DNA from: an uncultured Roseicyclus sp.
Lineage (GTDB): Bacteria > Pseudomonadota > Alphaproteobacteria > Rhodobacterales > Rhodobacteraceae
NCBI GenBank assembly: GCA_964460185.1
Contig: CAYWTM010000004.1
Span: forward strand, 3,151 to 67,150
Direction of reading: 5' to 3'
DNA length: 64,000 bases
Part shown: piece after piece, positions 1 through 64,000 of the stretch
How positions within the stretch are numbered: position 1 is the stretch's first letter
Layout of the letters: the number at the start of each line of letters is the position of its first letter
The notes under the pieces: model-generated
The model's input: the letters and a program-made list of their open reading frames with translations, nothing else
Database searches by the model: none
What the model was told of the DNA's origin: nothing
Translations under genes and position numbers: made by a program

Positions 1-393
1 CTGTGCGACTACATAACCCCCAACGAGGAAGAAGCCCGCGCCCTGACCGGCATCGAGGTCACCGATATCGAAAGCGCCACGACCGCGGCGGGCGCGCTGC
101 TGGCCATGGGCGTGCGAAAGGCCGCGATCATCACCCTTGGGGCCGAGGGCGCGTTGGTGCGCGATGCGGCCTCGGCCCGGCACATCGCGCCCATGTCCGC
201 GGGGCCCGTGGTGGACACGACCGGGGCGGGCGATGCCTTCAACGGCGGGTTCGCCACCGGGCTTGCCGCCGGGATGGCCCTGGATGACGCCTTGCGATTT
301 GGCACGGCCGTCGCGGCGCTGTCGGTGACCCGGCACGGAACCGCGGCCTCCATGCCCGACAGGGCGCAAATCACGGACCTGCTGGCGCGCTAA
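1..393 (+). CDS. PfkB-family carbohydrate kinase (ribokinase-like), 5' end outside window
   Basis: Frame 1 is open from base 1 (LCDYITPNEEEARALTG...). C-terminal PfkB signature DTTGAGDAFNGGF. Stop TAA at 391-393. Confidence 0.8.
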   Translation: MCDYITPNEEEARALTGIEVTDIESATTAAGALLAMGVRKAAIITLGAEGALVRDAASARHIAPMSAGPVVDTTGAGDAFNGGFATGLAAGMALDDALRFGTAVAALSVTRHGTAASMPDRAQITDLLAR

Positions 394-1274
394 AGCGCCA
401 GGTCCGGGTTGCGCAGCGCGGTCCGCGCCCTGGAATGATGGGATTTCGGCAGCAGGTCAAAGAACCGGTCCCGGATCCCCGGCCATTGCGGCGCGGCGTT
501 CAGGAACCGAAAACGATGATAGTGAAGGATATGCGCATCCGGCGTATCGGCATAATCCTCGCGGTGGGACAAGGAATAATTGTAGCTCTCGCTCAGAACT
601 TGCGCGCGATAGCCGAACCGCGCCATCGCCAGCGGCAGCGTGATCTGATCAAGCCAGGGGCGCTTGTTGGCGATCTTGCAGCTGTGATCGAAATCCAGCG
701 CCGTTTCCAGCCACAGATCCCCAAAGGTCTTGCCATCGGCATGCGGGGTTTCGGGCATCGCGACGAAGCCCGCGTTGAAATAGGGCAGATGGGCCTGACG
801 CTTGCCGCGCAACAAGGTCACGCGTTCGGATGGCAGCGGCAGACCGTAGTGATCGTAGGCCCTTTGCCAGCGGTCATCGGGGCCCCAGGTCGCCTTGCCT
901 TCGGGGGCGGCGGCGACATCGGTATCGGACAGCGCCGCCAGGTCGTCGAGCGGCTTGAGGCACACCATGTCGGTGTCGAGAAAGATGCCGCGCCCGGTCC
1001 CGCGCCGATCGGTCGCGGCGACGATCTTGTTGCCATGCGGATAGGGTTTGGCCCAGTTGGGCGCGGGCGGCAGGGGGCGGAAATCAACGCCCGCCGCGCG
1101 GTAGATGGATTTGGTGACCGGCCCGATCCGGTCCATCCATTCCGCGCTGGCATAGGCATGAAGATGCACGCCGTGGCGGCCCTCATGGGCATGGGCGAGG
1201 CTGGCCACCAAAAGCCAGGATTGCAGTTCCAGCCGCGCACCGTCCGCGACGAAAAAGATATGGGTGTCGGCCAT
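390..1274 (-). CDS. putative nucleotide-sugar glycosyltransferase (GT8-like, DxD motif)
   Basis: Starts at ATG 1274 (MADTHIFFVADG...). The longer ORF reaching 1436 overlaps the next gene and looks like a spurious extension. LDTDMV DxD-like motif. High GC3. Confidence 0.5.
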   Translation of the reverse strand: MADTHIFFVADGARLELQSWLLVASLAHAHEGRHGVHLHAYASAEWMDRIGPVTKSIYRAAGVDFRPLPPAPNWAKPYPHGNKIVAATDRRGTGRGIFLDTDMVCLKPLDDLAALSDTDVAAAPEGKATWGPDDRWQRAYDHYGLPLPSERVTLLRGKRQAHLPYFNAGFVAMPETPHADGKTFGDLWLETALDFDHSCKIANKRPWLDQITLPLAMARFGYRAQVLSESYNYSLSHREDYADTPDAHILHYHRFRFLNAAPQWPGIRDRFFDLLPKSHHSRARTALRNPDLAL

Positions 1275-1338
1275 TCGCGCCCGATCTTTGTCTGCCCGTC
1301 TGGCCGAAGGATGCCCCGAAACAGGCCTTCTGACCAGA

Positions 1339-1647
1339 TCAGACCTCCAGATCGACGACAAAAATGCCGTCGTGGCCGCCTTTGCTGTTGGCAACCAGCA
1401 TGGCCCCCGCCGTTTGGTGATCGGGGTGGCGCTCATAGGCCAGATGCGCCTCGCGATCGGTGAAGGTCACGGCAAATCCATAGGCGTAGCGCGCGGATTT
1501 TCCCTCGAAATCCAGGTTCGGACCGTGGCGGAACCCCGACGCGCCCGAAAGCTCCGCGCAGGCCTTGGCCAGGAACGGCATGGCCGCCTTGACCTGGTCA
1601 AGGCCATCTTCCCCGTTCGGGTCCATCAAGACGATGTGATGCAGCAT
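1339..1647 (-). CDS. Dabb (stress-responsive alpha/beta barrel) family protein
   Basis: 102 aa. MLHHIVLM...GFAVTFTDREAHLAYERHPDH is typical of Dabb domain proteins. Confidence 0.75.
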   Translation of the reverse strand: MLHHIVLMDPNGEDGLDQVKAAMPFLAKACAELSGASGFRHGPNLDFEGKSARYAYGFAVTFTDREAHLAYERHPDHQTAGAMLVANSKGGHDGIFVVDLEV

Positions 1648-1650
1648 GGT

Positions 1651-2883
1651 TTACTCCTCGATCAGGATGGCGCGGAAATCATTGACGTTGGTCAGCGTCG
1701 GGCCGGTGACGACCTGGCACCCGGCAGCCCCGAACAGGGTATGGGCATCGTTGATGGCAAGCGCCTGTGCGGGGTCGCGACCGGCCACGCGGCAGCGATC
1801 CAGAACGTCGGGCCCGATCAGCGCGCCCGCGACCTCGGCCGCGCCGTCCACGCCATCGGTGTCGCAGGCAATGGCGTGGATGCCGGCGGCCCCGTCCAGC
1901 GCCAATGCCAGCGCCAGGGCATATTCGGCATTTGGACCGCCGATCCCGTCGCCCCGCCGTGTCACGGTCAACTCGCCGCCCGACAGGATCACGCGCGGCC
2001 CCCTGGTCCTCAGCGCCCGCGCGGCGTGATCGGCGGCGACATCGCGCGCCTCGCCTTCCAGCGCGTCCCCAAGCAGGTCAACCGCATAGCCCTGGGCTTG
2101 GGCAAGTTTTGCCGCGGCGGCCAGGGATTGCGACGGGGCCGCGTATATCACGTTCTTGACCCGCGACAGGCGCGGATCATCAGGCAGCATCGGATCACCC
2201 CCCGCCTCGAGAAAGGCACGGATCGACGCGGGGGGCGTGACATTCCAGCGCCTCAGCGTGGCCAGCGCACGGGCTGCGTCCCCGTGATGGCCCACGGTCG
2301 GGCCGCTTGCGATATCGCCAGGATTGTCGCCCGGCACATCCGAGATCAACAGCGCCAGCATCTGCGCGGGATAGGCCGCGGCAGCCAGCCGTCCGCCCTT
2401 GACCGCCGACAATTCCTTGCGGATGCCGTTGATATCCCCGATGGGCGCGCCCGACGCCAGCAAGGCCTGCGTCAGCGCCTGCTTTTCGGCCAGCGCAATA
2501 GTGCCTGCGGGTGCCGTCAAAAGCGCCGACCCGCCGCCCGAGATCAAGGCGAGCACGAAATCGCCCTCGCCCAGCCCGCCCAGCAGGTCCAGCATCCGCT
2601 TGGTCGCGGCCTCGCCCGCGGCGTCGGGAACCGGGTGCGCGGCCTCGACGATCTCGATGCCCTGGCAGGGGCGGGCATAGCCGTAGCGGGTGATGACCAG
2701 CCCCTCGCACGGACCCCAGGCGGCCTCGACCGCTTCGGCCATCCGGGCGCTCGCCTTGCCCGCGCCAACGACAACGACCCGGCCCGCCGGTTTTGGTGGC
2801 AGGGCGGCGGCAAGGCTCTGCATCGGGTCGGCCACGGCAACGGCCCGGTCGAACATGGCGCGCAAGAGATCGGGAGGGGTCAT
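1651..2883 (-). CDS. glycerate 2-kinase / hydroxypyruvate reductase-like protein (DUF4147-MOFRL family)
   Basis: VVVVGAGKASARMAEAVE ... ISGGGSALL ... LSGGELTVT motifs. ATG at 2883 avoids overlap with the upstream LacI stop; the longest ORF runs to 2916. Confidence 0.8.
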   Translation of the reverse strand: MTPPDLLRAMFDRAVAVADPMQSLAAALPPKPAGRVVVVGAGKASARMAEAVEAAWGPCEGLVITRYGYARPCQGIEIVEAAHPVPDAAGEAATKRMLDLLGGLGEGDFVLALISGGGSALLTAPAGTIALAEKQALTQALLASGAPIGDINGIRKELSAVKGGRLAAAAYPAQMLALLISDVPGDNPGDIASGPTVGHHGDAARALATLRRWNVTPPASIRAFLEAGGDPMLPDDPRLSRVKNVIYAAPSQSLAAAAKLAQAQGYAVDLLGDALEGEARDVAADHAARALRTRGPRVILSGGELTVTRRGDGIGGPNAEYALALALALDGAAGIHAIACDTDGVDGAAEVAGALIGPDVLDRCRVAGRDPAQALAINDAHTLFGAAGCQVVTGPTLTNVNDFRAILIEE

Positions 2884-2890
2884 CACGGCA

Positions 2891-3898
2891 TCATCCAAGG
2901 CTTGAGGCGCGCGCAATCAGCCGCACCGGCATACGGGTTTCAGGGGGCGGGCGGGAGCCTTCGGTCATCCAGCCCAGAAGACGGGCGGCGGTATCCTCGG
3001 CGAACCCGGAAATATCACACGAGACCGATGAAAGCTGGGGCCAGGCCAACGCGCATTCCTCGATATCGTCAAAACCCACCAGGCGGAAATCGCGTCCGAT
3101 GCTGCGCCCTGCACGGGCAAAACCGGACATCAGGCCAAGGGCCACCAGGTCGTTGAAACAGATCGCCGCATCGGCCTGCGGGAAATCCGTCACGATCGTA
3201 TCGGCCATCGACACACCAAAGGCGCGCGAAGTGCGTCCATGGGCCACGATCGGTTCCAGGCCCGCCGCAAGCAGTTCCGACCGGTAGCCCGACATCCGTT
3301 CTTGCGTCACGGCGCTGTCTTCCTGCCCGCCGACAAAGGCGATGTTGCGCGCGCCCAGACCGATCAGGTGGCGCGCGGCCTCGGCCCCGCCGGCGGCATA
3401 GTCAAAGCTGGCGAATGGAAACAGATCCGTGCGCGGATCGACCTGCCGCAACACCTGCAAGGCCGGCAGTCCGGCCCGCGCGAGTTGATCGAACGTCCCG
3501 GCCCCGTCCCCATAGGCGGGCGACACGACCAGCGCGGACACCCCGTGTTCGACCATCGACCCGACCAGTTTCCCCTGCAAAACCGGGTCTTCGCCGGAAT
3601 TGGCGATGACGGTGGTGTAGCCCTGCGTGGCCAGTGTCATCTGCAGCGTGGTGGCGAATTCGGTAAAGAACGGGTTGCGCAAATCATGGATGACCAACCC
3701 CACCAACCCGACGGACGATGCCCGCAAATTCGCAGCCGCGCGGTTGTAGACATACCCGATATCGGCCATCGCCTTTTGCACGGCTTCGCGTGTCTCGCGC
3801 TTGACCTGCCGGGATCCCTGCAACACCAGCGAGACGGTCGATTTCGACACGCCTGCGGCGGCTGCAACATCCAGAATCGTGGGACGACGGGTCATCAT
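2891..3898 (-). CDS. LacI-family transcriptional regulator
   Basis: N-terminal HTH (PTILDVAAAAGVSKSTVSLVLQG) followed by a periplasmic-binding-protein-like sugar-binding fold. Confidence 0.9.
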   Translation of the reverse strand: MMTRRPTILDVAAAAGVSKSTVSLVLQGSRQVKRETREAVQKAMADIGYVYNRAAANLRASSVGLVGLVIHDLRNPFFTEFATTLQMTLATQGYTTVIANSGEDPVLQGKLVGSMVEHGVSALVVSPAYGDGAGTFDQLARAGLPALQVLRQVDPRTDLFPFASFDYAAGGAEAARHLIGLGARNIAFVGGQEDSAVTQERMSGYRSELLAAGLEPIVAHGRTSRAFGVSMADTIVTDFPQADAAICFNDLVALGLMSGFARAGRSIGRDFRLVGFDDIEECALAWPQLSSVSCDISGFAEDTAARLLGWMTEGSRPPPETRMPVRLIARASSLG

Positions 3899-3904
3899 GA
3901 CGGT

Positions 3905-5068
3905 TTAACCGTCGATCCCGTGCAGCGCCAGAAGCTGCCGCATCCGATATCGGGCAAGATCGGGGTCCGACAACAGGCGCGCCTGGTCCGCCAGCCGGAA
4001 TACCTGCGCGTAATGGGTGATCTCGCGCGACGATTGGAACCCGCCGGGCATGATGAAGTGGCTCTGGGTGCCGTTGAGCCAGCTCAGGAACGCGATGCCG
4101 GCCTTGTAGAACTGCGTCGGCGCCTTGAAGATTTCGCGGCTCAGCGGAACCGTCGGGGCAAGAAGGGCATGGTAGGTCTGGACGTCCCCTTTCGCCAACG
4201 CCTCCAGCGCCTGCGACGCGGCGGGCGCAATGGCCGCGAAGATTCCGAGCAGCGCGTGGGAAAAGTGCGTCCCGTCCCCCTGGATCAGGGCGGCATAGTT
4301 GAAATCATCGCCGGTATAGAGCCTCACCCCATCAGGCAGGCGGGCGCGAAACGCTTCTTCATGGGCCTGATCCAGCAGGCTGATCTTGATGCCGTCGACC
4401 TTGGCCGCGTGGCGGGTGATCAGGTCGAGCACGATCTGATTGGCCGCCTCAACCTCGGCCGCCCCCCAGTACCCGGCCAGGCCCGCGTCGAACATGTCAC
4501 CCAGCCAATGCAGGATCACGGGGTTTGCGGCTTTTTCGATAAGGTGATCGTAGACGCGGGCGTATGTATCGGGCCCGGCCCCGATTGCGGGCAATGCGCG
4601 GGTGGCCATCACGATGATCTGACCGCCGGCCGCCTCGATCGCTTCCATCTGGGTTTCATAGGCGGCGATGATGGCATCGGCATCGCGCAACTCCGCAAGG
4701 GGCACGTGATCGGTGCCCGCGCCACAGGCCACGCGCGGTTTCAGCGGATGTGCCTTTGCCTCGACCATCGTGCGCTCGATCAATTCCCGCGCCGTGGCCC
4801 AGTCGACACCCATGCCCCGTTGCGCGGTGTCCATCGCCTCGGCCAGCCCAAGGCCCTGATCCCAAAGACCGTGGCGAAACGCGAGCGTCGCGTCCCAGTC
4901 GACGGCAGGTCGGCCGACCCAAGGGGCGCGTTCGGCCAAGGGATCGCTGACCACGTGGGCCGCGGCAAAGGCCGTCCGGGTCAGCGGCACGGCGGGCGCG
5001 CGCGGGACCAACGGATCGCCGGTCAGGTCATGGCGCTCGAGGGTTCCGGAATAGGTTGGCAGCAACAT
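3905..5068 (-). CDS. DUF993-like TIM-barrel protein (DapA-like fold), function unknown
   Basis: 387 aa ORF with high GC3. The family assignment is from memory of DUF993 proteins that co-occur with sugar oxidoreductases. Confidence 0.55.
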   Translation of the reverse strand: MLLPTYSGTLERHDLTGDPLVPRAPAVPLTRTAFAAAHVVSDPLAERAPWVGRPAVDWDATLAFRHGLWDQGLGLAEAMDTAQRGMGVDWATARELIERTMVEAKAHPLKPRVACGAGTDHVPLAELRDADAIIAAYETQMEAIEAAGGQIIVMATRALPAIGAGPDTYARVYDHLIEKAANPVILHWLGDMFDAGLAGYWGAAEVEAANQIVLDLITRHAAKVDGIKISLLDQAHEEAFRARLPDGVRLYTGDDFNYAALIQGDGTHFSHALLGIFAAIAPAASQALEALAKGDVQTYHALLAPTVPLSREIFKAPTQFYKAGIAFLSWLNGTQSHFIMPGGFQSSREITHYAQVFRLADQARLLSDPDLARYRMRQLLALHGIDG

Positions 5069-5071
5069 GGC

Positions 5072-6658
5072 TCAGCCCCTTGCATCTTCGCGGATCATGT
5101 CGGCGGCTTTCTCGCCAATCATGATGGCCGCGGCATTGGTGTTGGAGGAAATCACCCGCGGCATGATGGAGTTGTCCACCACGCGCAGCCCCTCGATCCC
5201 GTTGAACCGCAGGCGGGTGTCGACCACGGCATCAGGGTCGCTACCCATCCTGCAGGTTCCCGCACAGTGATGCGATGTCTTGGAATGCGCACAGATGAAA
5301 TTGTAGTAATCCTCGTCCGTCTTCACATCCGGTCCAGGCAGGCGTTCGGCCTTGATCATCCCGGCCAGGGGGGCCTGGCCCATGATCTGCTGTGTCAGTT
5401 TCAGGCCTCGGATCGACATCTCGCGATCCTGCGGGTCCTGCAGGTAATTCGGGTCGATCAAGGGCGCTTTGGCCGGATCGTCGGATTGCAGCCGCACCGT
5501 GCCCCGTGACCGCGGGCGCAGATAACAGCTGTTCAGCGTGACGCCGCCGTCGGGCATCACGGCCACACCCTTTTCGATGCCGGTGCCAAGGCCGAGATGG
5601 AACTGGATATCGGGCGAGCGTGCATTTGGGTCGGCATACCAGAACCCACCGGTCTCAAAGAGGCTGGAGGCAACGGGCCCCTTGCGGGTGATCATGTATT
5701 GCAGCCCGGCAAGGGCCGCCAGATGCGGCTTGGCGAACCGGTCGTAGCTGTGGGGGCCCGACAGTTCGCAAATGCAGTAAAGGTCCAGATGGTCTTGCAG
5801 GTTTTCGCCCACTTGGCGCTGATCCAGCACCACGTCGATACCCATGTCGTGCAGATGATCCGCCGGCCCGATCCCCGATAGCTGCAGCAATCGCGGCGAC
5901 CCGATCGCGCCCGACGACAGCAACACCTCTTGCGCGGCGGCGATCCGGGTGCCGTCGGTCAGCTCCACGCCTTTGGCCCGCCCCGCCTCGACGATCAGGC
6001 GGCGCACCTGAACACCGGTTTTCACGGTCAGGTTGGCGCGCCCCGCATTCGGCGCAAGATACGCCATCGCGGCCGAAGAACGCCGCGCATTGCGTTGGGT
6101 CAGCTGGTAGTAGGCAACGCCATCCTGCGCCTCGCCGTTCACATCCTCGTTTCGCGGGATGCCAAGCGCCGCCGCAGCCTCGAAATATGCGTCGCAAATC
6201 GGCAGGGGCGATATGGGTTGTGACACGCCCAGCGGGCCGCCCTGTCCGTGAAAGCGGTTGTTGTAGGTGTCGTTGTCCTCGGCCTTGCGAAAATACGGCA
6301 AGACGTCGTCGTAGCTCCACCCGTCGCAGCCCATCTGCCGCCATTCGTCGTAATCCCGCGCGTTGCCGCGCGTGTAGATCTGCGCGTTGATCGCCGATCC
6401 GCCGCCGATCACCTTGGCCTGGGTGTAGTTGAACACCCGGCCCTGCATGTGGCGCTGCGGCACGGTTTCCCAGCCCCATGACCCGATGCCCTTTGTCATC
6501 TTCGCAAAGCCTGCGGGCAGGTGATAGAACGGATGCCGGTCGCGCCCGCCCGCCTCGAGCAGGCAGACCCGGACCGCCGGATCCTCGCTCAGCCGCGCGG
6601 CCAGAACGCACCCCGCGCTGCCGCCCCCGATGATGATGTAGTCATACCCTTCGGCCAT
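5072..6658 (-). CDS. GMC-family FAD oxidoreductase (choline/alcohol dehydrogenase-like)
   Basis: YDYIIIGGGSAGCVLAARLSED Rossmann motif. C-terminal GMC signature HHCAGTCRMG. Confidence 0.9.
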   Translation of the reverse strand: MAEGYDYIIIGGGSAGCVLAARLSEDPAVRVCLLEAGGRDRHPFYHLPAGFAKMTKGIGSWGWETVPQRHMQGRVFNYTQAKVIGGGSAINAQIYTRGNARDYDEWRQMGCDGWSYDDVLPYFRKAEDNDTYNNRFHGQGGPLGVSQPISPLPICDAYFEAAAALGIPRNEDVNGEAQDGVAYYQLTQRNARRSSAAMAYLAPNAGRANLTVKTGVQVRRLIVEAGRAKGVELTDGTRIAAAQEVLLSSGAIGSPRLLQLSGIGPADHLHDMGIDVVLDQRQVGENLQDHLDLYCICELSGPHSYDRFAKPHLAALAGLQYMITRKGPVASSLFETGGFWYADPNARSPDIQFHLGLGTGIEKGVAVMPDGGVTLNSCYLRPRSRGTVRLQSDDPAKAPLIDPNYLQDPQDREMSIRGLKLTQQIMGQAPLAGMIKAERLPGPDVKTDEDYYNFICAHSKTSHHCAGTCRMGSDPDAVVDTRLRFNGIEGLRVVDNSIMPRVISSNTNAAAIMIGEKAADMIREDARG

Positions 6659-6667
6659 GGTGATCCC

Positions 6668-7411
6668 CTACAGCCGGTGAATGGAAAGCCCGCCATCGAC
6701 GGGAATGATGCTGCCGGTGGCATAGGCGAGATCGCCACGCGCCAGCGGCAGGATGGTGCGCGCGATATCCTCGGGCTCTCCCCATCTGCCGGCGGGGATC
6801 AACCCGTCGGCGATGCGCTGGTCGTAGCGATCCGCCACCGGCGCGGTCATCGGCGTGCGGATGATGCCGGGGCGGATGTCGAAAACCCCGATCCCGTCAG
6901 GGGCGAGGCGCGCGGCCAGGGCCTTGGTCATCATCGCCGCGCCGGATTTCGAGATGCAGTACTCCGCGCGGTCGGGCGACACCATCTCGGCACTGACCGA
7001 GGTGATGACGTGGATCGACCGATAGGGATCTTGGGGCAGGTGCAGCATGCGTTTCGCAAATTCTTGTATAAGAAAAAATGCGCCGCGCAGATTGACGGCG
7101 TGGCAGCGATCAAAGCTTTCCGGCGTGATGTCCAGCAGGTCGCCGCGCTGCATCGCGCCGACGCCCGCATTGGACACCAGCGTCGTTACGGGCCCCACGG
7201 CCTCGATCAGGGAAGGGATGCCGCCGATATCGGCTATATCATGGCGGTGATACGTGGCGTCCGACATGGTGTGCAGTGCGGCCTGCACCACGTCCGACTC
7301 GATCGGTAGTTCAGCTGCGATGGCGACCTGCCAGCCGGCCCCGTGCAGCGCCTGCGCGATGGCCAATCCAATGCCTTGCTGCCCACCGGTAATCAGTGCG
7401 GAACGTGTCAT
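6668..7411 (-). CDS. SDR-family oxidoreductase
   Basis: TGGQQGIG cofactor motif and YCISK catalytic motif. 4-bp overlap with the upstream gene. Confidence 0.9.
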   Translation of the reverse strand: MTRSALITGGQQGIGLAIAQALHGAGWQVAIAAELPIESDVVQAALHTMSDATYHRHDIADIGGIPSLIEAVGPVTTLVSNAGVGAMQRGDLLDITPESFDRCHAVNLRGAFFLIQEFAKRMLHLPQDPYRSIHVITSVSAEMVSPDRAEYCISKSGAAMMTKALAARLAPDGIGVFDIRPGIIRTPMTAPVADRYDQRIADGLIPAGRWGEPEDIARTILPLARGDLAYATGSIIPVDGGLSIHRL

Positions 7412-8877
7412 GCGGCCTCCTTCATGTGATCGGCCTGCCGCAAGGCGAGGGCCGCGATGGTCAGGGACGGGTTCACCGCCGCCGAGGTTGGCAGCAACGC
7501 GCCATCACAGATATACAGGTTGGGGTGGTCGTGACTGCGCCCGAACGGATCGGCCACGCTGCTACGCGGATCGGACCCGATGCGCAGCGTTCCGCACTGG
7601 TGCGACGGGGTGCGGCGATCAAACGCCTTTGACACGCAGATCGGAAAGCCCGCCCGCCTCAGCGCCGCCTTCAACCGCGTCACCAGCGTCAGGTGCGCGT
7701 CCCAGTTCGACCGCTGCCAGTCCAGCACGATATCGTCGCCCCGTACCGTCACGCGGCTGTCGGATGTCGGCAGGTCCTCGCTCATCAGGTAGAAATCAAT
7801 CGCGTGATCCGCGACCATGCGGGCCAGCCAGCCCGGCAGATTGGTCTGGGATGCAAGGATCGGCCCACTGACCCGACCCAGCAGTTGCACATTCCCCAAG
7901 GGTTCGCCGCCCGGGCCGCCGGTGAGGTACCAATCATTGATCTGCAGGGTCTTTTGATAGACCGACCGGTTGCGCCGATGCGACAGCGCCAGCAGGGCGG
8001 AGGCATTGTGGTTCATGAAATTGCGCCCCACCTGATCCGACCTGTTCGCCAGGCCGCGCGGATGATCCGGGTCGGTTGACCGCAACAAGATCGCCGCACT
8101 GTGCACGGCCCCCGCCGCCAGAACGATCGTGCGCGCCTCGATCCGCCCGGCCGAGGTCAGGGCGGCGGTTATCGTGTTTCCCCGGCACTCCAGCCTGTCT
8201 ACCCGCACGCCGACCCGAAGCTCGACGTTGGGATGCTGCAGGGCATAACGCAAAACGGTTTCGGCGTCCCTTTTGGCGCCGGTGGTGTCCGGGAAACCGT
8301 CCCACGGGGTGTTTGCACGCGCCAGCCAGGCGTCGATATCGACCGCAAGCGGTAGCGGCGAGGGATGCAGGCCAACGCGGCGCAGACGTGCAGACAGATC
8401 CCGGATCTCGGGCTCATCGGGAACAGGCGGATGCGGATAGGGCGCATCATGGGGTGGTTCGGTCGGATCCACGCTGTGATCGCCATGCACGCCGAATAGC
8501 GCCTCGGCACGGGTGTAATAGGGCGCCAGCACATCATACCCGAACGGCCAACCGGGCGTTTTGCCCCCCATATGATGCATCGGCGCGAAATCAGCCTCGC
8601 GGTAGCGCATCAGGACGCCGCCGTAGAATTTCGAATTGCCGCCCACATAGCTGAAACAACCCGGATTGAACCGCGCCCCTTCCGGCGTCAGCCAGGTTTC
8701 CTCGGGCCGGTAATGCCCGCGCCCGTAAATGGCAACGGGGTCGCGCGCCTGCGCGCTGTCGGTCAGGTAATCGCCCCGCTCGAGAACAACGATCCGCCGA
8801 CCGGTCGCGGCGAGCGCATGGGCCAGAGTGGCCCCGCCCATGCCCGACCCGATGATCAGAACGTCGATCTCGCTCAC
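7408..8877 (-). CDS. GMC-family FAD oxidoreductase, second and divergent copy
   Basis: DVLIIGSGMGGATLAHALA FAD motif. C-terminal HQCGTLRIG and LYICDGALLPTSAAVNPSLTIAALA motifs. Confidence 0.8.
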   Translation of the reverse strand: MSEIDVLIIGSGMGGATLAHALAATGRRIVVLERGDYLTDSAQARDPVAIYGRGHYRPEETWLTPEGARFNPGCFSYVGGNSKFYGGVLMRYREADFAPMHHMGGKTPGWPFGYDVLAPYYTRAEALFGVHGDHSVDPTEPPHDAPYPHPPVPDEPEIRDLSARLRRVGLHPSPLPLAVDIDAWLARANTPWDGFPDTTGAKRDAETVLRYALQHPNVELRVGVRVDRLECRGNTITAALTSAGRIEARTIVLAAGAVHSAAILLRSTDPDHPRGLANRSDQVGRNFMNHNASALLALSHRRNRSVYQKTLQINDWYLTGGPGGEPLGNVQLLGRVSGPILASQTNLPGWLARMVADHAIDFYLMSEDLPTSDSRVTVRGDDIVLDWQRSNWDAHLTLVTRLKAALRRAGFPICVSKAFDRRTPSHQCGTLRIGSDPRSSVADPFGRSHDHPNLYICDGALLPTSAAVNPSLTIAALALRQADHMKEAA

Positions 8878-8901
8878 CGTCTGCCCCCCTGCATATCAAT
8901 T

Positions 8902-8916
8902 TTGGATCGTTCCAAT
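8902..8916. promoter_or_regulatory. candidate LacI-type operator TTGGATCGTTCCAAT
   Basis: Near-palindromic 15-mer with a central CG, 25 bp upstream of the GMC gene start (8877). An identical 15-mer occurs at 19436-19450. Confidence 0.55.
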
Positions 8917-8932
8917 TTTTTGGCAAAAGTCA

Positions 8933-8956
8933 ACCCGCGAGCTTGCACCCGCGGGT
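8933..8956 (-). terminator. stem-loop downstream of the ABC ATPase gene
   Basis: ACCCGCG / CGCGGGT 7-bp stem with a 10-nt loop. On the minus strand it is followed by TTGACTTTTGCC. Confidence 0.4.
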
Positions 8957-8962
8957 CTGTCT

Positions 8963-10081
8963 TCAGCCACCGATCCGGACGTGGGTGTCGGTATCGAACA
9001 AGACAGCCTTGTCCATGTTCACGGCAAATTCAAAGGCCTGTCCCGGATGGACATCGGCATCCGCACGCATCCGCGCGACGCAATCCTTGCCCGATATCGT
9101 GGTGCTGACAAAGGTATCGGCACCAGCGGGTTCCGTCACGCTGACCGTATTGGTGAAGGACTGGATATTTCCCGCGTTGCGGTCGGCGCCTTCGGGGTCG
9201 GTGATCGCCTCGGGGCGAATGCCAAGCATCACGTCCTTGTTCACGTAGGACCTGTAGGCCCCCGTCGGGTCGTCCATCCTGAGATGCATGACCTGTCCTT
9301 CGGCCCCTGAGATCTCGGCATGCAGCGCGCCGTTCATATCGACCAGTTTGGACGATATCACGTTCATCGACGGCGACCCCATGAACGTCGCAACGAACAG
9401 GTTTGCGGGATTGTCGTAGATCTCTTTCGGGGTGCCAAGCTGCTGGACGTAACCGTTGTACATGACCGCGATCCGGGTGCTCAGCGTCATCGCCTCGATC
9501 TGGTCATGGGTCACGTAAACAATGGTTGTGCCCAGCTTTTGGTGCAGTTTCTTGATCTCGGTCCGCATGTCGACGCGCAATTTCGCATCCAGGTTCGACA
9601 GCGGCTCGTCGAACAAGAACACATCCGGATTGCGCACCAGCGCCCGACCCATGGCCACACGCTGGCGCTGACCACCCGAAAGCTGACCCGGCTTGCGGTC
9701 CAGCAGGTTTTCGATCTGAAGCAGCTTGGCCACATCGCCCATGGCCTTGTCGCGGTCCGCCTTGGGCGTGCCATGCATTTCGAGGCCAAAGGTGATGTTC
9801 TGACCCACCGTCATGTTCGGGTAAAGCGCGTAGGACTGGAACACCATCGCGATGTTGCGCTTGGACGGGTGCACCCCGTTCATCACGCGATCCTTGATGG
9901 CGATCTCGCCCGAGGTGATCCCCTCAAGCCCGGCGATCATGTTCAGAAGCGTGGACTTGCCACAGCCGGACGGGCCCACGAGGACAAGGAACTCGCCCTC
10001 CTGAACCTCGATGTTGACGTGGTGCAGAACCTCCACCGCGCCGTAGGATTTGGTGACGTTGTTGATGTCGAGAAAACCCAT
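8963..10081 (-). CDS. sugar ABC transporter ATP-binding protein (UgpC/MalK-like)
   Basis: Walker A GPSGCGKST, signature LSGGQRQR, Walker B FLFDEP. Confidence 0.95.
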   Translation of the reverse strand: MGFLDINNVTKSYGAVEVLHHVNIEVQEGEFLVLVGPSGCGKSTLLNMIAGLEGITSGEIAIKDRVMNGVHPSKRNIAMVFQSYALYPNMTVGQNITFGLEMHGTPKADRDKAMGDVAKLLQIENLLDRKPGQLSGGQRQRVAMGRALVRNPDVFLFDEPLSNLDAKLRVDMRTEIKKLHQKLGTTIVYVTHDQIEAMTLSTRIAVMYNGYVQQLGTPKEIYDNPANLFVATFMGSPSMNVISSKLVDMNGALHAEISGAEGQVMHLRMDDPTGAYRSYVNKDVMLGIRPEAITDPEGADRNAGNIQSFTNTVSVTEPAGADTFVSTTISGKDCVARMRADADVHPGQAFEFAVNMDKAVLFDTDTHVRIGG

Positions 10082-10084
10082 GGG

Positions 10085-10969
10085 TCAGCCTTTCACAGAA
10101 CCGGCCATCAGACCGCGGACAAAATAGCGGCCCGCGACGATGTACACGAGGAGGGTGGGACCGGCGGCCATGATGGCGCCCGCGAAATGCACGTTGTATT
10201 CGCGCACACCCGTGGAGGAGTTGACGAGGTTGTTGAGCGCCACCGTCATCGGCGCCGCGCCGCCCGACGCAAAGGACGCGCCGAACAGGAAGTCGTTCCA
10301 GATATTGGTGAACTGCCAGATGCAGCAGACCGCGATGATCGGGCCCGAGCTTGGCAGCATGATCCTGTAGAAGATCTGGAAAAATCCGGCCCCGTCGATC
10401 TGCGCCGCCCGAACCAGTTCGGTCGGGAACGCGGCATAGTAATTGCGGAAATACAGGGTCGAGAACCCGATGCCGTAGACCACGTGAACCAGGATCAGGC
10501 CATAGGTCGTGCCCGCGATATCCAGAATTCCAAGGATCCGCGCCATCGGGATCAGCACGATCTGGAACGGAATGAAGCACGAGAACAACAGCAGGCCAAA
10601 GATCCACGTCGCCCCGCGAAAGTGCCACTTCGTCAGCACATACCCGTTCAGCGCCCCAAGCACGGTCGAAATTGCGACCGCGGGCACCGCCATCGCGATG
10701 GAATTGATGAAATAGGGCCGCAGGCCGGTCGGCTCCACGCCGATCTGGGCGGTGGACCATGCCGACAACCACGGCTCGATCGTCCATTGGCGCGGCAGGG
10801 CAACCATGTTGCCGCCGGTGATCTCTTCCAGTGGCTTGAGCGAGTTCACCAGCATGATCCCGAAGGGCAGCAGGTAGAACAGCGCGAACAGCAACAAGAC
10901 AAGATAGATCAGGGCCCGCGAGACGTTCGAGGATCGGATTGCATTTTCAGTCGATGCGGCAGCCATCAC
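10085..10969 (-). CDS. carbohydrate ABC transporter permease
   Basis: Multi-TM protein with the binding-protein-dependent transport EAA-like loop (AAQIDGAGFFQIFYRIMLP). Confidence 0.9.
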   Translation of the reverse strand: MMAAASTENAIRSSNVSRALIYLVLLLFALFYLLPFGIMLVNSLKPLEEITGGNMVALPRQWTIEPWLSAWSTAQIGVEPTGLRPYFINSIAMAVPAVAISTVLGALNGYVLTKWHFRGATWIFGLLLFSCFIPFQIVLIPMARILGILDIAGTTYGLILVHVVYGIGFSTLYFRNYYAAFPTELVRAAQIDGAGFFQIFYRIMLPSSGPIIAVCCIWQFTNIWNDFLFGASFASGGAAPMTVALNNLVNSSTGVREYNVHFAGAIMAAGPTLLVYIVAGRYFVRGLMAGSVKG

Positions 10970-11874
10970 TTCTTCTCCCGCAATTCGGCATAGAGATACG
11001 GCACCATGATCGCGGCAATCGTCATCAGCATGATCACGGCCGACGAGGCACCGATCCCCATCTGGTTCCGGGTGAACGTGTACGAATACATGAAGGTCGC
11101 AGGCAGCGCCGTGGCATTGCCGGGGCCGCCCCCCGTCAAGGCGATCACAAGGTCATAGGACTTGATCGCAAGGTGCGACAGGATCACGAAGGCCGACAGG
11201 AACGCCGGGCGCAGCTGTGGCAGGATGATCCGCCGATACAGGTTCCAGTTCGATGCCCCATCCATTTGCGCGGCCTTCAGGATCTCGTTGTCGATCCCGC
11301 GCAGCCCGGCCAGAAACATCGCCATCACAAAGCCCGAGCTTTGCCAGACCGCGGCGATGACGATGGTGTAGATCGCCATCTCGCGATCCTTGATCCAGTT
11401 GAAGGTGAAACTCTCCCACCCCCACAGATGCATGGTGTTCTCAAGCCCGATCGCGGGGTCCAGGAACCATTTCCATGCCGTCCCCGTCACGATGAACGAC
11501 AGCGCCATCGGATACAGGAAGATCGGGCGCAGGATGCCTTCGCCCCGGATCTTCTGGTCCAGGAAGATCGCCAGCATCAGGCCGATGACCGTGCTGATCG
11601 CGATGTAGAGCCCCGCGAAGATGGCAAGGTTCCTGACCGCGATATCCCATTCGCGAACCCGGAAGAGGCGGTCGTAATTCTGAAAGCCGACCCATTCGTA
11701 GGACGGCAACATGCGGCTGTTGGTGAAGCTGAGATAGATCGTGAAGGCGATGAAGCCGTAGACGAAGATCACCATCACGGCAAAGGACGGTGCAAGCACG
11801 ATCTTGGGCAGCCAGTTTTGCAAACGCGTGCGGAAATCCACGCCCGTGTCATGCCCGGCGTCGGTTACGGCCAT
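10966..11874 (-). CDS. carbohydrate ABC transporter permease
   Basis: EAA loop AAQMDGASNWNLYRRIILP. The ATG at 11874 is preceded by a GGGGAGGGGG RBS; the longest ORF runs to 11922. Confidence 0.9.
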   Translation of the reverse strand: MAVTDAGHDTGVDFRTRLQNWLPKIVLAPSFAVMVIFVYGFIAFTIYLSFTNSRMLPSYEWVGFQNYDRLFRVREWDIAVRNLAIFAGLYIAISTVIGLMLAIFLDQKIRGEGILRPIFLYPMALSFIVTGTAWKWFLDPAIGLENTMHLWGWESFTFNWIKDREMAIYTIVIAAVWQSSGFVMAMFLAGLRGIDNEILKAAQMDGASNWNLYRRIILPQLRPAFLSAFVILSHLAIKSYDLVIALTGGGPGNATALPATFMYSYTFTRNQMGIGASSAVIMLMTIAAIMVPYLYAELREKK

Positions 11875-11937
11875 GTGGCCCCCTCCCCTGTCTTTGATGT
11901 TGTCTTCGGATCGGGCGCGCACCGCCCGACAAGATGG

Positions 11938-11961
11938 ACCGGCCCTGCGAACAGGGCCGGT
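11938..11961 (-). promoter_or_regulatory. intercistronic GC-rich stem-loop between the SBP and permease genes
   Basis: ACCGGCCCTG-cgaa-CAGGGCCGGT, a perfect 10-bp stem. Confidence 0.6.
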
Positions 11962-11973
11962 CCGGGAAGATGA

Positions 11974-13224
11974 TTACATCGCCAGTTCCACGGCGGTCAC
12001 CATTTCGGCGGCCGCGGTTTCAGCGTCGTATTCCCCGTTGAAATGCGCGGTGATCACGTCATACATCGCGTTCTGCACGGACGGGTTGTTGGCGTGGCCG
12101 TGGGCCATGGAACCAAACAGGGTGCCGTTCGCGCCGGCCTCTGCCAGCTGCGCCATGCCAAGCTGGCCGCAGGCATCGAACGAGGCCGGATCGATATCGG
12201 TCCGCGCGGGAACCGAACCCTTGACCACGTTGAACGCAATCTGGAACTCGGGGCTCAACACGGCCGAAGCCATCGTGACCTGAGAAGCTTGCGCCGCAGG
12301 ATCAGAGACGTTGAACATCGCGAACTGGTCCGAGTTGAAGGTCACGGTGCCTTCGGTGCCGGGCACGCGGAAGCACTGGAATTCCTCACCAGCGGTCTGA
12401 CCCGCGTTCACGAATTCGCCCTTCGCCCAGTCACCCATGATCTGGAACAGCGCATCGCCGTTGATGACCATGGCCGATGCCAGGTTCCAGTCACGACCGG
12501 AGAAGTTGTCATCGACGAAGCCACGCAGGGTTTCCATGCGCTGGAACGCTTCGACCATCAGGTCCGAGCCAAGCGCTTCGGGGTCCAGATCGACCATGGA
12601 GGCCTGGTAGAACTCGGGACCGCCGACGCCCATCACCATCGAATCGAAGATGGTGGCGTCCTGCCAGGCCTGACCGCCATGGGCCAGCGCCGTGTAGCCC
12701 GCATCCTGCGCGGTCTGCATGGCAGCGACGAATTCATCCCAGGTGGTCGGCTGGGAAATGCCCAGTTCTTCCATCAGCGCGGTGTTCGCCCAGACCCAGT
12801 TGGTCGAGTGCACGTTCACAGGTGCCGCAACCCAATGACCATCATAGGTCGAGAACCGCTGCAGCGCCGCGGGAACCACGTCGTTCCAGCCCTGCTCGGC
12901 CGCCAGGTCATCAAGGTTTGCCAGCGCGCCTTCGGCGGCCCAATCCTGGATCGAGAAGCCCAGCATCTGAACGGCGGTCGGCGGATCGCCTGCGGTGACA
13001 CGCGCACGCAGAACGGTCATGGCGTCAGAGCCACCGCCACCTGCGACGGGCATGTCGGTCCAGCCGATGCCGCCGCCGGCCAGGTCTTCGCGCAGAACGT
13101 TCAGAGCGGCAGCTTCACCGCCCGACGTCCACCAATGCAGAACCTCAACGTCCTGTGCCGCGACCGCAGTGGTCGACAACGCCAAAACCGCTGCTGTCAT
13201 GTGCAGTTTCTTCATCATGGTCAT
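11974..13224 (-). CDS. ABC transporter extracellular sugar-binding protein
   Basis: Signal peptide [22 protein letters not shown]. 416 aa family-1 solute-binding protein, located upstream of the permeases. Confidence 0.9.
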
Positions 13225-13267
13225 TCGTAGTCCTCCCTATATGACCGACGCCCTTTCGGGCTTGCGT

Positions 13268-13284
13268 GAATTAAAACGTTATAA
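13268..13284. promoter_or_regulatory. candidate LacI-type operator GAATTAAAACGTTATAA
   Basis: AACGTT palindromic core in the divergent SBP/LacI intergenic region. Related to the site at 13401-13417. Confidence 0.4.
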
Positions 13285-13400
13285 ATGTGCCACTCGTCAA
13301 CCCAAAATTACGCGCATACGCAAAGGGTGCGTATCACAAAACCCTTCTGCTTATGACGCTTCGCCGCGATGCAGCATTTTCACATGCAAGAGATTCCATG

Positions 13401-13417
13401 TTGAAACGTTTGAATTC
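13401..13417. promoter_or_regulatory. candidate LacI-type operator TTGAAACGTTTGAATTC
   Basis: AAACGTTT perfect 8-bp palindrome. The reverse complement GAATTCAAACGTTTCAA resembles the site at 13268. Confidence 0.45.
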
Positions 13418-13426
13418 CCCGTCATT

Positions 13427-14491
13427 ATGACCACACCCGAAACCGCGAGGCGTTTGCGTGTCATGAGCGACCAGATCGACGATGGAGCCCTGTCGCATAC
13501 GGGCGACAAACCCACCCTGCGCACGGTGGCGCAGGATACGGGTTTCGCCGTCGCGACCGTATCGCGCGCGCTGTCGGGCGATCAGCGAATCGCGGCAAAG
13601 ACACGCGCGATCGTGGCCGAGGCCGCCGAGAGGCTGGGATACATCCCGGACCGCGCCGCGCGACGCCTGCGCACCGGACGCACGCAGGTGATATCGCTTC
13701 TGTTGAACACCGAGCATGAATTCCTGGGATTTACCCACGAATTCCTCAGCGGAATCACCGACGCGCTGGCCGGCACGGGCTATGCCGTTAGCGTCGTGCC
13801 CGATGATGTGGGCGACGACAGGCTGCGCCCGGTCAAGGCGATCTTGCGCAACAATCTTGCCGACGGGATCCTGTTCACCCGGACCGAGGCATTCGACCCC
13901 CGCGCGCGCCTGTTGATGGAGGCCGATTTCCCTTTCGTGTCCCATGGCCGGACCGAATTCACGACCCCCCATCCATGGGTCGATTTCGACAACGAAGCCT
14001 TTGCCCGCCGCGCCGTCGAGCGCCTGGTTTCGCAGGGCCGCAAACGAATCAGCCTCGTTCTTCCGGGCGACCGTTTCACCTTCACGCAGCATCTGCGCTA
14101 CGGGTTCCTGACCGCTGTTCGCGCGGCTGGCGTGGAACACGAGATCGTGGCGGGCGTCACGCTCGACAGCCCCACCGCCGACATCGCGGCGGCCATGACC
14201 CGCGCGCGGCACGGGCCGACCCCGCCGGACGGATATGTCTGCGTGGGCGAGGTCACGGCCATGGTGACCCTTGCGTGCCTGGCCGATACCGGGGCGGTGC
14301 CCGGCGTCGACGCCGATATCGTGGCCAAACGGGCCTCGCCGATTTTCGACAACATCCGCCCGCGCATCGACACCGCCTACGAGGATCTGCGCGCGACGGG
14401 CCATGCCATGGCCGCGATGCTGTTGCGCCGCATGAGCGGTGAACCGCCCAGGGACCTGCACCAGCTGTTCAAGCCTGATCCGACATTCTGA
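13427..14491 (+). CDS. LacI-family transcriptional regulator
   Basis: HTH (PTLRTVAQDTGFAVATVSRALSG). Start is ATG 13427 or ATG 13463. The ORF-track extension back to 12995 is antisense to the SBP gene and is rejected. Confidence 0.9.
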   Translation: MTTPETARRLRVMSDQIDDGALSHTGDKPTLRTVAQDTGFAVATVSRALSGDQRIAAKTRAIVAEAAERLGYIPDRAARRLRTGRTQVISLLLNTEHEFLGFTHEFLSGITDALAGTGYAVSVVPDDVGDDRLRPVKAILRNNLADGILFTRTEAFDPRARLLMEADFPFVSHGRTEFTTPHPWVDFDNEAFARRAVERLVSQGRKRISLVLPGDRFTFTQHLRYGFLTAVRAAGVEHEIVAGVTLDSPTADIAAAMTRARHGPTPPDGYVCVGEVTAMVTLACLADTGAVPGVDADIVAKRASPIFDNIRPRIDTAYEDLRATGHAMAAMLLRRMSGEPPRDLHQLFKPDPTF

Positions 14492-14505
14492 CCGGCGATG
14501 CCGCA

Positions 14506-16026
14506 TCACGCCACCCATGCCCCTCGCGTGTTGCCGATGCGCATCTGGACGGTCTTGACCTCCAGGTATTCCTCGATGCCATAGCGGCCCAGTTCGCGGC
14601 CCTGCCCGCTCTCCTTGACGCCGCCAAAAGGCAGCTCCGAAAATCCGTCCATCCAGGTGTTGGTCCAGACGGTTCCCGCCTGCACCCGACGCGCGAAATC
14701 CAGGCAGGTCGACATGTCGCGGCTCCAGACACCGGCGCTCAGCCCGTAGGCGGCGGTATTGGCCAGCGCGATGGCCTCGTCGGCTGTCTTGAAGGTCAGG
14801 ACCGAAAGGACCGGGCCGAACACCTCTTCCCGCGCAATGGGCATGTCTGGGCGCACATGGGTGACGATCGTGGGCTGGTAGAACTGCGATCCAAGGCCAG
14901 ACACCTCCAGCGCGGCACCGCCAAGCGCCACCTTTGCGCCATCGGCCACGGCCGCCTGCACATAACCGTCGATCTTGGACAGATGATCGGGGCTGATGAT
15001 CGCGCCCACCTGCGTTGCCGGGTCCAGCGGATCGCCGAACGGCACGCGGCGCGACAGGGCCACCACCTTGGCGGTCAGGGCCTCGGCCACGTCGTCATGC
15101 ACGATGATCCGGCTGCCGGAATTGCAGCATTCACCGGCGTTGAAATAGACCCCGAACACGATCGCGTCCGCCGCCTGGTCCAGATCGGCATCGGGAAAGA
15201 TCACCTGCGGGTTCTTGCCACCCAGTTCCAACGACACTTTCTTGAGCGTCGCGGACGCGGCCGCCGTGATGCGTTTGCCCACGCCGGTCGACCCGGTGAA
15301 ACTGACCATGTCCACGCGGGGATCGGTGGTCAGGATCTCGCCGACCGGGTCGCCAAAGCCAAGAACGATGTTCACCACCCCCTCGGGCAGGCCCGCCTCT
15401 TGCAGCAGCCCCCCCAGCATCACGGTGGTTCCGGGCGTCAGTTCCGACGGCTTGACCACCGCCGTGCACCCGGCCGCCAGCGCAAATGGCAGTTTCTGGC
15501 TGATGATCAGGAACGGAAAATTCCACGGCGCGATCAGCGACACGACACCAATCGGTTCCTTCAGCACAAGGCCCAGCATGTCCGGGCCCAGCGTATTGTG
15601 ACTGTCGCCGTGCAAGGTGCGCGCCAGCGCGGCGGCATAGCGCCAGATGTCGGCAGCCCCCTCGATCTCGGCCATCGCCTGGCTGATCGGTTTGCCCGAT
15701 TCCAGCGTTTCCTGCCGGGCAATCGCGGCGCGGTCCCTGTCGATCAGATCTGCGACCTTCAACAGCAGCGTCGCGCGATCCTTGCCAGAGCCTTGCGGCC
15801 AGTGACCGGCGTCAAACGCCGACCGGGCGGCCGCAATCGCCGCCTCGGCCTCGACCTTGCCCCCCCTTGCGGCGCGGCTGACCGGCACCCCATGGGCGGG
15901 CGACGCCCGCTCGGTCATGGCCCCATCGGCGCTGTCGACCCAATCGCCGCCGATCAGGTGACGCAGCACCATCGGCGCAGCGGGCAAATCGGCGTTGGCC
16001 GAGGGAATGATGGTCAGATCAAGCAT
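14506..16026 (-). CDS. NAD(P)-dependent aldehyde dehydrogenase
   Basis: ALDH motifs FTGSTGVGK, ELGGKNP and GECCNSGSR (catalytic Cys). Confidence 0.95.
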   Translation of the reverse strand: MLDLTIIPSANADLPAAPMVLRHLIGGDWVDSADGAMTERASPAHGVPVSRAARGGKVEAEAAIAAARSAFDAGHWPQGSGKDRATLLLKVADLIDRDRAAIARQETLESGKPISQAMAEIEGAADIWRYAAALARTLHGDSHNTLGPDMLGLVLKEPIGVVSLIAPWNFPFLIISQKLPFALAAGCTAVVKPSELTPGTTVMLGGLLQEAGLPEGVVNIVLGFGDPVGEILTTDPRVDMVSFTGSTGVGKRITAAASATLKKVSLELGGKNPQVIFPDADLDQAADAIVFGVYFNAGECCNSGSRIIVHDDVAEALTAKVVALSRRVPFGDPLDPATQVGAIISPDHLSKIDGYVQAAVADGAKVALGGAALEVSGLGSQFYQPTIVTHVRPDMPIAREEVFGPVLSVLTFKTADEAIALANTAAYGLSAGVWSRDMSTCLDFARRVQAGTVWTNTWMDGFSELPFGGVKESGQGRELGRYGIEEYLEVKTVQMRIGNTRGAWVA

Positions 16027-16029
16027 CGG

Positions 16030-16797
16030 TCAGGACCCCGGAAATTGTGGTTTGCGTTTCTCGGCAAAGGCCGCGACGCCTTCGGCCTTGTCGTGGCTGG
16101 CGCCGATCATGCCGCCGCCCAGCGCCTCGATCATGGCACCGCGATCTTCACCCACCGCCGCGTGGATCTGGTATTTCGCCACCTCGATGGCGCGCGGGCT
16201 GGACCCGAGCAGGCCGGACGCGATGCCCCGGGCGCTGGCCAACGGGTCATCCGCCACCTCTGCCACGAAGCCCAGCGCAAAAGCACGGTCCGCCGAAAGC
16301 CTGCGCCCGAACAGCGCCATGTCCTTCAACACCGGCTCCGGCAGCAGCCGGGCAAGCCGTTGGGTGCCCGACCAACCGGGCACGATGCCCACCTGAGCCT
16401 CTGGCAGCGCCAGGTGGGCCGCGGGCGACATCACCCGCATATCGCAGGCCGCGGCCAGTTCCAGGCCGCCGCCAAAGGCATGGGCCTGGATCACGGCGAT
16501 CGTGGGCTTGGACAACCGCGCCAGCCGGTCAAAGACCCGGTGCCCTTCGCGGACCCAGTGCCGCGCGAAATCAAAGGGCGACAGCGCGGCCCAGGCCTTG
16601 ATATCGGCCCCGGCACAAAAGGCGCGATCCCCTTGCGAGGTCACGATGACACAGCGCACATCGCGGTCCTGGTCCACAGTTGCGCAATGCGCCTCGAGCG
16701 ATCTCAACATCTCGGGGGTGAAGGCATTCAGCTTGCCGGGGTTGTCCAGCGCGATCCGCGCGATCCCGTCTGCGATATCAAGATGCACGGCGCTCAC
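16030..16797 (-). CDS. enoyl-CoA hydratase/isomerase (crotonase) family protein
   Basis: FCAGADIKAW and AFGGGLELAAACD crotonase motifs. Confidence 0.9.
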   Translation of the reverse strand: MSAVHLDIADGIARIALDNPGKLNAFTPEMLRSLEAHCATVDQDRDVRCVIVTSQGDRAFCAGADIKAWAALSPFDFARHWVREGHRVFDRLARLSKPTIAVIQAHAFGGGLELAAACDMRVMSPAAHLALPEAQVGIVPGWSGTQRLARLLPEPVLKDMALFGRRLSADRAFALGFVAEVADDPLASARGIASGLLGSSPRAIEVAKYQIHAAVGEDRGAMIEALGGGMIGASHDKAEGVAAFAEKRKPQFPGS

Positions 16798-18365
16798 AGG
16801 ACCAGCCCCATCGGCGCATCGCGCAAGATCGCCGCCGGAATGCGCGTCGCGTTTTCGGCCACGCCGACACGCCCATGGGACGCCGACACGATATCGCGCG
16901 CGGGGTCGATCCCCGGCATGATCTCGGTCGCCACCAACCCCGCATCGGTCAACCGGATCACGCAGCGTTCGGTCACGTACAGAACATCCTGCCCCTGTTC
17001 GAGCGCGCGCTTGCCCGAAAAGGTCACATGCTCCACCGCCTCGACCATCTTGGTGAACTTGCCGGGGCTGGCCACGCGCAACCCCTCGTCATCCAGCTCA
17101 AGCTGCGCACCCGCTTCGAAATACCCCGAGAATACGATCTTTTTCGCATGCGCGGTGATGTCGACAAATCCCCCGCAGCCGGCGGTCAGGTAGGGCTTTT
17201 TTCCAAGCTTGGAGACATTGACATTGCCCTCCACGTCGACCTCCAGAAACGACAGGAAAGACTGATCGAACCCGCCGCCCTGAAAATAGGTGAACTGGTT
17301 CGGGCTTGGCACGAAAGCATCGGCATTCGATGCGCAGCCAAACGCAAACCCGGTCAGCGGCATGCCCCCGACAGCGCCCTGTTCGATGGCCCATGTGACG
17401 GCTTGCGCATGGCCTTCTTCCAGCAAGATGCGCGGCACCATGGCCGAGATGCCAAAGCCCAGGTTGGCCGTTTGCCCGGCCTTCAATTCCATGGCCGCGC
17501 GTCGGGCGATGATCTTTTCGACGCCATGTTCGGCCAGGGAGAAACTGTCCCACGGGCGCATGATCTCGCCCGAGATGGCGGGGTCATAGGGCGTTTCGGT
17601 GGTCTGTTTCTGGTCGGGCGCGACCACGATCAGATCCACCAGGTGCCCCGGAACACGCACATCATGGGGCCTCAGGCTGCCGGACGCCGTCATGCGTTTG
17701 ACCTGCGCGATAACCAGCCCGCCATTGTTGCGCACCGCGATGGCCTGGTCGAGCGCCCCCAGATACGCGCCCTCATGCTCGTAGGTCAGGTTGCCCTTTT
17801 CATCCGCCGTGGTCGCGCGGATGATCGCGACGTCGGGCGCGATATTGGGGAAATGCAGCCATGTCTTGCCGTCGAATTCCTGCCGCCGGACAATCGGCGC
17901 CGCGGCGCCGCGCGCGTTCATCGCGCAGCCTTCGCGGATCGGATCGACAAAGGTATCCAGACCCACCTGCGTCATCACGCCGGGCTTTCGCGCGGCCACG
18001 TCACGGTGCATGTCGAACAAGATGCCCGATGGAACGTTGTAGGCGGCGACGCGATCCTCGGTCACCATTTTCCAGATTTCAGGCATGGGCAGGTTCGACG
18101 GCCCGGACGGATAGCTGCCCGCGATGATCCGGCTCAGCAGACCGTCCCTTGCGATGTGATCGATACCCTTGACGCCATACATGTCACCGGCCGCAATAGG
18201 GTGAAGCGTGGTCAGATCTCGCGGATGCCCTTCGGCCTCGAACCGCTCGCCCATCGCCTGTAGCACCGCATCGGGGCACCCCAATGCGGAAGAGGACGAT
18301 ACCGTGACGACCGCGCCATCGGCTATGCGGGCAACGGCCCGGGCCGCGCTGACATGCTTTCCCAT
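16794..18365 (-). CDS. acyl-CoA:acetate/3-ketoacid CoA-transferase, fused alpha-beta (YdiF-like)
   Basis: 523 aa family-I CoA-transferase organisation (...GGFVDI...). Confidence 0.8.
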   Translation of the reverse strand: MGKHVSAARAVARIADGAVVTVSSSSALGCPDAVLQAMGERFEAEGHPRDLTTLHPIAAGDMYGVKGIDHIARDGLLSRIIAGSYPSGPSNLPMPEIWKMVTEDRVAAYNVPSGILFDMHRDVAARKPGVMTQVGLDTFVDPIREGCAMNARGAAAPIVRRQEFDGKTWLHFPNIAPDVAIIRATTADEKGNLTYEHEGAYLGALDQAIAVRNNGGLVIAQVKRMTASGSLRPHDVRVPGHLVDLIVVAPDQKQTTETPYDPAISGEIMRPWDSFSLAEHGVEKIIARRAAMELKAGQTANLGFGISAMVPRILLEEGHAQAVTWAIEQGAVGGMPLTGFAFGCASNADAFVPSPNQFTYFQGGGFDQSFLSFLEVDVEGNVNVSKLGKKPYLTAGCGGFVDITAHAKKIVFSGYFEAGAQLELDDEGLRVASPGKFTKMVEAVEHVTFSGKRALEQGQDVLYVTERCVIRLTDAGLVATEIMPGIDPARDIVSASHGRVGVAENATRIPAAILRDAPMGLVL

Positions 18366-18368
18366 GGC

Positions 18369-19367
18369 CTAGATGCCCCCGTAATCCACGGCGACGCGGC
18401 GGCCTGTTCGCGCCGCCTCGGCAACGGCGGATGCAACGGCCAGCGACTTGACGCCATCGACACCGTCGGCGGCGGGTCGGCCCTTGCCGGTCACGGCCTC
18501 GGCGAACAGGCGCACGGATCGGTCATAGAGGTTGTGGTCCGAGAACGGGATCGCCTGCTCTCCATGCTCGGTTCTCAGGATGACCTCGCCGATCGGGCGT
18601 TGGGTCATGACATTCCTCGCAAGGATCGATCCATCGGTGCCGTGCACCTCGATCCCCGTGCCCGCAAAGGCGTGGGTAAAGCTTTCATGGGCTTGCACCA
18701 TGACGCCCGATGGCATGGTCCAGACCGACATGACGCTGTCTTCGACGCCCTGACCCATCCCCGACGACCCGTCGATGGCCACAACCTCTGCCGGGTCCTC
18801 GCCCAGATGGAAGCGAACTGTATCGGCGTCGTGAACCACGATATCGGGGATCACGCCGCCACCCGCCGACGGGTTGTCGATGCGCCAGCCCTGCAGGAAG
18901 GGCGGCAGGAACACCGCGTGAAACACCCGTATGCTCAAGACCTCGCCGATACGGCCGGATTGGACCGCCTCGCGGATGGCCAGGTGCGAACCCGCATTGC
19001 GAAGATGGTGATTTGTGCCAAAGGTCACGCCCGCCTCGGCCGCGGCGCGCACCATGGTCACCGCATCTTCGACTTTCATCGCGAGCGGCTTTTCGCACAA
19101 CACATGCTTGCCCGCCGCGATGGCGGCCATGGCTTGCGGAAAGTGCTTTTCATTGGTGGTCGAGATGTAGACCGCTTCGACGCTCTCGTCGTCCAACAGG
19201 GCGTTCAGGTCAGTGAACCCCGCTGCAATGTCGTGTTCTTCGGCATAAGACGCCGCGCGGTCCGCATGCGAGCTCAGCACCGAGGCGATCTCGCCGCCCT
19301 GCCCCCGGATGGCGCGGATCATGTGGTTCGCCGCGATAGAGCTTGCGCCAATCAATCCCCACTTCAT
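18369..19367 (-). CDS. Gfo/Idh/MocA-family oxidoreductase
   Basis: MKWGLIGASSIA N-terminal Rossmann fold and EKPLA motif. Start ATG at 19367; the longest ORF runs to 19397. Confidence 0.9.
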   Translation of the reverse strand: MKWGLIGASSIAANHMIRAIRGQGGEIASVLSSHADRAASYAEEHDIAAGFTDLNALLDDESVEAVYISTTNEKHFPQAMAAIAAGKHVLCEKPLAMKVEDAVTMVRAAAEAGVTFGTNHHLRNAGSHLAIREAVQSGRIGEVLSIRVFHAVFLPPFLQGWRIDNPSAGGGVIPDIVVHDADTVRFHLGEDPAEVVAIDGSSGMGQGVEDSVMSVWTMPSGVMVQAHESFTHAFAGTGIEVHGTDGSILARNVMTQRPIGEVILRTEHGEQAIPFSDHNLYDRSVRLFAEAVTGKGRPAADGVDGVKSLAVASAVAEAARTGRRVAVDYGGI

Positions 19368-19413
19368 GCGGAGCCTCCTCCCTGTTTCGCCCAGCATCCG
19401 ACTCAGCAGATTT

Positions 19414-19428
19414 CTGGATCGTTCCCAT
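19414..19428. promoter_or_regulatory. degenerate copy of the LacI-type operator (CTGGATCGTTCCCAT)
   Basis: 13 of 15 identical to TTGGATCGTTCCAAT. Lies 22 bp (start to start) from the perfect copy. Confidence 0.45.
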
Positions 19429-19435
19429 AGAATTA

Positions 19436-19450
19436 TTGGATCGTTCCAAT
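19436..19450. promoter_or_regulatory. candidate LacI-type operator TTGGATCGTTCCAAT
   Basis: Exact repeat of 8902-8916, about 70 bp upstream of the Gfo/Idh/MocA start. Confidence 0.55.
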
Positions 19451-19701
19451 TCGCCTGTCAAGTCGCCCCTTGGACGCGGGGAAATGGCCGCATGTATCGG
19501 GAATTCGTCTGGTGTCTTCGGAGCCAAGACCGTGAACGCCACCCCATGCAAACACGTTCCCTTGCTGCACGCCGGCGCATGCTTGACCTTAATATATAAA
19601 TATAGCTTATTGATAGCAGCAGCCAAACGTGCAGCCCCGCAATGGTGACTCCCGGATGATGGCCGCATGGCTTACACTGACGTCGGCGGGAGGGGCCGGT
19701 T

Positions 19702-20415
19702 ATGCGGAATGATGCACCCAAGGGCGTTTTTGACCCGCTTGCACCGGGTATAGACCCCAGCGTGCCCATCGAGGGCTACACCAACACCTGGACCCACACC
19801 CCGTCGCGCCCCGCCTTTCACCGGCCCGTGACGCGCACCGAGGCGACGGGCCCGCTGGACCTGTGGCGCAAGCTCGAATGTGGCGGGAACGACCTGGCCA
19901 CCTCTGCCACGGGCCAGTTGGCGCAAGGGTCGTTGATCCGGGTCTTCGGCCAGATCCTGAACGAAGACGGCAGACCGGTGCCCAACGCCGTGGTCGAACT
20001 CTGGCAAGCCAATGCCGCCGGGCGCTACCGGCATTCACTCGACAACCGCGAAGCGCCGCTGGATCCGAACTTCCTCGGGCATGGCCGCGTCAGATCGGGT
20101 GAAGACGGCTTTTTCTCTTTCCTGACGATCAAACCGGGGGCCTATCCGGTGCCGGTCAAGGATGCGTGGTGGCGCCCGCCGCATATCCACTTCTCGGTTC
20201 TCGGGCCCAGCACGCTGTCGCGACTGGTTACACAGATGTATTTTCCGGGCGACCCGTTGAACGACTGGGATCTGATCCTGCAATCCATCGGCGATGCCGC
20301 CGCCCGGAGCCGGATGGTGGCCACCCAGGTGCACCCGGCCGAGATGGGCCGGGATTTCCTGGGCTATCGTCACGACATCGTCCTGCGCGGACGCAACGCA
20401 ACGCCGGAGGCATGA
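19702..20415 (+). CDS. pcaH: protocatechuate 3,4-dioxygenase beta subunit
   Basis: VELWQANAAGRYRH...RPPHIHFSV intradiol dioxygenase motifs. 237 aa. GGGAGG RBS upstream. Confidence 0.9.
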   Translation: MRNDAPKGVFDPLAPGIDPSVPIEGYTNTWTHTPSRPAFHRPVTRTEATGPLDLWRKLECGGNDLATSATGQLAQGSLIRVFGQILNEDGRPVPNAVVELWQANAAGRYRHSLDNREAPLDPNFLGHGRVRSGEDGFFSFLTIKPGAYPVPVKDAWWRPPHIHFSVLGPSTLSRLVTQMYFPGDPLNDWDLILQSIGDAAARSRMVATQVHPAEMGRDFLGYRHDIVLRGRNATPEA

Positions 20416-21032
20416 TGGCCAGCACCACGACGTCCCGCCGGTTTCCGCTGTCCCAGCAAACCATCGGCCCGTTCTTTCCGGCGGATTACTTTCAGCCCGG
20501 CGACAATGACCTGACACGTATCTCGCCAGAGGCCGCGCCCACCTCCAGGGGCGATAGGTTCACCCTGACCGGGCGCGTCCTGAAGGAAGGGCGCGAACCC
20601 GTCGCCAACGCCATCCTCGAGATGTGGCAGGCAGACGCGGGCGGGCGGTTCCGGCACCCTGCAGACCCCCAGGCCGATCAGGCGGACCCCGACTTTCTGG
20701 GATGGGGCCGCGCGTGGTCCACCGGGGATGGCGCATATGCGTTCAACTCGATCCGCCCCGGCGGCTATACCGAAGACGGTCAGAATCGCGCGCCGCATCT
20801 CAATATCATCGTCATGGGGATCGGCCTGATGCGGACCGTCGGCACCACCCTCTATTTCCCCGAAAACGTCACTGAAAACGCCGCCGACCCTGTGTTGTCG
20901 ATCCTGCCCCAGGACATGCGCCACCGTCTCGTGATGCGCGATGGCGGCATCGAGGACGGTGTGCAGACCTATTCCTTCGACATCCTGCTGCGCGGATCAT
21001 GGGATGAGGAAACCCCGTTCTTTGAAACCTGA
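20412..21032 (+). CDS. pcaG: protocatechuate 3,4-dioxygenase alpha subunit
   Basis: Start overlaps the pcaH stop (ATGATG). TIGPFFP...EMWQADAGGRFRHP...APHLNIIV motifs. Confidence 0.9.
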   Translation: MMASTTTSRRFPLSQQTIGPFFPADYFQPGDNDLTRISPEAAPTSRGDRFTLTGRVLKEGREPVANAILEMWQADAGGRFRHPADPQADQADPDFLGWGRAWSTGDGAYAFNSIRPGGYTEDGQNRAPHLNIIVMGIGLMRTVGTTLYFPENVTENAADPVLSILPQDMRHRLVMRDGGIEDGVQTYSFDILLRGSWDEETPFFET

Positions 21033-21060
21033 GACCGACCCGGACGAACGCCCCCTCCAG

Positions 21061-21849
21061 ATGATCCGGCACGACCTGACACGCGCTGGCGCATCGCTGG
21101 TCTGCCGGGTGGGCGGCAGAGGGCCACTGGTGGTCCTGATCCCCTCCCTTGGGCGCGGGAGCGAGGATTTCGACACGCTGGCCCATGCGCTGGTCGCCTC
21201 GGGCTACAGGGTCATGTTGCCGGAACCGCGCGGGATCGAGGGCACCACCCCGCTAGCCGAAACCGATACGTTGCATGACATGGCGGCCGACATTGCCGCC
21301 ATGATCGATGCAGACCGCAGCGAGCCTGCCATCATCGCCGGACATGCGGCGGGCAATTGGGTGGCCCGCGTGCTGGCCCATGACCGGCCCGACCTGACAC
21401 GCGCCGTCGTCTTGCTGGCCGCCATCGTGACAAATACCGTGGACAAGCAGATGCGCGCGTCGATTTCCGCCAGCTTTGACATGACGCTGTCGGATCAAGA
21501 CCGGCTTGGCCACCTGGCGCGAGTCTATTTCGCACCGGGCGCGGACGCCACCGTCTGGCTGGATGGCTGGTGGCCCGACGTGTCAGCCGCCCAAAGGCGC
21601 GCGGCCAGCCAGACCCCCGACACGGACTGGATTCGCGTGGCGGACAGGCATCCGACGCTTTATGTCGGCGCGGCCGATGACGTGATTTCCCCGCCCCCGC
21701 GGCTTGCAGCGCTGCGCGACACGATCGGGCCAAAGGCAAGCTGCGTGGTCATCCCGAATGCTGGCCACGCGCTCTTGCCGGAACAGCCCGCGTCCGTGGC
21801 AAGGGCCCTGTGCGATTGGATCGCCGGCCTGCCGGATACACAAGGCTGA
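21061..21849 (+). CDS. alpha/beta-fold hydrolase
   Basis: ATG at 21061 (MIRHDL...). A nucleophile-elbow-like GHAAGN and a C-terminal NAGHALLPEQP motif. Confidence 0.75.
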   Translation: MIRHDLTRAGASLVCRVGGRGPLVVLIPSLGRGSEDFDTLAHALVASGYRVMLPEPRGIEGTTPLAETDTLHDMAADIAAMIDADRSEPAIIAGHAAGNWVARVLAHDRPDLTRAVVLLAAIVTNTVDKQMRASISASFDMTLSDQDRLGHLARVYFAPGADATVWLDGWWPDVSAAQRRAASQTPDTDWIRVADRHPTLYVGAADDVISPPPRLAALRDTIGPKASCVVIPNAGHALLPEQPASVARALCDWIAGLPDTQG

Positions 21850-22397
21850 GCCGGGTCCGCGTCACGCCCGTTGTTCCGGTGCCGTCCATCGTGAAACTGT
21901 CGGCAGGCACGCACGCGTTTGAGCGGTCGAAAACCCGTCGCCGGAGATCGTCGTCGGGAAGGTTGGGACCGCCCTTTGCAAACCAGCCGTTGGTGCGGTT
22001 GCAACTGCTATGCCCCTAGCCCGCACGCCCGTCATGCGCGAGGTCGGTGCGAGCCCGTCCGGCCAACGCGGCTGGTTCGGATCCGTCATGGTGAATTGGA
22101 AAGCGCTCGTAGCCGATCACGTCAGAGCTGACCTGCGGCATGTATCCTGTCCGGTGGTCCCGGTGCAGCATCAGGTGGTGCGGATCGGGAGTTCTCGCCC
22201 GGTTTCGACCAAAGCGGGGCGCATTCCAGCATTTCGGCGGGCAGGGGCATTGCCAAGCACCGGAACGCTGGATGCCTTGACGGCAAGCGCCCGACGCCCA
22301 CCCCGATCAGGAAGGTCCGAGCCATTTTATATATATAACAGTCGCTTGACTGAATGCTCAAACCTGAGCACCCAAACCGAAGCCCCGGACCCTGCCC

Positions 22398-23603
22398 TCA
22401 GACCGCTTCGATCGCGACGGCAATTCCCTGCCCCACACCGATACACATCGTCGACAGCGCGCGCGTTCCGCCCTTGACCTGTAACTCAAGCGCCGCGGTG
22501 CCCACGATCCGCGCGCCCGACATGCCCAGCGGATGACCAAGGGCAATCGCGCCGCCATTCGGGTTCACACGCGGATCATCATCGGCAATCCCCAGATCGC
22601 GCAGGGTGGCAAGGCCCTGGCTCGCAAACGCCTCGTTCAACTCGATGACATCGAAATCCGCCTGGGACAGCCCCAGCCGCGCCATCAGCCTTTTGGATGC
22701 CGGCGCGGGCCCGAATCCCATGATGCGCGGGGCCACGCCCGCCGTCGCCCCGCCCAGAACCCGCGCAATCGGCGTCAGACCATGGGCTTTTGCGCCGGCC
22801 TCGGATGCAAGGATCAACGCCGCCGCACCGTCATTGACGCCCGACGCATTGCCCGCCGTCACCGACCCGCCCTCGCGGAACGGCGCGCGCAGCTTTGCCA
22901 ACGCCTCCAGCGTGGTTGAAGGGCGGGGATGTTCATCGACGTCCACCACCAGCGGATCCCCCTTGCGCTGAGGGATCGCAACCGGCGCGATCTCGGATGC
23001 GAACCGGCCGCTTTCCATGGCGACCCCGGCCTTCTGTTGAGACCGGACTGCAAAGGCATCCTGATCTTCGCGGCTGATCTTGAAATCCTCGGCCACGTTC
23101 TCGGCCGTCTCGGGCATGCTGTCGACGCCGTATTGGGCCTTCATCAGCGGATTGATGAACCGCCATCCGATGGTCGTGTCATAGACCGCGTTCGACCTTG
23201 AAAACGCGCTGTCGGCCTTGGGCATCACAAAGGGCGCGCGCGACATGCTTTCGACGCCACCAGCAATCATCAGATCCGCCTCACCCGCCTTGATCGCGCG
23301 CGCGGCGGTGATGACAGCATCCATGCCAGAGCCGCACAGCCGATTCATCGTGGTGCCCGACACAGAGACAGGCAGACCGGCCAACAGCGCCGCCATCCGG
23401 GCCACGTTGCGGTTATCCTCACCGGCCTGGTTGGCGCAGCCATAAAAAACATCTTCGACCGCGTCCCAGTCGACGGCGGCATTGCGGGCCATCAGGGCCT
23501 TGAGCGGGATCGCCGCCAGGTCATCGGCCCGGACCGAGGACAGCGCCCCGCCGTAGCGCCCGATGGGGGTGCGGATGTAGTCGCAGATGTAGACGTCACG
23601 CAT
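22398..23603 (-). CDS. pcaF: 3-oxoadipyl-CoA thiolase
   Basis: MRDVYICDYIRTPIGRYGGALSSVRADDLAAIPL...NRLCGSGMDA closely matches the N-terminus remembered for PcaF/PaaJ. Start ATG at 23603. Confidence 0.9.
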   Translation of the reverse strand: MRDVYICDYIRTPIGRYGGALSSVRADDLAAIPLKALMARNAAVDWDAVEDVFYGCANQAGEDNRNVARMAALLAGLPVSVSGTTMNRLCGSGMDAVITAARAIKAGEADLMIAGGVESMSRAPFVMPKADSAFSRSNAVYDTTIGWRFINPLMKAQYGVDSMPETAENVAEDFKISREDQDAFAVRSQQKAGVAMESGRFASEIAPVAIPQRKGDPLVVDVDEHPRPSTTLEALAKLRAPFREGGSVTAGNASGVNDGAAALILASEAGAKAHGLTPIARVLGGATAGVAPRIMGFGPAPASKRLMARLGLSQADFDVIELNEAFASQGLATLRDLGIADDDPRVNPNGGAIALGHPLGMSGARIVGTAALELQVKGGTRALSTMCIGVGQGIAVAIEAV

Positions 23604-23888
23604 GTCCAGCCTTCCTGTTCTCGATCTCGGCGCGATCGCCGCGCATTGACGTAGTGGCGCCGTCCAACGGAGCGGGTTCGACACCGGGCCCTTTGCCGCC
23701 GCTGTGGCTTCGATCCCTCGGATCACGCGGTCCGATGTTTCCCGAAACGCTCACCATGACGGGCCACCGCGCCAGCGCGCGAACCCATACCCGCGAACCG
23801 CCGCGACGTCGATATCCCCAAGGCATCGGGCGATGCCTTCGGCCAGCAGTCTTGCCGACCCTTTCACCATCGCGGGGCGCCTTGTCAC
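23604..23888 (-). pseudogene. remnant of the C-terminal domain of a 3-hydroxyacyl-CoA dehydrogenase (FadB/FadJ-like)
   Basis: Minus-strand frame reads MVKGSARLLAEGIARCLGDIDVAAVRGYGFARWRGGPSW*, then AFRETSDRVIRGIEATAAAKGPVSNPLRWTAPL. This resembles the conserved ...EGIA...DIDV..V.GYGFP.WRGGP...W.PAPLL tail. In-frame TGA at 23751-23753. There is no N-terminal NAD-binding domain. Confidence 0.45.
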
Positions 23889-23906
23889 GCATCATGACAG
23901 CCCCCT

Positions 23907-25100
23907 TCATTTGGGCAGGTCGAGGCTGGCACGGGCGAGCACGTTCCGCATGATTTCGGTCGAGCCACCGAAAATCGTGGTTGGACGCGCCGCAAGGTAG
24001 GTGCCGGCCGCGTCGTGTCGACGATCTTCGCCCTGTGCAGGTTTCACCCCGGCAAGGCTGCCTGAGACCTGCATCAATTCTTCGGAAATGCGCTGGTAAA
24101 GCTCGCTTTGAAAGATCTTCAAGACGCCCACATCTGCCCCGATCGGAATGCCATCCTGAAGACGCTGGACATAGGTTTCAAACAGGTCCGTCAGATCCCC
24201 CAGATCCATGGCCAGCGCCGCGAACCGATCCCGGAACCCTCCATCGTCCCACAGCCCGTTCTGTCTGGCCAAGGCCTCGAGCCGCGCCAACGCATTCGCC
24301 GACAGGCGGGGTGCGCCGATGAAGACGCGCTCATGGCCCAACAGCGCCTTGGCCATGGTCCAGCCGCCGTTCACCTCGCCCACGATGTTGCCGAACGGGA
24401 TGCGCACCGTGTCCAGGAATATCTCGCAGAACTCCGCATGTCCTTCCAGGTTCTCGATGGGCCTCACCGTCACGCCAGGGGCATCCATCGGCACCAGGAG
24501 AAAGCTGATCCCGGCCTGTTTCCTGACTGTCTTGTCCGTTCGGGCGAGCACAAAGACCATGTTGGCATCCGCGCCCAGCGTGACCCATGTCTTCTGCCCG
24601 TCGATGACCCAGTCATCCCCATCCCGAACAGCCGTTGTCCTGAGTGCTGCAAGATCGGACCCGGCCCCCGGTTCGCTATAGCCCTGCGCCCAGATATCTT
24701 GCCCCTTCAAGATACGAGGCAAGAAGTATTCGCGCTGCTCTTGTGTGCCGTATTGCATCAAGAGCGGGCCCAGCATCACGGTTCCGATGTCATGCACGCG
24801 CGCGCATCCGAAGCGCTCAAATTCTTCTATCAGAATTAAATGCTTGCCAGCCCCAAGGCCCATGCCCCCCGATGCCAGCGGCCAAGTCGGCGCGATCCAG
24901 CCCTTGCGGGCCAGAACCGCGTACCATGGGCGAACTTCGGGCCAGCGCAGGCGACGCTGAGCGTAGCGCGGAATGTCGGGGTAGTGCGTCTCGACAAATG
25001 CCCGGACCATGGCGCGAAAGTCATCGTCGGACATCGCGTTGAAATCGGGATGTGGCGGATGATCCGCGATGAATGGCGGCGTGTCGTCGATATGCGTCAT
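23907..25100 (-). CDS. acyl-CoA dehydrogenase
   Basis: ACAD fold. C-terminal IFGGSTEIMRNVLA motif. Start ATG at 25100 gives a 4-bp overlap with the upstream ACAD gene. Confidence 0.9.
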   Translation of the reverse strand: MTHIDDTPPFIADHPPHPDFNAMSDDDFRAMVRAFVETHYPDIPRYAQRRLRWPEVRPWYAVLARKGWIAPTWPLASGGMGLGAGKHLILIEEFERFGCARVHDIGTVMLGPLLMQYGTQEQREYFLPRILKGQDIWAQGYSEPGAGSDLAALRTTAVRDGDDWVIDGQKTWVTLGADANMVFVLARTDKTVRKQAGISFLLVPMDAPGVTVRPIENLEGHAEFCEIFLDTVRIPFGNIVGEVNGGWTMAKALLGHERVFIGAPRLSANALARLEALARQNGLWDDGGFRDRFAALAMDLGDLTDLFETYVQRLQDGIPIGADVGVLKIFQSELYQRISEELMQVSGSLAGVKPAQGEDRRHDAAGTYLAARPTTIFGGSTEIMRNVLARASLDLPK

Positions 25101-26197
25101 GTGCAACCCGTTCCGACATGATCCGGCATGACGGCATCCCAATGATCCATGAATCTCTTGCGCAGGCGGTATTCCGGCGCGAACTGTCCGGCCTCCACCA
25201 TCGCCTTGCGAACGAACAGCCCGATATCGGCCTCGTCCGTGTAGCCGATGGCCCCGTGCATCTGAACGGCTTCGCGCGCGACAAGACGTGCCAGACCCGC
25301 CGCGCGGGCGCGGGCACGCAAGATCGCCATGTGCGTGCGGGTCGCATCCCCGCCCAGATCGCGGGCCGACGCGGCAGCCCCGATCACGGCCCGCGTCAGT
25401 TCAAGCTGCACCTTGATCTCGGTCGCGCGATGCTGAAGCGCCTGAAACCGCCCGATCGGGGCATCGAATTGCTGCCGCGTGCGCAAATAGTCCAGCGTGA
25501 TGGCAAAGGCGCGATCCGAAACACCCAACAAATACCCCGCATGCAACAGCATTGCGTCCTGAAGGCTTTCGTCCAGACCGATGCACGGATGCACATCGCA
25601 AGGCACCTCATCAAAGATCAGGTGCGCGTGAAAGGTTCCATCATGCATCTGCATTGGAGTGACGGTCAGACCGGCCGCGCCACGCGGCACCAGCGTCACG
25701 CCTTCGGGCGTGGTGACAACGAACAGGTCCGCACCCATGCCGCCCCCGACCGCGATCTTGTTGCCGCTCAGTCGGCCGTCCGCAACGACAACCCCACCGC
25801 GCGGATCCATCCCGTCAGCCGAGGCCTGCCATGCGGCAACCAGCAGGACTTCTCCGCCAAGACCGGCGTTCAATTCCTCCCAAAGCCCCGCTTTTTCAAG
25901 AAGGCCCAAGCCAAGCACGGCAGGAATGAATGGCTCGGGCACCACCCCTTGCCCCAGGACGCTGCACAGCGCCACGGTTTCACGCAAACCCAACCCAAGA
26001 CCGCCGGCATCCTCGGATACAAGAATACCAAGCCAGCCAAGGTCGAGCATCTTGGCCCAGGTCTCGGGCGAAAACCCCGGCTCGACAAACCTGATGGCGC
26101 GCACCCGGTCGAGCGTGCCGTCTGAAGGCACCACCGCGCTCGCGCTGTCGCTCAGCATGCGGATGTTTTCGATCCAGCCGTCGGGATCCGGTTCCAT
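25097..26197 (-). CDS. acyl-CoA dehydrogenase family protein (possible partner subunit)
   Basis: RQQFDAPIGRFQALQHR ACAD motif. Start ATG at 26197 (MEPDPDGW...). Confidence 0.8.
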   Translation of the reverse strand: MEPDPDGWIENIRMLSDSASAVVPSDGTLDRVRAIRFVEPGFSPETWAKMLDLGWLGILVSEDAGGLGLGLRETVALCSVLGQGVVPEPFIPAVLGLGLLEKAGLWEELNAGLGGEVLLVAAWQASADGMDPRGGVVVADGRLSGNKIAVGGGMGADLFVVTTPEGVTLVPRGAAGLTVTPMQMHDGTFHAHLIFDEVPCDVHPCIGLDESLQDAMLLHAGYLLGVSDRAFAITLDYLRTRQQFDAPIGRFQALQHRATEIKVQLELTRAVIGAAASARDLGGDATRTHMAILRARARAAGLARLVAREAVQMHGAIGYTDEADIGLFVRKAMVEAGQFAPEYRLRKRFMDHWDAVMPDHVGTGCT

Positions 26198-26283
26198 TGT
26201 CGGCCTCTCGTCTTTTGCCACACAGCCACAAACCTGGCTTTCGGTGTCGATCCAATCGTTTGCCCCGAGATCTCGGCGCCGTC

Positions 26284-26742
26284 TCAGGGTTCGCTGATCA
26301 ATATGATGCAATCGGCAACCAGGGCGGTCCGGCCCGGCGTGTCGACCTCGATCGTGGATGTCAGGGAAATTCGCGTGCCATGCCGATGCGGGCAGATCTC
26401 GGCCACTGTCTGCATCAACCGAATGGGTGCCCCGACCGGCACCGGCGCGGTGAAACGGACGCGATCATAGCCATAGTTCAGACCCGCACCCCGGCGTTCG
26501 ATACGAAACAGTTCTCGCTGCCAGGCGGGAATCAGCGACAGCACAAACAGGCCATGGACGATGGTGCGCCCATCCGGCCACTCACGCGCGGCGCGCTCTG
26601 CATCGACATGAATCCATTGATCGTCGCCCGAAAGATCCGCAAAGGAATTGACCTCGTCCTGGCCCAAGGACCGCCACGCCGTAGGGCCAAGTCGCTCGCC
26701 GATGTGATCGGCGAATGCCGCTGGTGTCTGCAAGACAAGCAT
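26284..26742 (-). CDS. MaoC-like (R)-specific enoyl-CoA hydratase, hot-dog fold
   Basis: FADLSGDDQWIHVD hydratase-2 motif. 152 aa from ATG 26742. Confidence 0.85.
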   Translation of the reverse strand: MLVLQTPAAFADHIGERLGPTAWRSLGQDEVNSFADLSGDDQWIHVDAERAAREWPDGRTIVHGLFVLSLIPAWQRELFRIERRGAGLNYGYDRVRFTAPVPVGAPIRLMQTVAEICPHRHGTRISLTSTIEVDTPGRTALVADCIILISEP

Positions 26743-26793
26743 GAGAGCGCCTTTTTCCAACAAATCCCAATTGCGTAAGCACCAAAAAACTAT

Positions 26794-26807
26794 ATAACTA
26801 GCTTTTA
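26794..26807 (+). promoter_or_regulatory. AT-rich motif ATAACTAGCTTTTA in a divergent promoter region
   Basis: The exact 14-mer recurs in reverse complement at 36111-36124. Lies between the maoC-like and pcaD starts. Confidence 0.5.
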
Positions 26808-26897
26808 TGGCGGTCAACGCCCCACGTCACCAGACGTGCAGTCCGCGCCGAAGCGGTTGCAATGACCAAAACCTGAACAAGGACGCCGGCGAACGCA

Positions 26898-27731
26898 ATG
26901 GGACCATCCACGACCGCCCCCAGAATTCTTCGGGTCTCACGCGACGGGTATGATCTGCACGCCGAGGTCATCGCTCCGGGCACGGCAGACGCGCCATGGA
27001 TCGTGTTCAGCAATTCCCTGGTCACCGACCTGACCATATGGGACGCACAGGCCGCAGCGCTGGCCGGGCGGTTCGGCCTCCTGCGCTACGACCAGGCGGG
27101 CCACGGAAAATCAGGGCAGCCGGGCCACGGGGTGGATTTCGACAGTCTGGGGCGCGATGTCCTGGCCGTGATGGATGCCGCCGGCGTCCGGACAGCGGTC
27201 TTTGTCGGGCTTTCGATGGGCGTGCCAACCGGGCTGGCCGCGCACCGGCTGGCTGCAGGGCGGTTCGACGCACTGGTCCTTTCAGACGGGCAAGCCAAGA
27301 CAGCGCCCGGCGGCGCCGCAGGATGGCAAGAACGTATCGCCGGGGCCGCAAGCTCGGGCATGGCCGCGTTCGCGCAGGCCACGGCCGACCGCTGGCTGAC
27401 CGAATCCGCCGGACCAACCATGCGTGCGCGACTTGTCGACATGATTGCCGCGACTTCCCTTGAAGGCTTCAGCCTTTGCGCGACGGCCCTGATGGATTAT
27501 GACTACCTGTCCGAACTTGGGCGCATTGACTGCCCCACCCTGTTGCTGGCCGGGGCCGAGGATGGCGCCATGCCCGACAGCATGGCCACCAAGCTTCTGC
27601 CGGCGATCGCTGGGGCTTCGATGACGGTCATCCCGAATGCGGGCCACGTGCCCTGCTTTGAACAACCCGAGGCGTTTACCGCAGCACTCTCGGAATTCCT
27701 GGACAACATCACATCACAGGTGTCGGCATGA
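26898..27731 (+). CDS. pcaD: 3-oxoadipate enol-lactonase (alpha/beta hydrolase)
   Basis: WIVFSNSLVTDLTIWDAQ...GLSMG...NAGHVPCFEQP is typical of PcaD. Confidence 0.8.
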   Translation: MGPSTTAPRILRVSRDGYDLHAEVIAPGTADAPWIVFSNSLVTDLTIWDAQAAALAGRFGLLRYDQAGHGKSGQPGHGVDFDSLGRDVLAVMDAAGVRTAVFVGLSMGVPTGLAAHRLAAGRFDALVLSDGQAKTAPGGAAGWQERIAGAASSGMAAFAQATADRWLTESAGPTMRARLVDMIAATSLEGFSLCATALMDYDYLSELGRIDCPTLLLAGAEDGAMPDSMATKLLPAIAGASMTVIPNAGHVPCFEQPEAFTAALSEFLDNITSQVSA

Positions 27732-28402
27732 AGCTTCACTGGTCGCCCCGGTCGCCATTCGTGCGCAAGGTCAATATCGTGCTGGAAGACTGCGGCATGA
27801 CCGATGCGGTCGAACGCATCCGGTCGGTCGCGGTGTTCGCGGCCCCCCCCAATCCGGATATCCTGGCGGACAATCCCCTGGGCAAGATCCCGGTTCTTGT
27901 CACCGATGACGGCCAGCGCTTGTTTGATTCGCGGGTCATCTGTGAATACCTGATCGGGCTGGCCAACCGCCCCGACCTGCTGCCATCGGACCCCGCCGCG
28001 CGGATCGCGCATCTGCGCTGGCAGGCCCTGGGGGATGGGTTGACGGACATCTTGCTTTTGTGGCGGACCGAACGCGCACGGGGCGACAGGGCGGATCCCG
28101 TTATCCTCGCCGCGTTCGAGGCCAAGACCCGCGCAGCACTTGCCACGCTGGAAGCCGAAAGCGCCGATCTGGCGCGGGTGCCCTTCGGGCTTGGCCATAT
28201 CGCGATCATCTGCGCCCTTGGCCAGCTCGACTTCCGCTATGCCGGTTGCGGATGGCGTGCCGCCCTGCCCGGCCTTGCCAAATGGGAGGCCGAGGTGGCC
28301 ACCCGCCCGTCCGTCGCGGCAACCGCCATTGTCGATGATGGTGCCGGCCCTGCCGGGCCCGCCGATGAAACCCCTGCCTTCACCTATGAGACACACCAAT
28401 GA
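27728..28402 (+). CDS. glutathione S-transferase family protein
   Basis: SPFVRKV...NPLGKIPVL...DSRVICEYL N-terminal GST motifs. 4-bp overlaps on both sides. Confidence 0.85.
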   Translation: MKLHWSPRSPFVRKVNIVLEDCGMTDAVERIRSVAVFAAPPNPDILADNPLGKIPVLVTDDGQRLFDSRVICEYLIGLANRPDLLPSDPAARIAHLRWQALGDGLTDILLLWRTERARGDRADPVILAAFEAKTRAALATLEAESADLARVPFGLGHIAIICALGQLDFRYAGCGWRAALPGLAKWEAEVATRPSVAATAIVDDGAGPAGPADETPAFTYETHQ

Positions 28403-29595
28403 CCGGACCCCTCAAACACATTCGCGTTCTGGACCTGTCCCGCATCATGGCGGGCCCGTGGGCAGGGCAGATCCTGGCCGATCTCGGTGCCGAGGTGATC
28501 AAGGTGGAACGCGCGGGCGTGGGCGACGATACCCGCCGTTGGGGGCCGCCCTACCTGCAAGGGTCCGACGGCAGGGACACCGCGGAATCGGGCTATTACC
28601 TGTCGGTCAACCGGGGCAAGAAATCGATCGAGATCGACCTGGCCACGGCAGAGGGGCAGGCGATCGTCAAAGGCATCGCCGCGCAATCCGATATCCTGCT
28701 GGAAAACTTCAAGGTCGGCACCCTCGAACGCTACGGCCTTGGGGCGCAGGATCTCAAGGCGATCAACCCGGAACTGATCTATTGCTCGATCACCGGCTTT
28801 GGCCAGGACGGGCCGCGTGCCGATGACGTCGCGTATGACTTCATGATCCAGGCGATGGGCGGCTTGATGAGCATCACCGGTGCGCCGGATGACGCGCCCG
28901 GTGGCGGGCCGCAAAAAGTGGGCGTGCCGATCGTGGACATCATGACCGGCATGTATGCCGCGATCGCGGTTCTGGCGGCCCTGGCCGAACGCTCCCAAAG
29001 CGGCAAGGGCGACAGCGTCGATATCGCCATGCTGGATGTCGCGACCGCCATGCTGGCCAACCAGGCGATGAACTACCTCGTCTCGGACAAGGTGCCGGTG
29101 CGCCGTGGCAACAAACACCCGAACATCCAGCCGCAAGACGTGTTCCCGGTTCGCGACGGGCACATCGTTCTGGCCGTCGGCAATGACGAACAATTCGTCC
29201 GTTTCGCCCGCGCCATCGGCCTGCCCGACCTGTCCGACGATCCGCGCTACGCCACCAATCGCGAACGGGTGAACAACCTTGGCACCCTGCACCCGCTGAT
29301 CAGCGCGAAATTCGCCGAACGGGATCTGGGACACTGGCTGGCGGCGCTTGGCGCCGAAAAGGTCCCGTGCGGGCCCATCAACACGGTGCCTATGGTGTTC
29401 GACGAACCCCAGGTGAAACATCGCAAGATGCTGCGCGACCTGCCGCACCCGCTGGCGGGAACCGTGAAATCGGTTGTCAGCCCGATGCGTTTCGACCGAT
29501 CCGCGTTGAGTTTCGACCGACCGCCCCCGCTTTTGGGGCAAGATACCGATGCCGTTCTGAAAGAGCTCGGCCTGACGTTGGAGGGCACCCCATGA
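28399..29595 (+). CDS. family-III CoA-transferase (CaiB/BaiF)
   Basis: IRVLDLSRIMAGPWAGQILADLGAEVIKVE signature. Confidence 0.9.
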   Translation: MTGPLKHIRVLDLSRIMAGPWAGQILADLGAEVIKVERAGVGDDTRRWGPPYLQGSDGRDTAESGYYLSVNRGKKSIEIDLATAEGQAIVKGIAAQSDILLENFKVGTLERYGLGAQDLKAINPELIYCSITGFGQDGPRADDVAYDFMIQAMGGLMSITGAPDDAPGGGPQKVGVPIVDIMTGMYAAIAVLAALAERSQSGKGDSVDIAMLDVATAMLANQAMNYLVSDKVPVRRGNKHPNIQPQDVFPVRDGHIVLAVGNDEQFVRFARAIGLPDLSDDPRYATNRERVNNLGTLHPLISAKFAERDLGHWLAALGAEKVPCGPINTVPMVFDEPQVKHRKMLRDLPHPLAGTVKSVVSPMRFDRSALSFDRPPPLLGQDTDAVLKELGLTLEGTP

Positions 29596-30203
29596 GCACA
29601 CCCCGAATTCCCCTGCCCGGCCCGGACGAGATGACCGCCGCGCAACGCGCCGTTTTCGACAAGATCGTCAGCGGCCCGCGCGGGACACTGGTGGGCCCGT
29701 TGCGCGCTGCCATGCACAACCCGGCGCTGGCGGATTGCTGGCAAGCGCTCGGGCAGGTGTTGCGGTATGAAACCAGCCTGCCCGACAGCCTCAATGAACT
29801 GGCGATCCTTGTCGCCGCGCGCCACTGGAACAGCGAACTGGAATGGACGATCCACGCCGGCGCCGCCCGGCGCGCCGGCCTGGACGAAGGCGTGATCGAG
29901 GCGCTGCGCGCGGGCCGCCTGCCGGATTTCACCTCCGAGGCAGAGCGCGAGATCTACGAATTCAGCCGCCAATTGCTGGAGACCGGACGCGTCAGCGAGG
30001 CCTCCTACACGGCTGTGCGGGCGCGCTGGGATGCGCTTGGCGTTGTGGAACTGACGGCGCTGGTCGGGTATTACTCCATGGTGGCCATGACGCTGAACGC
30101 GCATGGAATTCCACTGCCTGACCATATCCCGGCCGAACTGAACAGCACACCGGACACCCGCACGGCGCTGCCCCCATCCCTGCGTCCCGCAACCGCACAG
30201 TAG
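29592..30203 (+). CDS. carboxymuconolactone decarboxylase (AhpD-like) family protein
   Basis: ATG at 29592 overlaps the upstream stop. ELAILVAARHWNSELEWTIH CMD-family helix motif. At 203 aa it is longer than canonical PcaC. Confidence 0.7.
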   Translation: MSTPRIPLPGPDEMTAAQRAVFDKIVSGPRGTLVGPLRAAMHNPALADCWQALGQVLRYETSLPDSLNELAILVAARHWNSELEWTIHAGAARRAGLDEGVIEALRAGRLPDFTSEAEREIYEFSRQLLETGRVSEASYTAVRARWDALGVVELTALVGYYSMVAMTLNAHGIPLPDHIPAELNSTPDTRTALPPSLRPATAQ

Positions 30204-30213
30204 GGTCAGGCCG

Positions 30214-30822
30214 ATGTTCTACGATCCACGCAGCGAAGATCACGGGTTGGCACGCAATCCATGGACGTCCCTGATCGTGCCGCGCCCCATCGGCTGGATC
30301 TCAAGCCTGGCGTCCGACGGCGTCGCGAACCTGGCGCCCTACAGTTTTTTCAACGCGGTGTCGGGTATGCCGCCCTTTGTCATGTTCTCGTCGGCCGGTC
30401 GCAAGGACAGCCAGACCAATATCGAGGCCACGGGCGAATTCGTGGTGAACATGGCGACCGCCGACCTGGCCGAGGCGTTGAACATCTCGTCCGCGACGGT
30501 CCCGCCCGGCGTGGATGAATTCGACCTTTGCGGTCTTGAGAAGGCCGCCTGCCGAAACGTGGCCGTGCCCCGTGTGGCGGCTTCGCCGGTGGCGCTGGAA
30601 TGCGTCTTGAACCAGATCGTGCCGCTGACGGCGCGGGACGGCACGAAAGCCCGGTCCGAGGTCATCTTTGGCGAGGTCGTGGGCATCCATATTGCGGACA
30701 GTGTGATCGTGGACGGCAAGCTGGATATCACCCTGATGCGTCCGCTCGCCCGTCTGGGATACATGGATTACGCGATCACCGATGACGTGTTCGAAATGGC
30801 GCGCCCCGTGGTCGGCGACTAG
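30214..30822 (+). CDS. flavin reductase-like FMN-binding protein
   Basis: PRPIGWISS...NLAPYSFFN split-barrel flavin reductase motif. Confidence 0.85.
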   Translation: MFYDPRSEDHGLARNPWTSLIVPRPIGWISSLASDGVANLAPYSFFNAVSGMPPFVMFSSAGRKDSQTNIEATGEFVVNMATADLAEALNISSATVPPGVDEFDLCGLEKAACRNVAVPRVAASPVALECVLNQIVPLTARDGTKARSEVIFGEVVGIHIADSVIVDGKLDITLMRPLARLGYMDYAITDDVFEMARPVVGD

Positions 30823-30862
30823 CCCTGCACGCCCGTCCATTCTGCGGCCTGCCGACCAATCC

Positions 30863-32140
30863 CTAGTCGTCGCCTGCAACGATGCCATTCTTGCGCAGTT
30901 CGGCGATCTGCTCCGGGGGCAGGTCCAACCGTTCGGACAGAACCCAATCCGTATCCGCGCCGAATTCCGGTGGCGCGCGGTCATAGACATTTGGCGTTTC
31001 GGAAAACCGGATCGGGTTGGCGATCACGTCGATCTCGCCCACCCTGGGGTGCTGCATCCGGCGGCGCAGCTCGCGGTGGCGAAACGTCTCGTCTTCGATC
31101 ACTTCGTCAAAGCCGAGGATCGGCCCCGCCGCGATGCCCATCGCCTCCAGCTTTTGCTGCAACTGGCCGGCCTGCCAGTCGCGGATCCGCGCGGCCAGAA
31201 GCGGCACCAGGTCGTCCTTGTGGCGCACCCGGTCAAGATTGGCGGCATAGCGCGGGTCGGCGGCCAGTTCGGGGCATCCCAAAAGATCGCACAACCGCAC
31301 GAACTGCATATCGTTGCCGACGGCGATCATGATCGGCTTGTCCGCCGCCTCGAAGACCTGCCAGGGGCAGGTGATCTGGGACGCGGTGCCATTGCGGATC
31401 GGCACCTTTCCGTTCGACATGTAATTCATCGCCACGTGCGAGGCCGCGTGAACCTGCGCATCATATAGCGAGATATCCAGGTGCTGCCCCGGTCCGCCCG
31501 CCACATCGCGGTGGTTGAGGGCCGCGAGAATCGCGATCACCGCATAGGATCCCGCATTGATGTCCGAGATCGAATACCCGACCAGGTTCGGCCCCGCCCC
31601 CGGTTGCCCATCGGCCACGCCGGTGATGCTCATGACACCGGTCATGGCCTGAAATACCGGATCATAGCCCGGCAGATGCGACCGTGGCCCGGTCTGGCCA
31701 AAGCCCGTGATGGAACAATAGACAAGGCGCGGATTGACCTTGGCAAGGCTCGCATAGTCGAGGTTGAACCGTGCGAGGTTCCCGACCTTGAAATTCTCGA
31801 TCAGCACATCGGCCCTGGCCGCAAGATCGGTGACGATCTTCTGCCCCTCGGGCCTGGACAGATCCACCGCCAGCGACCGCTTGCCCCGGTTCATCGACAG
31901 AAACGATGACGTCAGCCCGGTCTCGACCCCGTCGGCATCCAGATGCGGCACCCCCATCCGGCGCACGTCATCACCGCCCCGCACATGTTCGACCTTGATC
32001 ACCTCGGCGCCGAAATCGGCCAGCATCTGACCGGCCCACGGCCCGGCAAAGACACGGCTCAGGTCGAGCACATTCAGATGCGACAACGCTCCGGCCAATT
32101 GGATCCCCTTTCCGGCACCAGATCGGTGCCGTTTCATCAT
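30863..32140 (-). CDS. family-III CoA-transferase (CaiB/BaiF)
   Basis: LNVLDLSRVFAGPWAGQMLADFGAEVIKVEH signature. Confidence 0.9.
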   Translation of the reverse strand: MMKRHRSGAGKGIQLAGALSHLNVLDLSRVFAGPWAGQMLADFGAEVIKVEHVRGGDDVRRMGVPHLDADGVETGLTSSFLSMNRGKRSLAVDLSRPEGQKIVTDLAARADVLIENFKVGNLARFNLDYASLAKVNPRLVYCSITGFGQTGPRSHLPGYDPVFQAMTGVMSITGVADGQPGAGPNLVGYSISDINAGSYAVIAILAALNHRDVAGGPGQHLDISLYDAQVHAASHVAMNYMSNGKVPIRNGTASQITCPWQVFEAADKPIMIAVGNDMQFVRLCDLLGCPELAADPRYAANLDRVRHKDDLVPLLAARIRDWQAGQLQQKLEAMGIAAGPILGFDEVIEDETFRHRELRRRMQHPRVGEIDVIANPIRFSETPNVYDRAPPEFGADTDWVLSERLDLPPEQIAELRKNGIVAGDD

Positions 32141-32195
32141 ATGATCTAGCTGAACAATTCATAGCAGGTGGTCATTGCGCGATCCATTGAAAATA

Positions 32196-32216
32196 CAATA
32201 AGCTAGCATAACTAGC
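32196..32216 (+). promoter_or_regulatory. AT-rich tandem half-sites CAATAAGCTAGC-ATAACTAGC
   Basis: Shares ATAACTAGC with 26794 and 36111, and shares CAATAAGCTA (reverse complement) with 19603-19612. Lies between the divergent CoA-transferase and GntR genes. Confidence 0.45.
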
Positions 32217-32236
32217 CCATATCGCCGCGGCGACCT

Positions 32237-33022
32237 GTGACGCGGACCATGAGACTGGAGCCACCAATGCCGGATACCGGAAGGACCTCGCAAACCGCCA
32301 ATGCCCTGCGCAAAAGCGCCGTGGCCCGTTACCTGCAGCTTGCGGGCCTGTTCCGGCGTCGGATCGAGACGGGCGAATGGGCGGTGGACGCGCGCATCCC
32401 CACCGTCGAGGAACTGGCAAAGGAATGTGGCGTCGCCAACATGACGATCCGGCAAGCGCTGAGCCTTCTGGAGCAGGAGGGCCTGATCGAACGGTTCCGT
32501 GCCAAGGGCACATTCGTGCGCAAGCGCAACCGCCGCGATTTGTGGTGCGAAGTGCAGACCGATTGGAATGGCCTGCTGATGTCGCGCGACAATGCCAAAA
32601 TCGAGGTTCTGGGCGTCGAAAGATCCGTTCAGCCGTCGGATTTCCCGGCCGGGGTCGCCAAACTTGCCGACAGTTACCTGCACCTGCGCAGACGTCATGG
32701 CCGCGATGGAGAGGCGTTCTTGCTGGCCGACGTCTTCATCGACGAACGGATCTGCGAGAAAATCGATGAGGCGGATTTCGAGCGCAAGACATCCATGCGG
32801 CTGATCGCGGATGTGCCCGGCCTCAAGATCGTCGATGCGCGCCAGATGCTGACAATCGGATCCGCCGACCCCGAGATCAGCGAACTGCTTGGCGTGCCTC
32901 TGGGCGATCCGATTGCCTATGTCCAGCGTATCGCTGTGGCCCAGGACGGCACTATGGCGCTGATCGCCAACGGGATTTACCGGGGCGACATGGTCCGCGT
33001 GGATATCAAGCTGCTGACCTGA
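32237..33022 (+). CDS. GntR-family transcriptional regulator (HutC/UTRA type)
   Basis: IPTVEELAKECGVANMTIRQALSLLEQEGLI winged HTH. The C-terminal part is UTRA-like. Confidence 0.9.
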   Translation: MTRTMRLEPPMPDTGRTSQTANALRKSAVARYLQLAGLFRRRIETGEWAVDARIPTVEELAKECGVANMTIRQALSLLEQEGLIERFRAKGTFVRKRNRRDLWCEVQTDWNGLLMSRDNAKIEVLGVERSVQPSDFPAGVAKLADSYLHLRRRHGRDGEAFLLADVFIDERICEKIDEADFERKTSMRLIADVPGLKIVDARQMLTIGSADPEISELLGVPLGDPIAYVQRIAVAQDGTMALIANGIYRGDMVRVDIKLLT

Positions 33023-33034
33023 AAGCCGCGCCTC

Positions 33035-34552
33035 TCAGGCCTCGCCCGGCGGAACCCTTGCAGCGCGGCGCGCCCGGATCAGCTGCCGGACGCCACCCAG
33101 CATCGCCCAGATGAGCATCAGCGCCGACAGCGCGAGGATCGACCCGGTCAACGGATCGCCGATCAGCCGCATGGGATCACCACGCGCCAGCAACATGGCG
33201 CGGCGCAGGTTTTCCTCCAGCATCGGGCCAAGCACGAAGCCCAGTATCAGCGGGGCCGCTGAATACCCCACCCGCTGCAGCAGGTAGCCCAGCGCGCCGA
33301 AAATCACCACGAGCCATACATCGAAGACGCTGTTGCGCATGCTGAACACCCCGATGCAGATCAGCGCGATCACGACAGGATAGATGTACTTGTACGGGAA
33401 TTGCAGGACCCGCACCCACAGCCCGATCAGCGGGATGTTCAGGATCAGCAGGAAAAAGTTCCCGATCCAGAAGCTGGCGATCAGGCCCCAGAAGATGGTC
33501 GGATGATCCGAAACCAGAAGCGGGCCGGGCGTGATCCCGTGGATCATCAGTGCGCCCAGCATGATCGACATCGTCGCACTGCCCGGAATGCCGATGGTCA
33601 GGGTGGGAATGAACGCCGTCTGCGCAGCGGCGTTGTTGGCGGATTCAGGGGCTGCGACGCCCTGGATCGCGCCCTTGCCAAAGATCGACTTGTCCTTTGC
33701 GACGCGAACCTCGGTGGCATAGGCCAGGAACGCGGCAATCACCGTACCCGCGCCCGGCAAGGCCCCCAGAAAGCCGCCGATCGAACTGCCGCGCGCCATG
33801 GGCCCCAGTGCTTTTCGCATGTCGTCCCGCGTGGGGATCATGCCCCGCATCGTGACCTTTTCCGTGATCTTCCGTTTCCCCGCATCCCGGATGGAACTGA
33901 TGACCTCGGCAATCCCGAAAAGCCCCATTGCGATGGCCACAAGGCTGACCCCGTCACGCAGCTCCAGGTAGCCGAACGTGTAGCGGAATTCGCCCGAGGT
34001 CACATCCGTGCCCACCGTGCCAAGCAGCAGCCCCAGGACAACCATGATCATGCTTTTCACAACTGACCCGCCCCCCACGGTGACGGCAGCAACAAGCCCC
34101 AGGAGCATAAGCGCGAAATAATCCCCCGGCCCAAAGCCCAGACCGACCTGCGCGATGGCGGGACCAAATCCCATCAGCGCGATCACCCCGAAGGATCCGC
34201 CCACAAAGGACGCGATCGCCGTGATGAAGAGCGCCACGCCCGCCCGGCCCTGCTTTGCCATCGGATTGCCATCAAGGCATGTGACCGCCGCCGAGGGCGT
34301 GCCGGGGAGGTTCAGCAGGATCGACGCGATCGAGCCCCCGTATTCCCCGCCATAATAGATCCCCGCAAGCATGATAAGCGCGGTGGTCGGCTCAAGATAA
34401 AAGGACAGCGGCAGCAACATCGAAATCGCGGCCAATGATCCAAGCCCCGGCAAAACGCCGATGAACGTCCCCAGAAAGACACCCGCGAAACAATAGGCGA
34501 GATTTTCCAGCGTCAGCGCCGTGGCGAACCCAAGGATGATATTCTCAAGCAT
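33035..34552 (-). CDS. tctA: tripartite tricarboxylate transporter large permease
   Basis: 505 aa polytopic protein with a TctA-type sequence (GVLPGLG...GGEYGGS). Confidence 0.95.
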   Translation of the reverse strand: MLENIILGFATALTLENLAYCFAGVFLGTFIGVLPGLGSLAAISMLLPLSFYLEPTTALIMLAGIYYGGEYGGSIASILLNLPGTPSAAVTCLDGNPMAKQGRAGVALFITAIASFVGGSFGVIALMGFGPAIAQVGLGFGPGDYFALMLLGLVAAVTVGGGSVVKSMIMVVLGLLLGTVGTDVTSGEFRYTFGYLELRDGVSLVAIAMGLFGIAEVISSIRDAGKRKITEKVTMRGMIPTRDDMRKALGPMARGSSIGGFLGALPGAGTVIAAFLAYATEVRVAKDKSIFGKGAIQGVAAPESANNAAAQTAFIPTLTIGIPGSATMSIMLGALMIHGITPGPLLVSDHPTIFWGLIASFWIGNFFLLILNIPLIGLWVRVLQFPYKYIYPVVIALICIGVFSMRNSVFDVWLVVIFGALGYLLQRVGYSAAPLILGFVLGPMLEENLRRAMLLARGDPMRLIGDPLTGSILALSALMLIWAMLGGVRQLIRARRAARVPPGEA

Positions 34553-34557
34553 CGCGA

Positions 34558-34998
34558 CTATGGCCCGAACTGGAACAGCGGCATCGTCATCCCCAGAAAC
34601 CGCGAAAACAGGAGATACGCGCCAGCAGAGGTCACGATTGCCAGGATCACGGCCGGCAGCAGGCCGAACCGGCGCTCGGACAGTGTTGCAACACCGATGA
34701 CGACAAAAAAGGCGGGGATCATGCCGAACAGGTGCATGGTCACGGCGAACCCGACGACGGCGGCGAGGATAGCGAAAAAGGGTCGCCAGTCGATGGACAT
34801 CGCCTCGGGTTTCATCGCGGCGGACACCATCTCGCTGATCGCCAGAAGGGTCAGAATGGCGGACAGTACCACCGGGAAATACCCCGGCCCCATCCGGCGC
34901 GCGCTGCCGAATTCATAGCCCAATGCGATGGCAAACGCGCCTGCACCGATCACCGCAAGGATCGCTGCGACCACAAGGCGGAGAGAGACGATATTCAT
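34558..34998 (-). CDS. tctB: tripartite tricarboxylate transporter small membrane protein
   Basis: 146 aa, 4 predicted TM helices, located between tctC and tctA. Confidence 0.85.
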   Translation of the reverse strand: MNIVSLRLVVAAILAVIGAGAFAIALGYEFGSARRMGPGYFPVVLSAILTLLAISEMVSAAMKPEAMSIDWRPFFAILAAVVGFAVTMHLFGMIPAFFVVIGVATLSERRFGLLPAVILAIVTSAGAYLLFSRFLGMTMPLFQFGP

Positions 34999-35021
34999 GC
35001 AGATCCCTCCTCAAGACCGGA

Positions 35022-35051
35022 CACAGGGGGCAACCTCGGCCGCCCCCTGTG
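35022..35051 (-). promoter_or_regulatory. intercistronic GC-rich stem-loop between tctC and tctB
   Basis: CACAGGGGGC-N10-GCCCCCTGTG, a perfect 10-bp stem. Confidence 0.6.
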
Positions 35052-35058
35052 ACAAGGA

Positions 35059-36051
35059 TTACTCCGCGATGCCCAACTGGTCGATCACGCCCGCCCATAG
35101 TGTGCGGTTGTCCTCGAGAAACCGGGTTGCCTCTGCGGGCGCGGTCAACGTCGGCGACAGACCTGCCTGCGCGAAAGACTCCAGAACGGTGGCATCCTGC
35201 ATCGCGGCGTTCAGCGCCTCGGACAGCGTCGCCTGCACATCGTCGGGTGTGCCTTGTGGCGCGACCAACAGATTCCACAGCGTTGCCGAATACCCGTCGA
35301 ACCCGCCTTCGCTGACGGTCGGAACTTCGGGCATCAGGGGCGAACGATCAGGCGACGACACGGCATAAGCCACGATGCCGCCGGCGCGAACCTGTTCGGC
35401 GGCACCCGGCGTGGTCAGCATGGCGATATCGACATGGCCACCCAGCACATCATTCATCAGCGGCGTGTTGCCCTGGTACGGGATATGCAGCATCGGGACG
35501 TCCGCGATGCTGAGCAGGTATTCCATGGCCAGATGTCCCGGCGTGCCGACACCCGACGTCCCGTAGGCCAGCGCATCGGGGTTTGCACCCGCGTATGCGA
35601 TCAGTTCGGGCAGGGTCTGGGGCTCCAGCCCGTTGCGACCCGCGATCACGAGGCCAAGGGTGCCCATGACGCCAACCACATCAAGTTCATTGTCGAAATC
35701 ATAACCGGTTTCACGACCCATCGCGGCGACCAGGATGGATGCACCCACCCCGCTGACACCCAATGTGTAACCATCGGGATCAGAGCTGGCGACATGGCCG
35801 ATACCGACCGTTCCACCCGCACCGGGGCGATTTTCGACGACCACGGGCTGACCCAATGTGCCGGTCATATGTTCGGCCAGGATCCGCGCCACCACGTCTG
35901 TCGATCCCCCCGGAGGAAAGCCGACGACAAGCGTGACAGGTCGTTCCGGATAACTCTGCGCAGCCGCCGCTCCGGCCGCCAGGATGGCAAGCCCGCCCAT
36001 GGCGCCGGCTGCAAATACGCGGCCGACGGTCTTCCAAACCAATGTGGACAT
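35059..36051 (-). CDS. tctC: tripartite tricarboxylate transporter substrate-binding protein (Bug family)
   Basis: Signal peptide followed by YPERPVTLVVGFPPGGSTD, the Bug-family hallmark. Confidence 0.9.
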   Translation of the reverse strand: MSTLVWKTVGRVFAAGAMGGLAILAAGAAAAQSYPERPVTLVVGFPPGGSTDVVARILAEHMTGTLGQPVVVENRPGAGGTVGIGHVASSDPDGYTLGVSGVGASILVAAMGRETGYDFDNELDVVGVMGTLGLVIAGRNGLEPQTLPELIAYAGANPDALAYGTSGVGTPGHLAMEYLLSIADVPMLHIPYQGNTPLMNDVLGGHVDIAMLTTPGAAEQVRAGGIVAYAVSSPDRSPLMPEVPTVSEGGFDGYSATLWNLLVAPQGTPDDVQATLSEALNAAMQDATVLESFAQAGLSPTLTAPAEATRFLEDNRTLWAGVIDQLGIAE

Positions 36052-36110
36052 TCGATCAATCCTCCCTTTGATGTATTTCCTGCCGCCGGCGACTCCCGCA
36101 CAGGTCAGCT

Positions 36111-36124
36111 TAAAAGCTAGTTAT
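36111..36124 (-). promoter_or_regulatory. AT-rich motif ATAACTAGCTTTTA (minus strand)
   Basis: Exact reverse-complement repeat of 26794-26807, 60 bp upstream of the tctC start. Confidence 0.5.
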
Positions 36125-36212
36125 TTAGCGTTTTCACATTTTGAGCCTCCGGGCAAGAAGATTGTCCATGGGCTCATTTGCAGGCCGCGCCCAGATGTGC
36201 AGGGGCCGCCGC

Positions 36213-36836
36213 CTAGGCGTCGCGGGCCTCGCGCATCTCGGCCAACAGGGCGCTGCGCCGATCACGGGCGTGTCGCGCAGTCTGATCGTAGATGCTGTTG
36301 CCATGGGCATCGATGCCGACGGTCAAAGGGCCCAACCGTTCAACCTCGATCCTGGCGATGCGGTAATGGGAAATCATCTCGGGCCAGCCGATGCCCGTGA
36401 CCTTGCGGATCGCCGCCGTCAGGATCTCGGCACCGCCCCCCAGAAACGACAGGTAAACGCACCCCGCTTTTGCCATGGCCTGCGCCGAAGGCGCGCCGAG
36501 ACCGCCCTTGCCGCCGGTCGCACGCAACCCCAGCCCCGGTATCAAACGTGGCATATGCCCGTTGAACCGCGTGCTGGTGGTCGGATTCATATACAAGATT
36601 TCCAATGACCCGTCCTCGGCTTCCTGGTTGAGGCTGCCAAGGTGAAAAAGCGCGCCGCCGTGCATGTCGAAGGGCAGCGGCTCGACCCCATCCAGACATC
36701 CAAGCAGGCGATCATGGGTCGGCAGACCGGCCGTCGCAAAGATCTCGCCGGACAGGTAGACGAAATCCCCGACCCTCAGCGCGCGCACGGCATCCTCGGT
36801 CAGCGGAAGGGTCAGATCGTGTTCGGTAACACTCAT
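36213..36836 (-). CDS. Fe-S hydro-lyase beta subunit (TtdB / class-I fumarase C-terminal domain)
   Basis: Start ATG at 36836 (MSVTEHDL...), with a 4-bp overlap on the alpha subunit. GEIFATAGLPTHDRL and ATGGKGGLG motifs. Confidence 0.8.
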   Translation of the reverse strand: MSVTEHDLTLPLTEDAVRALRVGDFVYLSGEIFATAGLPTHDRLLGCLDGVEPLPFDMHGGALFHLGSLNQEAEDGSLEILYMNPTTSTRFNGHMPRLIPGLGLRATGGKGGLGAPSAQAMAKAGCVYLSFLGGGAEILTAAIRKVTGIGWPEMISHYRIARIEVERLGPLTVGIDAHGNSIYDQTARHARDRRSALLAEMREARDA

Positions 36837-37702
36837 TCGCCCCACTCCATCCGGCCGTCGCCCCAGATGCGGACCCGCGTGCGGCGGTTGATCCAGCAAT
36901 TGAAACACACAGCGACCGGCGTGAACCCGTGGCCGCTGGAAAAATCGATATGCACACCCAGAACGGTCGTATCCCCGCCGGTTCCCATGGGGCCGAAACC
37001 CAGCCCATTCACCGCGCGCGTCAGCCGGTCTTCCATCGCGGCCAGCGTTGGATCGGGATTGATTTCGCCGATCGGGCGCAGGGTCTGTTTCTTGGCCAAT
37101 CCCGCGCAATGATCGAAGGTTCCACCGATGCCGACGCCCATCACGACCGGCGGGCAATGTTGGGCACCCGCCTTGATGGCGACGTCCAGAACATAGGTTT
37201 CGATTTCTTCGAGGCTGGGAAAGGTGAACAGTTCCAATGCCGCCCAACGCCCCGAGCCCAACGCCTTGGGGGAACAAGTCATCTCGACGTAATCCACACC
37301 ACTTTCGAAATCGTAGGTGACGATCGGCATGTCCTTGCCGTGATAACCCCGTTCAAGTGTCAGGGGGTTCGTCACATGCTTCAACAGCGGCGGCTCGATC
37401 GTTTCGACGAGCTCTTCGTAGCCGGCGCGGATGGAGGCTTTGAAATCGCAGGCCAGTTCGGCCTTGCTGCCGATCTTGACGAAATAGACCGGCACACCGC
37501 TGTCGGAACACACGAAGCGATCCTTGCGTTCGGCCAGTTCCGCGCTTTTCAGCTGCAATTCCAACGTGCGGCGGGCGGTTTCATTGGTCTCGGTCTGCAT
37601 CGCGGCCGCGAGGGCCGCCTTGGCGTCTTCTGGCACCTTGCGCAACGATCGGGAATACAGCTGCTTGGTGGCCTCGAAGATCATGTCGTCCGTGATTGCC
37701 AT
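36833..37702 (-). CDS. Fe-S hydro-lyase alpha subunit (TtdA / class-I fumarase N-terminal domain)
   Basis: CSDSGVPVYFVKIG and MGVGIGGT motifs. Start ATG at 37702. Confidence 0.8.
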   Translation of the reverse strand: MAITDDMIFEATKQLYSRSLRKVPEDAKAALAAAMQTETNETARRTLELQLKSAELAERKDRFVCSDSGVPVYFVKIGSKAELACDFKASIRAGYEELVETIEPPLLKHVTNPLTLERGYHGKDMPIVTYDFESGVDYVEMTCSPKALGSGRWAALELFTFPSLEEIETYVLDVAIKAGAQHCPPVVMGVGIGGTFDHCAGLAKKQTLRPIGEINPDPTLAAMEDRLTRAVNGLGFGPMGTGGDTTVLGVHIDFSSGHGFTPVAVCFNCWINRRTRVRIWGDGRMEWGE

Positions 37703-37841
37703 CGCGGTCCTTGTGCCTCCGCCCCTATCGACAGCGTTCCAAGACGCCATCGTCCATGACCAATAGCCGAGCGGTGGGTGGCCCCTCCGAACAGACCCAA
37801 GTCTAGCATCGGCACCACAAAAAGATCAATAACATGACTTT

Positions 37842-38762
37842 TTAGCGATACTCGGTGAGCAGCCGCTTCAATTCAGCCAGCAGGTCGCTGCGGTTTTCGT
37901 GGGTGAACACGGCCGCATGCGGTTGCAGAATGCAGTTGGGAACCTCGAGAAAACGCCGGTCGGGGTTGGGCTCGTTCTCGAACACGTCCAGTGCCGCGCC
38001 GGCGATCACACCGCGTTCAAGCGCGTCCAGCAAATCCTCCTCGACGACAACGGACCCGCGCGACACATTCACCACGAACCCTTGCGCGCCCAGCTCGCGA
38101 AGCACCGCTTCATTGATGATCCCGCGCGTCGCATCCCCGCCCACGCAGCACAGGATCAGCACGTCAACCGATCGCGCCAGCGCCATCAAGTCAGGTTCGA
38201 ACCGCCACACCACATCCTTGGCGCTGCGGCCGGTATAGGCCACGTCACAGCCAAGCGCCGATAGTTTTTCCGCCACCCGGCTGCCGATGCGCCCAAGCCC
38301 GACGATGCCGACCTTGCGCCCCGACACCCGCCACCCCATCGGAGCACGTCCGCGCGACCAGTCCCCCTGGCGCACAAAGCCATCATTGCTGACCACGCGA
38401 CGCAAAAGGGCAAAGGTCAGTGCGACGGCCGCCTCGGCGGTGTCCTCGGTCATGACGGAACCGGTCGCTTCCACGATGACATCACGCGCCGCCAGTCCGG
38501 GCACATCATAAGCGTCCATTCCGGCGCCGAGACTGACAATCGTGGTCAGTCCGGGCAGGTGCGCCACATCTGCAACCTTTGCCCCGGCCATGGCGTTGCT
38601 GATACCGTGCGTGATGGCCGCACGCGCGCCGGGGCCCAGCGCCGCAACCCCCGCAGCATCCAGCAAATCGTAGTCGTCTGCCAGACCTGCGCGCATATCG
38701 GGCGCGACCGGCCCCAGAACGGCGATTTTCCGGCGGTGGCCAGGCGTGTCATCAGCGGGCAT
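37842..38762 (-). CDS. D-isomer-specific 2-hydroxyacid dehydrogenase
   Basis: VGIVGLGRIGSRVA NAD motif and the C-terminal catalytic region VSRGSVV...LQPHAAVFT. Confidence 0.9.
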   Translation of the reverse strand: MPADDTPGHRRKIAVLGPVAPDMRAGLADDYDLLDAAGVAALGPGARAAITHGISNAMAGAKVADVAHLPGLTTIVSLGAGMDAYDVPGLAARDVIVEATGSVMTEDTAEAAVALTFALLRRVVSNDGFVRQGDWSRGRAPMGWRVSGRKVGIVGLGRIGSRVAEKLSALGCDVAYTGRSAKDVVWRFEPDLMALARSVDVLILCCVGGDATRGIINEAVLRELGAQGFVVNVSRGSVVVEEDLLDALERGVIAGAALDVFENEPNPDRRFLEVPNCILQPHAAVFTHENRSDLLAELKRLLTEYR

Positions 38763-38893
38763 GGGGCACCTTCATTCGGTCAGGCGCAACAGCGCGCCTG
38801 GCCGGGTCTTATCGAAAAGCGCACAGCTCTGAAAGCGGACTGCCCCGCATGTCGATACGACATGGGTTCGCCGGGCGCGCATAGGGCACTTCG

Positions 38894-39658
38894 CTATGGC
38901 TTGAACACCGGCGCGCGCTTTTCGCGGAATGCCGCCATGGCCTCGGCGCTGTCGTCAGACGTGGACAGCGCCTTGGTCTGCCCCTGTTCGAAACGGTACC
39001 CCTCATAGATCGACAGGTTCTCGGTCATCTGGAACGACGCCTTGGCCGCGCGCACCGCCGACGGGCTGGCCCGGGCAATGTCCCGCGCGATACCCATCGC
39101 CGTTTCCATCAGGTCTTCGGGCGCGGTACAGGCCGATACGACCCCCATCCGCAGCAGGTCGGGGCCATAGATGCGCCGGGCCGTGAACAGCATCAGGCGT
39201 GCATCGGATTCGCCCAGATGACGCCGCACATGGGCGACACCACCGGCCAGACCCACATTGACCTCGGTCATCTGCAGGTACCCTTTTTCCGAAAACACAA
39301 GGATGTCACAGCACAGCGCCGTCACGCAGCCCGCGCCGATGGCCGGCCCGTTGACCGCAGCGATGATCGGCTTGGGACATTCGATGAGGCAATCGAAACT
39401 GGCCCGGACCCGGCGGTTATGCGCGGTATAGTTTCCCGGGTCCTGCGTCGGCCGTTCGGACAAATCGGCACCGGCGGAAAACGCCTTGCCTTCGCCGGTC
39501 AGGACGATGGCGCGCACGTCGGTCCTGTCGCCAAGGCTGTCGATGACACCCTGCATTTCGTCGCGCAGCTTGTTGTTCTGCGCATTGACCGGGGGGCGGG
39601 TGATCGTGACACGCGCGATGTAGTCGCTGATCTCGACCTTGAGTGTTTCAAGCTCCAT
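38894..39658 (-). CDS. enoyl-CoA hydratase/isomerase family protein
   Basis: FSAGADLSE and GPAIGAGC crotonase motifs. Start ATG at 39658. Confidence 0.9.
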   Translation of the reverse strand: MELETLKVEISDYIARVTITRPPVNAQNNKLRDEMQGVIDSLGDRTDVRAIVLTGEGKAFSAGADLSERPTQDPGNYTAHNRRVRASFDCLIECPKPIIAAVNGPAIGAGCVTALCCDILVFSEKGYLQMTEVNVGLAGGVAHVRRHLGESDARLMLFTARRIYGPDLLRMGVVSACTAPEDLMETAMGIARDIARASPSAVRAAKASFQMTENLSIYEGYRFEQGQTKALSTSDDSAEAMAAFREKRAPVFKP

Positions 39659-39802
39659 CAATCGTCTTTCCGGGCAGAATGCATGTTGCAAGGTTCCTTG
39701 CACAAAGGCCCATACCGCACAAGTTAAAACCTAATTATATAGTTTTTCGAAGGCCTGGCGTGGTGACGGACTCACCATTGCGGATCGTTTCGACATGGCG
39801 GG

Positions 39803-40126
39803 TCAACGCGCGCCTTGTGTGCTTTCTCCGACACGGTCAGGCGCGCTGGGCGAGGGGAGCAAGTCCATTTCCGCCTCCAGCATGCCCAGGCCCTTCGGCT
39901 TCTTTTCCCGGTATCGGATGATGCGTTTGAGTTTGGGAAAATGCGACCAGTCCCACGACGAATAGCTGCCGCCCATCGCCACCGAAATCTTGCGCATCGA
40001 AAAGCCGAAGCGGTCTTCGCACACGACCTCGACCACGGTGCCCGGCTGGACGGGGCAGCCCTTGCCATCATGGATGATCCAGGGGCCCCAGTCTTCGCCG
40101 CCGTCATGCTTCCAAGATGTCGCCAT
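39803..40126 (-). CDS. hypothetical 107-aa protein
   Basis: High GC3 in this frame. No recognisable domain. Lies 147 bp downstream of the dynamin operon on the same strand. Confidence 0.55.
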   Translation of the reverse strand: MATSWKHDGGEDWGPWIIHDGKGCPVQPGTVVEVVCEDRFGFSMRKISVAMGGSYSSWDWSHFPKLKRIIRYREKKPKGLGMLEAEMDLLPSPSAPDRVGESTQGAR

Positions 40127-40273
40127 TCCATCCTCGCTGTTGGAGCCTGTTCAGACGGTAAGCCTCAGTGTGCATGAATCATAAACCGGTCCGCGAATTG
40201 TGCAACAAGGGGGGATTGCACATGCGATGCGCAACGGCAGGGGAACGCGGATGATCGAAACGCAGACGATCGG

Positions 40274-41599
40274 TCAGGCTTCCGCATCGAATGCCCGGCA
40301 CATCCGGTTGAGCGATATCTGCGCAAGCCCGGAGCTTACGACCGACGCATCCACAAGGATGAAGACAAGCCCGACATCCGGGATGACCTGAAACAGCAAC
40401 CGGTGCTTGTGCATCGACAGGTTCAGGGATGAAACTTTCCCGCGCATGTCGGAAACGCCGAAGGCCGTGGTGAGGCGGCGCAGGGTTTCGTCACACAACA
40501 TCCCGAGTTCGCGGCACGTCGTTTCGTCACCTGCCAAGACTTCGGATGCATCCGGCGCAGAAAACAGCGTCACGCCCACGGCACGGGCCCCCGCCAGGTT
40601 GCCGGCCATCTGCCTCAGACTATCCGTGACATCTGCCACGCCCGGGCCGGACTGGTTGGCCCGTGGTGCCGCGATCCTGGCTTTCGGCGCCTCAACTGGC
40701 GTCGGCTTGGGGTCCGGGGCGACGCCAGCCATATCCTCCGCGATATCCGGAACGTCCGCTGTGGCATCCTCCACATCGGGCGCGCCATCCCCCGAGGCCA
40801 CCGACCGGGCGCGGAATTCAGCGATGTCGCAGATGTCACCCGCATCGCCCGCAGGACGCGCCGGGGCTTCCTCGAGAACCGAACCCGGGTTGCGGATCCC
40901 CGGGCCGAAGGACCGGATGGTCGACAGGATTTCAGGCGCGCCCGTTTCGATCCAGACATCTTCGGAACCGGCGGCGGCGTCGATGGTCTGGCGAAACCCA
41001 CACACGAAGATACAGCTGTCGAAATAGGGGCCGGTTTCCCTGACCAGGCGTTCCCTGAGGCGGCGTCGGTCACGGGCGGTGCGCAGCTTGTCTGCCCTCG
41101 ACACCGCCAGGATCCCGTGTCTTGGGCGGGCATCGCCCAACTGCTCGACGATGCTCTGTTCCGTCAATCGCCAGGCCTGGGATGCGATGGTAACCCAGAT
41201 CATGACATCGCAAGACCCGATCAGGCGGCACTGTGCCTCGGTCAGATCCGAGGCGGTCGTCAGCGGCACTTCAACCAGTTCGACCCCGACAAGATGCGCC
41301 TGATCCGTCCAGAGTTGCACCTTTGCGGCGCCGCGAAATACATCGGGGTCCGCAGCACCGTCACACCTCGTGTGCTGGCCGTCAGCATCGTGAATGTCCA
41401 GACCCGCCTGTGCACGGTACGACGCAACGATGACAGGCCGGCTGTCGCGGCCGACATTGTCCGGCAGGACCCGCGCGCGCAGCAGTGCGTTGAGAACCGT
41501 GGACTTTCCCGAACTGATCTCGCCGCACACGGCAACCTTGAGCACCGGCCAGTTGTTGGTCCGCGCCGCATCGTCGATGACGGTCTGCTGTGTCGGCAT
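40274..41599 (-). CDS. short dynamin-family GTPase with degenerate G3 and a C-terminal Roadblock/LC7-like domain
   Basis: P-loop GEISSGKSTVLNALL. G4-like SRAD. The G3 position reads EVPL instead of DTPG. The last ~110 aa align by pattern to the standalone Roadblock protein (HRLLFQVIPDVGLVFILVDASVVSSGLAQISL versus LHLIRPLASNPAIFLYLAVERKTANLGMARLAL). GAGGAT RBS before ATG 41599. Confidence 0.8.
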   Translation of the reverse strand: MPTQQTVIDDAARTNNWPVLKVAVCGEISSGKSTVLNALLRARVLPDNVGRDSRPVIVASYRAQAGLDIHDADGQHTRCDGAADPDVFRGAAKVQLWTDQAHLVGVELVEVPLTTASDLTEAQCRLIGSCDVMIWVTIASQAWRLTEQSIVEQLGDARPRHGILAVSRADKLRTARDRRRLRERLVRETGPYFDSCIFVCGFRQTIDAAAGSEDVWIETGAPEILSTIRSFGPGIRNPGSVLEEAPARPAGDAGDICDIAEFRARSVASGDGAPDVEDATADVPDIAEDMAGVAPDPKPTPVEAPKARIAAPRANQSGPGVADVTDSLRQMAGNLAGARAVGVTLFSAPDASEVLAGDETTCRELGMLCDETLRRLTTAFGVSDMRGKVSSLNLSMHKHRLLFQVIPDVGLVFILVDASVVSSGLAQISLNRMCRAFDAEA

Positions 41600-41610
41600 T
41601 GCGGATATCC

Positions 41611-43731
41611 TCAGGCGGCTTCGGGCAGGTCGGATCGGGACAGCGCGCTGTCAAGCGCCGACAGGTTCAGCAAAAGACGTTCCAGCACCTCCATTCGGCT
41701 TTGCAGACGCCGGACCAGATTGGCCCGCATCTCGGGATCATGGGCGATCTTTTCCATCTCGGCCTTGTCCTGCTTCAATCGAAGAGTGTGTTCGGCAAGG
41801 CTGTCCTCGACCATGCGCAGCATGACCTGAATCCGTGACATGCCTGCTGTCGCGCGTTCCACCTGCGCCTCGTTGAAGGCCGCAAGGATCTGCTCGACCG
41901 ATGGTCTCAATTCGGCGGCGGCAATCAAATGCAGGGCGGCGAGTGACCTCTCGATATTGACCGTCCTTTGGCGCCAGAACGCCCAGCCGCGATCTGCGAT
42001 CAGCCCCGCGCGCAGGGTCCGCCTTGGCAGGGTCAGGGTCGACATGAACTCTGCATAGGGCAGATCGTCCAACGCGATGTTCTCGGACGGGTCCTGGAAC
42101 TTGTCCTTGATGGCGTGGCGGCAGGCATGGATGCAGTTGTTCAGCGCGACATCCGTGGCGGCCCGCGATTTTTCATAGTATCGCAGCACGTCCCTTTCGA
42201 TCGCGAACTGAAGCGGTGTCGTCTCGATCTCCAGCGCCTTCGTGGCCTGGCCCCGGACGGACGATCTGAACAGGTGTTCCTCAAAGACCGCCTTCTGGCT
42301 TTCCACGAAGGTTTCGATCGACGACAAAAGCTTCCCTTCCAGACTGGTCCAGGATTTCGTCACCACCTTTTCGATCTGCAGATCAGCGGCTTCGACATGC
42401 GCGGCGATTTCTGACTGCACCTTGCGCATGCTTGCGATTTCCGACTCGAGTTCTGCAGCGGCGGCTTCGGCGATGTCGGCCCGGATGCTTTCCACCTGCA
42501 ATTGCAGGGCGTCACGGTTGCGTTTCGCCACGAACTGCGTGCCGGTCAGTTCTGCGCGGATGTCGCCCAGAAGCTGACCCAGCTGCCTGGTCCCGACACC
42601 GTTGTCGATGATCTCCGACAGCGTCGCCTTGACCTCATTCAACCCGGAGGCCAGCAGCAACCGCTCGGCCCGATCGTTCGGAACATGGCCATGCCTGGAC
42701 CGGATATACTCCGCCAGTTCGGGCGTATCCACGGATGCCCGGGCCGCTTCCACCTCGTCGTCATCACGCATCACGAGATCGGCCAGATATGCGCTGCCTG
42801 CCACGATCTTGAACTCGATGTCCGGGATGGCATCGCGCAACCGGCGCGAAACATCCGCCATCACCCGGGGCACCTCGGTGCTGTAGTCATCCAGTTCGTC
42901 GATGCGGTTCACATAGATCAACACATCTTTCGCATCCTGCTTTGCCAGAATGCGGATCAGCGCAACGTCGACCTCGGTAAGGGGTTGATGCGCAGACAGA
43001 ACAACGATGAACACATCCGATTTGTCCAGGCTGCGGCAGGTGAATTCATCGCGCACAAGGAACGGATCGTTCACGCCGGGCGTGTCCGTGAGTATGGTAG
43101 GAACCTGAAAATCAGGCACCCGCAAATACAGATTGGCCACCTTGGTCAGGGCGGCATAGCGGCCCAGCGACTTGTCATCCAGATCATGGTCGGATCCGGG
43201 GCCGGCACAAACATATCGCTTCAACAGATCGGGCGTCAGGAAATCATAGTCGTGCTTGCTGCCAAGCAGGGTGTGATAGTAATTTCCCAACCGCTTCTTG
43301 GCGCGTTCGCGCATCTCTTCGCTCTGCCGTTGCAGAAGATCGGTGTCGAACCCCGGCAAGAGCTGCTCGGTCAGTTTGCGGACCTTGGAGCCGCCCGACA
43401 TGATCTCTTGCCAGTCCTTTTCATCAAAGAATTCGAACCGCGCGCCGAATGACGGATCCTTGGGCAGGTTTATCCGAACATTCGTCACCACCGACGTCCA
43501 TGGGTTCACGTCCGAGGGCAGAAATTCGTGCTGTTCCAGGAAAGCATTCAGAAAGGTCGATTTACCGGCCTTGACCTGCCCGATCACGGCGACCTTGGCA
43601 GCCCATTGATCCAACCGCTGCCTGAGGTCCTGGAAATTCTGCCACGTCTTGCGGTCAACCATGGTTTGCAGGCGGTCGAGCGTTTCACGCAGGAAATCCA
43701 GCTCTCTCCGCTGATTGGGCGCGATCTTCAC
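41611..43731 (-). CDS. long dynamin-family GTPase (bacterial dynamin-like protein)
   Basis: G1 GQVKAGKSTFLN, G3 DTPGVND, G4 NRID, then a long helical stalk. The GTG start overlaps the upstream stop (GTGA). Confidence 0.9.
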   Translation of the reverse strand: MKIAPNQRRELDFLRETLDRLQTMVDRKTWQNFQDLRQRLDQWAAKVAVIGQVKAGKSTFLNAFLEQHEFLPSDVNPWTSVVTNVRINLPKDPSFGARFEFFDEKDWQEIMSGGSKVRKLTEQLLPGFDTDLLQRQSEEMRERAKKRLGNYYHTLLGSKHDYDFLTPDLLKRYVCAGPGSDHDLDDKSLGRYAALTKVANLYLRVPDFQVPTILTDTPGVNDPFLVRDEFTCRSLDKSDVFIVVLSAHQPLTEVDVALIRILAKQDAKDVLIYVNRIDELDDYSTEVPRVMADVSRRLRDAIPDIEFKIVAGSAYLADLVMRDDDEVEAARASVDTPELAEYIRSRHGHVPNDRAERLLLASGLNEVKATLSEIIDNGVGTRQLGQLLGDIRAELTGTQFVAKRNRDALQLQVESIRADIAEAAAAELESEIASMRKVQSEIAAHVEAADLQIEKVVTKSWTSLEGKLLSSIETFVESQKAVFEEHLFRSSVRGQATKALEIETTPLQFAIERDVLRYYEKSRAATDVALNNCIHACRHAIKDKFQDPSENIALDDLPYAEFMSTLTLPRRTLRAGLIADRGWAFWRQRTVNIERSLAALHLIAAAELRPSVEQILAAFNEAQVERATAGMSRIQVMLRMVEDSLAEHTLRLKQDKAEMEKIAHDPEMRANLVRRLQSRMEVLERLLLNLSALDSALSRSDLPEAA

Positions 43732-45236
43732 GGCTTTCTCCTATTCACCACATGCTGCACAAGCGCGTGGGCCACATCTTGATGTGTGTCATCGCGACGT
43801 GGCGCACCTATGGCCGGGGCGTTCTGCTGTCCGTCCAGTGTCACGATCAGCTCTTCGACGCAGCTCAGCACCATGTCGGCATCGGCGAGATCGACACCGC
43901 GCACCAGGTCTTCCCAGATGGATCGCGCGGTTGCCGGTTGCACGACGTCCGGGGGCGGTGACACGGCTGGCGCTTCTTCCTCGGAGGCGAGGGACACCAG
44001 GAGATGCACATTGTCTGCAATGCTTGTATCGAACTCGGGGTCCGCCTCGGGGCCAAGGTCATCCTCCGTCGCGACCGTTGGCTCGATGACCTCTTCCTGC
44101 TCGGCCTCAGGCTCGGCAGCCTCTTCCGTCGCGACCGTTGGCTCGTCAGCCTCCTCCTGCTCGGCCTCAGGCTCGGCAGCCTCTTCCGTCGCGACCGTTG
44201 GCTCGTCAGCCTCCTCCTGCTCGGCCTCCGGCTCGTCCCACTGCAAGCCGATCAGCGCCGCCAGAAGCGATTGTTCCGGGTCGCTCGCAGTTTGCGCCGC
44301 ATCCTCTTCGGGATGTCGTGCGACGATCTGCGGTTCGGTCACCTCATGATGCGCCGGGGTTTGAGATTGGGCAGCGTCTGGCGGAACGCCGGGTGGGGCC
44401 TGCTCGATAATGGTTTCTACTCTCGGCGCGATGGTGCCGGCGCTCACGCGCCGCGGGATCACGCGCCGGGGTATGACCGGCGTTCTTGCCGCCGCCCGTC
44501 GGAACACCTCGAAGACATCCGCGATCTGTTCGGAGGTCTGTTCCAAAGGCCCAAAGCCCTGCGTCAGCGTTTCAAGATGCGCTCGGATCGTCGCGATGTC
44601 ACCCTCGTCCAACAGCGACGCCATCAGGAAGTGTTTGAAATAGAACTCCGCGTCGCGGCGAACCCGGCGCAGGACCCGATCACCGGCACGTTCGTCCGGC
44701 AAACGGTCGGCGTGGGTCATCAAGAGCGTCGCGTCGAAAAGCAGGCGATCGGGCATTTCATTCCAAACCGACTTTTCGCTTTGCCGCCAGGCCTGGGTCG
44801 CATTGGTGCACCAGATCACCGCGTCCGCGTGATCCAGCATCCATTCCCAGCTCTGCGTGGGTATGTTCGGATCCGATGTGCCGGGCGTGTCGATGATATC
44901 GCAGGCTTCCAGGATCGGCGCGGGATGCGACAAGATGCAATACCGGGTATCATCGACCGTGACGCTATCCAGAGACGCGACTTCCCGGGTCTGGCCATCC
45001 AGACCGACCGTCATGCAGAACCTTTCGCCCGCGATCAGCCAGACCGGCGGCAACGCGGTGGCGGTCACGTTGGACGGCAGAATGCGCTCTCCCAAAAGAC
45101 CGTTGATCAACTTGGTCTTTCCGGCGCTGAATTCGCCCGCGACCATCAGCCTGGGCTTGCGGCCGCGCTTTTGGCCTTCTGATGCGTCCATGCCGCCGTC
45201 TTGCGCGGTCTCGGGTGTGGTGCCCATGTATGTCAT
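43728..45236 (-). CDS. short dynamin-family GTPase with an acidic tandem-repeat region
   Basis: G1 GEFSAGKTKLIN, G3 DTPGTSD, G4 THAD. Contains EPEAEQEEADEPTVATEEAA repeats. The ATG overlaps the upstream stop (ATGA). Confidence 0.85.
   Translation of the reverse strand: MTYMGTTPETAQDGGMDASEGQKRGRKPRLMVAGEFSAGKTKLINGLLGERILPSNVTATALPPVWLIAGERFCMTVGLDGQTREVASLDSVTVDDTRYCILSHPAPILEACDIIDTPGTSDPNIPTQSWEWMLDHADAVIWCTNATQAWRQSEKSVWNEMPDRLLFDATLLMTHADRLPDERAGDRVLRRVRRDAEFYFKHFLMASLLDEGDIATIRAHLETLTQGFGPLEQTSEQIADVFEVFRRAAARTPVIPRRVIPRRVSAGTIAPRVETIIEQAPPGVPPDAAQSQTPAHHEVTEPQIVARHPEEDAAQTASDPEQSLLAALIGLQWDEPEAEQEEADEPTVATEEAAEPEAEQEEADEPTVATEEAAEPEAEQEEVIEPTVATEDDLGPEADPEFDTSIADNVHLLVSLASEEEAPAVSPPPDVVQPATARSIWEDLVRGVDLADADMVLSCVEELIVTLDGQQNAPAIGAPRRDDTHQDVAHALVQHVVNRRKP
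44041..44236 (-). repeat. 60-bp in-frame tandem repeat (about 3.3 copies)
   Basis: 44101-44160 and 44161-44220 are identical. 44041-44100 is a diverged copy, followed by a partial fourth copy. Encodes a 20-aa acidic unit. Confidence 0.95.
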
Positions 45237-47191
45237 GCCGAAAGCTTCTTGTGTTCGGGGTCCAGAACGCCGCCGTCCCCCTTGGAGCGCTCAAAGACCG
45301 CTTTGCAGAACCTTGCCTGATCCATTGCAAACGCGTCGACAATCGCACGCGTCCGTTCGACGGCAGGATCGAAAACGTCATTGATGAGATCGTCGATCAA
45401 TGGGCTCGTCTCGGCCAGAATTACGGCCTCATATCGCTTGCGCGCCTTGCTCACGGCACCGAAGCGCCAGTACTTGCGCCACCATGGCCCCTGCAGATCC
45501 AGTGACAGCGTCCGCGCCAGAATGGTGGGCGGTTTTTCTGCGGGTTGTTCGGGAAAATCGACCGTCCCGCCATCGCGGAAAACACCCAGATCGTTTTCGA
45601 GTATTTCCTGAACGCCATCGAGTAGGATATCGAAGGCGATCTCACCCTCGCGCCGCAACTTGGCGCAGCACGACGTGAAAGCGGTCTTCATCATCATCCG
45701 CAACACGGTTGGGTCGTGGTTCCAGGATCCGATTTCGCCAAAGGCCTCGATATGGGCCTGAAGGGCCTCGAGGGCGGACGCCAGAAAGGTGGTCTGTGCC
45801 CGTTCCAGCCGCCCGCGCAGCATGTTGCGCAATTCGTCGGCATTGGTGTCGAGACTGTGAAGGGCCTTGTCCCGCAGATCAGAGAGCTGTGCGTTGAGCT
45901 CAGCCGCCGACAGGTTGCCCGGAGACGCAAGCTTGACGTTCTTCTGGTCCGCCAGGTTCTCGACGGTTTCGCTCATCTCGATGATCATGTTGATCTCGTT
46001 CTGAACGTCATTGAGGATCGCCGATCCCGGCCCTTCGATCACCCGGCGGGCGATGGCCCTCAGCAATTCATAAACCCCCGAGGCCTCCATCGCGCGGGTG
46101 CGCAGCAGTTCGGGGTCAGACGTGTCGTCGCCATAGAGATGCGCCAGGGCGGCGCGGCTTGCGGGGGCCATGACCGCCGTGGGGTCGATGGCGCAATTCG
46201 CCCAGTATCCGCTGCCGAACAGGATCTGGACCTCTTCACCCAGGCCCAACCGCTTGAGCGTTTTCTCGATGGACGCGCGGATCTTTTCCTTCTCGCCTTC
46301 GGGGTCTTCCAACTCGTCGATGCGATTGACGAAAATCAGGACTTCGCGGGCTTCGACGCTGCAGATGATCCGCAAAAGCGCGACATCCATGGTCGACAGG
46401 GCCTGGTGCGCCGACAACACGACAACACAGACCCGACTGTCGCTGATCGCGTTCAGCGTGATCTGTTCACGCATCATGAAAGTGTCGTTCACACCCGGCG
46501 TGTCCCGCAGGCACAAGCCTTTTGGCAGATAAGGCAGATCCAGATATAGGTCGGCCGATTTCGTGATATCGGCAAAAACCCCTTCCAGGGTGCCATCGGC
46601 CGGATCATCGGGATCACCGTAGCAGATGTAGCGATTGATCGTGTCTTTCTTCAGATCCGGAAAGACATGGCTTTTTCCAAGCAGTCGTTCGAATTCATCG
46701 CCCAGCCTGGCCTCGGTCGTCTGGCGCATCTCGCTGACCTGCAAACGAACCTCTGCCGCTTCCGTCGCAAAGCCGGCCCGTTCTGCCATCTCGCCAAGAC
46801 GCCCGCCGGTTGCCACCAGCCGATCCCATTCATGCGCATCAAAGAACCGGAACAACGCCCGTGTGTTCAGGGGGCGATGGCGGCTGTTGAGATGCAGGGC
46901 CGTGATGACGGACGTCCAGGGATTCACATCCGACGGCAGCATCTCCGTTTGCCCGACCAGCGCGTTGAGCAGCGTGCTTTTGCCTGACTTGACCTGTCCG
47001 ATGATGCTGACCGACGGCTCGAAGGCGTAGATCTTTTCGATGACCCGCTCGATGGGTTCTTCCACAAAGGTGAGCGCCGTTTCCGAAAACTGCTTCAATG
47101 CGCGTTCGAGCGTGTCCAGCCGCTCCCACAGTGCATTGAGTTCTTCGAATCCTTCGCGGTGCTTTTCGAAATTGGTTTCGGCGCGGGGCAT
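45233..47191 (-). CDS. long dynamin-family GTPase (bacterial dynamin-like protein)
   Basis: G1 GQVKSGKSTLLN, G3 DTPGVND, G4 NRID. Start ATG at 47191 with a GGGAGA RBS; the longest ORF runs to 47233. Confidence 0.9.
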   Translation of the reverse strand: MPRAETNFEKHREGFEELNALWERLDTLERALKQFSETALTFVEEPIERVIEKIYAFEPSVSIIGQVKSGKSTLLNALVGQTEMLPSDVNPWTSVITALHLNSRHRPLNTRALFRFFDAHEWDRLVATGGRLGEMAERAGFATEAAEVRLQVSEMRQTTEARLGDEFERLLGKSHVFPDLKKDTINRYICYGDPDDPADGTLEGVFADITKSADLYLDLPYLPKGLCLRDTPGVNDTFMMREQITLNAISDSRVCVVVLSAHQALSTMDVALLRIICSVEAREVLIFVNRIDELEDPEGEKEKIRASIEKTLKRLGLGEEVQILFGSGYWANCAIDPTAVMAPASRAALAHLYGDDTSDPELLRTRAMEASGVYELLRAIARRVIEGPGSAILNDVQNEINMIIEMSETVENLADQKNVKLASPGNLSAAELNAQLSDLRDKALHSLDTNADELRNMLRGRLERAQTTFLASALEALQAHIEAFGEIGSWNHDPTVLRMMMKTAFTSCCAKLRREGEIAFDILLDGVQEILENDLGVFRDGGTVDFPEQPAEKPPTILARTLSLDLQGPWWRKYWRFGAVSKARKRYEAVILAETSPLIDDLINDVFDPAVERTRAIVDAFAMDQARFCKAVFERSKGDGGVLDPEHKKLSA

Positions 47192-47316
47192 GTAGCACGT
47201 CTCCCTGGCAGGGGGCGTGCCAGGGCGCGGCACGCATCTATATGAGCAGCGGTCAGTTCAAAACCTCTCCCCCCTGCGCGTCAGATGAGCTGCGCAAAGG
47301 GGGTTCCCAGGGCCTT

Positions 47317-47673
47317 TCAGACCTTGAGCGTCCCTTCGACGGTCTTCAGCGCAAGACGGGCCATGCCCAGGTTCGCTGTCTTTCGTTCAACCGCCAGGTA
47401 CAAGAAGATCGCCGGGTTCGACGCCAAGGGCCGGATCAGGTGCAATTGGGTGCCAAGCGTGATGAGGAAGTCCTCGATGTAATCATCGAGGCCAAGTGCG
47501 GCCAGGGTTGCGTTCTTCGCCCGCACCACTTCTGTGTTGGCCGCTCCGGCGGCTTCGAGGTCGAACTTCGTGCCCGACGACTCGGACGCCAGCATCAGCC
47601 CGGATTCACTGTCAACAAGGCAGGCCCCGATAAAGCCTGTGGTGTCGCGCAGATCAGAGATATCCGTAGACAT
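47317..47673 (-). CDS. Roadblock/LC7 (MglB-like) domain protein
   Basis: 118 aa. GFIGACLVDSESGLMLA...NTEVVRAKN...IEDFLITLGTQLHLIRPL...FLYLAVERKTANLGMARLAL matches the remembered bacterial Roadblock/LC7 pattern. Confidence 0.8.
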   Translation of the reverse strand: MSTDISDLRDTTGFIGACLVDSESGLMLASESSGTKFDLEAAGAANTEVVRAKNATLAALGLDDYIEDFLITLGTQLHLIRPLASNPAIFLYLAVERKTANLGMARLALKTVEGTLKV

Positions 47674-48344
47674 TGTGGGGTTTCCCTGTGGATTGTTTCA
47701 CAAGGACATTTTTCCGGACTGTGTTTGTTCGAAACTTGACTCAAAAGAGTCATTTTCAAGACGATTGGTTCCAGTCCCGAAAACCACGGCGGCCTGCCTT
47801 GGCTTAGGAAAATCTTAAGCAATACCTGATGCGCAGCCCTTGGTGATTCTTTCCGGCAGCCTTGTGCTTTATTTGCACAGAGTCCGATCCTCCAAATATT
47901 TTTGTTTAAATTCAATATCTTGAAAAAACTGAGCCGGAATTCCCATGGGCATTTCGTGCGCAGCTCGGCCGCTGTGATCAGGATTCGCCAAGCTTTGGTC
48001 CCAGGTTCAGCTTGTTGACGAACCCTCATTCTGCAGCTGCTACCACGCGGATTCCGTGTTCAGGCGTCAGTCGCGAAAGCGGCGATTATGGCAATTCGTG
48101 GGTTTGTGAGGCTTGTGATTATGCCTCGAAAACAGTCTTCAGGGCCTTTCCGAGGGGGACTCGGACCGGTCAGGGACCGATCCAAGCCGAATCAAGGTGC
48201 CATTGGGGCAGCAACCGGCGCGTCCCGTTCAGGCACCTCGAAGCGCTGCCCTCCCGTGCGGACGAAACGGACACGCATTGGAAAGACCTGCGTCGCAGGG
48301 CAGCCTCTTTTCGGGCGACGGCTGCACCCGACTATCGACGCCAG

Positions 48345-49211
48345 CTATTTGTGAGGAGCAACATAGTTTCCCAACCGCACCATCTGGTCCTCGAACCTGG
48401 CAATGCGGTCAGGGGCGTTTGCGCTCTGGGCGATCATCTCTGCGATGATGGCTTCGGCCAATGCAAACCCAGCGCCATGAGAGGGGAGCGGCTGTGGACC
48501 CGCCATTGGCAGACAGAAAACGATCTTGGACTTTCTTGCTATCGGGGATGCGTAGCTGTCGGTGATCGCGATGACATCGACACCCTTCGAGAGTGCGGCT
48601 TCATGGGCGCGCACCACCTCTGCCGAGTACAACGAAAAGGTGATGAGGATCGCGATGTCGCCCGGATCCGCGTATGCCAACGTGTCCGCGATGCTGCCGG
48701 TTTCCACCAAGGGACGTTCGAAGCTGCGGAATGCCATGCCACCGGTGTAGGCGAGGTAGTGGGCCAGAGAGAAACAGCTCCGCACACCGATGCAGTAAAC
48801 GCGCCGGGCCGTCAGAAGCCGCTTCGAAGCGTCCCTGATCTTTTCGACATTCTCGCCGGACAGCGCATCGTCAAGGTTGGCATGTGCCGCTGATCGCAGG
48901 CCGTCGATCAATGTGTTGCCGCTCAGGCCGGCAAGCTGCTCGGCCCGCCGACCATAGAGCCCTTTGCTGAGCCTTAGGGCCGATTGAAATTCGCGGCGGC
49001 ATTCATCGTATCCCGAAAACCCTAGTGTGATGGAAAGACGATAGGCCGTGTTGACGTTGACGTTGGCAAGCTCTGCGAGGCCACGGACCGAGTTGAAGGC
49101 AATCTCCTGTGGTCGTTCCAGGACCCATTGCGCCAGGGACGCGATCGCAGGCGATCCTTCGCGGGCTAGCGCGGCCAGGTCGCGGCTCAGGTCGTCGAGG
49201 GTCTTTGTCAT
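48345..49211 (-). CDS. MurR/RpiR-family transcriptional regulator (HTH + SIS domain)
   Basis: FNSVRGLAELANVNVNTAYRLSITLGFSGY HTH_6 motif, with a C-terminal SIS fold. Confidence 0.9.
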   Translation of the reverse strand: MTKTLDDLSRDLAALAREGSPAIASLAQWVLERPQEIAFNSVRGLAELANVNVNTAYRLSITLGFSGYDECRREFQSALRLSKGLYGRRAEQLAGLSGNTLIDGLRSAAHANLDDALSGENVEKIRDASKRLLTARRVYCIGVRSCFSLAHYLAYTGGMAFRSFERPLVETGSIADTLAYADPGDIAILITFSLYSAEVVRAHEAALSKGVDVIAITDSYASPIARKSKIVFCLPMAGPQPLPSHGAGFALAEAIIAEMIAQSANAPDRIARFEDQMVRLGNYVAPHK

Positions 49212-49323
49212 TGGTACAATGTCTTTCATCAAAATAAAACAAATCAATACAAACCTTGACGGTTTTTAAAACATTTGTTTCACTCCCGCGCTATCCACCA
49301 GTGAGTCTTTCAGGGAGAAAAAA

Positions 49324-50295
49324 ATGAAATCGTATATGTTGGCGGCCCTGGTCGCCAGTACCGCGGCGATTGTCGGCGGGACAGCGTCCGCTCAGGACCA
49401 GACCTTTATCGCGATCGGCACCGGCGGCGTGACTGGCGTCTACTATCCGACCGGCGGCGCAATCTGCCGCCTCGTGAACCGCGACCGGGCCGAGCATGGC
49501 GTCCGCTGCGGTGTGGAATCGACCGGCGGATCGGTCTTCAACATCAACGCCATTCGGGGCGGAGAGCTGGAATTCGGCGTGGCGCAGTCCGACTGGCAGT
49601 TTCACGCCTTCAATGGCACCTCGCGCTTCGAAGAGCAGGGCCCGTTCGAGGAATTGCGCGCCGTCTTCTCGGTCCACCCCGAACCCTTCACCGTCGTGGC
49701 CCGCGCCGATGCCGGCATCGAGAGCTTCGAGGACCTTCAGGGCAAGCGCGTGAACGTGGGCAACCCCGGCTCCGGTCAGCGTGGCACGATGGAAGTGCTG
49801 ATGGAGGCCATGGGCTGGACGATGGACGACTTCGCCGTCGCCTCCGAGCTTCAGGCCGCCGAACAGTCACAGGCGCTGTGCGACAACAATATCGACGCGA
49901 TGATCTACACCGTCGGTCACCCCTCCGGTTCGATCCAGGAAGCGACGACGGCCTGTGACTCGGTCCTGGTGAATGTCTCCAACGAGGCGGTCGACATGCT
50001 GGTGGAGGAGAACTCCTTCTACCGGACCGCGACCATCCCGGGCGGCATGTATCGCGGCAATGACGAGGACACCGTGACCTTCGGCGTCGGCGCGACCTTC
50101 GTCACCTCGGCCGACGTGCCCGAAGACGTCGTCTACACCGTGGTCAGCGCGGTCTTCGAGAACATCGACCAGTTCCGCAGCCTGCACCCGGCCTTTGCCA
50201 ATCTTGATCCGGCGGAAATGGCCAATGACGGCCTGTCCGCAACCCTCCACCCCGGCGCGGAGCGGTATTTCCGCGAGGCCGGCCTGATCGAGTGA
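49324..50295 (+). CDS. TAXI-family TRAP transporter solute-binding protein
   Basis: Signal peptide followed by [22 protein letters not shown], the TAXI hallmark. Confidence 0.9.
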
Positions 50296-50320
50296 TCGGC
50301 TGACCAAACCTGTACACACA

Positions 50321-50349
50321 GGGTCCGGGCGGCAGGCTCGCCCGGACCC
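50321..50349 (+). promoter_or_regulatory. intercistronic GC-rich stem-loop between the TAXI SBP and the permease
   Basis: GGGTCCGGGCG-gcaggct-CGCCCGGACCC, a perfect 11-bp stem. Confidence 0.6.
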
Positions 50350-50393
50350 CAAGACACCGGCCGCATGAACCGGCCGAACAGGGGGACGGCCCG

Positions 50394-53042
50394 ATGGCGG
50401 CGGACAACAACGAACCCGGCGGGCGCGAGGCGCGCCAGTTTTCCGACGAGGAACTTCAGGACCTGGTCGCGAGCACCGACAGCGGTGCGCGAAATCCGAC
50501 GAACCGCAACATCGCGCTGCTGATTTCCGGGCTGGCGCTGGTCTGGTCGCTGTTCCAGCTCTGGATCGCGCAACCGATGCTGTGGTTCGGGGAATGGTTC
50601 TCAGTGATGAACTCGTCCCAGACCCGGCCACTGCACCTGTTCTTCGCGATCGTCCTGGCCTTCCTGGCGTATCCGGCCTTCAAGAATTCGCCGCGCGACC
50701 GCATCCCCGTCACCGACTGGATCTTGCTGGCGGTGGGCGGTTTCTGCACCTTCTACATCTTCTGGGCGGCCGACGAGCTTGCGATGACGGCACGGTCGGG
50801 CTTGCCGACGCAGTTCCAGGTCATCGTGGGTGCGGTCGGCATTCTGGTCCTGCTCGAGGCCAGCCGCCGTGCGCTTGGTCCTGCGCTGACGATCGTCGGA
50901 TCTCTCTTCCTGCTCTACGCCTATATGGGCACCGGCTGGTTGATCCCCGACCTGATCGAACATGAGGGGCTGAGCTTTACCGCCCTGATCAATGCGCAAT
51001 GGCTCGACACCGGGGGTGTCTTTGGCATCCCGCTGGGCGTCTCGACGGCCTTCGTGTTCCTCTTTGTCCTGTTCGGCTCTCTGCTCGACAAGGCCGGGGC
51101 GGGCAACTACTTCATCAAGCTCGCCTTCGCCGGCCTCGGGCACCTGCGCGGCGGCCCGGCCAAGGCCGCGGTTGTCGGCTCGGCCATGACGGGCCTGATC
51201 TCGGGCTCCTCCATCGCCAACGTGGTGACGACCGGCACCTTCACCATCCCGCTGATGAAACGCGTTGGCTTTACCAACGAACAGGCCGGATCGGTCGAGG
51301 TTGCATCGTCCGTCAACGGTCAGATCATGCCGCCCGTGATGGGTGCCGCGGCCTTCCTGATGGTGGAATTCATCGGGATCTCCTACGTCGAGGTCATCAA
51401 GCATGCGTTCATCCCGGCGGTCATCTCCTACATCGCGCTGGTCTACATCGTGCATCTGGAGGCCCTGAAAAAGGACATGCCGGCGCTGGGCGAAGCGAAG
51501 TCCTTCGTCGGGATGATCGTCAAATTCTTCATTGGGTTTGCCGTCGCGGGCGCAGGCTTCACGGCGCTGATTTACGGGGTCGGCGCGCTCGAAGCCGCCG
51601 TGCCTTCGCTGAGCGCACCGATCATGATGACGGTGATGGCCGCGGTCTACATCTGGCTTGTCGCCATTGCTGCCCGCAAACCCGACCTCGAGGTCGATGA
51701 CCCGAACGCCGAAAAGATCGAACTGCCGCAGGTCAAGGACATCTACTCCACGGGTCTGCACTACGTGCTTCCCATCGTCGTGCTGGTCTGGTTCCTGATG
51801 GTCGAACGCCAGTCGCCTGCCCGTTCGGCATTCTTCGCCACTGCCTTGATGATCGGCATCATCGCCACCCAGCGGCCGCTGAAGGCGCTGTTCCGGGGAC
51901 ATGGTGCGCACCTCTGGTCGGAATTCATGGGTGGCCTTGCGGACCTGCGTGAGGGTCTCATCGCGGGCGCACGAAACATGATCGGGATCGGGGTGGCCAC
52001 GGCCGCCGCGGGCATCATCGTGGCAACCGTCACGCGCACACCCATCGGGACCGAACTTGCCGGTCTGGTCGAGCAACTGTCAGGCGGCGTTCTCTTCGTG
52101 ATGTTGGTCCTGATCGGTCTTTTCTCGCTGATCCTCGGAATGGGCCTGCCGACGACGGCCAACTACATCGTCGTGTCCTCGCTCATGGCCTCCGTTGTGG
52201 TGAGCCTTGGCGCGCAGGAGGGGCTCATCGTTCCGTTGATCGCCGCGCACCTCTTCGTGTTCTATTTCGGTATCATGGCGGACGTGACGCCACCCGTGGG
52301 CCTGGCCAGTTTTGCTGCCGCCGCCGTGTCGGGGGGCGATCCCATCAAAACCGGCTTCACGGCGTTCTTCTACTCGCTCAGGACGGTGGCCTTGCCATTC
52401 CTCTTCATCTTCAACCCGACGCTGATCCTTTATGGTGTCGATCTGGGGACCTGGTCTGGCATCTTCCAGGCGATCAGCGTCTTCATTGTGGCGACTTTCG
52501 CGATGCTGCTCTTTGCGGCGGCCACGCAGGGCTATTTCCTCGCCCGCTCGCGCATTTACGAAAGTGCGGCGCTGTTGCTGGTGGCGTTCACGCTCTTTGT
52601 GCCGAACGTCTGGCTCAACATGGTGCAGGACCCGTTCCGTACGGTGGAGGCCAGCCAGTTCGAAACGCTTCTGGGCGACGTCGAAGAGGGTGAACAGCTT
52701 CGCCTGCTGATCAGCGGCCCTGACTTCAACACGGGCGAGACCGCGGAAACGACACTCGTCGTCAACGCGACCGGGACAAGTGCTGCACAGCGACTGGCCA
52801 ACTCGGGCTTGCTGCTGTTGCCCGAAGGGGATGTCATGCGGCTCGACGAACCCATGTTCGGAACGGAAACCGCCGAAGCACTGATTGACTTTGATTTCTA
52901 TGCCGACGACCCTGTGACGCTTGCCTCGATTCAGGTGGAACAAGCGCGCCTCCCGGAGCAGGTGTTCTACATTCCGGCGCTCCTGCTTCTGGGTCTGGTG
53001 ATCATGCTGCAACGTCGACGTCAGACAAAACCGGCCTTCTGA
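50394..53042 (+). CDS. TRAP transporter fused permease (TAXI-type, 4TM/12TM)
   Basis: 882 aa polytopic membrane protein downstream of the TAXI SBP. Confidence 0.9.
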   Translation: MAADNNEPGGREARQFSDEELQDLVASTDSGARNPTNRNIALLISGLALVWSLFQLWIAQPMLWFGEWFSVMNSSQTRPLHLFFAIVLAFLAYPAFKNSPRDRIPVTDWILLAVGGFCTFYIFWAADELAMTARSGLPTQFQVIVGAVGILVLLEASRRALGPALTIVGSLFLLYAYMGTGWLIPDLIEHEGLSFTALINAQWLDTGGVFGIPLGVSTAFVFLFVLFGSLLDKAGAGNYFIKLAFAGLGHLRGGPAKAAVVGSAMTGLISGSSIANVVTTGTFTIPLMKRVGFTNEQAGSVEVASSVNGQIMPPVMGAAAFLMVEFIGISYVEVIKHAFIPAVISYIALVYIVHLEALKKDMPALGEAKSFVGMIVKFFIGFAVAGAGFTALIYGVGALEAAVPSLSAPIMMTVMAAVYIWLVAIAARKPDLEVDDPNAEKIELPQVKDIYSTGLHYVLPIVVLVWFLMVERQSPARSAFFATALMIGIIATQRPLKALFRGHGAHLWSEFMGGLADLREGLIAGARNMIGIGVATAAAGIIVATVTRTPIGTELAGLVEQLSGGVLFVMLVLIGLFSLILGMGLPTTANYIVVSSLMASVVVSLGAQEGLIVPLIAAHLFVFYFGIMADVTPPVGLASFAAAAVSGGDPIKTGFTAFFYSLRTVALPFLFIFNPTLILYGVDLGTWSGIFQAISVFIVATFAMLLFAAATQGYFLARSRIYESAALLLVAFTLFVPNVWLNMVQDPFRTVEASQFETLLGDVEEGEQLRLLISGPDFNTGETAETTLVVNATGTSAAQRLANSGLLLLPEGDVMRLDEPMFGTETAEALIDFDFYADDPVTLASIQVEQARLPEQVFYIPALLLLGLVIMLQRRRQTKPAF

Positions 53043-53065
53043 GGGCCAGGAGGGGGGACAATCCC

Positions 53066-53500
53066 GTGTTCAAATCCGTACTTCTGCCGATCGACCTGTC
53101 GGCGCCGTCCAGTTGGGAAAAGGCGCTGCCAGCCGCGTTGCGTCTCTGTCAGCCCGAAGACGGCGGTATCCTGCACGTGCTGACCGTCGTGCCCGACTTC
53201 GGCATGTCCGTGGTCGGCAGCTACTTTGAACCGGGCTTTGAAAAAAAGGCGATGCACCAGGTAGGTGAGGATCTGTCGCACTGGGTGGGCGAACACGTCT
53301 CCGGCGTGACCGAGATCCATCCCCACGTCGTCCATGGCCGGGTCTATGACCAGATCATCATGGCCGCGGACAGACTGTCGGTCGATGCGATCGTCATGGG
53401 GTCACACAGGCCGGAGCTGACCGACTACCTGCTTGGTCCAAACGCGGCGCGGGTGGTGCGTCACGCAAAGCAATCCGTGTTCGTAGTTCGCGGGGACTAG
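53066..53500 (+). CDS. universal stress protein (UspA family)
   Basis: FKSVLLPIDLS N-terminus and C-terminal GSHRPELTDYLLGPNAARVVRHA motif. GTG start. Confidence 0.9.
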   Translation: MFKSVLLPIDLSAPSSWEKALPAALRLCQPEDGGILHVLTVVPDFGMSVVGSYFEPGFEKKAMHQVGEDLSHWVGEHVSGVTEIHPHVVHGRVYDQIIMAADRLSVDAIVMGSHRPELTDYLLGPNAARVVRHAKQSVFVVRGD

Positions 53501-53505
53501 GGGTC

Positions 53506-54828
53506 ATGAGCCACATATTTGGACGCGGGTCTGCATCACTGCCTACCGCTGTGCGTGGTGAAGGCTGTTACATCTACGACGCCCAAGGGCGTGCCTATCT
53601 GGACGGTTCGGGCGGCGCGGCGGTGTCCTGTCTTGGTCATTCCGATGCTGCCGTTCGCGCCGCGATCCACGGTCAGTTGGATCAAATTGCCTTTGCCCAT
53701 ACCGGGTTCTTCACGTCCGAGCCTGCCGAAGAGCTCGCGCATCTTTTGGCACAGAACGCGCCCGAGGGGATCGAGCGGGTCTACCTGCTCTCCGGCGGCT
53801 CCGAGGCGGTGGAGGCGGCCATCAAGCTGGCCCGTCAGTTTTACCTCGAGATCGGCGAGCCGCAGCGCCACCGCCTGATCGCGCGGCGGCAGAGCTATCA
53901 TGGCAACACGCTGGGTGCGCTGGCCGCAGGTGGCAACGCGTGGCGGCGGGAGAAATACGCCCCGCTTCTGGTCGAAACCCATCACATCGCGCCCTGCTTC
54001 GAGTACCGCGAACGGCAAGACAGCGAGAGCCCCGAGGCCTATGGCCACCGCGCCGCCGACGAATTGGAGGCGGAAATCCTGCGCCTCGGCCCCGAAACGG
54101 TGATGGCCTTCATCGCGGAACCCGTTGTCGGGGCGACCGCCGGTGCCGTGCCGCCGGTTGCCGGCTATTTCACGCGCATCCGGGAGATCTGCGACCGCTA
54201 CGGCGTCCTCCTGATCCTCGACGAAGTAATGTGCGGCATGGGTCGGACGGGCACCCTGTTTGCCAGCGAACAAGACGACGTGATCCCAGACATCGTGACC
54301 ATCGCCAAGGGCCTCGGCGCAGGCTACATGCCCATCGGTGCGATGCTGGCCTCCGCCCGGATTTACGATGCGATCGCGTCTGGATCAGGAAGTTTCCAGC
54401 ACGGGCACACATACCATGGCCATCCGCTTTCCGCCGCGGCCGCCCTGGCGGTCGTCAAGGCGATTCTCGACCGTGGCCTGGTCGATCGCGTGAAACAGCA
54501 AGGTGAAAAGCTGAACGCCGCGCTGACGGCCGCGTTCGGCCAGCACGCCCATGTGGGCGATATCCGCGGTCGCGGTCTGTTTCGGGCTATCGAACTGGTC
54601 GAAGATCGGTCCACGAAAACACCGTTCGACCCGGCGCGCAAACTGCACGCGAGGTTGAAGTCGGCCGCGATGAACGAGGGGCTGATTGTCTACCCGGCCG
54701 GGGGGACGGTAAACGGGCGCGACGGCGATCACATCCTGATCGCACCACCCTTCATTATCGAAGACGGTCAAATTGACGAATTGGTCGGAAAACTTTCCCG
54801 CGCGCTTGAGAACGCGTTGGATCAGTGA
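53506..54828 (+). CDS. class-III (omega) aminotransferase
   Basis: LILDEVMCGMGRTGTLFA with the PLP-lysine region DIVTIAKGLGAGY. Confidence 0.9.
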   Translation: MSHIFGRGSASLPTAVRGEGCYIYDAQGRAYLDGSGGAAVSCLGHSDAAVRAAIHGQLDQIAFAHTGFFTSEPAEELAHLLAQNAPEGIERVYLLSGGSEAVEAAIKLARQFYLEIGEPQRHRLIARRQSYHGNTLGALAAGGNAWRREKYAPLLVETHHIAPCFEYRERQDSESPEAYGHRAADELEAEILRLGPETVMAFIAEPVVGATAGAVPPVAGYFTRIREICDRYGVLLILDEVMCGMGRTGTLFASEQDDVIPDIVTIAKGLGAGYMPIGAMLASARIYDAIASGSGSFQHGHTYHGHPLSAAAALAVVKAILDRGLVDRVKQQGEKLNAALTAAFGQHAHVGDIRGRGLFRAIELVEDRSTKTPFDPARKLHARLKSAAMNEGLIVYPAGGTVNGRDGDHILIAPPFIIEDGQIDELVGKLSRALENALDQ

Positions 54829-55595
54829 ACCGTTTGATACCCCTGCCACGGGTGATGCTGGCGCCGAACGGAGCAAGAAAAACCAAGGCGGATCACCCCG
54901 CGTTGCCGATGACGATCGCCGAGACCGTGGCGGCCGCCCGGGACGCGTTCGCGGCAGGCTCGGATGCGCTGCACGCGCATGTGCGCGACGCTGACGGACA
55001 GCACAGCCTTGACGCCGGTCTCTATCGCGAACTCATCAAGGAGATGGACCGCGTCGTGCCGGAGATGCCGGTGCAGATCACAACCGAAGCTGCCGGAAAA
55101 TTCGGGCCGGACAGTCAGCGCAAAGTCGTGCGAGAGGTCCGCCCCGAAGGTGTGTCCGTCGCGTTGCGCGAGATGTGGCCAACTGACGGCCCCGATGCCG
55201 ATGCGCGGACCTTCTACGCCTGGGCGGAGGATGAAGGTATCGCCGTCCAGCACATTCTCTACACCCCCGAGGACGCCGCCCGACTTGCTGCGCTTGTGGA
55301 AGGCGACTGTCTTCCTGCAGCCGTCCAGTGTCTGTTCGTGCTTGGGGCCTACGCACCTCCACGTGACGGCCGACCTGAAGACATAGCGCCGTTTCTCGAG
55401 GCATTGGCCCCCCTCGGCTCACAGGTCGACTGGGCAGCTTGCGCCTTCGGAAAGACCGAAACGATCTGCCTCGAAGCGGCTGCAAAACGCGGTGGAAAAA
55501 TCCGGGTCGGTTTCGAGAACAATGTCTTTGACGCCGATGGATCACGGGCAGCGGACAACGCCTATCGCGTGGGCCGGGTATTGGGTGCACTTTAG
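54825..55595 (+). CDS. 3-keto-5-aminohexanoate cleavage enzyme family protein (BKACE/DUF849)
   Basis: MLAPNGARKTKADHPALPMT...LHAHVRD motif. A GTG start at 54825 overlaps the upstream stop; ATG 54855 is an alternative. Confidence 0.8.
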   Translation: MNRLIPLPRVMLAPNGARKTKADHPALPMTIAETVAAARDAFAAGSDALHAHVRDADGQHSLDAGLYRELIKEMDRVVPEMPVQITTEAAGKFGPDSQRKVVREVRPEGVSVALREMWPTDGPDADARTFYAWAEDEGIAVQHILYTPEDAARLAALVEGDCLPAAVQCLFVLGAYAPPRDGRPEDIAPFLEALAPLGSQVDWAACAFGKTETICLEAAAKRGGKIRVGFENNVFDADGSRAADNAYRVGRVLGAL

Positions 55596-55713
55596 GCAAA
55601 CGCCCGCCAGTGCTTTTGCCGATCCGGGCGCAAAAGGCGCGCGGTCACAGTTTCAGTTCCAACGGGTCAGCGACCTTCGCGGTCCCACAAGCACGGTCAA
55701 TGGGTATCGACGA

Positions 55714-55746
55714 CCCAGGGGCGTGGAGAAGTTCCGCGCCCCTGGG
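55714..55746. terminator. GC-rich hairpin between convergent genes
   Basis: CCCAGGGGCG-N13-CGCCCCTGGG, a 10-bp stem. There is no clear U-tract on either strand. Confidence 0.35.
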
Positions 55747-55847
55747 CAGTTCCGCCTCCGGTCCAGTGCCGCCATCGATCCTGATTTGCTTCGTTTTGTA
55801 TCACAGATGGAACGAATCCGATTTGGGATAGCGCGCGCAGATCCGGA

Positions 55848-56720
55848 TTACGGCATGTCCCCGAAGATCGTCTTGAAGCGATCGATGCAGAGGCGGAAGC
55901 CGTTCTCGAAATTCCCATCGCCTGCGTGATAAACGCTCTCGAAGGAGATCACCCCGTCATAGCCATCGGCCCGCAAGGCATCGGCCATCGGCTGGAATTG
56001 ATCTGCCAGCTGCCCCTCGCCCATTCGCCGCACTTCCAGCGTTGCGCGCGGCGTGTCGACTTGGACGTCCTTGATGTGGATATGGCCCAGGTAGCCGTCC
56101 TTTGCCTCGTCATAGCCGTCCGGGTAGGCGACCTCGTGACACCAGCAATTGTTGGCAGGGTCCCAAAGAATCTTCAGAACGTCCTTGGCCCCCAGATCGT
56201 CAATCATCTTCCGACCCGTGTAGTTCGAATTGACCATCGTGCCGTTGCCGGTTTCGACCACAAGGGTTACGCCCGCGTCCCTGGCCACGTCAACCGCCGG
56301 GGCGATCAGCGGAAGCATGGCGTCCCACGCACCATTGGCGACGTTCCATCGCTCGGCCCCGTTGCGGCCCCAAAGGATCTGTTCCTTCTTGGGCGTCATG
56401 ATCCGCACCAAGGGGCTGCCGACGACATCGGCCATGTCGATCACCCGCCTGAGCGCATCCATGTGCCGGGTGTGCAACGCGTCTCCGGGTCGGTTCGCCC
56501 CAGTCATTCCGGCAAAGATATGACGGCTCAGGCAAGACACCGGCTTGCCACGGTCCCGCAAAAGCGTGTCGATCTCGCGGATTTCCTGTGCGCTGTGATC
56601 GCCCACTTCAGTGTCACCAACGAATTGCAGCTCGGCCCATTCCAAGCCGAACTCATCCATCACGTCGATGGTGTGTTTCAACTCGCGGCTGATGCCGTCA
56701 CAGATTACACCCAGTTTCAT
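55848..56720 (-). CDS. sugar phosphate isomerase/epimerase (xylose isomerase-like TIM barrel)
   Basis: 290 aa with motifs typical of the AP endonuclease 2 / xylose isomerase TIM-barrel family (HIHIKD...). Confidence 0.8.
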   Translation of the reverse strand: MKLGVICDGISRELKHTIDVMDEFGLEWAELQFVGDTEVGDHSAQEIREIDTLLRDRGKPVSCLSRHIFAGMTGANRPGDALHTRHMDALRRVIDMADVVGSPLVRIMTPKKEQILWGRNGAERWNVANGAWDAMLPLIAPAVDVARDAGVTLVVETGNGTMVNSNYTGRKMIDDLGAKDVLKILWDPANNCWCHEVAYPDGYDEAKDGYLGHIHIKDVQVDTPRATLEVRRMGEGQLADQFQPMADALRADGYDGVISFESVYHAGDGNFENGFRLCIDRFKTIFGDMP

Positions 56721-57616
56721 TGCGCGCCCTCCCGGTGCAGTTCGGCACCTACGATGTCTTCGATGACCCGGGCACAGACCCAGTTATCGGCGTCGGGATA
56801 TTTCGACTTGCCCGCATGGAATATCTGCATGGCCGCTGCGGCCATGTGCATTGGCACGGTCAGCTCTTCCGCGAGGTTGAGCGAGATCGTCAGATCCTTG
56901 TGCATGGTGCCGATGCCACTTCCGGTATTCTCGAATTTTCGGTCGATGATGTTTTCCAGCGCCGTGTTGGTGCAGCCGCAACCCGCGCCGCTGGTAGAAA
57001 ACACGCGGTAAAGATCCTCTCCCTTCACCCCCGCCTTGGCGGCCAGAACAGCCGCCTCGAACGTTGCCGAAAAGATCGAGCCAATCAGTGTCTGGAGACA
57101 GGCCTTGACTGTCTGACCCATCCCCGGCGCAGTCCCGATGTGATGGATCGTAGCCGATACCGCCTCCATTGCCGGGCGGGCCCGCGCGATGACCTCTTCC
57201 GGGGCCGACGCCATCATGGTCAGCGTCCCGCCCTGCGCGCCGGGAAATCCGCCAGAGACCGGGCTGTCGATCAGGGCGATCGTGCCGCCTTCCATCGCGG
57301 CCCCGATCTCGCGCGCCTCACGTGGCTTGATGGTCGCGGTCAGGATGATCACCCCACCATCAGCCATGGCGGCAGCCAGCCCGTCGGGGCCAAGGATCAC
57401 CGATTTCGCCTGATCGCCGTTCATGACCATCACGAAGGCGACGTCCGCGCCTTTTCCGGCTTCAGGGATCGTCCCCGCGGCCTGTCCACCCATCTTTGTG
57501 AACGTAGCCATTCTGGCCGGGCTCAGATCGAACCCGGCGACGTCGAAACCCGCCTCTATCAGGTTCTTGGCCAGGCCCGAACCCATGTCGCCCAGACCAA
57601 TTACACTTACGCGCAT
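56717..57616 (-). CDS. NAD(P)-dependent oxidoreductase (3-hydroxyisobutyrate dehydrogenase family)
   Basis: MRVSVIGLGDMGSGLAKNL Rossmann motif. Start ATG at 57616. Confidence 0.9.
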   Translation of the reverse strand: MRVSVIGLGDMGSGLAKNLIEAGFDVAGFDLSPARMATFTKMGGQAAGTIPEAGKGADVAFVMVMNGDQAKSVILGPDGLAAAMADGGVIILTATIKPREAREIGAAMEGGTIALIDSPVSGGFPGAQGGTLTMMASAPEEVIARARPAMEAVSATIHHIGTAPGMGQTVKACLQTLIGSIFSATFEAAVLAAKAGVKGEDLYRVFSTSGAGCGCTNTALENIIDRKFENTGSGIGTMHKDLTISLNLAEELTVPMHMAAAAMQIFHAGKSKYPDADNWVCARVIEDIVGAELHREGAQ

Positions 57617-57739
57617 GACGCACCTCTTTTCTTGTTGCGCGGGCTTGGCCCGCAATTGAATTCTGGAGATTTCGGTCGCCGCAAACCGCGGAGACGGGCC
57701 GGTCCGGAAGACACCCCAACGCCCATTGGCTTCATCAAT

Positions 57740-59020
57740 TCATGGCCCCATCACGGCGTCCGGTATCCACATCACCAAGTTCGGAAACACACAGATGAGG
57801 AACAGCACTGCCACGTTGCCCAGAAGGAAAGGCGCGGCCCCCAGAAAGATTGTCCCGATCGGCAGGCGGCAGATCGCAGCGCATACATTCAGACAATTGC
57901 CCACCGGCGGCGTGCAGGCACCGACCGCAAGGCCACAGACCATGACAACGCCGAAATGCACGCCCGAGATGCCGAACTGCTCGGCCACGGGCAAAAGAAC
58001 CGGTGTCAGCAGCAAGATCGCGGGACTGACATCAATGAACGTACCAGCCAGCAAGATCAGCAAGGCCGTCACGAGAAGGAAAGTCGTTGCATTCAGCCCG
58101 AGGCCTTCCACGAAACCCGCGAGTTGCTCGGGCACACGTTCAAGCGCGAGGACGGTAATGAAGACCTGGCTGAAAGCGATGATCATCATGATCTTGGCTG
58201 ACATGATGATCGCCGTGCGCATGGCCCCCGGCATCTCCCGGAGCACGCCGAAACCGACGATGAACAGCCCGATGATAAGGCCGTAGACCGCTGCTGCCCC
58301 TGCTGTTTCCGTCGGCGTGACGAAGCCGAAGACAACCGAACCGACGATCAGGACGGGCATCAGGACGACAGCTGCCGAACGGCGCATTTGGCGCAGGCCT
58401 TCTTCAAGCGTGAACGGCACCGCTTCGGTTGGAAAGTTCCGGGCGACGGCAATGCGCCAGACGATGACCAACTGGAAAACGCCGACCATGACGCCCGGAA
58501 TGATACCGGCCAGAAACAGGCGTCCGATGGATTCCTCTGCCGCGATGGCGTAGATGATCATCGGCACGGAGGGCGGGATGATCATCCCCATTGTGGACGA
58601 CGCGACGGTGATCCCCGCGGCGAAGCTCATCGGGTAGCCGCGCCGCACCATTTCCGGGATCAGGATCGACCCGATCGACGCCGTGTCAGACGCCGAGGAC
58701 CCGGAAATACCTCCGAAGATCATCGACCCGACGACGTTGACCAGCCCAAGACCGCCCTTGAGCCGCCCGACAAAGAACATCGACAGGTCCAGAAGCCGCC
58801 GGGTGATCCCACCGGAGTTCATGACCAGGCCCATCAAGATGAAGAACGGAAGCGACACCAGCGCGTAATTATTGATCCCGGCAAAGAAGCGTTGAACCAC
58901 GAAACCGGTCCCGAACGGGGCTTCCAGCAGGAAATAGGCAAGGCTGGCAAGGCCAAGCGCATAGGCGATCGGGACACCGATCAAGAGCAGGACGAACAGG
59001 GCGCAGAAAAGTACGAGCAT
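57740..59020 (-). CDS. dctM: TRAP transporter large permease
   Basis: 426 aa, 12-TM DctM-type sequence. Confidence 0.95.
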   Translation of the reverse strand: MLVLFCALFVLLLIGVPIAYALGLASLAYFLLEAPFGTGFVVQRFFAGINNYALVSLPFFILMGLVMNSGGITRRLLDLSMFFVGRLKGGLGLVNVVGSMIFGGISGSSASDTASIGSILIPEMVRRGYPMSFAAGITVASSTMGMIIPPSVPMIIYAIAAEESIGRLFLAGIIPGVMVGVFQLVIVWRIAVARNFPTEAVPFTLEEGLRQMRRSAAVVLMPVLIVGSVVFGFVTPTETAGAAAVYGLIIGLFIVGFGVLREMPGAMRTAIIMSAKIMMIIAFSQVFITVLALERVPEQLAGFVEGLGLNATTFLLVTALLILLAGTFIDVSPAILLLTPVLLPVAEQFGISGVHFGVVMVCGLAVGACTPPVGNCLNVCAAICRLPIGTIFLGAAPFLLGNVAVLFLICVFPNLVMWIPDAVMGP

Positions 59021-59021
59021 G

Positions 59022-59525
59022 TCAGTCCTCGGGCATCCAGAGACGGTCGAGGCCTTCTTCGCCCCCCAGTGTGAGCGCGATTTTCACGAAGCTGTAAAAG
59101 ACCGCCAGCGAGCAGGCGATTGGAACCACGATGAAGACATAGGCCTGTCGCATCCCGAACGGTTGCCAGATGTTGCCGCCCGGCCCCGCTATCCAGTCGA
59201 TTGACAGGTAGACGAGGGCCCCGTTCATGACCGCGACAAGCAAAAGGCCCAGAATGTAGAAGGCCATGGTGAACGGACGCGGAAGCGCCTCGATGAAAAA
59301 AGTGATCGCGATGTGCTCGCGTTTGCTGATCGCCACCGCGCCCCCAAGGGCGCTGGTCGTCAGGAATGCGATCTTTACCAGTTCATCGACGCCGAAGATC
59401 GACTGATCGAATGGCCGCAACAGGACCTTCGTGCAGACGATGACCAGAAAAATTCCGAACAAGATGACCATGACCGCTTCGACGAGACGGGTTAGCCAGG
59501 CGTCGAACGCCGCGAGCGATTTCAT
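59022..59525 (-). CDS. dctQ: TRAP transporter small permease
   Basis: 167 aa, 4-TM, located between dctP and dctM. Confidence 0.85.
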   Translation of the reverse strand: MKSLAAFDAWLTRLVEAVMVILFGIFLVIVCTKVLLRPFDQSIFGVDELVKIAFLTTSALGGAVAISKREHIAITFFIEALPRPFTMAFYILGLLLVAVMNGALVYLSIDWIAGPGGNIWQPFGMRQAYVFIVVPIACSLAVFYSFVKIALTLGGEEGLDRLWMPED

Positions 59526-59548
59526 GGCACATTCCTTGCGGTCAGTTC

Positions 59549-59584
59549 GAACGCGCGGGGCATGAATCGAGGCCCCGCGCGTTC
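59549..59584 (-). promoter_or_regulatory. intercistronic GC-rich stem-loop between dctP and dctQ
   Basis: GAACGCGCGGGGC-N10-GCCCCGCGCGTTC, a perfect 13-bp stem. Confidence 0.6.
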
Positions 59585-59597
59585 TGGGAGGATCACG

Positions 59598-60593
59598 TTA
59601 GCCGCAGGATTGCGCGGCGGCCCGCGCCGCCGTGACATCTTCCGCGGTGAAATGCCCCGCATCGATCATCTGCTGGTACACAGGTTGGACACGCTCCTGG
59701 AATTCCGCAAGCGCCTCCGGGGTGAGCGTATTGATTTCCATGAACTCTGCCAGATCCTCGATCACTGACGACTCGGCCTCGCGATAGAGTTGATCGGACA
59801 TCGCCAATGCCTCGACCGCGACTTCGTCAAAGATCTGCTGCAGGTCCTCGGGCAGGGTCTCGTACCAGGCCATGTTGACGATCAACGGATCGGGACCGGT
59901 CATATGATTGGTCAGCGAAAGGTAATCCTGCACTTCATGAATGTTGAAGTCCCAGATGTTCTGGGGCGGGTTGTGCTGCCCGTCGATCACGCCCTGCTGA
60001 AAGGCCTGATAGGCCTCGGAGAACGGCATTGCCACCGGCACAGACCCAAGCGCCGTGCCGGTTGCGATCATCAGATCGGACTGCGGCTCGCGGATTTGCA
60101 GACCGGCCAGGTCGGACACTTGCGTGATCGGACGCGCGTTCGTGGTGTAGGCTCGGAAGCCCTGGCTGATGCCTGTCGCCGGAATGTGATAGCCGTTGCC
60201 TGCGGCGCGCATCTGCACGTCGCCGGTGAAGTCCGAGGCAACCAGACATTCCATTTCGTCCCACCCCGATACAAGGAACGGCAACTGGTAGAGGTTGAAC
60301 GAACCGGACGCATCCGCGAAGAAGCCGCCCCGGGTTCCCTGAAGCAGGCCGGACGTGACCTGATCCATCATTTCCCGTTCGTTGCCGAGCGTCCCCCCAA
60401 AGAAGTTTTCGACCTCGATCCGTCCCCCGGAACGCTCTTCGAGTTGCTCTTCGAAGAACACCATCGATTGCGAGCGAATAGCCGTTTCCGGTTGAGCATT
60501 GCCATACCGGAACGTGAAATCCTGTGCTGCAGCGGCAGACGCAAAGAGTGCAATGCCGGCGACGCTCGCCGACAGCAGCTTGATATTTGACAT
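59598..60593 (-). CDS. dctP: TRAP transporter substrate-binding protein
   Basis: Signal peptide followed by a DctP-family fold, 331 aa. Confidence 0.9.
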   Translation of the reverse strand: MSNIKLLSASVAGIALFASAAAAQDFTFRYGNAQPETAIRSQSMVFFEEQLEERSGGRIEVENFFGGTLGNEREMMDQVTSGLLQGTRGGFFADASGSFNLYQLPFLVSGWDEMECLVASDFTGDVQMRAAGNGYHIPATGISQGFRAYTTNARPITQVSDLAGLQIREPQSDLMIATGTALGSVPVAMPFSEAYQAFQQGVIDGQHNPPQNIWDFNIHEVQDYLSLTNHMTGPDPLIVNMAWYETLPEDLQQIFDEVAVEALAMSDQLYREAESSVIEDLAEFMEINTLTPEALAEFQERVQPVYQQMIDAGHFTAEDVTAARAAAQSCG

Positions 60594-60740
60594 TTCTTCC
60601 TCCCTTGACCCGTTAAGGGCCCGTTGTGTCGATCAATCTGTTGAAAGGATGCAAATACGTAAACAAAAAAGACCATCAAATGAGACAATTGATGTTTCTT
60701 GAGGTTTTACAGTGCTCAAAAGGTGCAGTATTGGTGTGAA

Positions 60741-61793
60741 ATGATGGATAATTCCAATACCAAATCGAATCTCGGGATCCGGCGACGGGCCACGGTTGCG
60801 CAGATTGCAAAACTTGCCGGAGTGGGTCCCGCCACCGTGGACCGGGTCTTGCACGACCGCGATCACGTCGGGTCATCGACGCGGCAACGCGTACTTCAAG
60901 CCAAGGAGGCTATAGAAACCGGGGTCACACCGGCCTCGCGCCTGCGGCCATGGCGGCTCAGGGTTCTGCTGCCGGAAGATGCCGGCCCCTCGACCGAGTT
61001 TCTGGGGCAGTGCTTTCACGAATTCGGCGCGCGCGGCACTGCGACAGTCGAATGCATCTACACCAAGAAGATGGAGCCCGGCATCCTGGCGCGCAAGTTG
61101 CTCGCCTCGGCGGGGCACGGCATCGATGCCGTCGCGTTTCAGGCACTTGACGATCCACGGGTCCACAATGCCGTGCATGAGCTGGAACGACTGAAGGTGC
61201 CGACCCTCGCGATCCTGTCTCAGATCGAACATCCCTCGCTGGTCAGTTACATCGGACTCGACAACCGCGCTGCGGGGCGGACGGGCGGCTACCTCATGGG
61301 GCGGTTGACGCAACGCCCGGGCGCCGTCGTGGTCGTGACCTCCGGCCAATTGTATCGCAGCCATGAAGATCGCGAGATGGGCTTTCGGCTCGCCCTTCGT
61401 CAGGGCTTTCAGCAGATCAGCGAAATCATCACCTGCAGCGCACAGGACGACGCCGAGGGAAACTATCGGGCGATCCGACGGTTGCTGGATGAACGGGATG
61501 ATATCGTCGGCATCTACAGCGTCGGCGGCGGGAACATGGGCATTGCGCGTGCACTTGGTGAGGCCGGGCTGTCGCGCGAAATCGTCTTCATTTGCCACAA
61601 CCTGACGTCCCGGACGCAAGGCTTCTTGTTGGATGGAACCATCGACTTGGTCCTGCACGTCAACATGCGCTTGGTGGCCGAAGAAGCCGTCGAAGCGCTT
61701 TGTGCCCACCTTGAGCACCGCACGTTCAAACCACGCGCCCTGCTGACCGGCGTCATCACCCGCGAGAACATCATTGGGGCCACTTTTGGCTAG
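60741..61793 (+). CDS. LacI-family transcriptional regulator
   Basis: ATVAQIAKLAGVGPATVDRVLHDR HTH. Start ATG at 60741. Confidence 0.9.
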   Translation: MMDNSNTKSNLGIRRRATVAQIAKLAGVGPATVDRVLHDRDHVGSSTRQRVLQAKEAIETGVTPASRLRPWRLRVLLPEDAGPSTEFLGQCFHEFGARGTATVECIYTKKMEPGILARKLLASAGHGIDAVAFQALDDPRVHNAVHELERLKVPTLAILSQIEHPSLVSYIGLDNRAAGRTGGYLMGRLTQRPGAVVVVTSGQLYRSHEDREMGFRLALRQGFQQISEIITCSAQDDAEGNYRAIRRLLDERDDIVGIYSVGGGNMGIARALGEAGLSREIVFICHNLTSRTQGFLLDGTIDLVLHVNMRLVAEEAVEALCAHLEHRTFKPRALLTGVITRENIIGATFG

Positions 61794-62773
61794 AGGCTTT
61801 CCTTGGTGAGGAGTTCAAACCGCAGCGGTGCGGGCTCCGGCCCGGCGTGGCCCCGCAGCACGGCATCGGCCATGGCATCGGCAACCTGCTTCGCCAGTTG
61901 ATTGAAGTCGGCCGAGATCACCAAGTCGGCCGTGCCCGTCATCAAAGCCCGTTCGCTATCCGGTGAGCGTGAATGGCAAATATACGTGATCTCACCCGCT
62001 CGACCGGATTCCTCCAGGGCACGGGCAACCCCGCCAACGCCTCCGCCCGAATGATAGATACCAGCCAGGCCCGCGCTACGATCCAGAAGCTCTTGCGCCG
62101 CACCATAGGCCACGGTTTCGTCGTCGAGGTAGACCATCGTATCGCAGATCGCCCTGCCAGGCTGGTAGTCAAGCATCGCGCTGCGGAAACCCCGCTCATT
62201 CGCGTCCTGACCCAGATAACGGTGAGACCCCAAAAGAATGCCAATTTCGCCCTGCGAAGACGTCATGCGGGCCATTGCCCACCCAGCTGTCCGGCCTGCC
62301 ACGACCCCGTCAACGCCAACATATCCCGCGATATCTGGCGCGCGGAGAGGGCTGAGAAGCGCATAAACCGGCACGCCACGCGCATTGCACTCCTGGACCG
62401 CATCCGAGACTGCGGGGTGGTCGACCGAGACGACGGCCAGAACATCGACCTCAGCGCCCAAGCGCCTGATTTCTGCCGCCAGCGCATCGGCAGACAGGCT
62501 CCCCACAAACGAGAAGACCGGCTCCGCTCGGACATTCCGGCATTCGTCGACCGCAATGCGCAGCGCATTCGCCAGCCGCTGGTAGACCCACTTCCCCTCT
62601 TTCTGAAGCAGAAAGCCCAACTTGCAGGTTGGTGCGAGCTGGGAAAGGCGATGACGCAGCAGAGCCTTGCCGTGGAAGCCCACTGCCTCTGCAGCGGCGA
62701 CCACCCGCGCGGCGGTGTCAGGCGCGACGGGTGCCCTCGCGTTCAGAACACGATCTACAGTCGCGATGCCCAC
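61790..62773 (-). CDS. LacI-family paralog with an N-terminally truncated HTH
   Basis: The PBP-like sensor domain is intact, but only ...GIATVDRVLNARAP of the HTH remains. The ORF-track N-terminus (to 62845) runs through the tRNA terminator hairpin. A GTG at 62773 is a possible start. Confidence 0.6.
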   Translation of the reverse strand: MGIATVDRVLNARAPVAPDTAARVVAAAEAVGFHGKALLRHRLSQLAPTCKLGFLLQKEGKWVYQRLANALRIAVDECRNVRAEPVFSFVGSLSADALAAEIRRLGAEVDVLAVVSVDHPAVSDAVQECNARGVPVYALLSPLRAPDIAGYVGVDGVVAGRTAGWAMARMTSSQGEIGILLGSHRYLGQDANERGFRSAMLDYQPGRAICDTMVYLDDETVAYGAAQELLDRSAGLAGIYHSGGGVGGVARALEESGRAGEITYICHSRSPDSERALMTGTADLVISADFNQLAKQVADAMADAVLRGHAGPEPAPLRFELLTKESL

Positions 62774-62798
62774 GTGGCCAGAGCCCCCCCCGAACGCA

Positions 62799-62824
62799 AA
62801 AGGCCTCCCAAATGGGAGGCCTTT
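62799..62824 (-). terminator. intrinsic terminator downstream of tRNA-fMet
   Basis: AAAGGCCTCCC-loop-GGGAGGCCTTT. On the minus strand the stem runs into TTTTG. Confidence 0.7.
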
Positions 62825-62851
62825 GAGCGCTTGATTTGAAATCAAGGAATT

Positions 62852-62928
<77 letters not shown>

Positions 62929-63115
62929 CCAATGAGTGTCATGTAACCGTCATCGCCCGGGGCCGCAAGGGCAGGACATGGGAAAACAGCCAGTCTCATG
63001 GAATTTGTTTGGCGATGGCGTTGACGGGTTTGTGACCCAAAAGGGGTAAGGCGTGAATTGCAGTGACGACACCCTGTTTCTAGGGTTCGGATACGGACTG
63101 AAACCGGCTTAACGA

Positions 63116-63628
63116 GTGGAAATCATGAAGAAATCGAAGCGCCCGGCGGCTACATCCAAGCGCAAAGGCAATGCGGCGGCGGTCAAGGCCGCAGCGGCCA
63201 ACACCACGTCCTCGCGGCGGGATATCCTGAGGCTCGCCGGGTATGGCAGCCTCGGCGCGCTGGCGCTGGGGGGGGCCGGTGTCTGGGTCGTATCCGGGAT
63301 TCGGGCGACCGCGGCCGAGCAGGATCTGGGGCGGATCGGGGATGGGCAGCGCGCGATCGTCCAGATTCACGACCCCACCTGTTCCATGTGTACCGAGCTT
63401 CAGCGGAACACACGACGTGCCCTTAGATGCGTGGAGGGGGCAGAGCCCCTGTACCTGGTCGCCAGCATGCTTACGACCGAGGGGGCAACCTATGCCGCGC
63501 GCCACGGGGTTTCGCATGTCACGCTGCTGTTGCTGGACGGGGCAGGAGACGTCGAACAGGTTCTGAGTGGTGTCAGGGGCACCGACGAGCTCAAACCGAT
63601 CTTCCAGCATCACTTTTCACGGGCCTGA
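63116..63628 (+). CDS. membrane-anchored thioredoxin-fold protein with a CxxC motif
   Basis: N-terminal SRRDILRLAGYGSLGALALGGAGV (Tat-like signal or anchor), then HDPTCSMC. Good GC3. Start at ATG 63116 or ATG 63125. Confidence 0.65.
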   Translation: MEIMKKSKRPAATSKRKGNAAAVKAAAANTTSSRRDILRLAGYGSLGALALGGAGVWVVSGIRATAAEQDLGRIGDGQRAIVQIHDPTCSMCTELQRNTRRALRCVEGAEPLYLVASMLTTEGATYAARHGVSHVTLLLLDGAGDVEQVLSGVRGTDELKPIFQHHFSRA

Positions 63629-63776
63629 AACACGGCGTTCGGCTGCCGACAGGCCGCTTTCGCGCGGGTGCCAAGGATATGGGCGATGCAAAGACGCGGC
63701 ACGCGGCAATGCGCGCTGTGTCGGGCTTCCATTTTCGGGGTGAAATCGTCAGAGAGATACGGTGTGTTTCTTTCTA

Positions 63777-63894
63777 GGTTTGGCGGTGACCTACTCTCCC
63801 ACGTCTTAAGACGCAGTACCATCGGCGCAGTAGCACTTAACGGCCGGGTTCGGAATGGAGCCGGGTGTTTTGCTTACGCTATGACCACCAAACC
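63777..63894 (-). rRNA. rrf: 5S ribosomal RNA
   Basis: Reverse complement reads GGTTTGGTGGTCATAGCGTAAGC...CCGAACCCGGCCGTTAAGTGC...GGGAGAGTAGGTCACCGCCAAACC, with complementary ends. Confidence 0.9.
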
Positions 63895-63961
63895 GAGAAA
63901 GAAACACACATCCAAGTCAAGGACACTATGGTGATGCTTGTGATTTCATAGAAGCCTGGCT

Positions 63962-64000
63962 TCTACTGGATCAAATCAAGCCTATCGAGCAATTAGTACC
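63962..64000 (-). rRNA. rrl: 23S ribosomal RNA, 3'-terminal fragment (continues beyond the window)
   Basis: Reverse complement GGTACTAATTGCTCGATAGGCTTGATTTGATCC resembles the conserved 23S 3' end. The exact 3' boundary is uncertain. Confidence 0.65.

Follow-up and report, generated by a model that had tools for sequence, protein, structure and literature searches.

Gene composition of the dynamin cluster

The window analyzed here, a 64,000-nt stretch of DNA from a marine alphaproteobacterium of the order Rhodobacterales, carries a conserved multi-dynamin gene cluster, in which the genes P1 to P5 all lie in the same direction on the minus strand. A sequence-only reading had described these five co-directional genes, and both their positions and their overlaps were borne out by the ORF translations and by inspection of the junctions. 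The cluster comprises the following features:

47708..47734, minus strand: promoter-like box, TTTCGAACAAA ... CCGGAAAAAT, 35-61 nt upstream of the P1 ATG, identified by recurrence in orthologous loci
47317..47673, minus strand: P1, free Roadblock-fold protein, 118 aa (AF2 model and Foldseek)
47269..47302, minus strand: GC-rich hairpin in the P1-P2 spacer, terminator- or attenuator-like, 11-bp stem
45233..47191, minus strand: P2, long dynamin-like protein A, 652 aa, DLP1/BDLP-like (Dynamin_N, 57.7 bits)
43728..45236, minus strand: P3, short dynamin A, 502 aa (Dynamin_N, 41.0 bits)
44065..44235, minus strand: 2.8 tandem copies of a 60-nt repeat, which give the P3 linker its acidic EAEQEEADEPTVATEEAAEP repeats (TRF, 95% matches)
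41611..43731, minus strand: P4, long dynamin-like protein B, 706 aa (Dynamin_N, 58.3 bits)
40274..41599, minus strand: P5, short dynamin with C-terminal Roadblock, 441 aa (Dynamin_N, 40.3 bits; AF2 model of the tail)
40895..41599, minus strand: degenerate dynamin-type G domain at the N-terminus of P5, residues about 1-235 (Dynamin_N, 40.3 bits)
40277..40639, minus strand: Roadblock domain at the C-terminus of P5, residues about 321-441, preceded by a low-complexity linker (AF2 and Foldseek)
39803..40126, minus strand: P6, small conserved accessory protein, 107 aa (orthologues in related loci)

The described architecture is confirmed: two dynamin modules, each long+short, bracketed by Roadblock domains. 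P2 starts with the ATG at 47191, which is supported by its orthologues. It overlaps P3 by ATGA, while P3 and P4 share a GTGA overlap preceded by AGGAGA, and the TGA of P4 is followed by 11 nt containing GAGGAT before P5 begins; the stop/start overlaps suggest that the long and short dynamin genes are translationally coupled. P1 is separated from P2 by a 125-nt spacer with the GC-rich hairpin, which makes a single P1-P5 transcript uncertain; of the five-gene operon proposed earlier, the gene order and overlaps stand, and the sixth gene, P6, had been left out. No transmembrane helices were predicted in any protein of the cluster.

Most of the 20 orthologous loci share, at a similar distance upstream of P1, a TTnGAAC/TTGACC-like box with an A/T-rich hexamer after it. 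A strict sigma-70 scan yielded no match, and we regard the box as a putative promoter. The 11-bp hairpin stem lies directly 3′ of the P1 stop codon, with TTTT 6 nt past the stem. Taken alone, the hairpin in the window is unexceptional in comparison with shuffled sequences (z -1.5); a GC-rich hairpin of 9-13 bp occupies the equivalent position in 19/19 other two-module loci examined.

Long and short dynamins

All four dynamins score above the Pfam Dynamin_N gathering cut-off of 27 bits, and their P-loops are as previously reported; the division into two long and two short paralogues is likewise upheld by pairwise comparison, with 40% identity over 287 aa between P4 and P2 (E 4e-64) and 29% over 157 aa between P3 and P5 (E 1.4e-12). 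Among PDB sequences, P2 is best matched by Nostoc BDLP 2j68 (E 7.6e-10), followed by Cj-DLP1 5owv_A, and P4 matches both (each with E about 3e-7). Motifs G1 (GQVKSGKST), G3 (DTPG) and G4 (NRID) of P2 are conserved in 25 orthologues, as are G1, G3 and G4 of P4, with GQVKAGKST as its P-loop, in 33. Each long protein also has a conserved loop, the Trp/basic LSLDLQGPWWRKYWRFG in P2 and DRGWAFWR in P4. The signature GxxKxGKST.LNAL.G...LPSDVNP.T is common to the long proteins and BDLP, and the profile alignment between them is weak past the G domain.

In the short proteins, the G domain stops about 235 residues in, and there is neither neck nor trunk. Of all PDB chains, the profile of the short G domains is best matched by Cj-DLP2 5owv_C (E 2e-25), spanning the whole G domain. 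P3, which has no Roadblock domain in this window, consists of a G domain (residues about 25-235) with conserved G1 (GEFSAGKT), G3 (DTPG) and G4 (THAD), a variable acidic/Pro linker with low occupancy among orthologues, and a conserved C-terminal motif of 40 aa, which is also present in clusters without P1. In an alignment of 36 orthologues, P5 retains G1 (GE[VI]SSGKST) and G4 ([ST]R[AG]D), while its G3 reads E-x-P-[LMFA], none of the listed variants being DxxG, and the Thr of switch I is unconserved. Lacking DxxG, P5 is probably a hydrolysis-impaired subunit.

Roadblock domains in P1 and in the P5 tail

The claim that P1 and the tail of P5 are Roadblock domains was confirmed by structure, as modeled, though not by sequence profiles, which gave no Roadblock match for either in Pfam (E<=10), NCBIfam or the PDB sequence profile. 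The AF2 model of P1 (pLDDT 91.1) has the topology H-E-E-H-E-E-E-H, and its best Foldseek match is MglB 6izw_C (E 1e-7, TM 0.75), with Thermus MglB, LAMTOR2 and Asgard Roadblocks among the other leading matches. The P5 tail, which is very divergent from P1 in sequence, also adopts Roadblock topology in its model (pLDDT 90.5) and matches MglB 6izw_C (E 5e-5), LAMTOR and an Asgard Roadblock.

P1 has 619 homologues, is 62-97% identical across Rhodobacterales, and has 32 of its 118 residues invariant. Outside this order, P1-type Roadblocks adjoin a second Robl_LC7 protein of the canonical kind, joined in Ralstonia by a small Ras-like GTPase; such neighbors are consistent with a Roadblock-pairing partner of GTPases. 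P1-type domains also form the C-terminal parts of REC-DUF4388 and kinase signaling proteins, orphan P1 paralogues occur in housekeeping contexts, and distant homologues are found on plasmids.

Conservation of the Roadblock-dynamin association

The survey took in 80 loci seeded with P1 in species genomes of Rhodobacterales, and dynamin genes adjoined P1 in 63 of them, with the two-module order of the window in 23, indicating that the Roadblock+dynamin unit, as judged from gene neighborhoods, is conserved across genera. The adjacency survives across at least four distinct gene orders; genomes are not uniform in copy number or architecture, flanking genes differ from locus to locus, and no gene other than the dynamins is co-conserved across the 80 loci. 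Rhodovulum, Rubricella, Loktanella and MAGs carry in-frame fusions of a P3-type short dynamin with a P1-type Roadblock. Such fusions occur in 14 representative clusters, and the seven top-scoring representatives in a search of 1.84 billion proteins are all of this kind.

The Roadblock adjacency is a lineage-specific add-on and at times missing. P1 is not adjacent in some clusters of four or six dynamins, one of which retains the P5 tail, implying no strict need for P1 in cis. In metagenomes, 78/80 loci with long+short pairs have no detectable Roadblock, and short subunits can therefore function without one. The Roadblock gene could be a mere frequent neighbor with a function of its own, next to dynamin pairs working without it, a reading which would agree with the separate promoter-like region and terminator-like hairpin of P1, with the 17/80 P1 loci devoid of dynamins, and with a wider P1-type family joined mostly to non-dynamin signaling domains. 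We consider it very improbable in view of the in-frame fusions in several genera, the second Roadblock domain fused to P5, and the maintenance of adjacency across gene orders; moreover, the P5 tail and P1 adjacency disappear together, the tail being present in 33/36 P5-type proteins with an adjacent P1 vs. 1/5 without (Fisher p 0.0016).

Literature searches returned no report joining Roadblock proteins to bacterial dynamins. The pairing of a Roadblock regulator with a dynamin-class GTPase thus appears to be new, and to that extent the claim of novelty holds; the long+short dynamin pair itself is already known, and four dynamins are not the maximum, as six-dynamin clusters exist.

Is the cluster a defense system?

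Dynamin-type anti-phage or abortive-infection systems are exemplified by Eleos (LeoA + LeoBC) and by the lysis delay conferred by DynA, and the cluster might be another such system, with the Roadblock serving as a sensor or adaptor. Like Eleos, it is a multi-dynamin operon, and the PADLOC LeoA and LeoBC models do match P2 and P4 (E 1.8e-14 to 3e-10). Phage protection by B. subtilis DynA depends on its binding to membranes (PMC12998192). The variable copy number and architecture, the unconserved flanks and the plasmid location of distant P1 homologues would also fit. However, the PADLOC matches are weak and cover only part of the model (about 45% in the case of LeoA), as expected of any BDLP, with none for P3, and Eleos has no Roadblock. 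The defense-island context raised as a question in the sequence-only reading is not supported: genes neighboring the cluster in the window are metabolic or transport-related (enoyl-CoA hydratase, dehydrogenase, fumarase, Tct and TRAP transporters, and an RpiR regulator), no defense gene recurs near the 80 P1-seeded loci, and no relatives were found in IMG/VR or GenBank phages. The identity of P1 across genera is, in addition, unusually conservative for a defense component. Overall, a defense role seems to us doubtful, although less so than an incidental association of P1 with the dynamins.

A possible heteromeric complex with a Roadblock hub

Among the closest known counterparts is the Campylobacter jejuni Cj-DLP1/Cj-DLP2 pair (PDB 5owv), in which the neck and trunk of Cj-DLP2 build a back-to-back dimer at the center, bordered by Cj-DLP1 in a 2:2 tetramer, the GTPase activity and the binding of lipids being triggered by tetramerization (PMC6104087). 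As in the cluster, the two genes are adjacent and in one orientation; the long proteins resemble Cj-DLP1 and the short G domains Cj-DLP2, and by analogy a heterotypic pair would be the working unit here as well. The pair is, however, duplicated in the cluster, with one short subunit (P5) lacking DxxG, and the neck and trunk of Cj-DLP2 are missing from P3 and P5: in their place, P5 has a linker and a Roadblock domain, while P3 has a linker and a short motif, with the free Roadblock P1 encoded nearby.

We propose, as a model with about an even chance of being correct, that this chromosomal cluster encodes a heteromeric BDLP complex of two paralogous Cj-DLP1/Cj-DLP2-type pairs, with Roadblock dimers standing in for the stalk that the short subunits lack. 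P2 and P4, with a full GTPase domain, predicted helical stalk regions and the retained Trp/Arg/Lys-rich loop, would be the membrane-binding, force-generating parts, and P3 and P5 would be DLP2-like G domains which have lost the neck and trunk. To our knowledge, Roadblock domains are dimers in all solved Roadblock structures, and the two found here, one fused to P5 and the other the free P1, could supply the absent central dimer hub. A dimer of P1 with the P5 tail, and/or of P1 with itself, would gather the short G domains, which would then bridge the two long subunits into one complex, with P5 as a nucleotide-binding, hydrolysis-impaired regulatory partner. Such a complex may act on the cytoplasmic membrane in GTP-dependent tethering, remodeling or resealing. 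The synteny, the fusions, the suggested translational coupling and the co-occurrence of P1 with the P5 tail speak for the model; P1's own promoter-like region and hairpin, its orphan paralogues, the clusters and metagenomic pairs in which no Roadblock adjoins, the lack of a Roadblock in P3 here and the weak BDLP alignment past the G domain speak against it. While the domain identities, gene order, fusions, P1/P5-tail co-occurrence and motif degeneration are observed, the protein-protein contacts, membrane binding and cellular role are inferred.

The main role of the Roadblocks might instead be to switch the short G domains in MglB-like fashion, as GAP or GEF, with P1 or the P5 tail placed on the nucleotide-sensing face of P3/P5 and timing the activation of the long subunits by the short ones. 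This is possible but on balance unlikely, and it can coexist with the hub model, in which Roadblocks could provide stalk replacement and/or regulation of the short subunits. Both Roadblocks find their best structural matches in MglB in complex with MglA (6izw, 6h5b, 3t12), the high constraint on P1 would be expected with several binding surfaces, and the Ralstonia Ras-like neighbor and the REC-DUF4388/kinase proteins point to a signaling role. On the other hand, the Roadblock-bearing P5 is devoid of G3, leaving little for a GAP to act on, and the analysis identified no conserved residue of catalytic type. Activation of dynamin-class GTPases normally comes from G-domain dimerization rather than from a separate GAP, and we know of no Roadblock regulator for this class.

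Nostoc punctiforme BDLP (PDB 2j68), DynA, IniA/IniC and LeoABC have Dynamin_N, tandem-paired genes and no TM segment in common with the cluster, but literature searches gave no Roadblock partners for them. The MglA/MglB polarity module of Myxococcus and Thermus shares the MglB fold and the location of a Roadblock gene next to a GTPase gene; its GTPase, however, is the small Ras-like MglA as opposed to a dynamin-class G domain, and Pfam Robl_LC7 is blind to P1 and the P5 tail. In domain order (N-terminal G domain, C-terminal Roadblock), P5 parallels the Rag/Gtr GTPases found with Ragulator (LAMTOR) in eukaryotes, and it has a free Roadblock companion, as Rags have LAMTOR2/3, LAMTOR2 being among the leading fold matches here; its G domain comes from another GTPase class, so that the analogy is architectural only, and no whole-protein homology is claimed.

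The P6 gene, located 147 nt downstream of P5 and preceded by a GAGGA RBS, codes for a protein with no Pfam match and a weak match to phrog_9174. All of its 54 homologues are annotated as “hypothetical protein” in Rhodobacterales, and an orthologue is found behind P5 in Oceanicola D3 and in most two-module loci.

Organization of the gene cluster

The sequence-only reading had described five minus-strand ORFs, encoding a free Roadblock-fold protein (P1), two long dynamins (P2 and P4) and two short dynamins (P3 and P5), and its anatomy is correct, with all five ORFs present at exactly the positions listed here together with P6, a small gene after P5, and two RNA genes.

Genes of the cluster and RNA genes in the window
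47673-47317, minus strand: P1, free Roadblock-fold protein, 118 aa
47191-45233, minus strand: P2, long dynamin of module A, 652 aa
45236-43728, minus strand: P3, short dynamin of module A, 502 aa
43731-41611, minus strand: P4, long dynamin of module B, 706 aa
41599-40274, minus strand: P5, short dynamin of module B with a C-terminal Roadblock domain (P5 tail), 441 aa
40126-39803, minus strand: P6, downstream of P5, with a good RBS, 107 aa
62852-62928, minus strand: tRNA-Met (CAT), rRNA-operon tail
63778-63892, minus strand: 5S rRNA, rRNA-operon tail

The junctions likewise agree with that description: an ATGA overlap is read in the sequence at P2/P3, a GTGA overlap with AGGAGA immediately 5′ of it at P3/P4, and TGA followed by 11 nt that include GAGGAT at P4/P5. 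Paralogy within each size class, which had been claimed as well, is evident from alignments of P2 with P4 (40% identity over 287 residues, E 4e-64) and of P3 with P5 (29% identity over 157 residues, E 1.4e-12). Transmembrane helices were found in none of the proteins of the cluster, and no RNA element within it matches Rfam. The cluster is flanked by metabolic and transport genes, and the 5S rRNA and tRNA-Met genes lie 15 kb from it, indicating a chromosomal context. A 119-aa ORF overlapping P6 (40131-39772, minus strand) was discarded as an off-frame artefact, being rich in Arg, Ala and Trp and without conservation, and the conserved 107-aa P6 was taken instead.

Long and short dynamins resemble a known heterotypic pair

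All four GTPases contain Dynamin_N (PF00350), as anticipated, with 57.7 (P2), 41.0 (P3), 58.3 (P4) and 40.3 bits (P5) against a gathering cut-off of 27 bits. The G1-G4 nucleotide-binding motifs are complete in P2, P3 and P4 (25-33 orthologues). P5 keeps the P-loop and G4, while its G3 reads E-x-P-[L/M/F/A] in place of DxxG and its switch-I Thr is unconserved (alignment of 36 orthologues). In view of what DxxG generally does in P-loop GTPases, its absence from G3 makes it most likely that P5 binds nucleotide as a subunit whose hydrolysis is impaired.

The long proteins extend for about 370 residues beyond the G domain, a region whose profile alignment to the trunk of BDLP (bacterial dynamin-like protein) is weak, and Trp/Arg/Lys loops in them are strongly conserved, P2 having LSLDLQGPWWRKYWRFG and P4 DRGWAFWR. 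Their best matches among solved structures are Nostoc BDLP and Cj-DLP1 (5owv_A), one half of the Campylobacter heterotypic dynamin pair, and a P-loop/switch-I signature is common to all of them. With the short-G-domain profile, the other half of that pair, Cj-DLP2 (5owv_C), was by far the best match, covering the entire G domain (E 2e-25). From these matches, we assign the long+short module to heterotypic pairs of the Cj-DLP1/Cj-DLP2 type; here, too, the DLP1-like and DLP2-like genes are adjacent, and the genes overlap. The neck and trunk of Cj-DLP2 form a back-to-back dimer at the centre, and formation of the Cj-DLP1/Cj-DLP2 tetramer triggers binding to lipids as well as GTPase activity (PMC6104087). 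P3 and P5, in contrast to Cj-DLP2, have no neck or trunk for dimerization, and consist of a G domain of about 235 residues followed by a variable low-complexity linker. As for the Eleos system, the match of P2 to LeoA (E 1.8e-14) spans only model positions 100-347 of 559, and P4 matches LeoBC (3e-10), with P3 unmatched. A reading as CrfC, a dynamin-like protein that binds the clamp, was rejected, since the NCBIfam equivalog NF007368 gave 38.2 bits, below its cut-off of 1146.

The length of the P3 linker is highly variable, and P3 orthologues span 299-544 aa; in the window, it includes a 60-nt tandem repeat (44065-44235; 2.8 copies, 95% matches) corresponding to acidic EAEQEEADEPTVATEEAAEP repeats. 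A C-terminal motif of P3 was considered as a dock for P1 and dismissed, as it is limited to the A-module short proteins of multi-module clusters and is retained without P1; more likely, it connects module A with module B.

Two highly divergent Roadblock domains

For P1 and the P5 tail, the Roadblock assignment holds at the level of predicted fold and fails at the level of sequence profiles. Neither matched any Pfam family even at E<=10, leaving Robl_LC7 (PF03259) unmatched, and searches of NCBIfam, PHROGs and, by profile, of PDB sequences were empty. The AlphaFold2 models, based on alignments of 37 (P1) and 35 (P5 tail) homologues, yielded pLDDT 91.1 and pTM 0.85 for P1, and pLDDT 90.5 and pTM 0.85 for the P5 tail, and both adopt the alpha-beta-beta-alpha-beta-beta-beta-alpha Roadblock fold. 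In Foldseek comparisons with the PDB, the best matches of both models were Myxococcus and Thermus MglB, LAMTOR2, dynein LC7 and Asgard Roadblocks, and nearly all of the top 50 listed for each model are Roadblock proteins, MglC included. Confident models and structural matches thus indicate that the cluster is bracketed by two highly divergent Roadblock domains. Their origin as recent duplicates is ruled out: no BLASTP alignment could be obtained between P1 and the P5 tail, and hhalign similarity is weak (P 0.0012 and 0.045), as befits very distant Roadblocks. Existing database annotation reads “roadblock/LC7 domain-containing protein” and “dynamin family protein”.

The P1-type Roadblock family is large, comprising 2,063 clusters at 50% identity (E<=1e-3; P0179-P0328 are among the proteins retrieved), and Pfam models recognized none of the members scanned. 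In members scanned or read by eye, the domain is C-terminal, preceded by REC+DUF4388, by DUF4388, by TPR repeats or by a protein kinase domain; Minicystis rosea provides an example. Beyond Rhodobacterales, P1-type Roadblocks with 45-60% identity have as neighbours a canonical Robl_LC7 and a DUF4388 protein, and we found no published description of the three clusters listed here.

P1-type Roadblock clusters on plasmids and a megaplasmid
L090, 6249-8351, Ralstonia solanacearum megaplasmid: Robl_LC7, P1-type Roadblock, unknown proteins and a 171-aa Ras-like GTPase
L087, 47-1924, Acinetobacter plasmid: canonical Robl_LC7, P1-type Roadblock and unknown proteins
L089, 5992-8324, Streptomyces plasmid: Robl_LC7, P1-type Roadblock, unknown proteins and a DUF4388 protein

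Judging from these neighbourhoods, the usual company of the P1-type subfamily is another Roadblock and a GTPase. Roadblock domains have so far been known as platforms or regulators of small Ras-like GTPases and dynein. The cluster differs from the MglA/MglB module in that no small GTPase is found within it or recurs at the 80 loci surveyed in other genomes, the partners being dynamin-type. It also differs from the Streptomyces conservon (CvnA-D), composed of a sensor kinase, a Roadblock, DUF742 and a small GTPase; a conservon-like reading was rejected, as sensor kinase, DUF742 and small GTPase are all missing in and near the cluster. With its G domain and C-terminal Roadblock, P5 is similar in architecture to a Rag GTPase, the free Roadblock being Ragulator- or MglB-like.

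Conservation of the cluster in Rhodobacterales

P1 has 619 detectable homologues and is 62-97% identical among Rhodobacterales genera. Scanning one genome per GTDB species revealed 187 P1 loci, titled Rhodobacterales or unnamed relatives save for one Oceanobacillus-labelled record (L067). The sequence-only reading had asked whether Roadblock and dynamin genes are co-conserved; among the best 80 of the 187 loci they are found together in 63, as counted from the architectures listed here.

Architectures at the best 80 of 187 P1 loci
Both modules and P1: 23/80, nearly all P1-P2-P3-P4-P5, mostly then P6
Long dynamin, short dynamin and P1: 20/80
P4-P5-type module with P1 on one side or the other: 11/80
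Long dynamin, then short dynamin with a P1-type Roadblock joined to it in frame: 5/80
Partial architecture: 4/80
P1 alone: 17/80

The last 17 loci (L037-L039, L041, L042, L045, L046, L048 and others) contain orphan P1 paralogues, 62-69% identical to P1 of the window, in housekeeping contexts without dynamins. Orphan and dynamin-linked P1 occur in the same genome in Actibacterium ureilyticum, Pseudogemmobacter bohemicus, Oceanicola m2, Vannielia litorea and Paracoccus IB05. P6 (MATSWKHDGGEDWGPWIIHDGKGCPV...) is kept after P5 in other genera, and always adjoins a Roadblock-bearing gene, either following P5 in two-module loci or lying opposite P1 in P4-P5-P1 loci; its family has 54 members only, all of them unnamed Rhodobacterales proteins, with no Pfam match and a weak match to phrog_9174. 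In Celeribacter litoreus (L026, 9020-10913), two P1 paralogues and P6 are found together, with no dynamin gene within 10 kb.

Near the 80 P1 loci no further gene is co-conserved, and the flanks vary between genomes. Such surroundings, like the metabolic flanks in the window, are not defence-like, and placement in a defence island is not borne out. That the cluster acts as a defence system is possible but little supported: PADLOC matches are partial, P1 is very conservative, and no viral relatives were recovered from IMG/VR with P1 or from GenBank phages with P4. On these empty searches a mobile or viral origin was likewise rejected, the plasmid matches being distant homologues from other phyla.

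Association of Roadblocks with dynamins

When 1.84 billion representative proteins were searched with the P1 profile, the top seven matches were short-dynamin-Roadblock fusions, which make up 14 of the best 150. Such in-frame fusions are the strongest evidence for joint function. A Roadblock tail was detected in 33 of the 36 P5-type proteins from P1-containing loci; where a cluster has no P1 beside it, four out of five P5-type proteins terminate directly behind the G domain, giving an association between tail and P1 adjacency (Fisher p 0.0016) in a comparison that includes few P1-less loci and scores P1 by adjacency, so that it may sit elsewhere in those genomes, given that orphan paralogues exist. 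The in-frame fusions, and the fact that P1 and the P5 tail are lost jointly, contradict the possibility that P1 is merely a neighbour of the dynamins.

Six-dynamin clusters, with three long+short modules and no adjacent P1, were seen in Mesobacterium pallidum (L092) and two Rhodobacterales MAGs (L094 and L095), where the P5-type proteins measure 267-305 aa and have no Roadblock tail. A divergent four-dynamin cluster (L093) has a 133-aa ORF between its modules (4672-5073), which appears Roadblock-like by eye in its predicted strand/helix pattern and yields marginal matches to the P1 and tail profiles.

Searching metagenomes with the long-dynamin profile uncovered at least 447 loci. Pairs of a long (~720-760 aa) and a short (~230-460 aa) protein are common among the 80 examined, and those in L098-L173, many of them on soil contigs, have the DTPGVND and GQVKAGKS motifs in common. 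Their short partner looks to be G-domain-only, a form not met in discussion. A P1-type Roadblock is present in just two of these 80 loci, and the Roadblock therefore appears as one lineage's add-on to a widespread pair.

Possible functions of the Roadblock domains

The cluster is real and conserved, a variant form of bacterial dynamin pair in which the Roadblock is a new accessory. It is apparently undescribed: among the open-access papers and preprints searched, none connects Roadblock, MglB, LC7 or DUF4388 with bacterial dynamins, or holds anything relevant on dynamin in Rhodobacteraceae or Roseobacter.

To our knowledge, Roadblock domains are dimers in every solved example. We see an even chance that the Roadblocks form a dimerization hub for the stalk-less short subunits of a membrane-tethering or resealing complex, through contacts that we infer. 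The Roadblock domains would replace the hub that these subunits miss, a P1/P5-tail heterodimer and/or a P1 homodimer would draw the short G domains together, and P2 and P4 would be bridged via these domains into a complex that could tether or reseal membrane. The main alternative, compatible with such a hub and possibly also true, would have the Roadblocks switching the short G domains in the manner of MglB. A broader proposition, that bacterial dynamin-superfamily GTPases are also under Roadblock control, with a tailed stalk-less G domain and a free Roadblock assembling and switching a two-pair BDLP machine, is put forward more tentatively, and we lean somewhat against it.

BDLPs are little understood, and assembly and activation of heterotypic pairs form the wider question. 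In this respect, the cluster represents a natural experiment, in which the dimerizing stalk of Cj-DLP2 is swapped for a small, well-understood dimerization/regulatory fold and one subunit is deprived of a catalytic motif; among related genomes, the Roadblock is fused in some, split off in others and missing from yet others. Should the Roadblock organize or regulate the complex, it would join two GTPase-regulation systems hitherto studied apart, and would offer a simple handle on BDLP assembly, a 118-aa protein that can be removed or swapped. Roadblock control of dynamins, if true, would constitute an unrecognized regulatory principle in bacterial membrane remodelling. The P1-type Roadblock, with its ~2,000 clusters at 50% identity, is also of interest as a large family without a Pfam model.

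Sequences surrounding P1

The 125-nt spacer between P1 and P2 contains a GC-rich hairpin (47269-47302, minus strand) directly 3′ of the P1 stop codon. A comparable hairpin occupies the same position in 20 of the 20 two-module loci examined (the window and 19 others, in the L001-L036 range); these hairpins cannot be aligned in sequence, only structure and position being conserved, and that of the window, taken alone, is unexceptional in comparison with shuffles. The hairpin is terminator- or attenuator-like, and P1 may thus exceed the dynamins in transcription or be transcribed partly apart from them.

A strict sigma-70 scan was empty, and no LexA, sigma-54, FnrL, sigma-32 or ECF pattern is present upstream of P1. 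A CtrA-like TTAAGATTTTCCTAA is located 145 nt upstream (47804-47818, minus strand); out of 21 loci, 3 have a full TTAA-N7-TTAA box and 9 a box with one mismatch, and such CtrA-like boxes are suggestive, though not general. A TTTCGAACAAA...CCGGAAAAAT box, found 35-61 nt 5′ of the P1 ATG in the window (47708-47734, minus strand), recurs in orthologous loci.

Follow-up and report, generated by a model that had tools for sequence, protein, structure and literature searches.

A dynamin-type GTPase with a predicted Roadblock tail and a free Roadblock partner candidate in a six-gene operon from an uncultured Roseicyclus

Dimers of Roadblock and longin domains are regarded as the ancestral regulatory platform of small Ras-like GTPases, with MglB, Ragulator, TRAPP and SRX as examples. 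For bacterial dynamin-like proteins, we know of no dedicated regulators. The two subjects meet in a locus of an uncultured Roseicyclus sp., where a preliminary description had proposed that a 441-aa GTPase ends in a Roadblock-like domain, that a standalone Roadblock protein is encoded in the same region, and that the layout resembles that of the Rag GTPases. Here we ask whether the tail is a Roadblock domain, what kind of GTPase carries it, and what a tethered and a free Roadblock might do in one operon. All coordinates refer to the window, the whole 64,000-nucleotide stretch of contig CAYWTM010000004.1 that was analysed.

The open reading frame of the 441-aa protein (short GTPase B) was confirmed at 40274-41599 on the reverse strand. 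It belongs to an operon of six genes, all on that strand, in which a leading Roadblock gene is followed by two long dynamin-like proteins, each with a short GTPase after it. The first gene (47317..47673, reverse) encodes the free 118-aa Roadblock protein, predicted to be MglB-like, and is a real ORF where the preliminary description had placed it. Next are long dynamin-like protein A (666 aa; 45233..47233, reverse), with a Pfam Dynamin_N match at 2e-15 and a canonical DTPGVND G3, and short GTPase A (502 aa; 43728..45236, reverse; Dynamin_N 2.5e-10). Long dynamin-like protein B (706 aa; 41611..43731, reverse; Dynamin_N 1.3e-15), which is 35% identical to protein A, precedes short GTPase B, and the operon closes with a conserved 107-aa companion protein (39803..40126, reverse). 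The gene order is kept among loci and stop and start codons overlap; in the window the start of short GTPase A overlaps the stop of the gene upstream (45233-45236), as does that of long protein B (43728-43731). Both long proteins have long C-terminal regions, and protein A has an aromatic-basic loop, GPWWRKYWRFG, near residue 590. The preliminary description had missed the two full-length dynamin-like proteins, the second short GTPase and the 107-aa companion.

In all, 64 loci were recovered from 185,579 species genomes; cultured carriers include Thioclava pacifica, Roseivivax marinus, Tropicibacter naphthalenivorans and Actibacterium ureilyticum. Apart from the 107-aa ORF, no flanking gene is conserved. 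The 107-aa protein is 53-69% identical across 22 loci, always adjoins a 441-aa homolog, and is accompanied by the free Roadblock and the tail in every evaluable locus; it has no Pfam or NCBIfam match, and all 54 of its homolog clusters are named 'hypothetical protein'. Membrane anchoring of the operon proteins was considered and rejected, as a transmembrane segment is absent from all six, protein A included. A search for regulatory RNAs or riboswitches upstream gave no Rfam match at E<=0.1, and a scan for a consensus sigma-70 promoter found none.

Structure prediction was decisive for the nature of the tail. The AlphaFold2 model of residues 324-441 (40277..40630, reverse) has a pLDDT of 93.2 and a pTM of 0.86, with the element order H-E-E-H-E-E-E-H (in tail numbering H2-11, E15-22, E29-34, H36-57, E68-72, E76-83, E87-94 and H100-117). 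When this model was compared with the PDB by Foldseek, the best 50 matches all belonged to the Roadblock superfamily (probability 1.00, TM 0.5-0.73, E ~2e-3), among them MglB, MglC, LAMTOR, Asgard Roadblock and dynein LC7 chains and the Rag C-terminal domain (6nzd_G). By these models, then, the tail adopts a Roadblock fold and not another one, and the domain that the preliminary description had put at the C-terminus of the 441-aa GTPase is borne out; its start lies about 10 residues upstream of the coordinate given there, at 40630 rather than 40600. The acidic Asp/Glu/Ala/Pro linker described between the two domains is also present: residues 241-323 (40631..40879, reverse) comprise 83 residues, including 19 A, 11 D, 11 P and 6 E, with a net charge of -10. 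Among 30 homologs, the linker varies in length and cannot be aligned, and the last ~118 residues align in register.

Sequence databases give little hint of this domain. Neither the tail nor the free 118-aa protein matched Pfam Robl_LC7 (PF03259) at E<=1, NCBIfam and PADLOC gave no Roadblock match for either, and phmmer and profile searches with both families against PDB sequences returned nothing meaningful. A profile built from the tail alignment and searched against 1.84 billion representatives found the fusion family, confined to the C-termini of ~370-590-aa proteins, and no canonical Roadblock. The Pfam Robl_LC7 model is known to miss some Roadblock proteins (PMC4316618). The architecture is unannotated at present, because the tail is invisible to Pfam and the database names read only 'dynamin family protein' or 'hypothetical'.

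The free 118-aa protein was modelled with a pLDDT of 91.1 and shows the same a-b-b-a-b-b-b-a order as the tail. Its best Foldseek match in the PDB is MglB (6izw_C, E=1e-7), with TM up to 0.78; there are 132 PDB matches at E<=1e-3, and the best 50 of these are MglB, LAMTOR and Asgard Roadblock chains. Homologs are named roadblock/LC7/MglB by NCBI and JGI. Judged by its predicted structure, the protein is an MglB-like Roadblock. Members of its subfamily also occur in other phyla. These members are 49-61% identical to it. Those of Acinetobacter and Streptomyces each adjoin a further protein with a Pfam Robl_LC7 match, and the one of Ralstonia adjoins both a Robl_LC7 protein and a small Ras-like GTPase. 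This context, with a second Roadblock and in Ralstonia a GTPase, matches the published 'Group 3' systems of one MglA and two MglB proteins (PMC4316618). A further homolog on a Methylomagnum plasmid has an uninformative context.

How the tail and the free Roadblock are related was examined at the sequence level. BLASTP found no alignment between the tail and the 118-aa protein at E<=100. Profile-profile comparison with hhalign gave P=0.0067 and reproduced the register of the alignment in the preliminary description; with bridging sequences added, P fell to 0.0016. The tail HMM matched free Roadblock ORFs in register in two loci (E=8e-5 and 5e-4, among 10,070 ORFs). The three segment pairs that had been aligned by eye (HRLLFQ with QLHLIRP, LVFILVD with IFLYLAV, and SSGLAQISL with ANLGMARLAL) correspond to predicted beta4, beta5 and alpha3 of both models. 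In crown-group tails, including that of the window, the resemblance to the free Roadblock in sequence is only weak (P ~0.002-0.007). Two deeper-branching genomes, however, contain orthologs (L048 and L051) that carry the E.P. G3 and the TIASQAWRLSEK motif of the family and whose tails share 31-34% identity with the free Roadblock. These tails match the free-Roadblock HMM at 8e-18 and 4e-16, reach 98.7% probability in hhalign (E=2.4e-16), and align by BLASTP at 3e-18 with the free Roadblock encoded next to them (34% identity). Because of this identity, a Roadblock fusion in the lineage of the 441-aa GTPase is evident from sequence as well as from models, and in L048 and L051 the tail and the free Roadblock are, by their alignments, paralogs. 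Mean identity is 71% within the free family and 34% within the tail family, an asymmetric divergence typical of paralogous heterodimers.

The G domain of the 441-aa protein (~residues 1-240; 40880..41599, reverse) proved not to be of the Rag kind. Pfam gave a Dynamin_N match above its cutoff (4.5e-10, residues 22-66 only) and no Gtr1_RagA match. A profile of the 441-aa family matched the bacterial dynamin-like protein BDLP (2j68), mitofusins and Cj-DLP2 (5owv_C) in the PDB across the whole G domain, with Cj-DLP2 aligned over positions 18-238. On these profile matches the domain is dynamin/BDLP/mitofusin-like, and the protein is no relative of the Rag GTPases. The helical neck or stalk and the membrane paddle are absent; past about residue 240 there are only the disordered linker and the Roadblock.

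In the 441-aa family the G1 GxxxxGKS/T and G4 [ST]RxD motifs are kept, and the switch-I Thr is not conserved. In all ~50 members of the 441-aa family, the G3 DxxG is replaced by E-[VILM]-[PSA]-x, which has no Gly; in the protein of the window it reads E-V-P-L, with the P-loop and G4 Asp intact. As G3 is degenerate in every member, the protein may not be a normal GTPase, and its motifs indicate that it probably binds nucleotide without canonical hydrolysis. Tail-less 441-type members from Neomegalonema share the degenerate G3, so the change is independent of the tail. DTPG is kept in all of the 502-aa paralogs. Short GTPase A has a canonical dynamin-like G domain, then a long acidic repeat linker, and then a short conserved C-terminal helical motif (~35 residues, AR.LW..L...D..D...VL.CVE.LL..LD). 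A Roadblock at this end too was considered and rejected, since only the ~35-residue motif is conserved there and neither the tail HMM nor the Roadblock HMM matched the 502-aa protein.

From these observations we propose that the six genes encode a dynamin-like system with the 441-aa protein as one of its subunits, and that a heterodimeric platform of the tethered Roadblock and the free one regulates this system, a reading about which we are evenly divided between acceptance and doubt. The 441-aa protein consists of three parts, a BDLP/mitofusin-type G domain, an acidic disordered tether of ~80 residues and a highly diverged Roadblock. The tethered Roadblock would be a paralog of the free MglB-like family in the same cluster, with duplication followed by fusion as the simplest origin, and would pair with the free 118-aa protein through the usual alpha2/beta3 dimer interface. 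Such pairing would produce a platform that is heterodimeric and pseudo-symmetric, comparable to MglB2, MglB/MglC, LAMTOR2/3 or the Rag C-terminal domains. The platform may dock on a G domain of the system, whether that of the 441-aa protein itself, of the canonical short GTPase or of a long dynamin-like protein, and might thereby control the two long proteins through their nucleotide state or their assembly; these two would do the membrane work. MglB acts as a dimer of Roadblocks that binds its GTPase 2:1, and heteromeric GAP/GEF platforms are common among Roadblock proteins (PMC9481161; PMC10933270). Heterodimerisation of tail and free Roadblock is plausible. The neighbourhoods of the free subfamily in other phyla, a context of Rosetta-stone type, and the structure of the operon count in favour of the proposal.

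The distribution of the two Roadblock elements bears on this proposal. Among 48 evaluable loci, 29 have both the tail and the free gene, five have the tail only, none has the free gene only, and 14 have neither. In the 29 loci the free gene adjoins the GTPase genes. In a clade nested inside lineages with both elements, the tail was lost jointly with the free Roadblock and the 107-aa gene. That the free gene is confined to loci with the tail, along with the tail identities of L048 and L051, links the two Roadblock elements in evolution. Fisher's test for co-occurrence gives p=2e-8, a descriptive figure that is overstated because the tree shows only about two independent events. Four-GTPase clusters that lack both tail and Roadblock persist in Neomegalonema and one other clade, so the Roadblock parts are accessory to the dynamin core.

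Roadblock homodimers such as that of MglB exist too, and they would suit most of the data equally well. It may be that the tail dimerises the 441-aa pseudo-GTPase, that a free MglB-like homodimer serves the canonical G domains as GAP or GEF, and that the two modules never touch. MglB does crystallise as a homodimer, as do several other Roadblock proteins from Asgard archaea and bacteria (PDB matches; PMC9481161), and the far stronger constraint on the free family than on the tail could reflect several G-domain contacts. The five loci without a free Roadblock within 10 kb (L002, L025, L036, L038 and L039) likewise indicate that the tail can exist without an adjacent partner, although a partner could sit elsewhere in the genome. 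We nevertheless think separate homodimers unlikely, as the free gene never occurs without the tail (0/14 tail-less loci), the two were lost together in the nested clade, and other phyla encode the free-Roadblock subfamily with a second, different Roadblock protein.

It would be improbable, in our estimation, that the whole cluster is an anti-phage defence system of the Eleos/LeoABC kind with the Roadblock parts as sensor or regulator. The long proteins do have weak PADLOC matches to LeoA and LeoBC of 26-52 bits (E 1e-6 to 2e-14), LeoA-like at 51.6 bits for protein A and LeoBC/LeoA-like for protein B, but such low scores fit generic dynamin homology. The small number of loci and their unconserved flanks, by which the cluster moves as a unit, would suit defence, as would the plasmid location of free-Roadblock homologs, with transposase and restriction-modification genes nearby. 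Against this, the genes that surround the cluster in the window, and those in L002, have metabolic or housekeeping roles and form no defence islands, and no nuclease or other effector domain was found. About as improbable is regulation in cis, with the tethered Roadblock folded onto its own degenerate G domain (or onto the partner long protein) as an intramolecular lid or GDI-like element that the free Roadblock competes with or relieves: a flexible linker of 80-plus residues would reach far enough and, of the paralog families, only the Roadblock-bearing one has a degenerate switch II, but the tail-less Neomegalonema members show the same G3.

The heterodimeric platform, as we prefer to read the operon, suggests that a Roadblock module known for small GTPases also controls a bacterial dynamin machine. 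A wider formulation, which we put forward tentatively and think rather doubtful, is that Roadblock dimers regulate the dynamin superfamily besides Ras-like GTPases, with a tethered-plus-free heterodimer as a bacterial 'Ragulator/MglB-like' platform that gates, through a pseudo-GTPase subunit, the nucleotide cycle or assembly of the pair of dynamin-like membrane-remodelling proteins, and with the module recruited from widespread plasmid-borne '1 GTPase : 2 MglB' systems found across phyla. Were this true, bacterial dynamins would have their first described module dedicated to regulation. In the operon a Roadblock is covalently linked to a G domain of dynamin type whose hydrolysis is probably impaired, and a free MglB-like partner candidate is encoded with it; the pairing of Roadblock and GTPase is thereby carried into a second GTPase superfamily, and the operon offers a genetically compact handle on the switching of bacterial dynamins.

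Several known systems share parts of this design. Paired bacterial dynamin-like proteins (Nostoc BDLP, Campylobacter DLP1/DLP2, B. subtilis DynA, LeoABC and IniA/IniC) have the same tandem long paralogs in one operon, and the G domains of the 441-aa family have sequence affinity to BDLP, mitofusin and Cj-DLP2. The present operon differs in having a stalk-less short GTPase after each long protein, one of them with a degenerate G3 and a Roadblock end. No Roadblock partner for a bacterial dynamin, and no work on this Rhodobacterales cluster, was found in the literature searched. The actinobacterial conservon (CvnA-D/Mfp; PMC4316618, PMC13015309) is also a regulatory pair of Roadblock/LC7 and GTPase in bacteria, but it combines a histidine kinase and a DUF742 protein with a Ras-like GTPase, and lacks dynamin-like proteins and a fusion.

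With the Rag/Gtr GTPases and Ragulator/EGO, and with Asgard Rag-like fusions (PMC10933270), the 441-aa protein shares the order of G domain and C-terminal Roadblock; free Roadblock proteins exist as potential docking partners, and among the PDB matches of the tail model are LAMTOR chains (TM up to 0.73) and one chain from 6nzd, the RagA-RagC-Ragulator structure. The layout that the preliminary description had called Rag-like thus stands as a G domain, an acidic linker, a C-terminal Roadblock and a free Roadblock in the same operon, and fails in that the G domain falls within the dynamin/BDLP clade, has a degenerate G3, and is followed by a disordered linker of 80 residues instead of the compact G-CRD packing of Rag. 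The hallmark of Rag is an obligate dimer of two paralogs that each carry a G domain and a Roadblock, whereas here a Roadblock is found on the 441-aa short GTPase and is missing from its 502-aa paralog, so there is no Rag-type pair. The analogy is one of convergent layout and not of descent, and for all that convergence it remains a useful example of the same design assembled independently.

MglA/MglB (MglC) and the 1:2 'Group 3 MglA' systems (Wuichet and Sogaard-Andersen, 2014, PMC4316618) have the same logic of one GTPase and two Roadblock proteins, and MglB is the nearest structure to the free 118-aa protein among the best 50 of its 132 PDB matches. They differ in that the four GTPases of the operon are all of the Dynamin_N type and not Ras-like, with no MglA homolog, and in that one Roadblock is covalently fused to a GTPase through a long acidic linker. 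For the free protein, the MglB system, with its one GTPase to two Roadblocks, is nonetheless the closest functional precedent, ahead of Ragulator.

The gene for the 441-aa GTPase (40274-41599) is fifth in a tightly packed cluster on the minus strand, with the Roadblock tail encoded at its 3′ end. The preceding genes, all on the same strand, encode the free 118-aa Roadblock protein (gene 1; 47317-47673), a long dynamin-like protein of 666 aa (45233-47233), a short GTPase of 502 aa (43728-45236) and a second long dynamin-like protein of 706 aa (41611-43731). A conserved companion, a 107-aa Trp-rich ORF (39803-40126, minus strand), follows the 441-aa gene after a gap of 147 bp. Each of the four large proteins has a Pfam Dynamin_N match. 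Two of them, the 666-aa and the 706-aa protein, are full-length dynamin-like proteins that show weak similarity of the LeoA/LeoBC type and have no transmembrane segment, and the former carries an aromatic-basic loop, GPWWRKYWRFG, that may be a membrane binder. The 502-aa and 441-aa GTPases are paralogous (approximately 30% identity in the G domain) and both lack a stalk. The stop of each long gene overlaps the start of the following short GTPase gene by 4 bases (45233-45236 and 43728-43731). This overlap points to translational coupling within the two long-short pairs, and these pairs look like a tandem duplication. The 502-aa linker is 215 residues long with a net charge of -41 and includes three tandem copies of an acidic unit of about 20 residues, EAEQEEADEPTVATEEAAEP (approximately 44052-44240, minus strand). 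A Roadblock domain was ruled out at the C-terminus of this protein (43728-43860, minus strand), which ends instead in a short conserved motif, AR.LW..L...D..D...VL.CVE.LL..LD, common to about 40 loci.

The preliminary description held that the last 110 or so residues of the 441-aa protein are Roadblock-like and correspond to the standalone protein. Direct sequence comparison does not reveal this relationship: BLASTP aligned nothing between the 118 C-terminal residues and the 118-aa protein at E<=100, neither the 441-aa nor the 118-aa protein matched Pfam Robl_LC7 at E<=1, and the family profiles of the tail and of the free protein reached no Roadblock among solved structures. Some Roadblock proteins are known to escape the Pfam model (PMC4316618). 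The tail aligns in register in 30 full-length homologs, preceded by a linker of very variable length, and it is a real, conserved domain. Its predicted structure, built on a 27-sequence alignment, is highly confident (pLDDT 93.2, pTM 0.86), with the order alpha-beta-beta-alpha-beta-beta-beta-alpha. When this model was compared with the PDB using Foldseek, the best 50 matches were all Roadblock-superfamily chains (TM up to 0.73), including MglB, LAMTOR/Ragulator, Asgard Roadblock, dynein LC7, MglC and a chain of RagA-RagC-Ragulator; the E-values are modest (about 2e-3) and the match list is uniform. The model of the free protein is as confident (pLDDT 91.1) and has the identical element order, with MglB as its best structural match (E=1e-7; TM up to 0.78), and its homologs are already named roadblock/LC7/MglB by NCBI and JGI. 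Although all structural statements on both proteins are predictions, the two models confirm the original observation, and the residue correspondences then proposed map to beta4, beta5 and alpha3 in each. The linker is rich in Asp, Glu, Ala and Pro, as first described, and spans residues 241-323 (net charge -10); the start of the domain moves slightly upstream, from 40600 to about 40630. We are almost certain of the predicted arrangement of G domain, linker and C-terminal Roadblock domain.

Evidence for common descent comes chiefly from deeper-branching relatives. Window-type tails align with the free Roadblock family in register but weakly (hhalign P=0.0067, and P=0.0016 with bridging sequences added), and at two loci the free Roadblock ORF is hit by a tail HMM (E=8e-5 and 5e-4; database of 10,070 ORFs). 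Searched exhaustively with the tail profile, 1.84 billion protein representatives yielded 83 proteins and no canonical Roadblock; nearly all of the 83 are 370-590 aa in length and match at the C-terminus, and the tail is therefore a narrow, fast-evolving subfamily that is essentially fusion-only. Identity averages 34% within the tail family and 71% within that of the free protein. The GTPases of two loci that branch more deeply, L048 (Limibaculum) and L051, show the diagnostic family motifs, E.P. (replacing DxxG) and TIASQAWRLSEK, and their C-terminal 105 or so residues match the free-Roadblock HMM end-to-end (8e-18 and 4e-16) and align with the free family at 98.7% hhalign probability. Between the L048 tail and the adjoining free Roadblock, identity is 34%. 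At the level of sequence, these matches establish a Roadblock fusion within this GTPase lineage, from which the window-type tail may have diverged; it may equally stem from a second fusion.

The profile of the 441-aa family matches Nostoc BDLP, mitofusins and Campylobacter DLP2, the last over the whole G domain, so that the dynamin affiliation proposed at the outset is right and a Rag affiliation wrong. Across about 50 members the P-loop (GxxxxGKS/T) and G4 [ST]RxD are retained, the switch-I threonine is variable, and G3 (residues 106-113, in the G domain encoded at 40880-41599, minus strand) reads E-[VILM]-[PSA]-x in every case, glycine being absent; DTPG is retained in all 502-aa-type paralogs. 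Tail-less members share the same degenerate G3, and the change is thus independent of the tail. The 441-aa protein probably binds nucleotide without canonical switch-II chemistry, and would then be a pseudo-GTPase-like or partner-dependent subunit.

The comparison covered 64 loci of reference genomes, chiefly those of Rhodobacterales and Neomegalonema. The four-GTPase gene order is conserved, with the free Roadblock gene immediately upstream in 22 loci, as in the window, and downstream in four; three loci carry a reduced form (Roadblock, long dynamin-like protein, short GTPase). In 48 loci evaluable by HMM, tail and free gene were both present in 29 and both absent in 14, the tail occurred alone in five and the free gene alone in none, absence of the latter being judged within 10 kb. 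When the adjacent long dynamin-like protein was used for a quick distance (neighbour-joining) tree, the double negatives fell into two clades only, one of them nested in lineages with both features and having also lost the 107-aa gene. The association is therefore real but based on about two events, and the nominal Fisher p of 2e-8 is overstated. The 107-aa ORF (53-69% identity in 22 loci) always adjoins the 441-aa homolog, usually on its strand and inverted in five loci, and wherever a locus is evaluable it accompanies both tail and free Roadblock. Neither Pfam nor NCBIfam gives a match for it, and its homologs are all labelled 'hypothetical protein'. This companion apart, no flanking gene tested is conserved, which indicates that the cluster travels as a unit.

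Several loci depart from this pattern. In a Paracoccaceae MAG (L016; JASJAR010000016, 9986-11833) the homolog is 615 aa, comprising the G domain, a dual-specificity-phosphatase-like insert with HCHAGHGRTG (CX5R) and a C-terminus that, although the locus was scored 'tail-less', is Roadblock-like in variant form (E=1.7e-4 against the free-Roadblock HMM); no free Roadblock gene is nearby. Locus L031 has two free Roadblock paralogs (11221-11655 and 12048-12413) downstream of the tail-bearing GTPase, whereas the window type has one upstream. A Rhodobacter sp. CZR27 plasmid (L072, 817-8844) carries a copy of the four genes, annotated 'dynamin family protein', with a sensor histidine kinase gene directly after them; no free Roadblock was seen in the 816 bases between the start of the circular record and the cluster. 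One Pseudogemmobacter hezensis genome has two versions of the system (L007 and L037), one a three-gene system that includes both free Roadblock and tail, the other with four GTPases but lacking both; for experiments this provides a natural contrast inside a single genome.

Beyond this clade, proteins 49-61% identical to the 118-aa Roadblock are encoded by plasmids and megaplasmids in Acinetobacter, Methylomagnum, Streptomyces, Ralstonia, Hymenobacter and Deinococcus, this identity range spanning Alpha-, Beta- and Gammaproteobacteria and Actinobacteria. On the Acinetobacter (L068) and Streptomyces (L070) plasmids the gene adjoins one for a separate protein that matches Pfam Robl_LC7, and the order on the Ralstonia megaplasmid (L071) is unknown protein, small Ras-like GTPase, Robl_LC7 protein and 118-type Roadblock. 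These clusters, which resemble 'Group 3 MglA' 1:2 systems (PMC4316618), are often flanked by transposases, and that of Streptomyces includes a DUF4388-like protein. The recurring unit is a GTPase with two Roadblock proteins, the second being of the 118 type; in the window the first is fused to the GTPase, a Rosetta-stone-type argument for partnership of tail and free Roadblock. MglB forms a Roadblock dimer that binds MglA in a 2:1 ratio, and heteromeric GAP/GEF platforms are common among Roadblock proteins (PMC9481161); dimerization through Roadblock domains is predicted for Asgard Rag-like fusions (PMC10933270). We propose that the tethered, diverged Roadblock would pair with the free, highly conserved one, and that this heterodimeric platform would dock on one G domain of the system and thereby govern how the two long dynamin-like proteins assemble or which nucleotide state they adopt, a mechanism to which, taken whole, we give about an even chance. 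The analysis establishes the architecture, the predicted folds, the degenerate G3, the conservation of the operon and the paralogy, whereas the heterodimer, its target and a role at the membrane are inferred. Separate homodimers of the tail and of the free protein are an unlikely arrangement that nevertheless merits some weight. That the cluster as a whole serves in Eleos-like defence, a rival on biological role that is compatible with all three Roadblock arrangements, appears improbable. Intramolecular regulation is the least probable reading.

In the literature searched, neither a fusion of dynamin and Roadblock domains nor a Roadblock protein partnering bacterial dynamins is described, and proteins of the 441-aa type are labelled only 'dynamin family' or 'hypothetical' in databases. 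The Rag-like architecture of the preliminary description survives as a layout; the G-domain type that defines the Rag family and its paired G-Roadblock paralogs are absent here, as are the G3 and stalk of canonical dynamins, and the protein is therefore not to be classed in either family. It is like the Rag/Gtr and Asgard G-Roadblock fusions in layout, like MglB systems in the nature of its free Roadblock partner, and like bacterial dynamin systems in its G domain and neighbouring genes.
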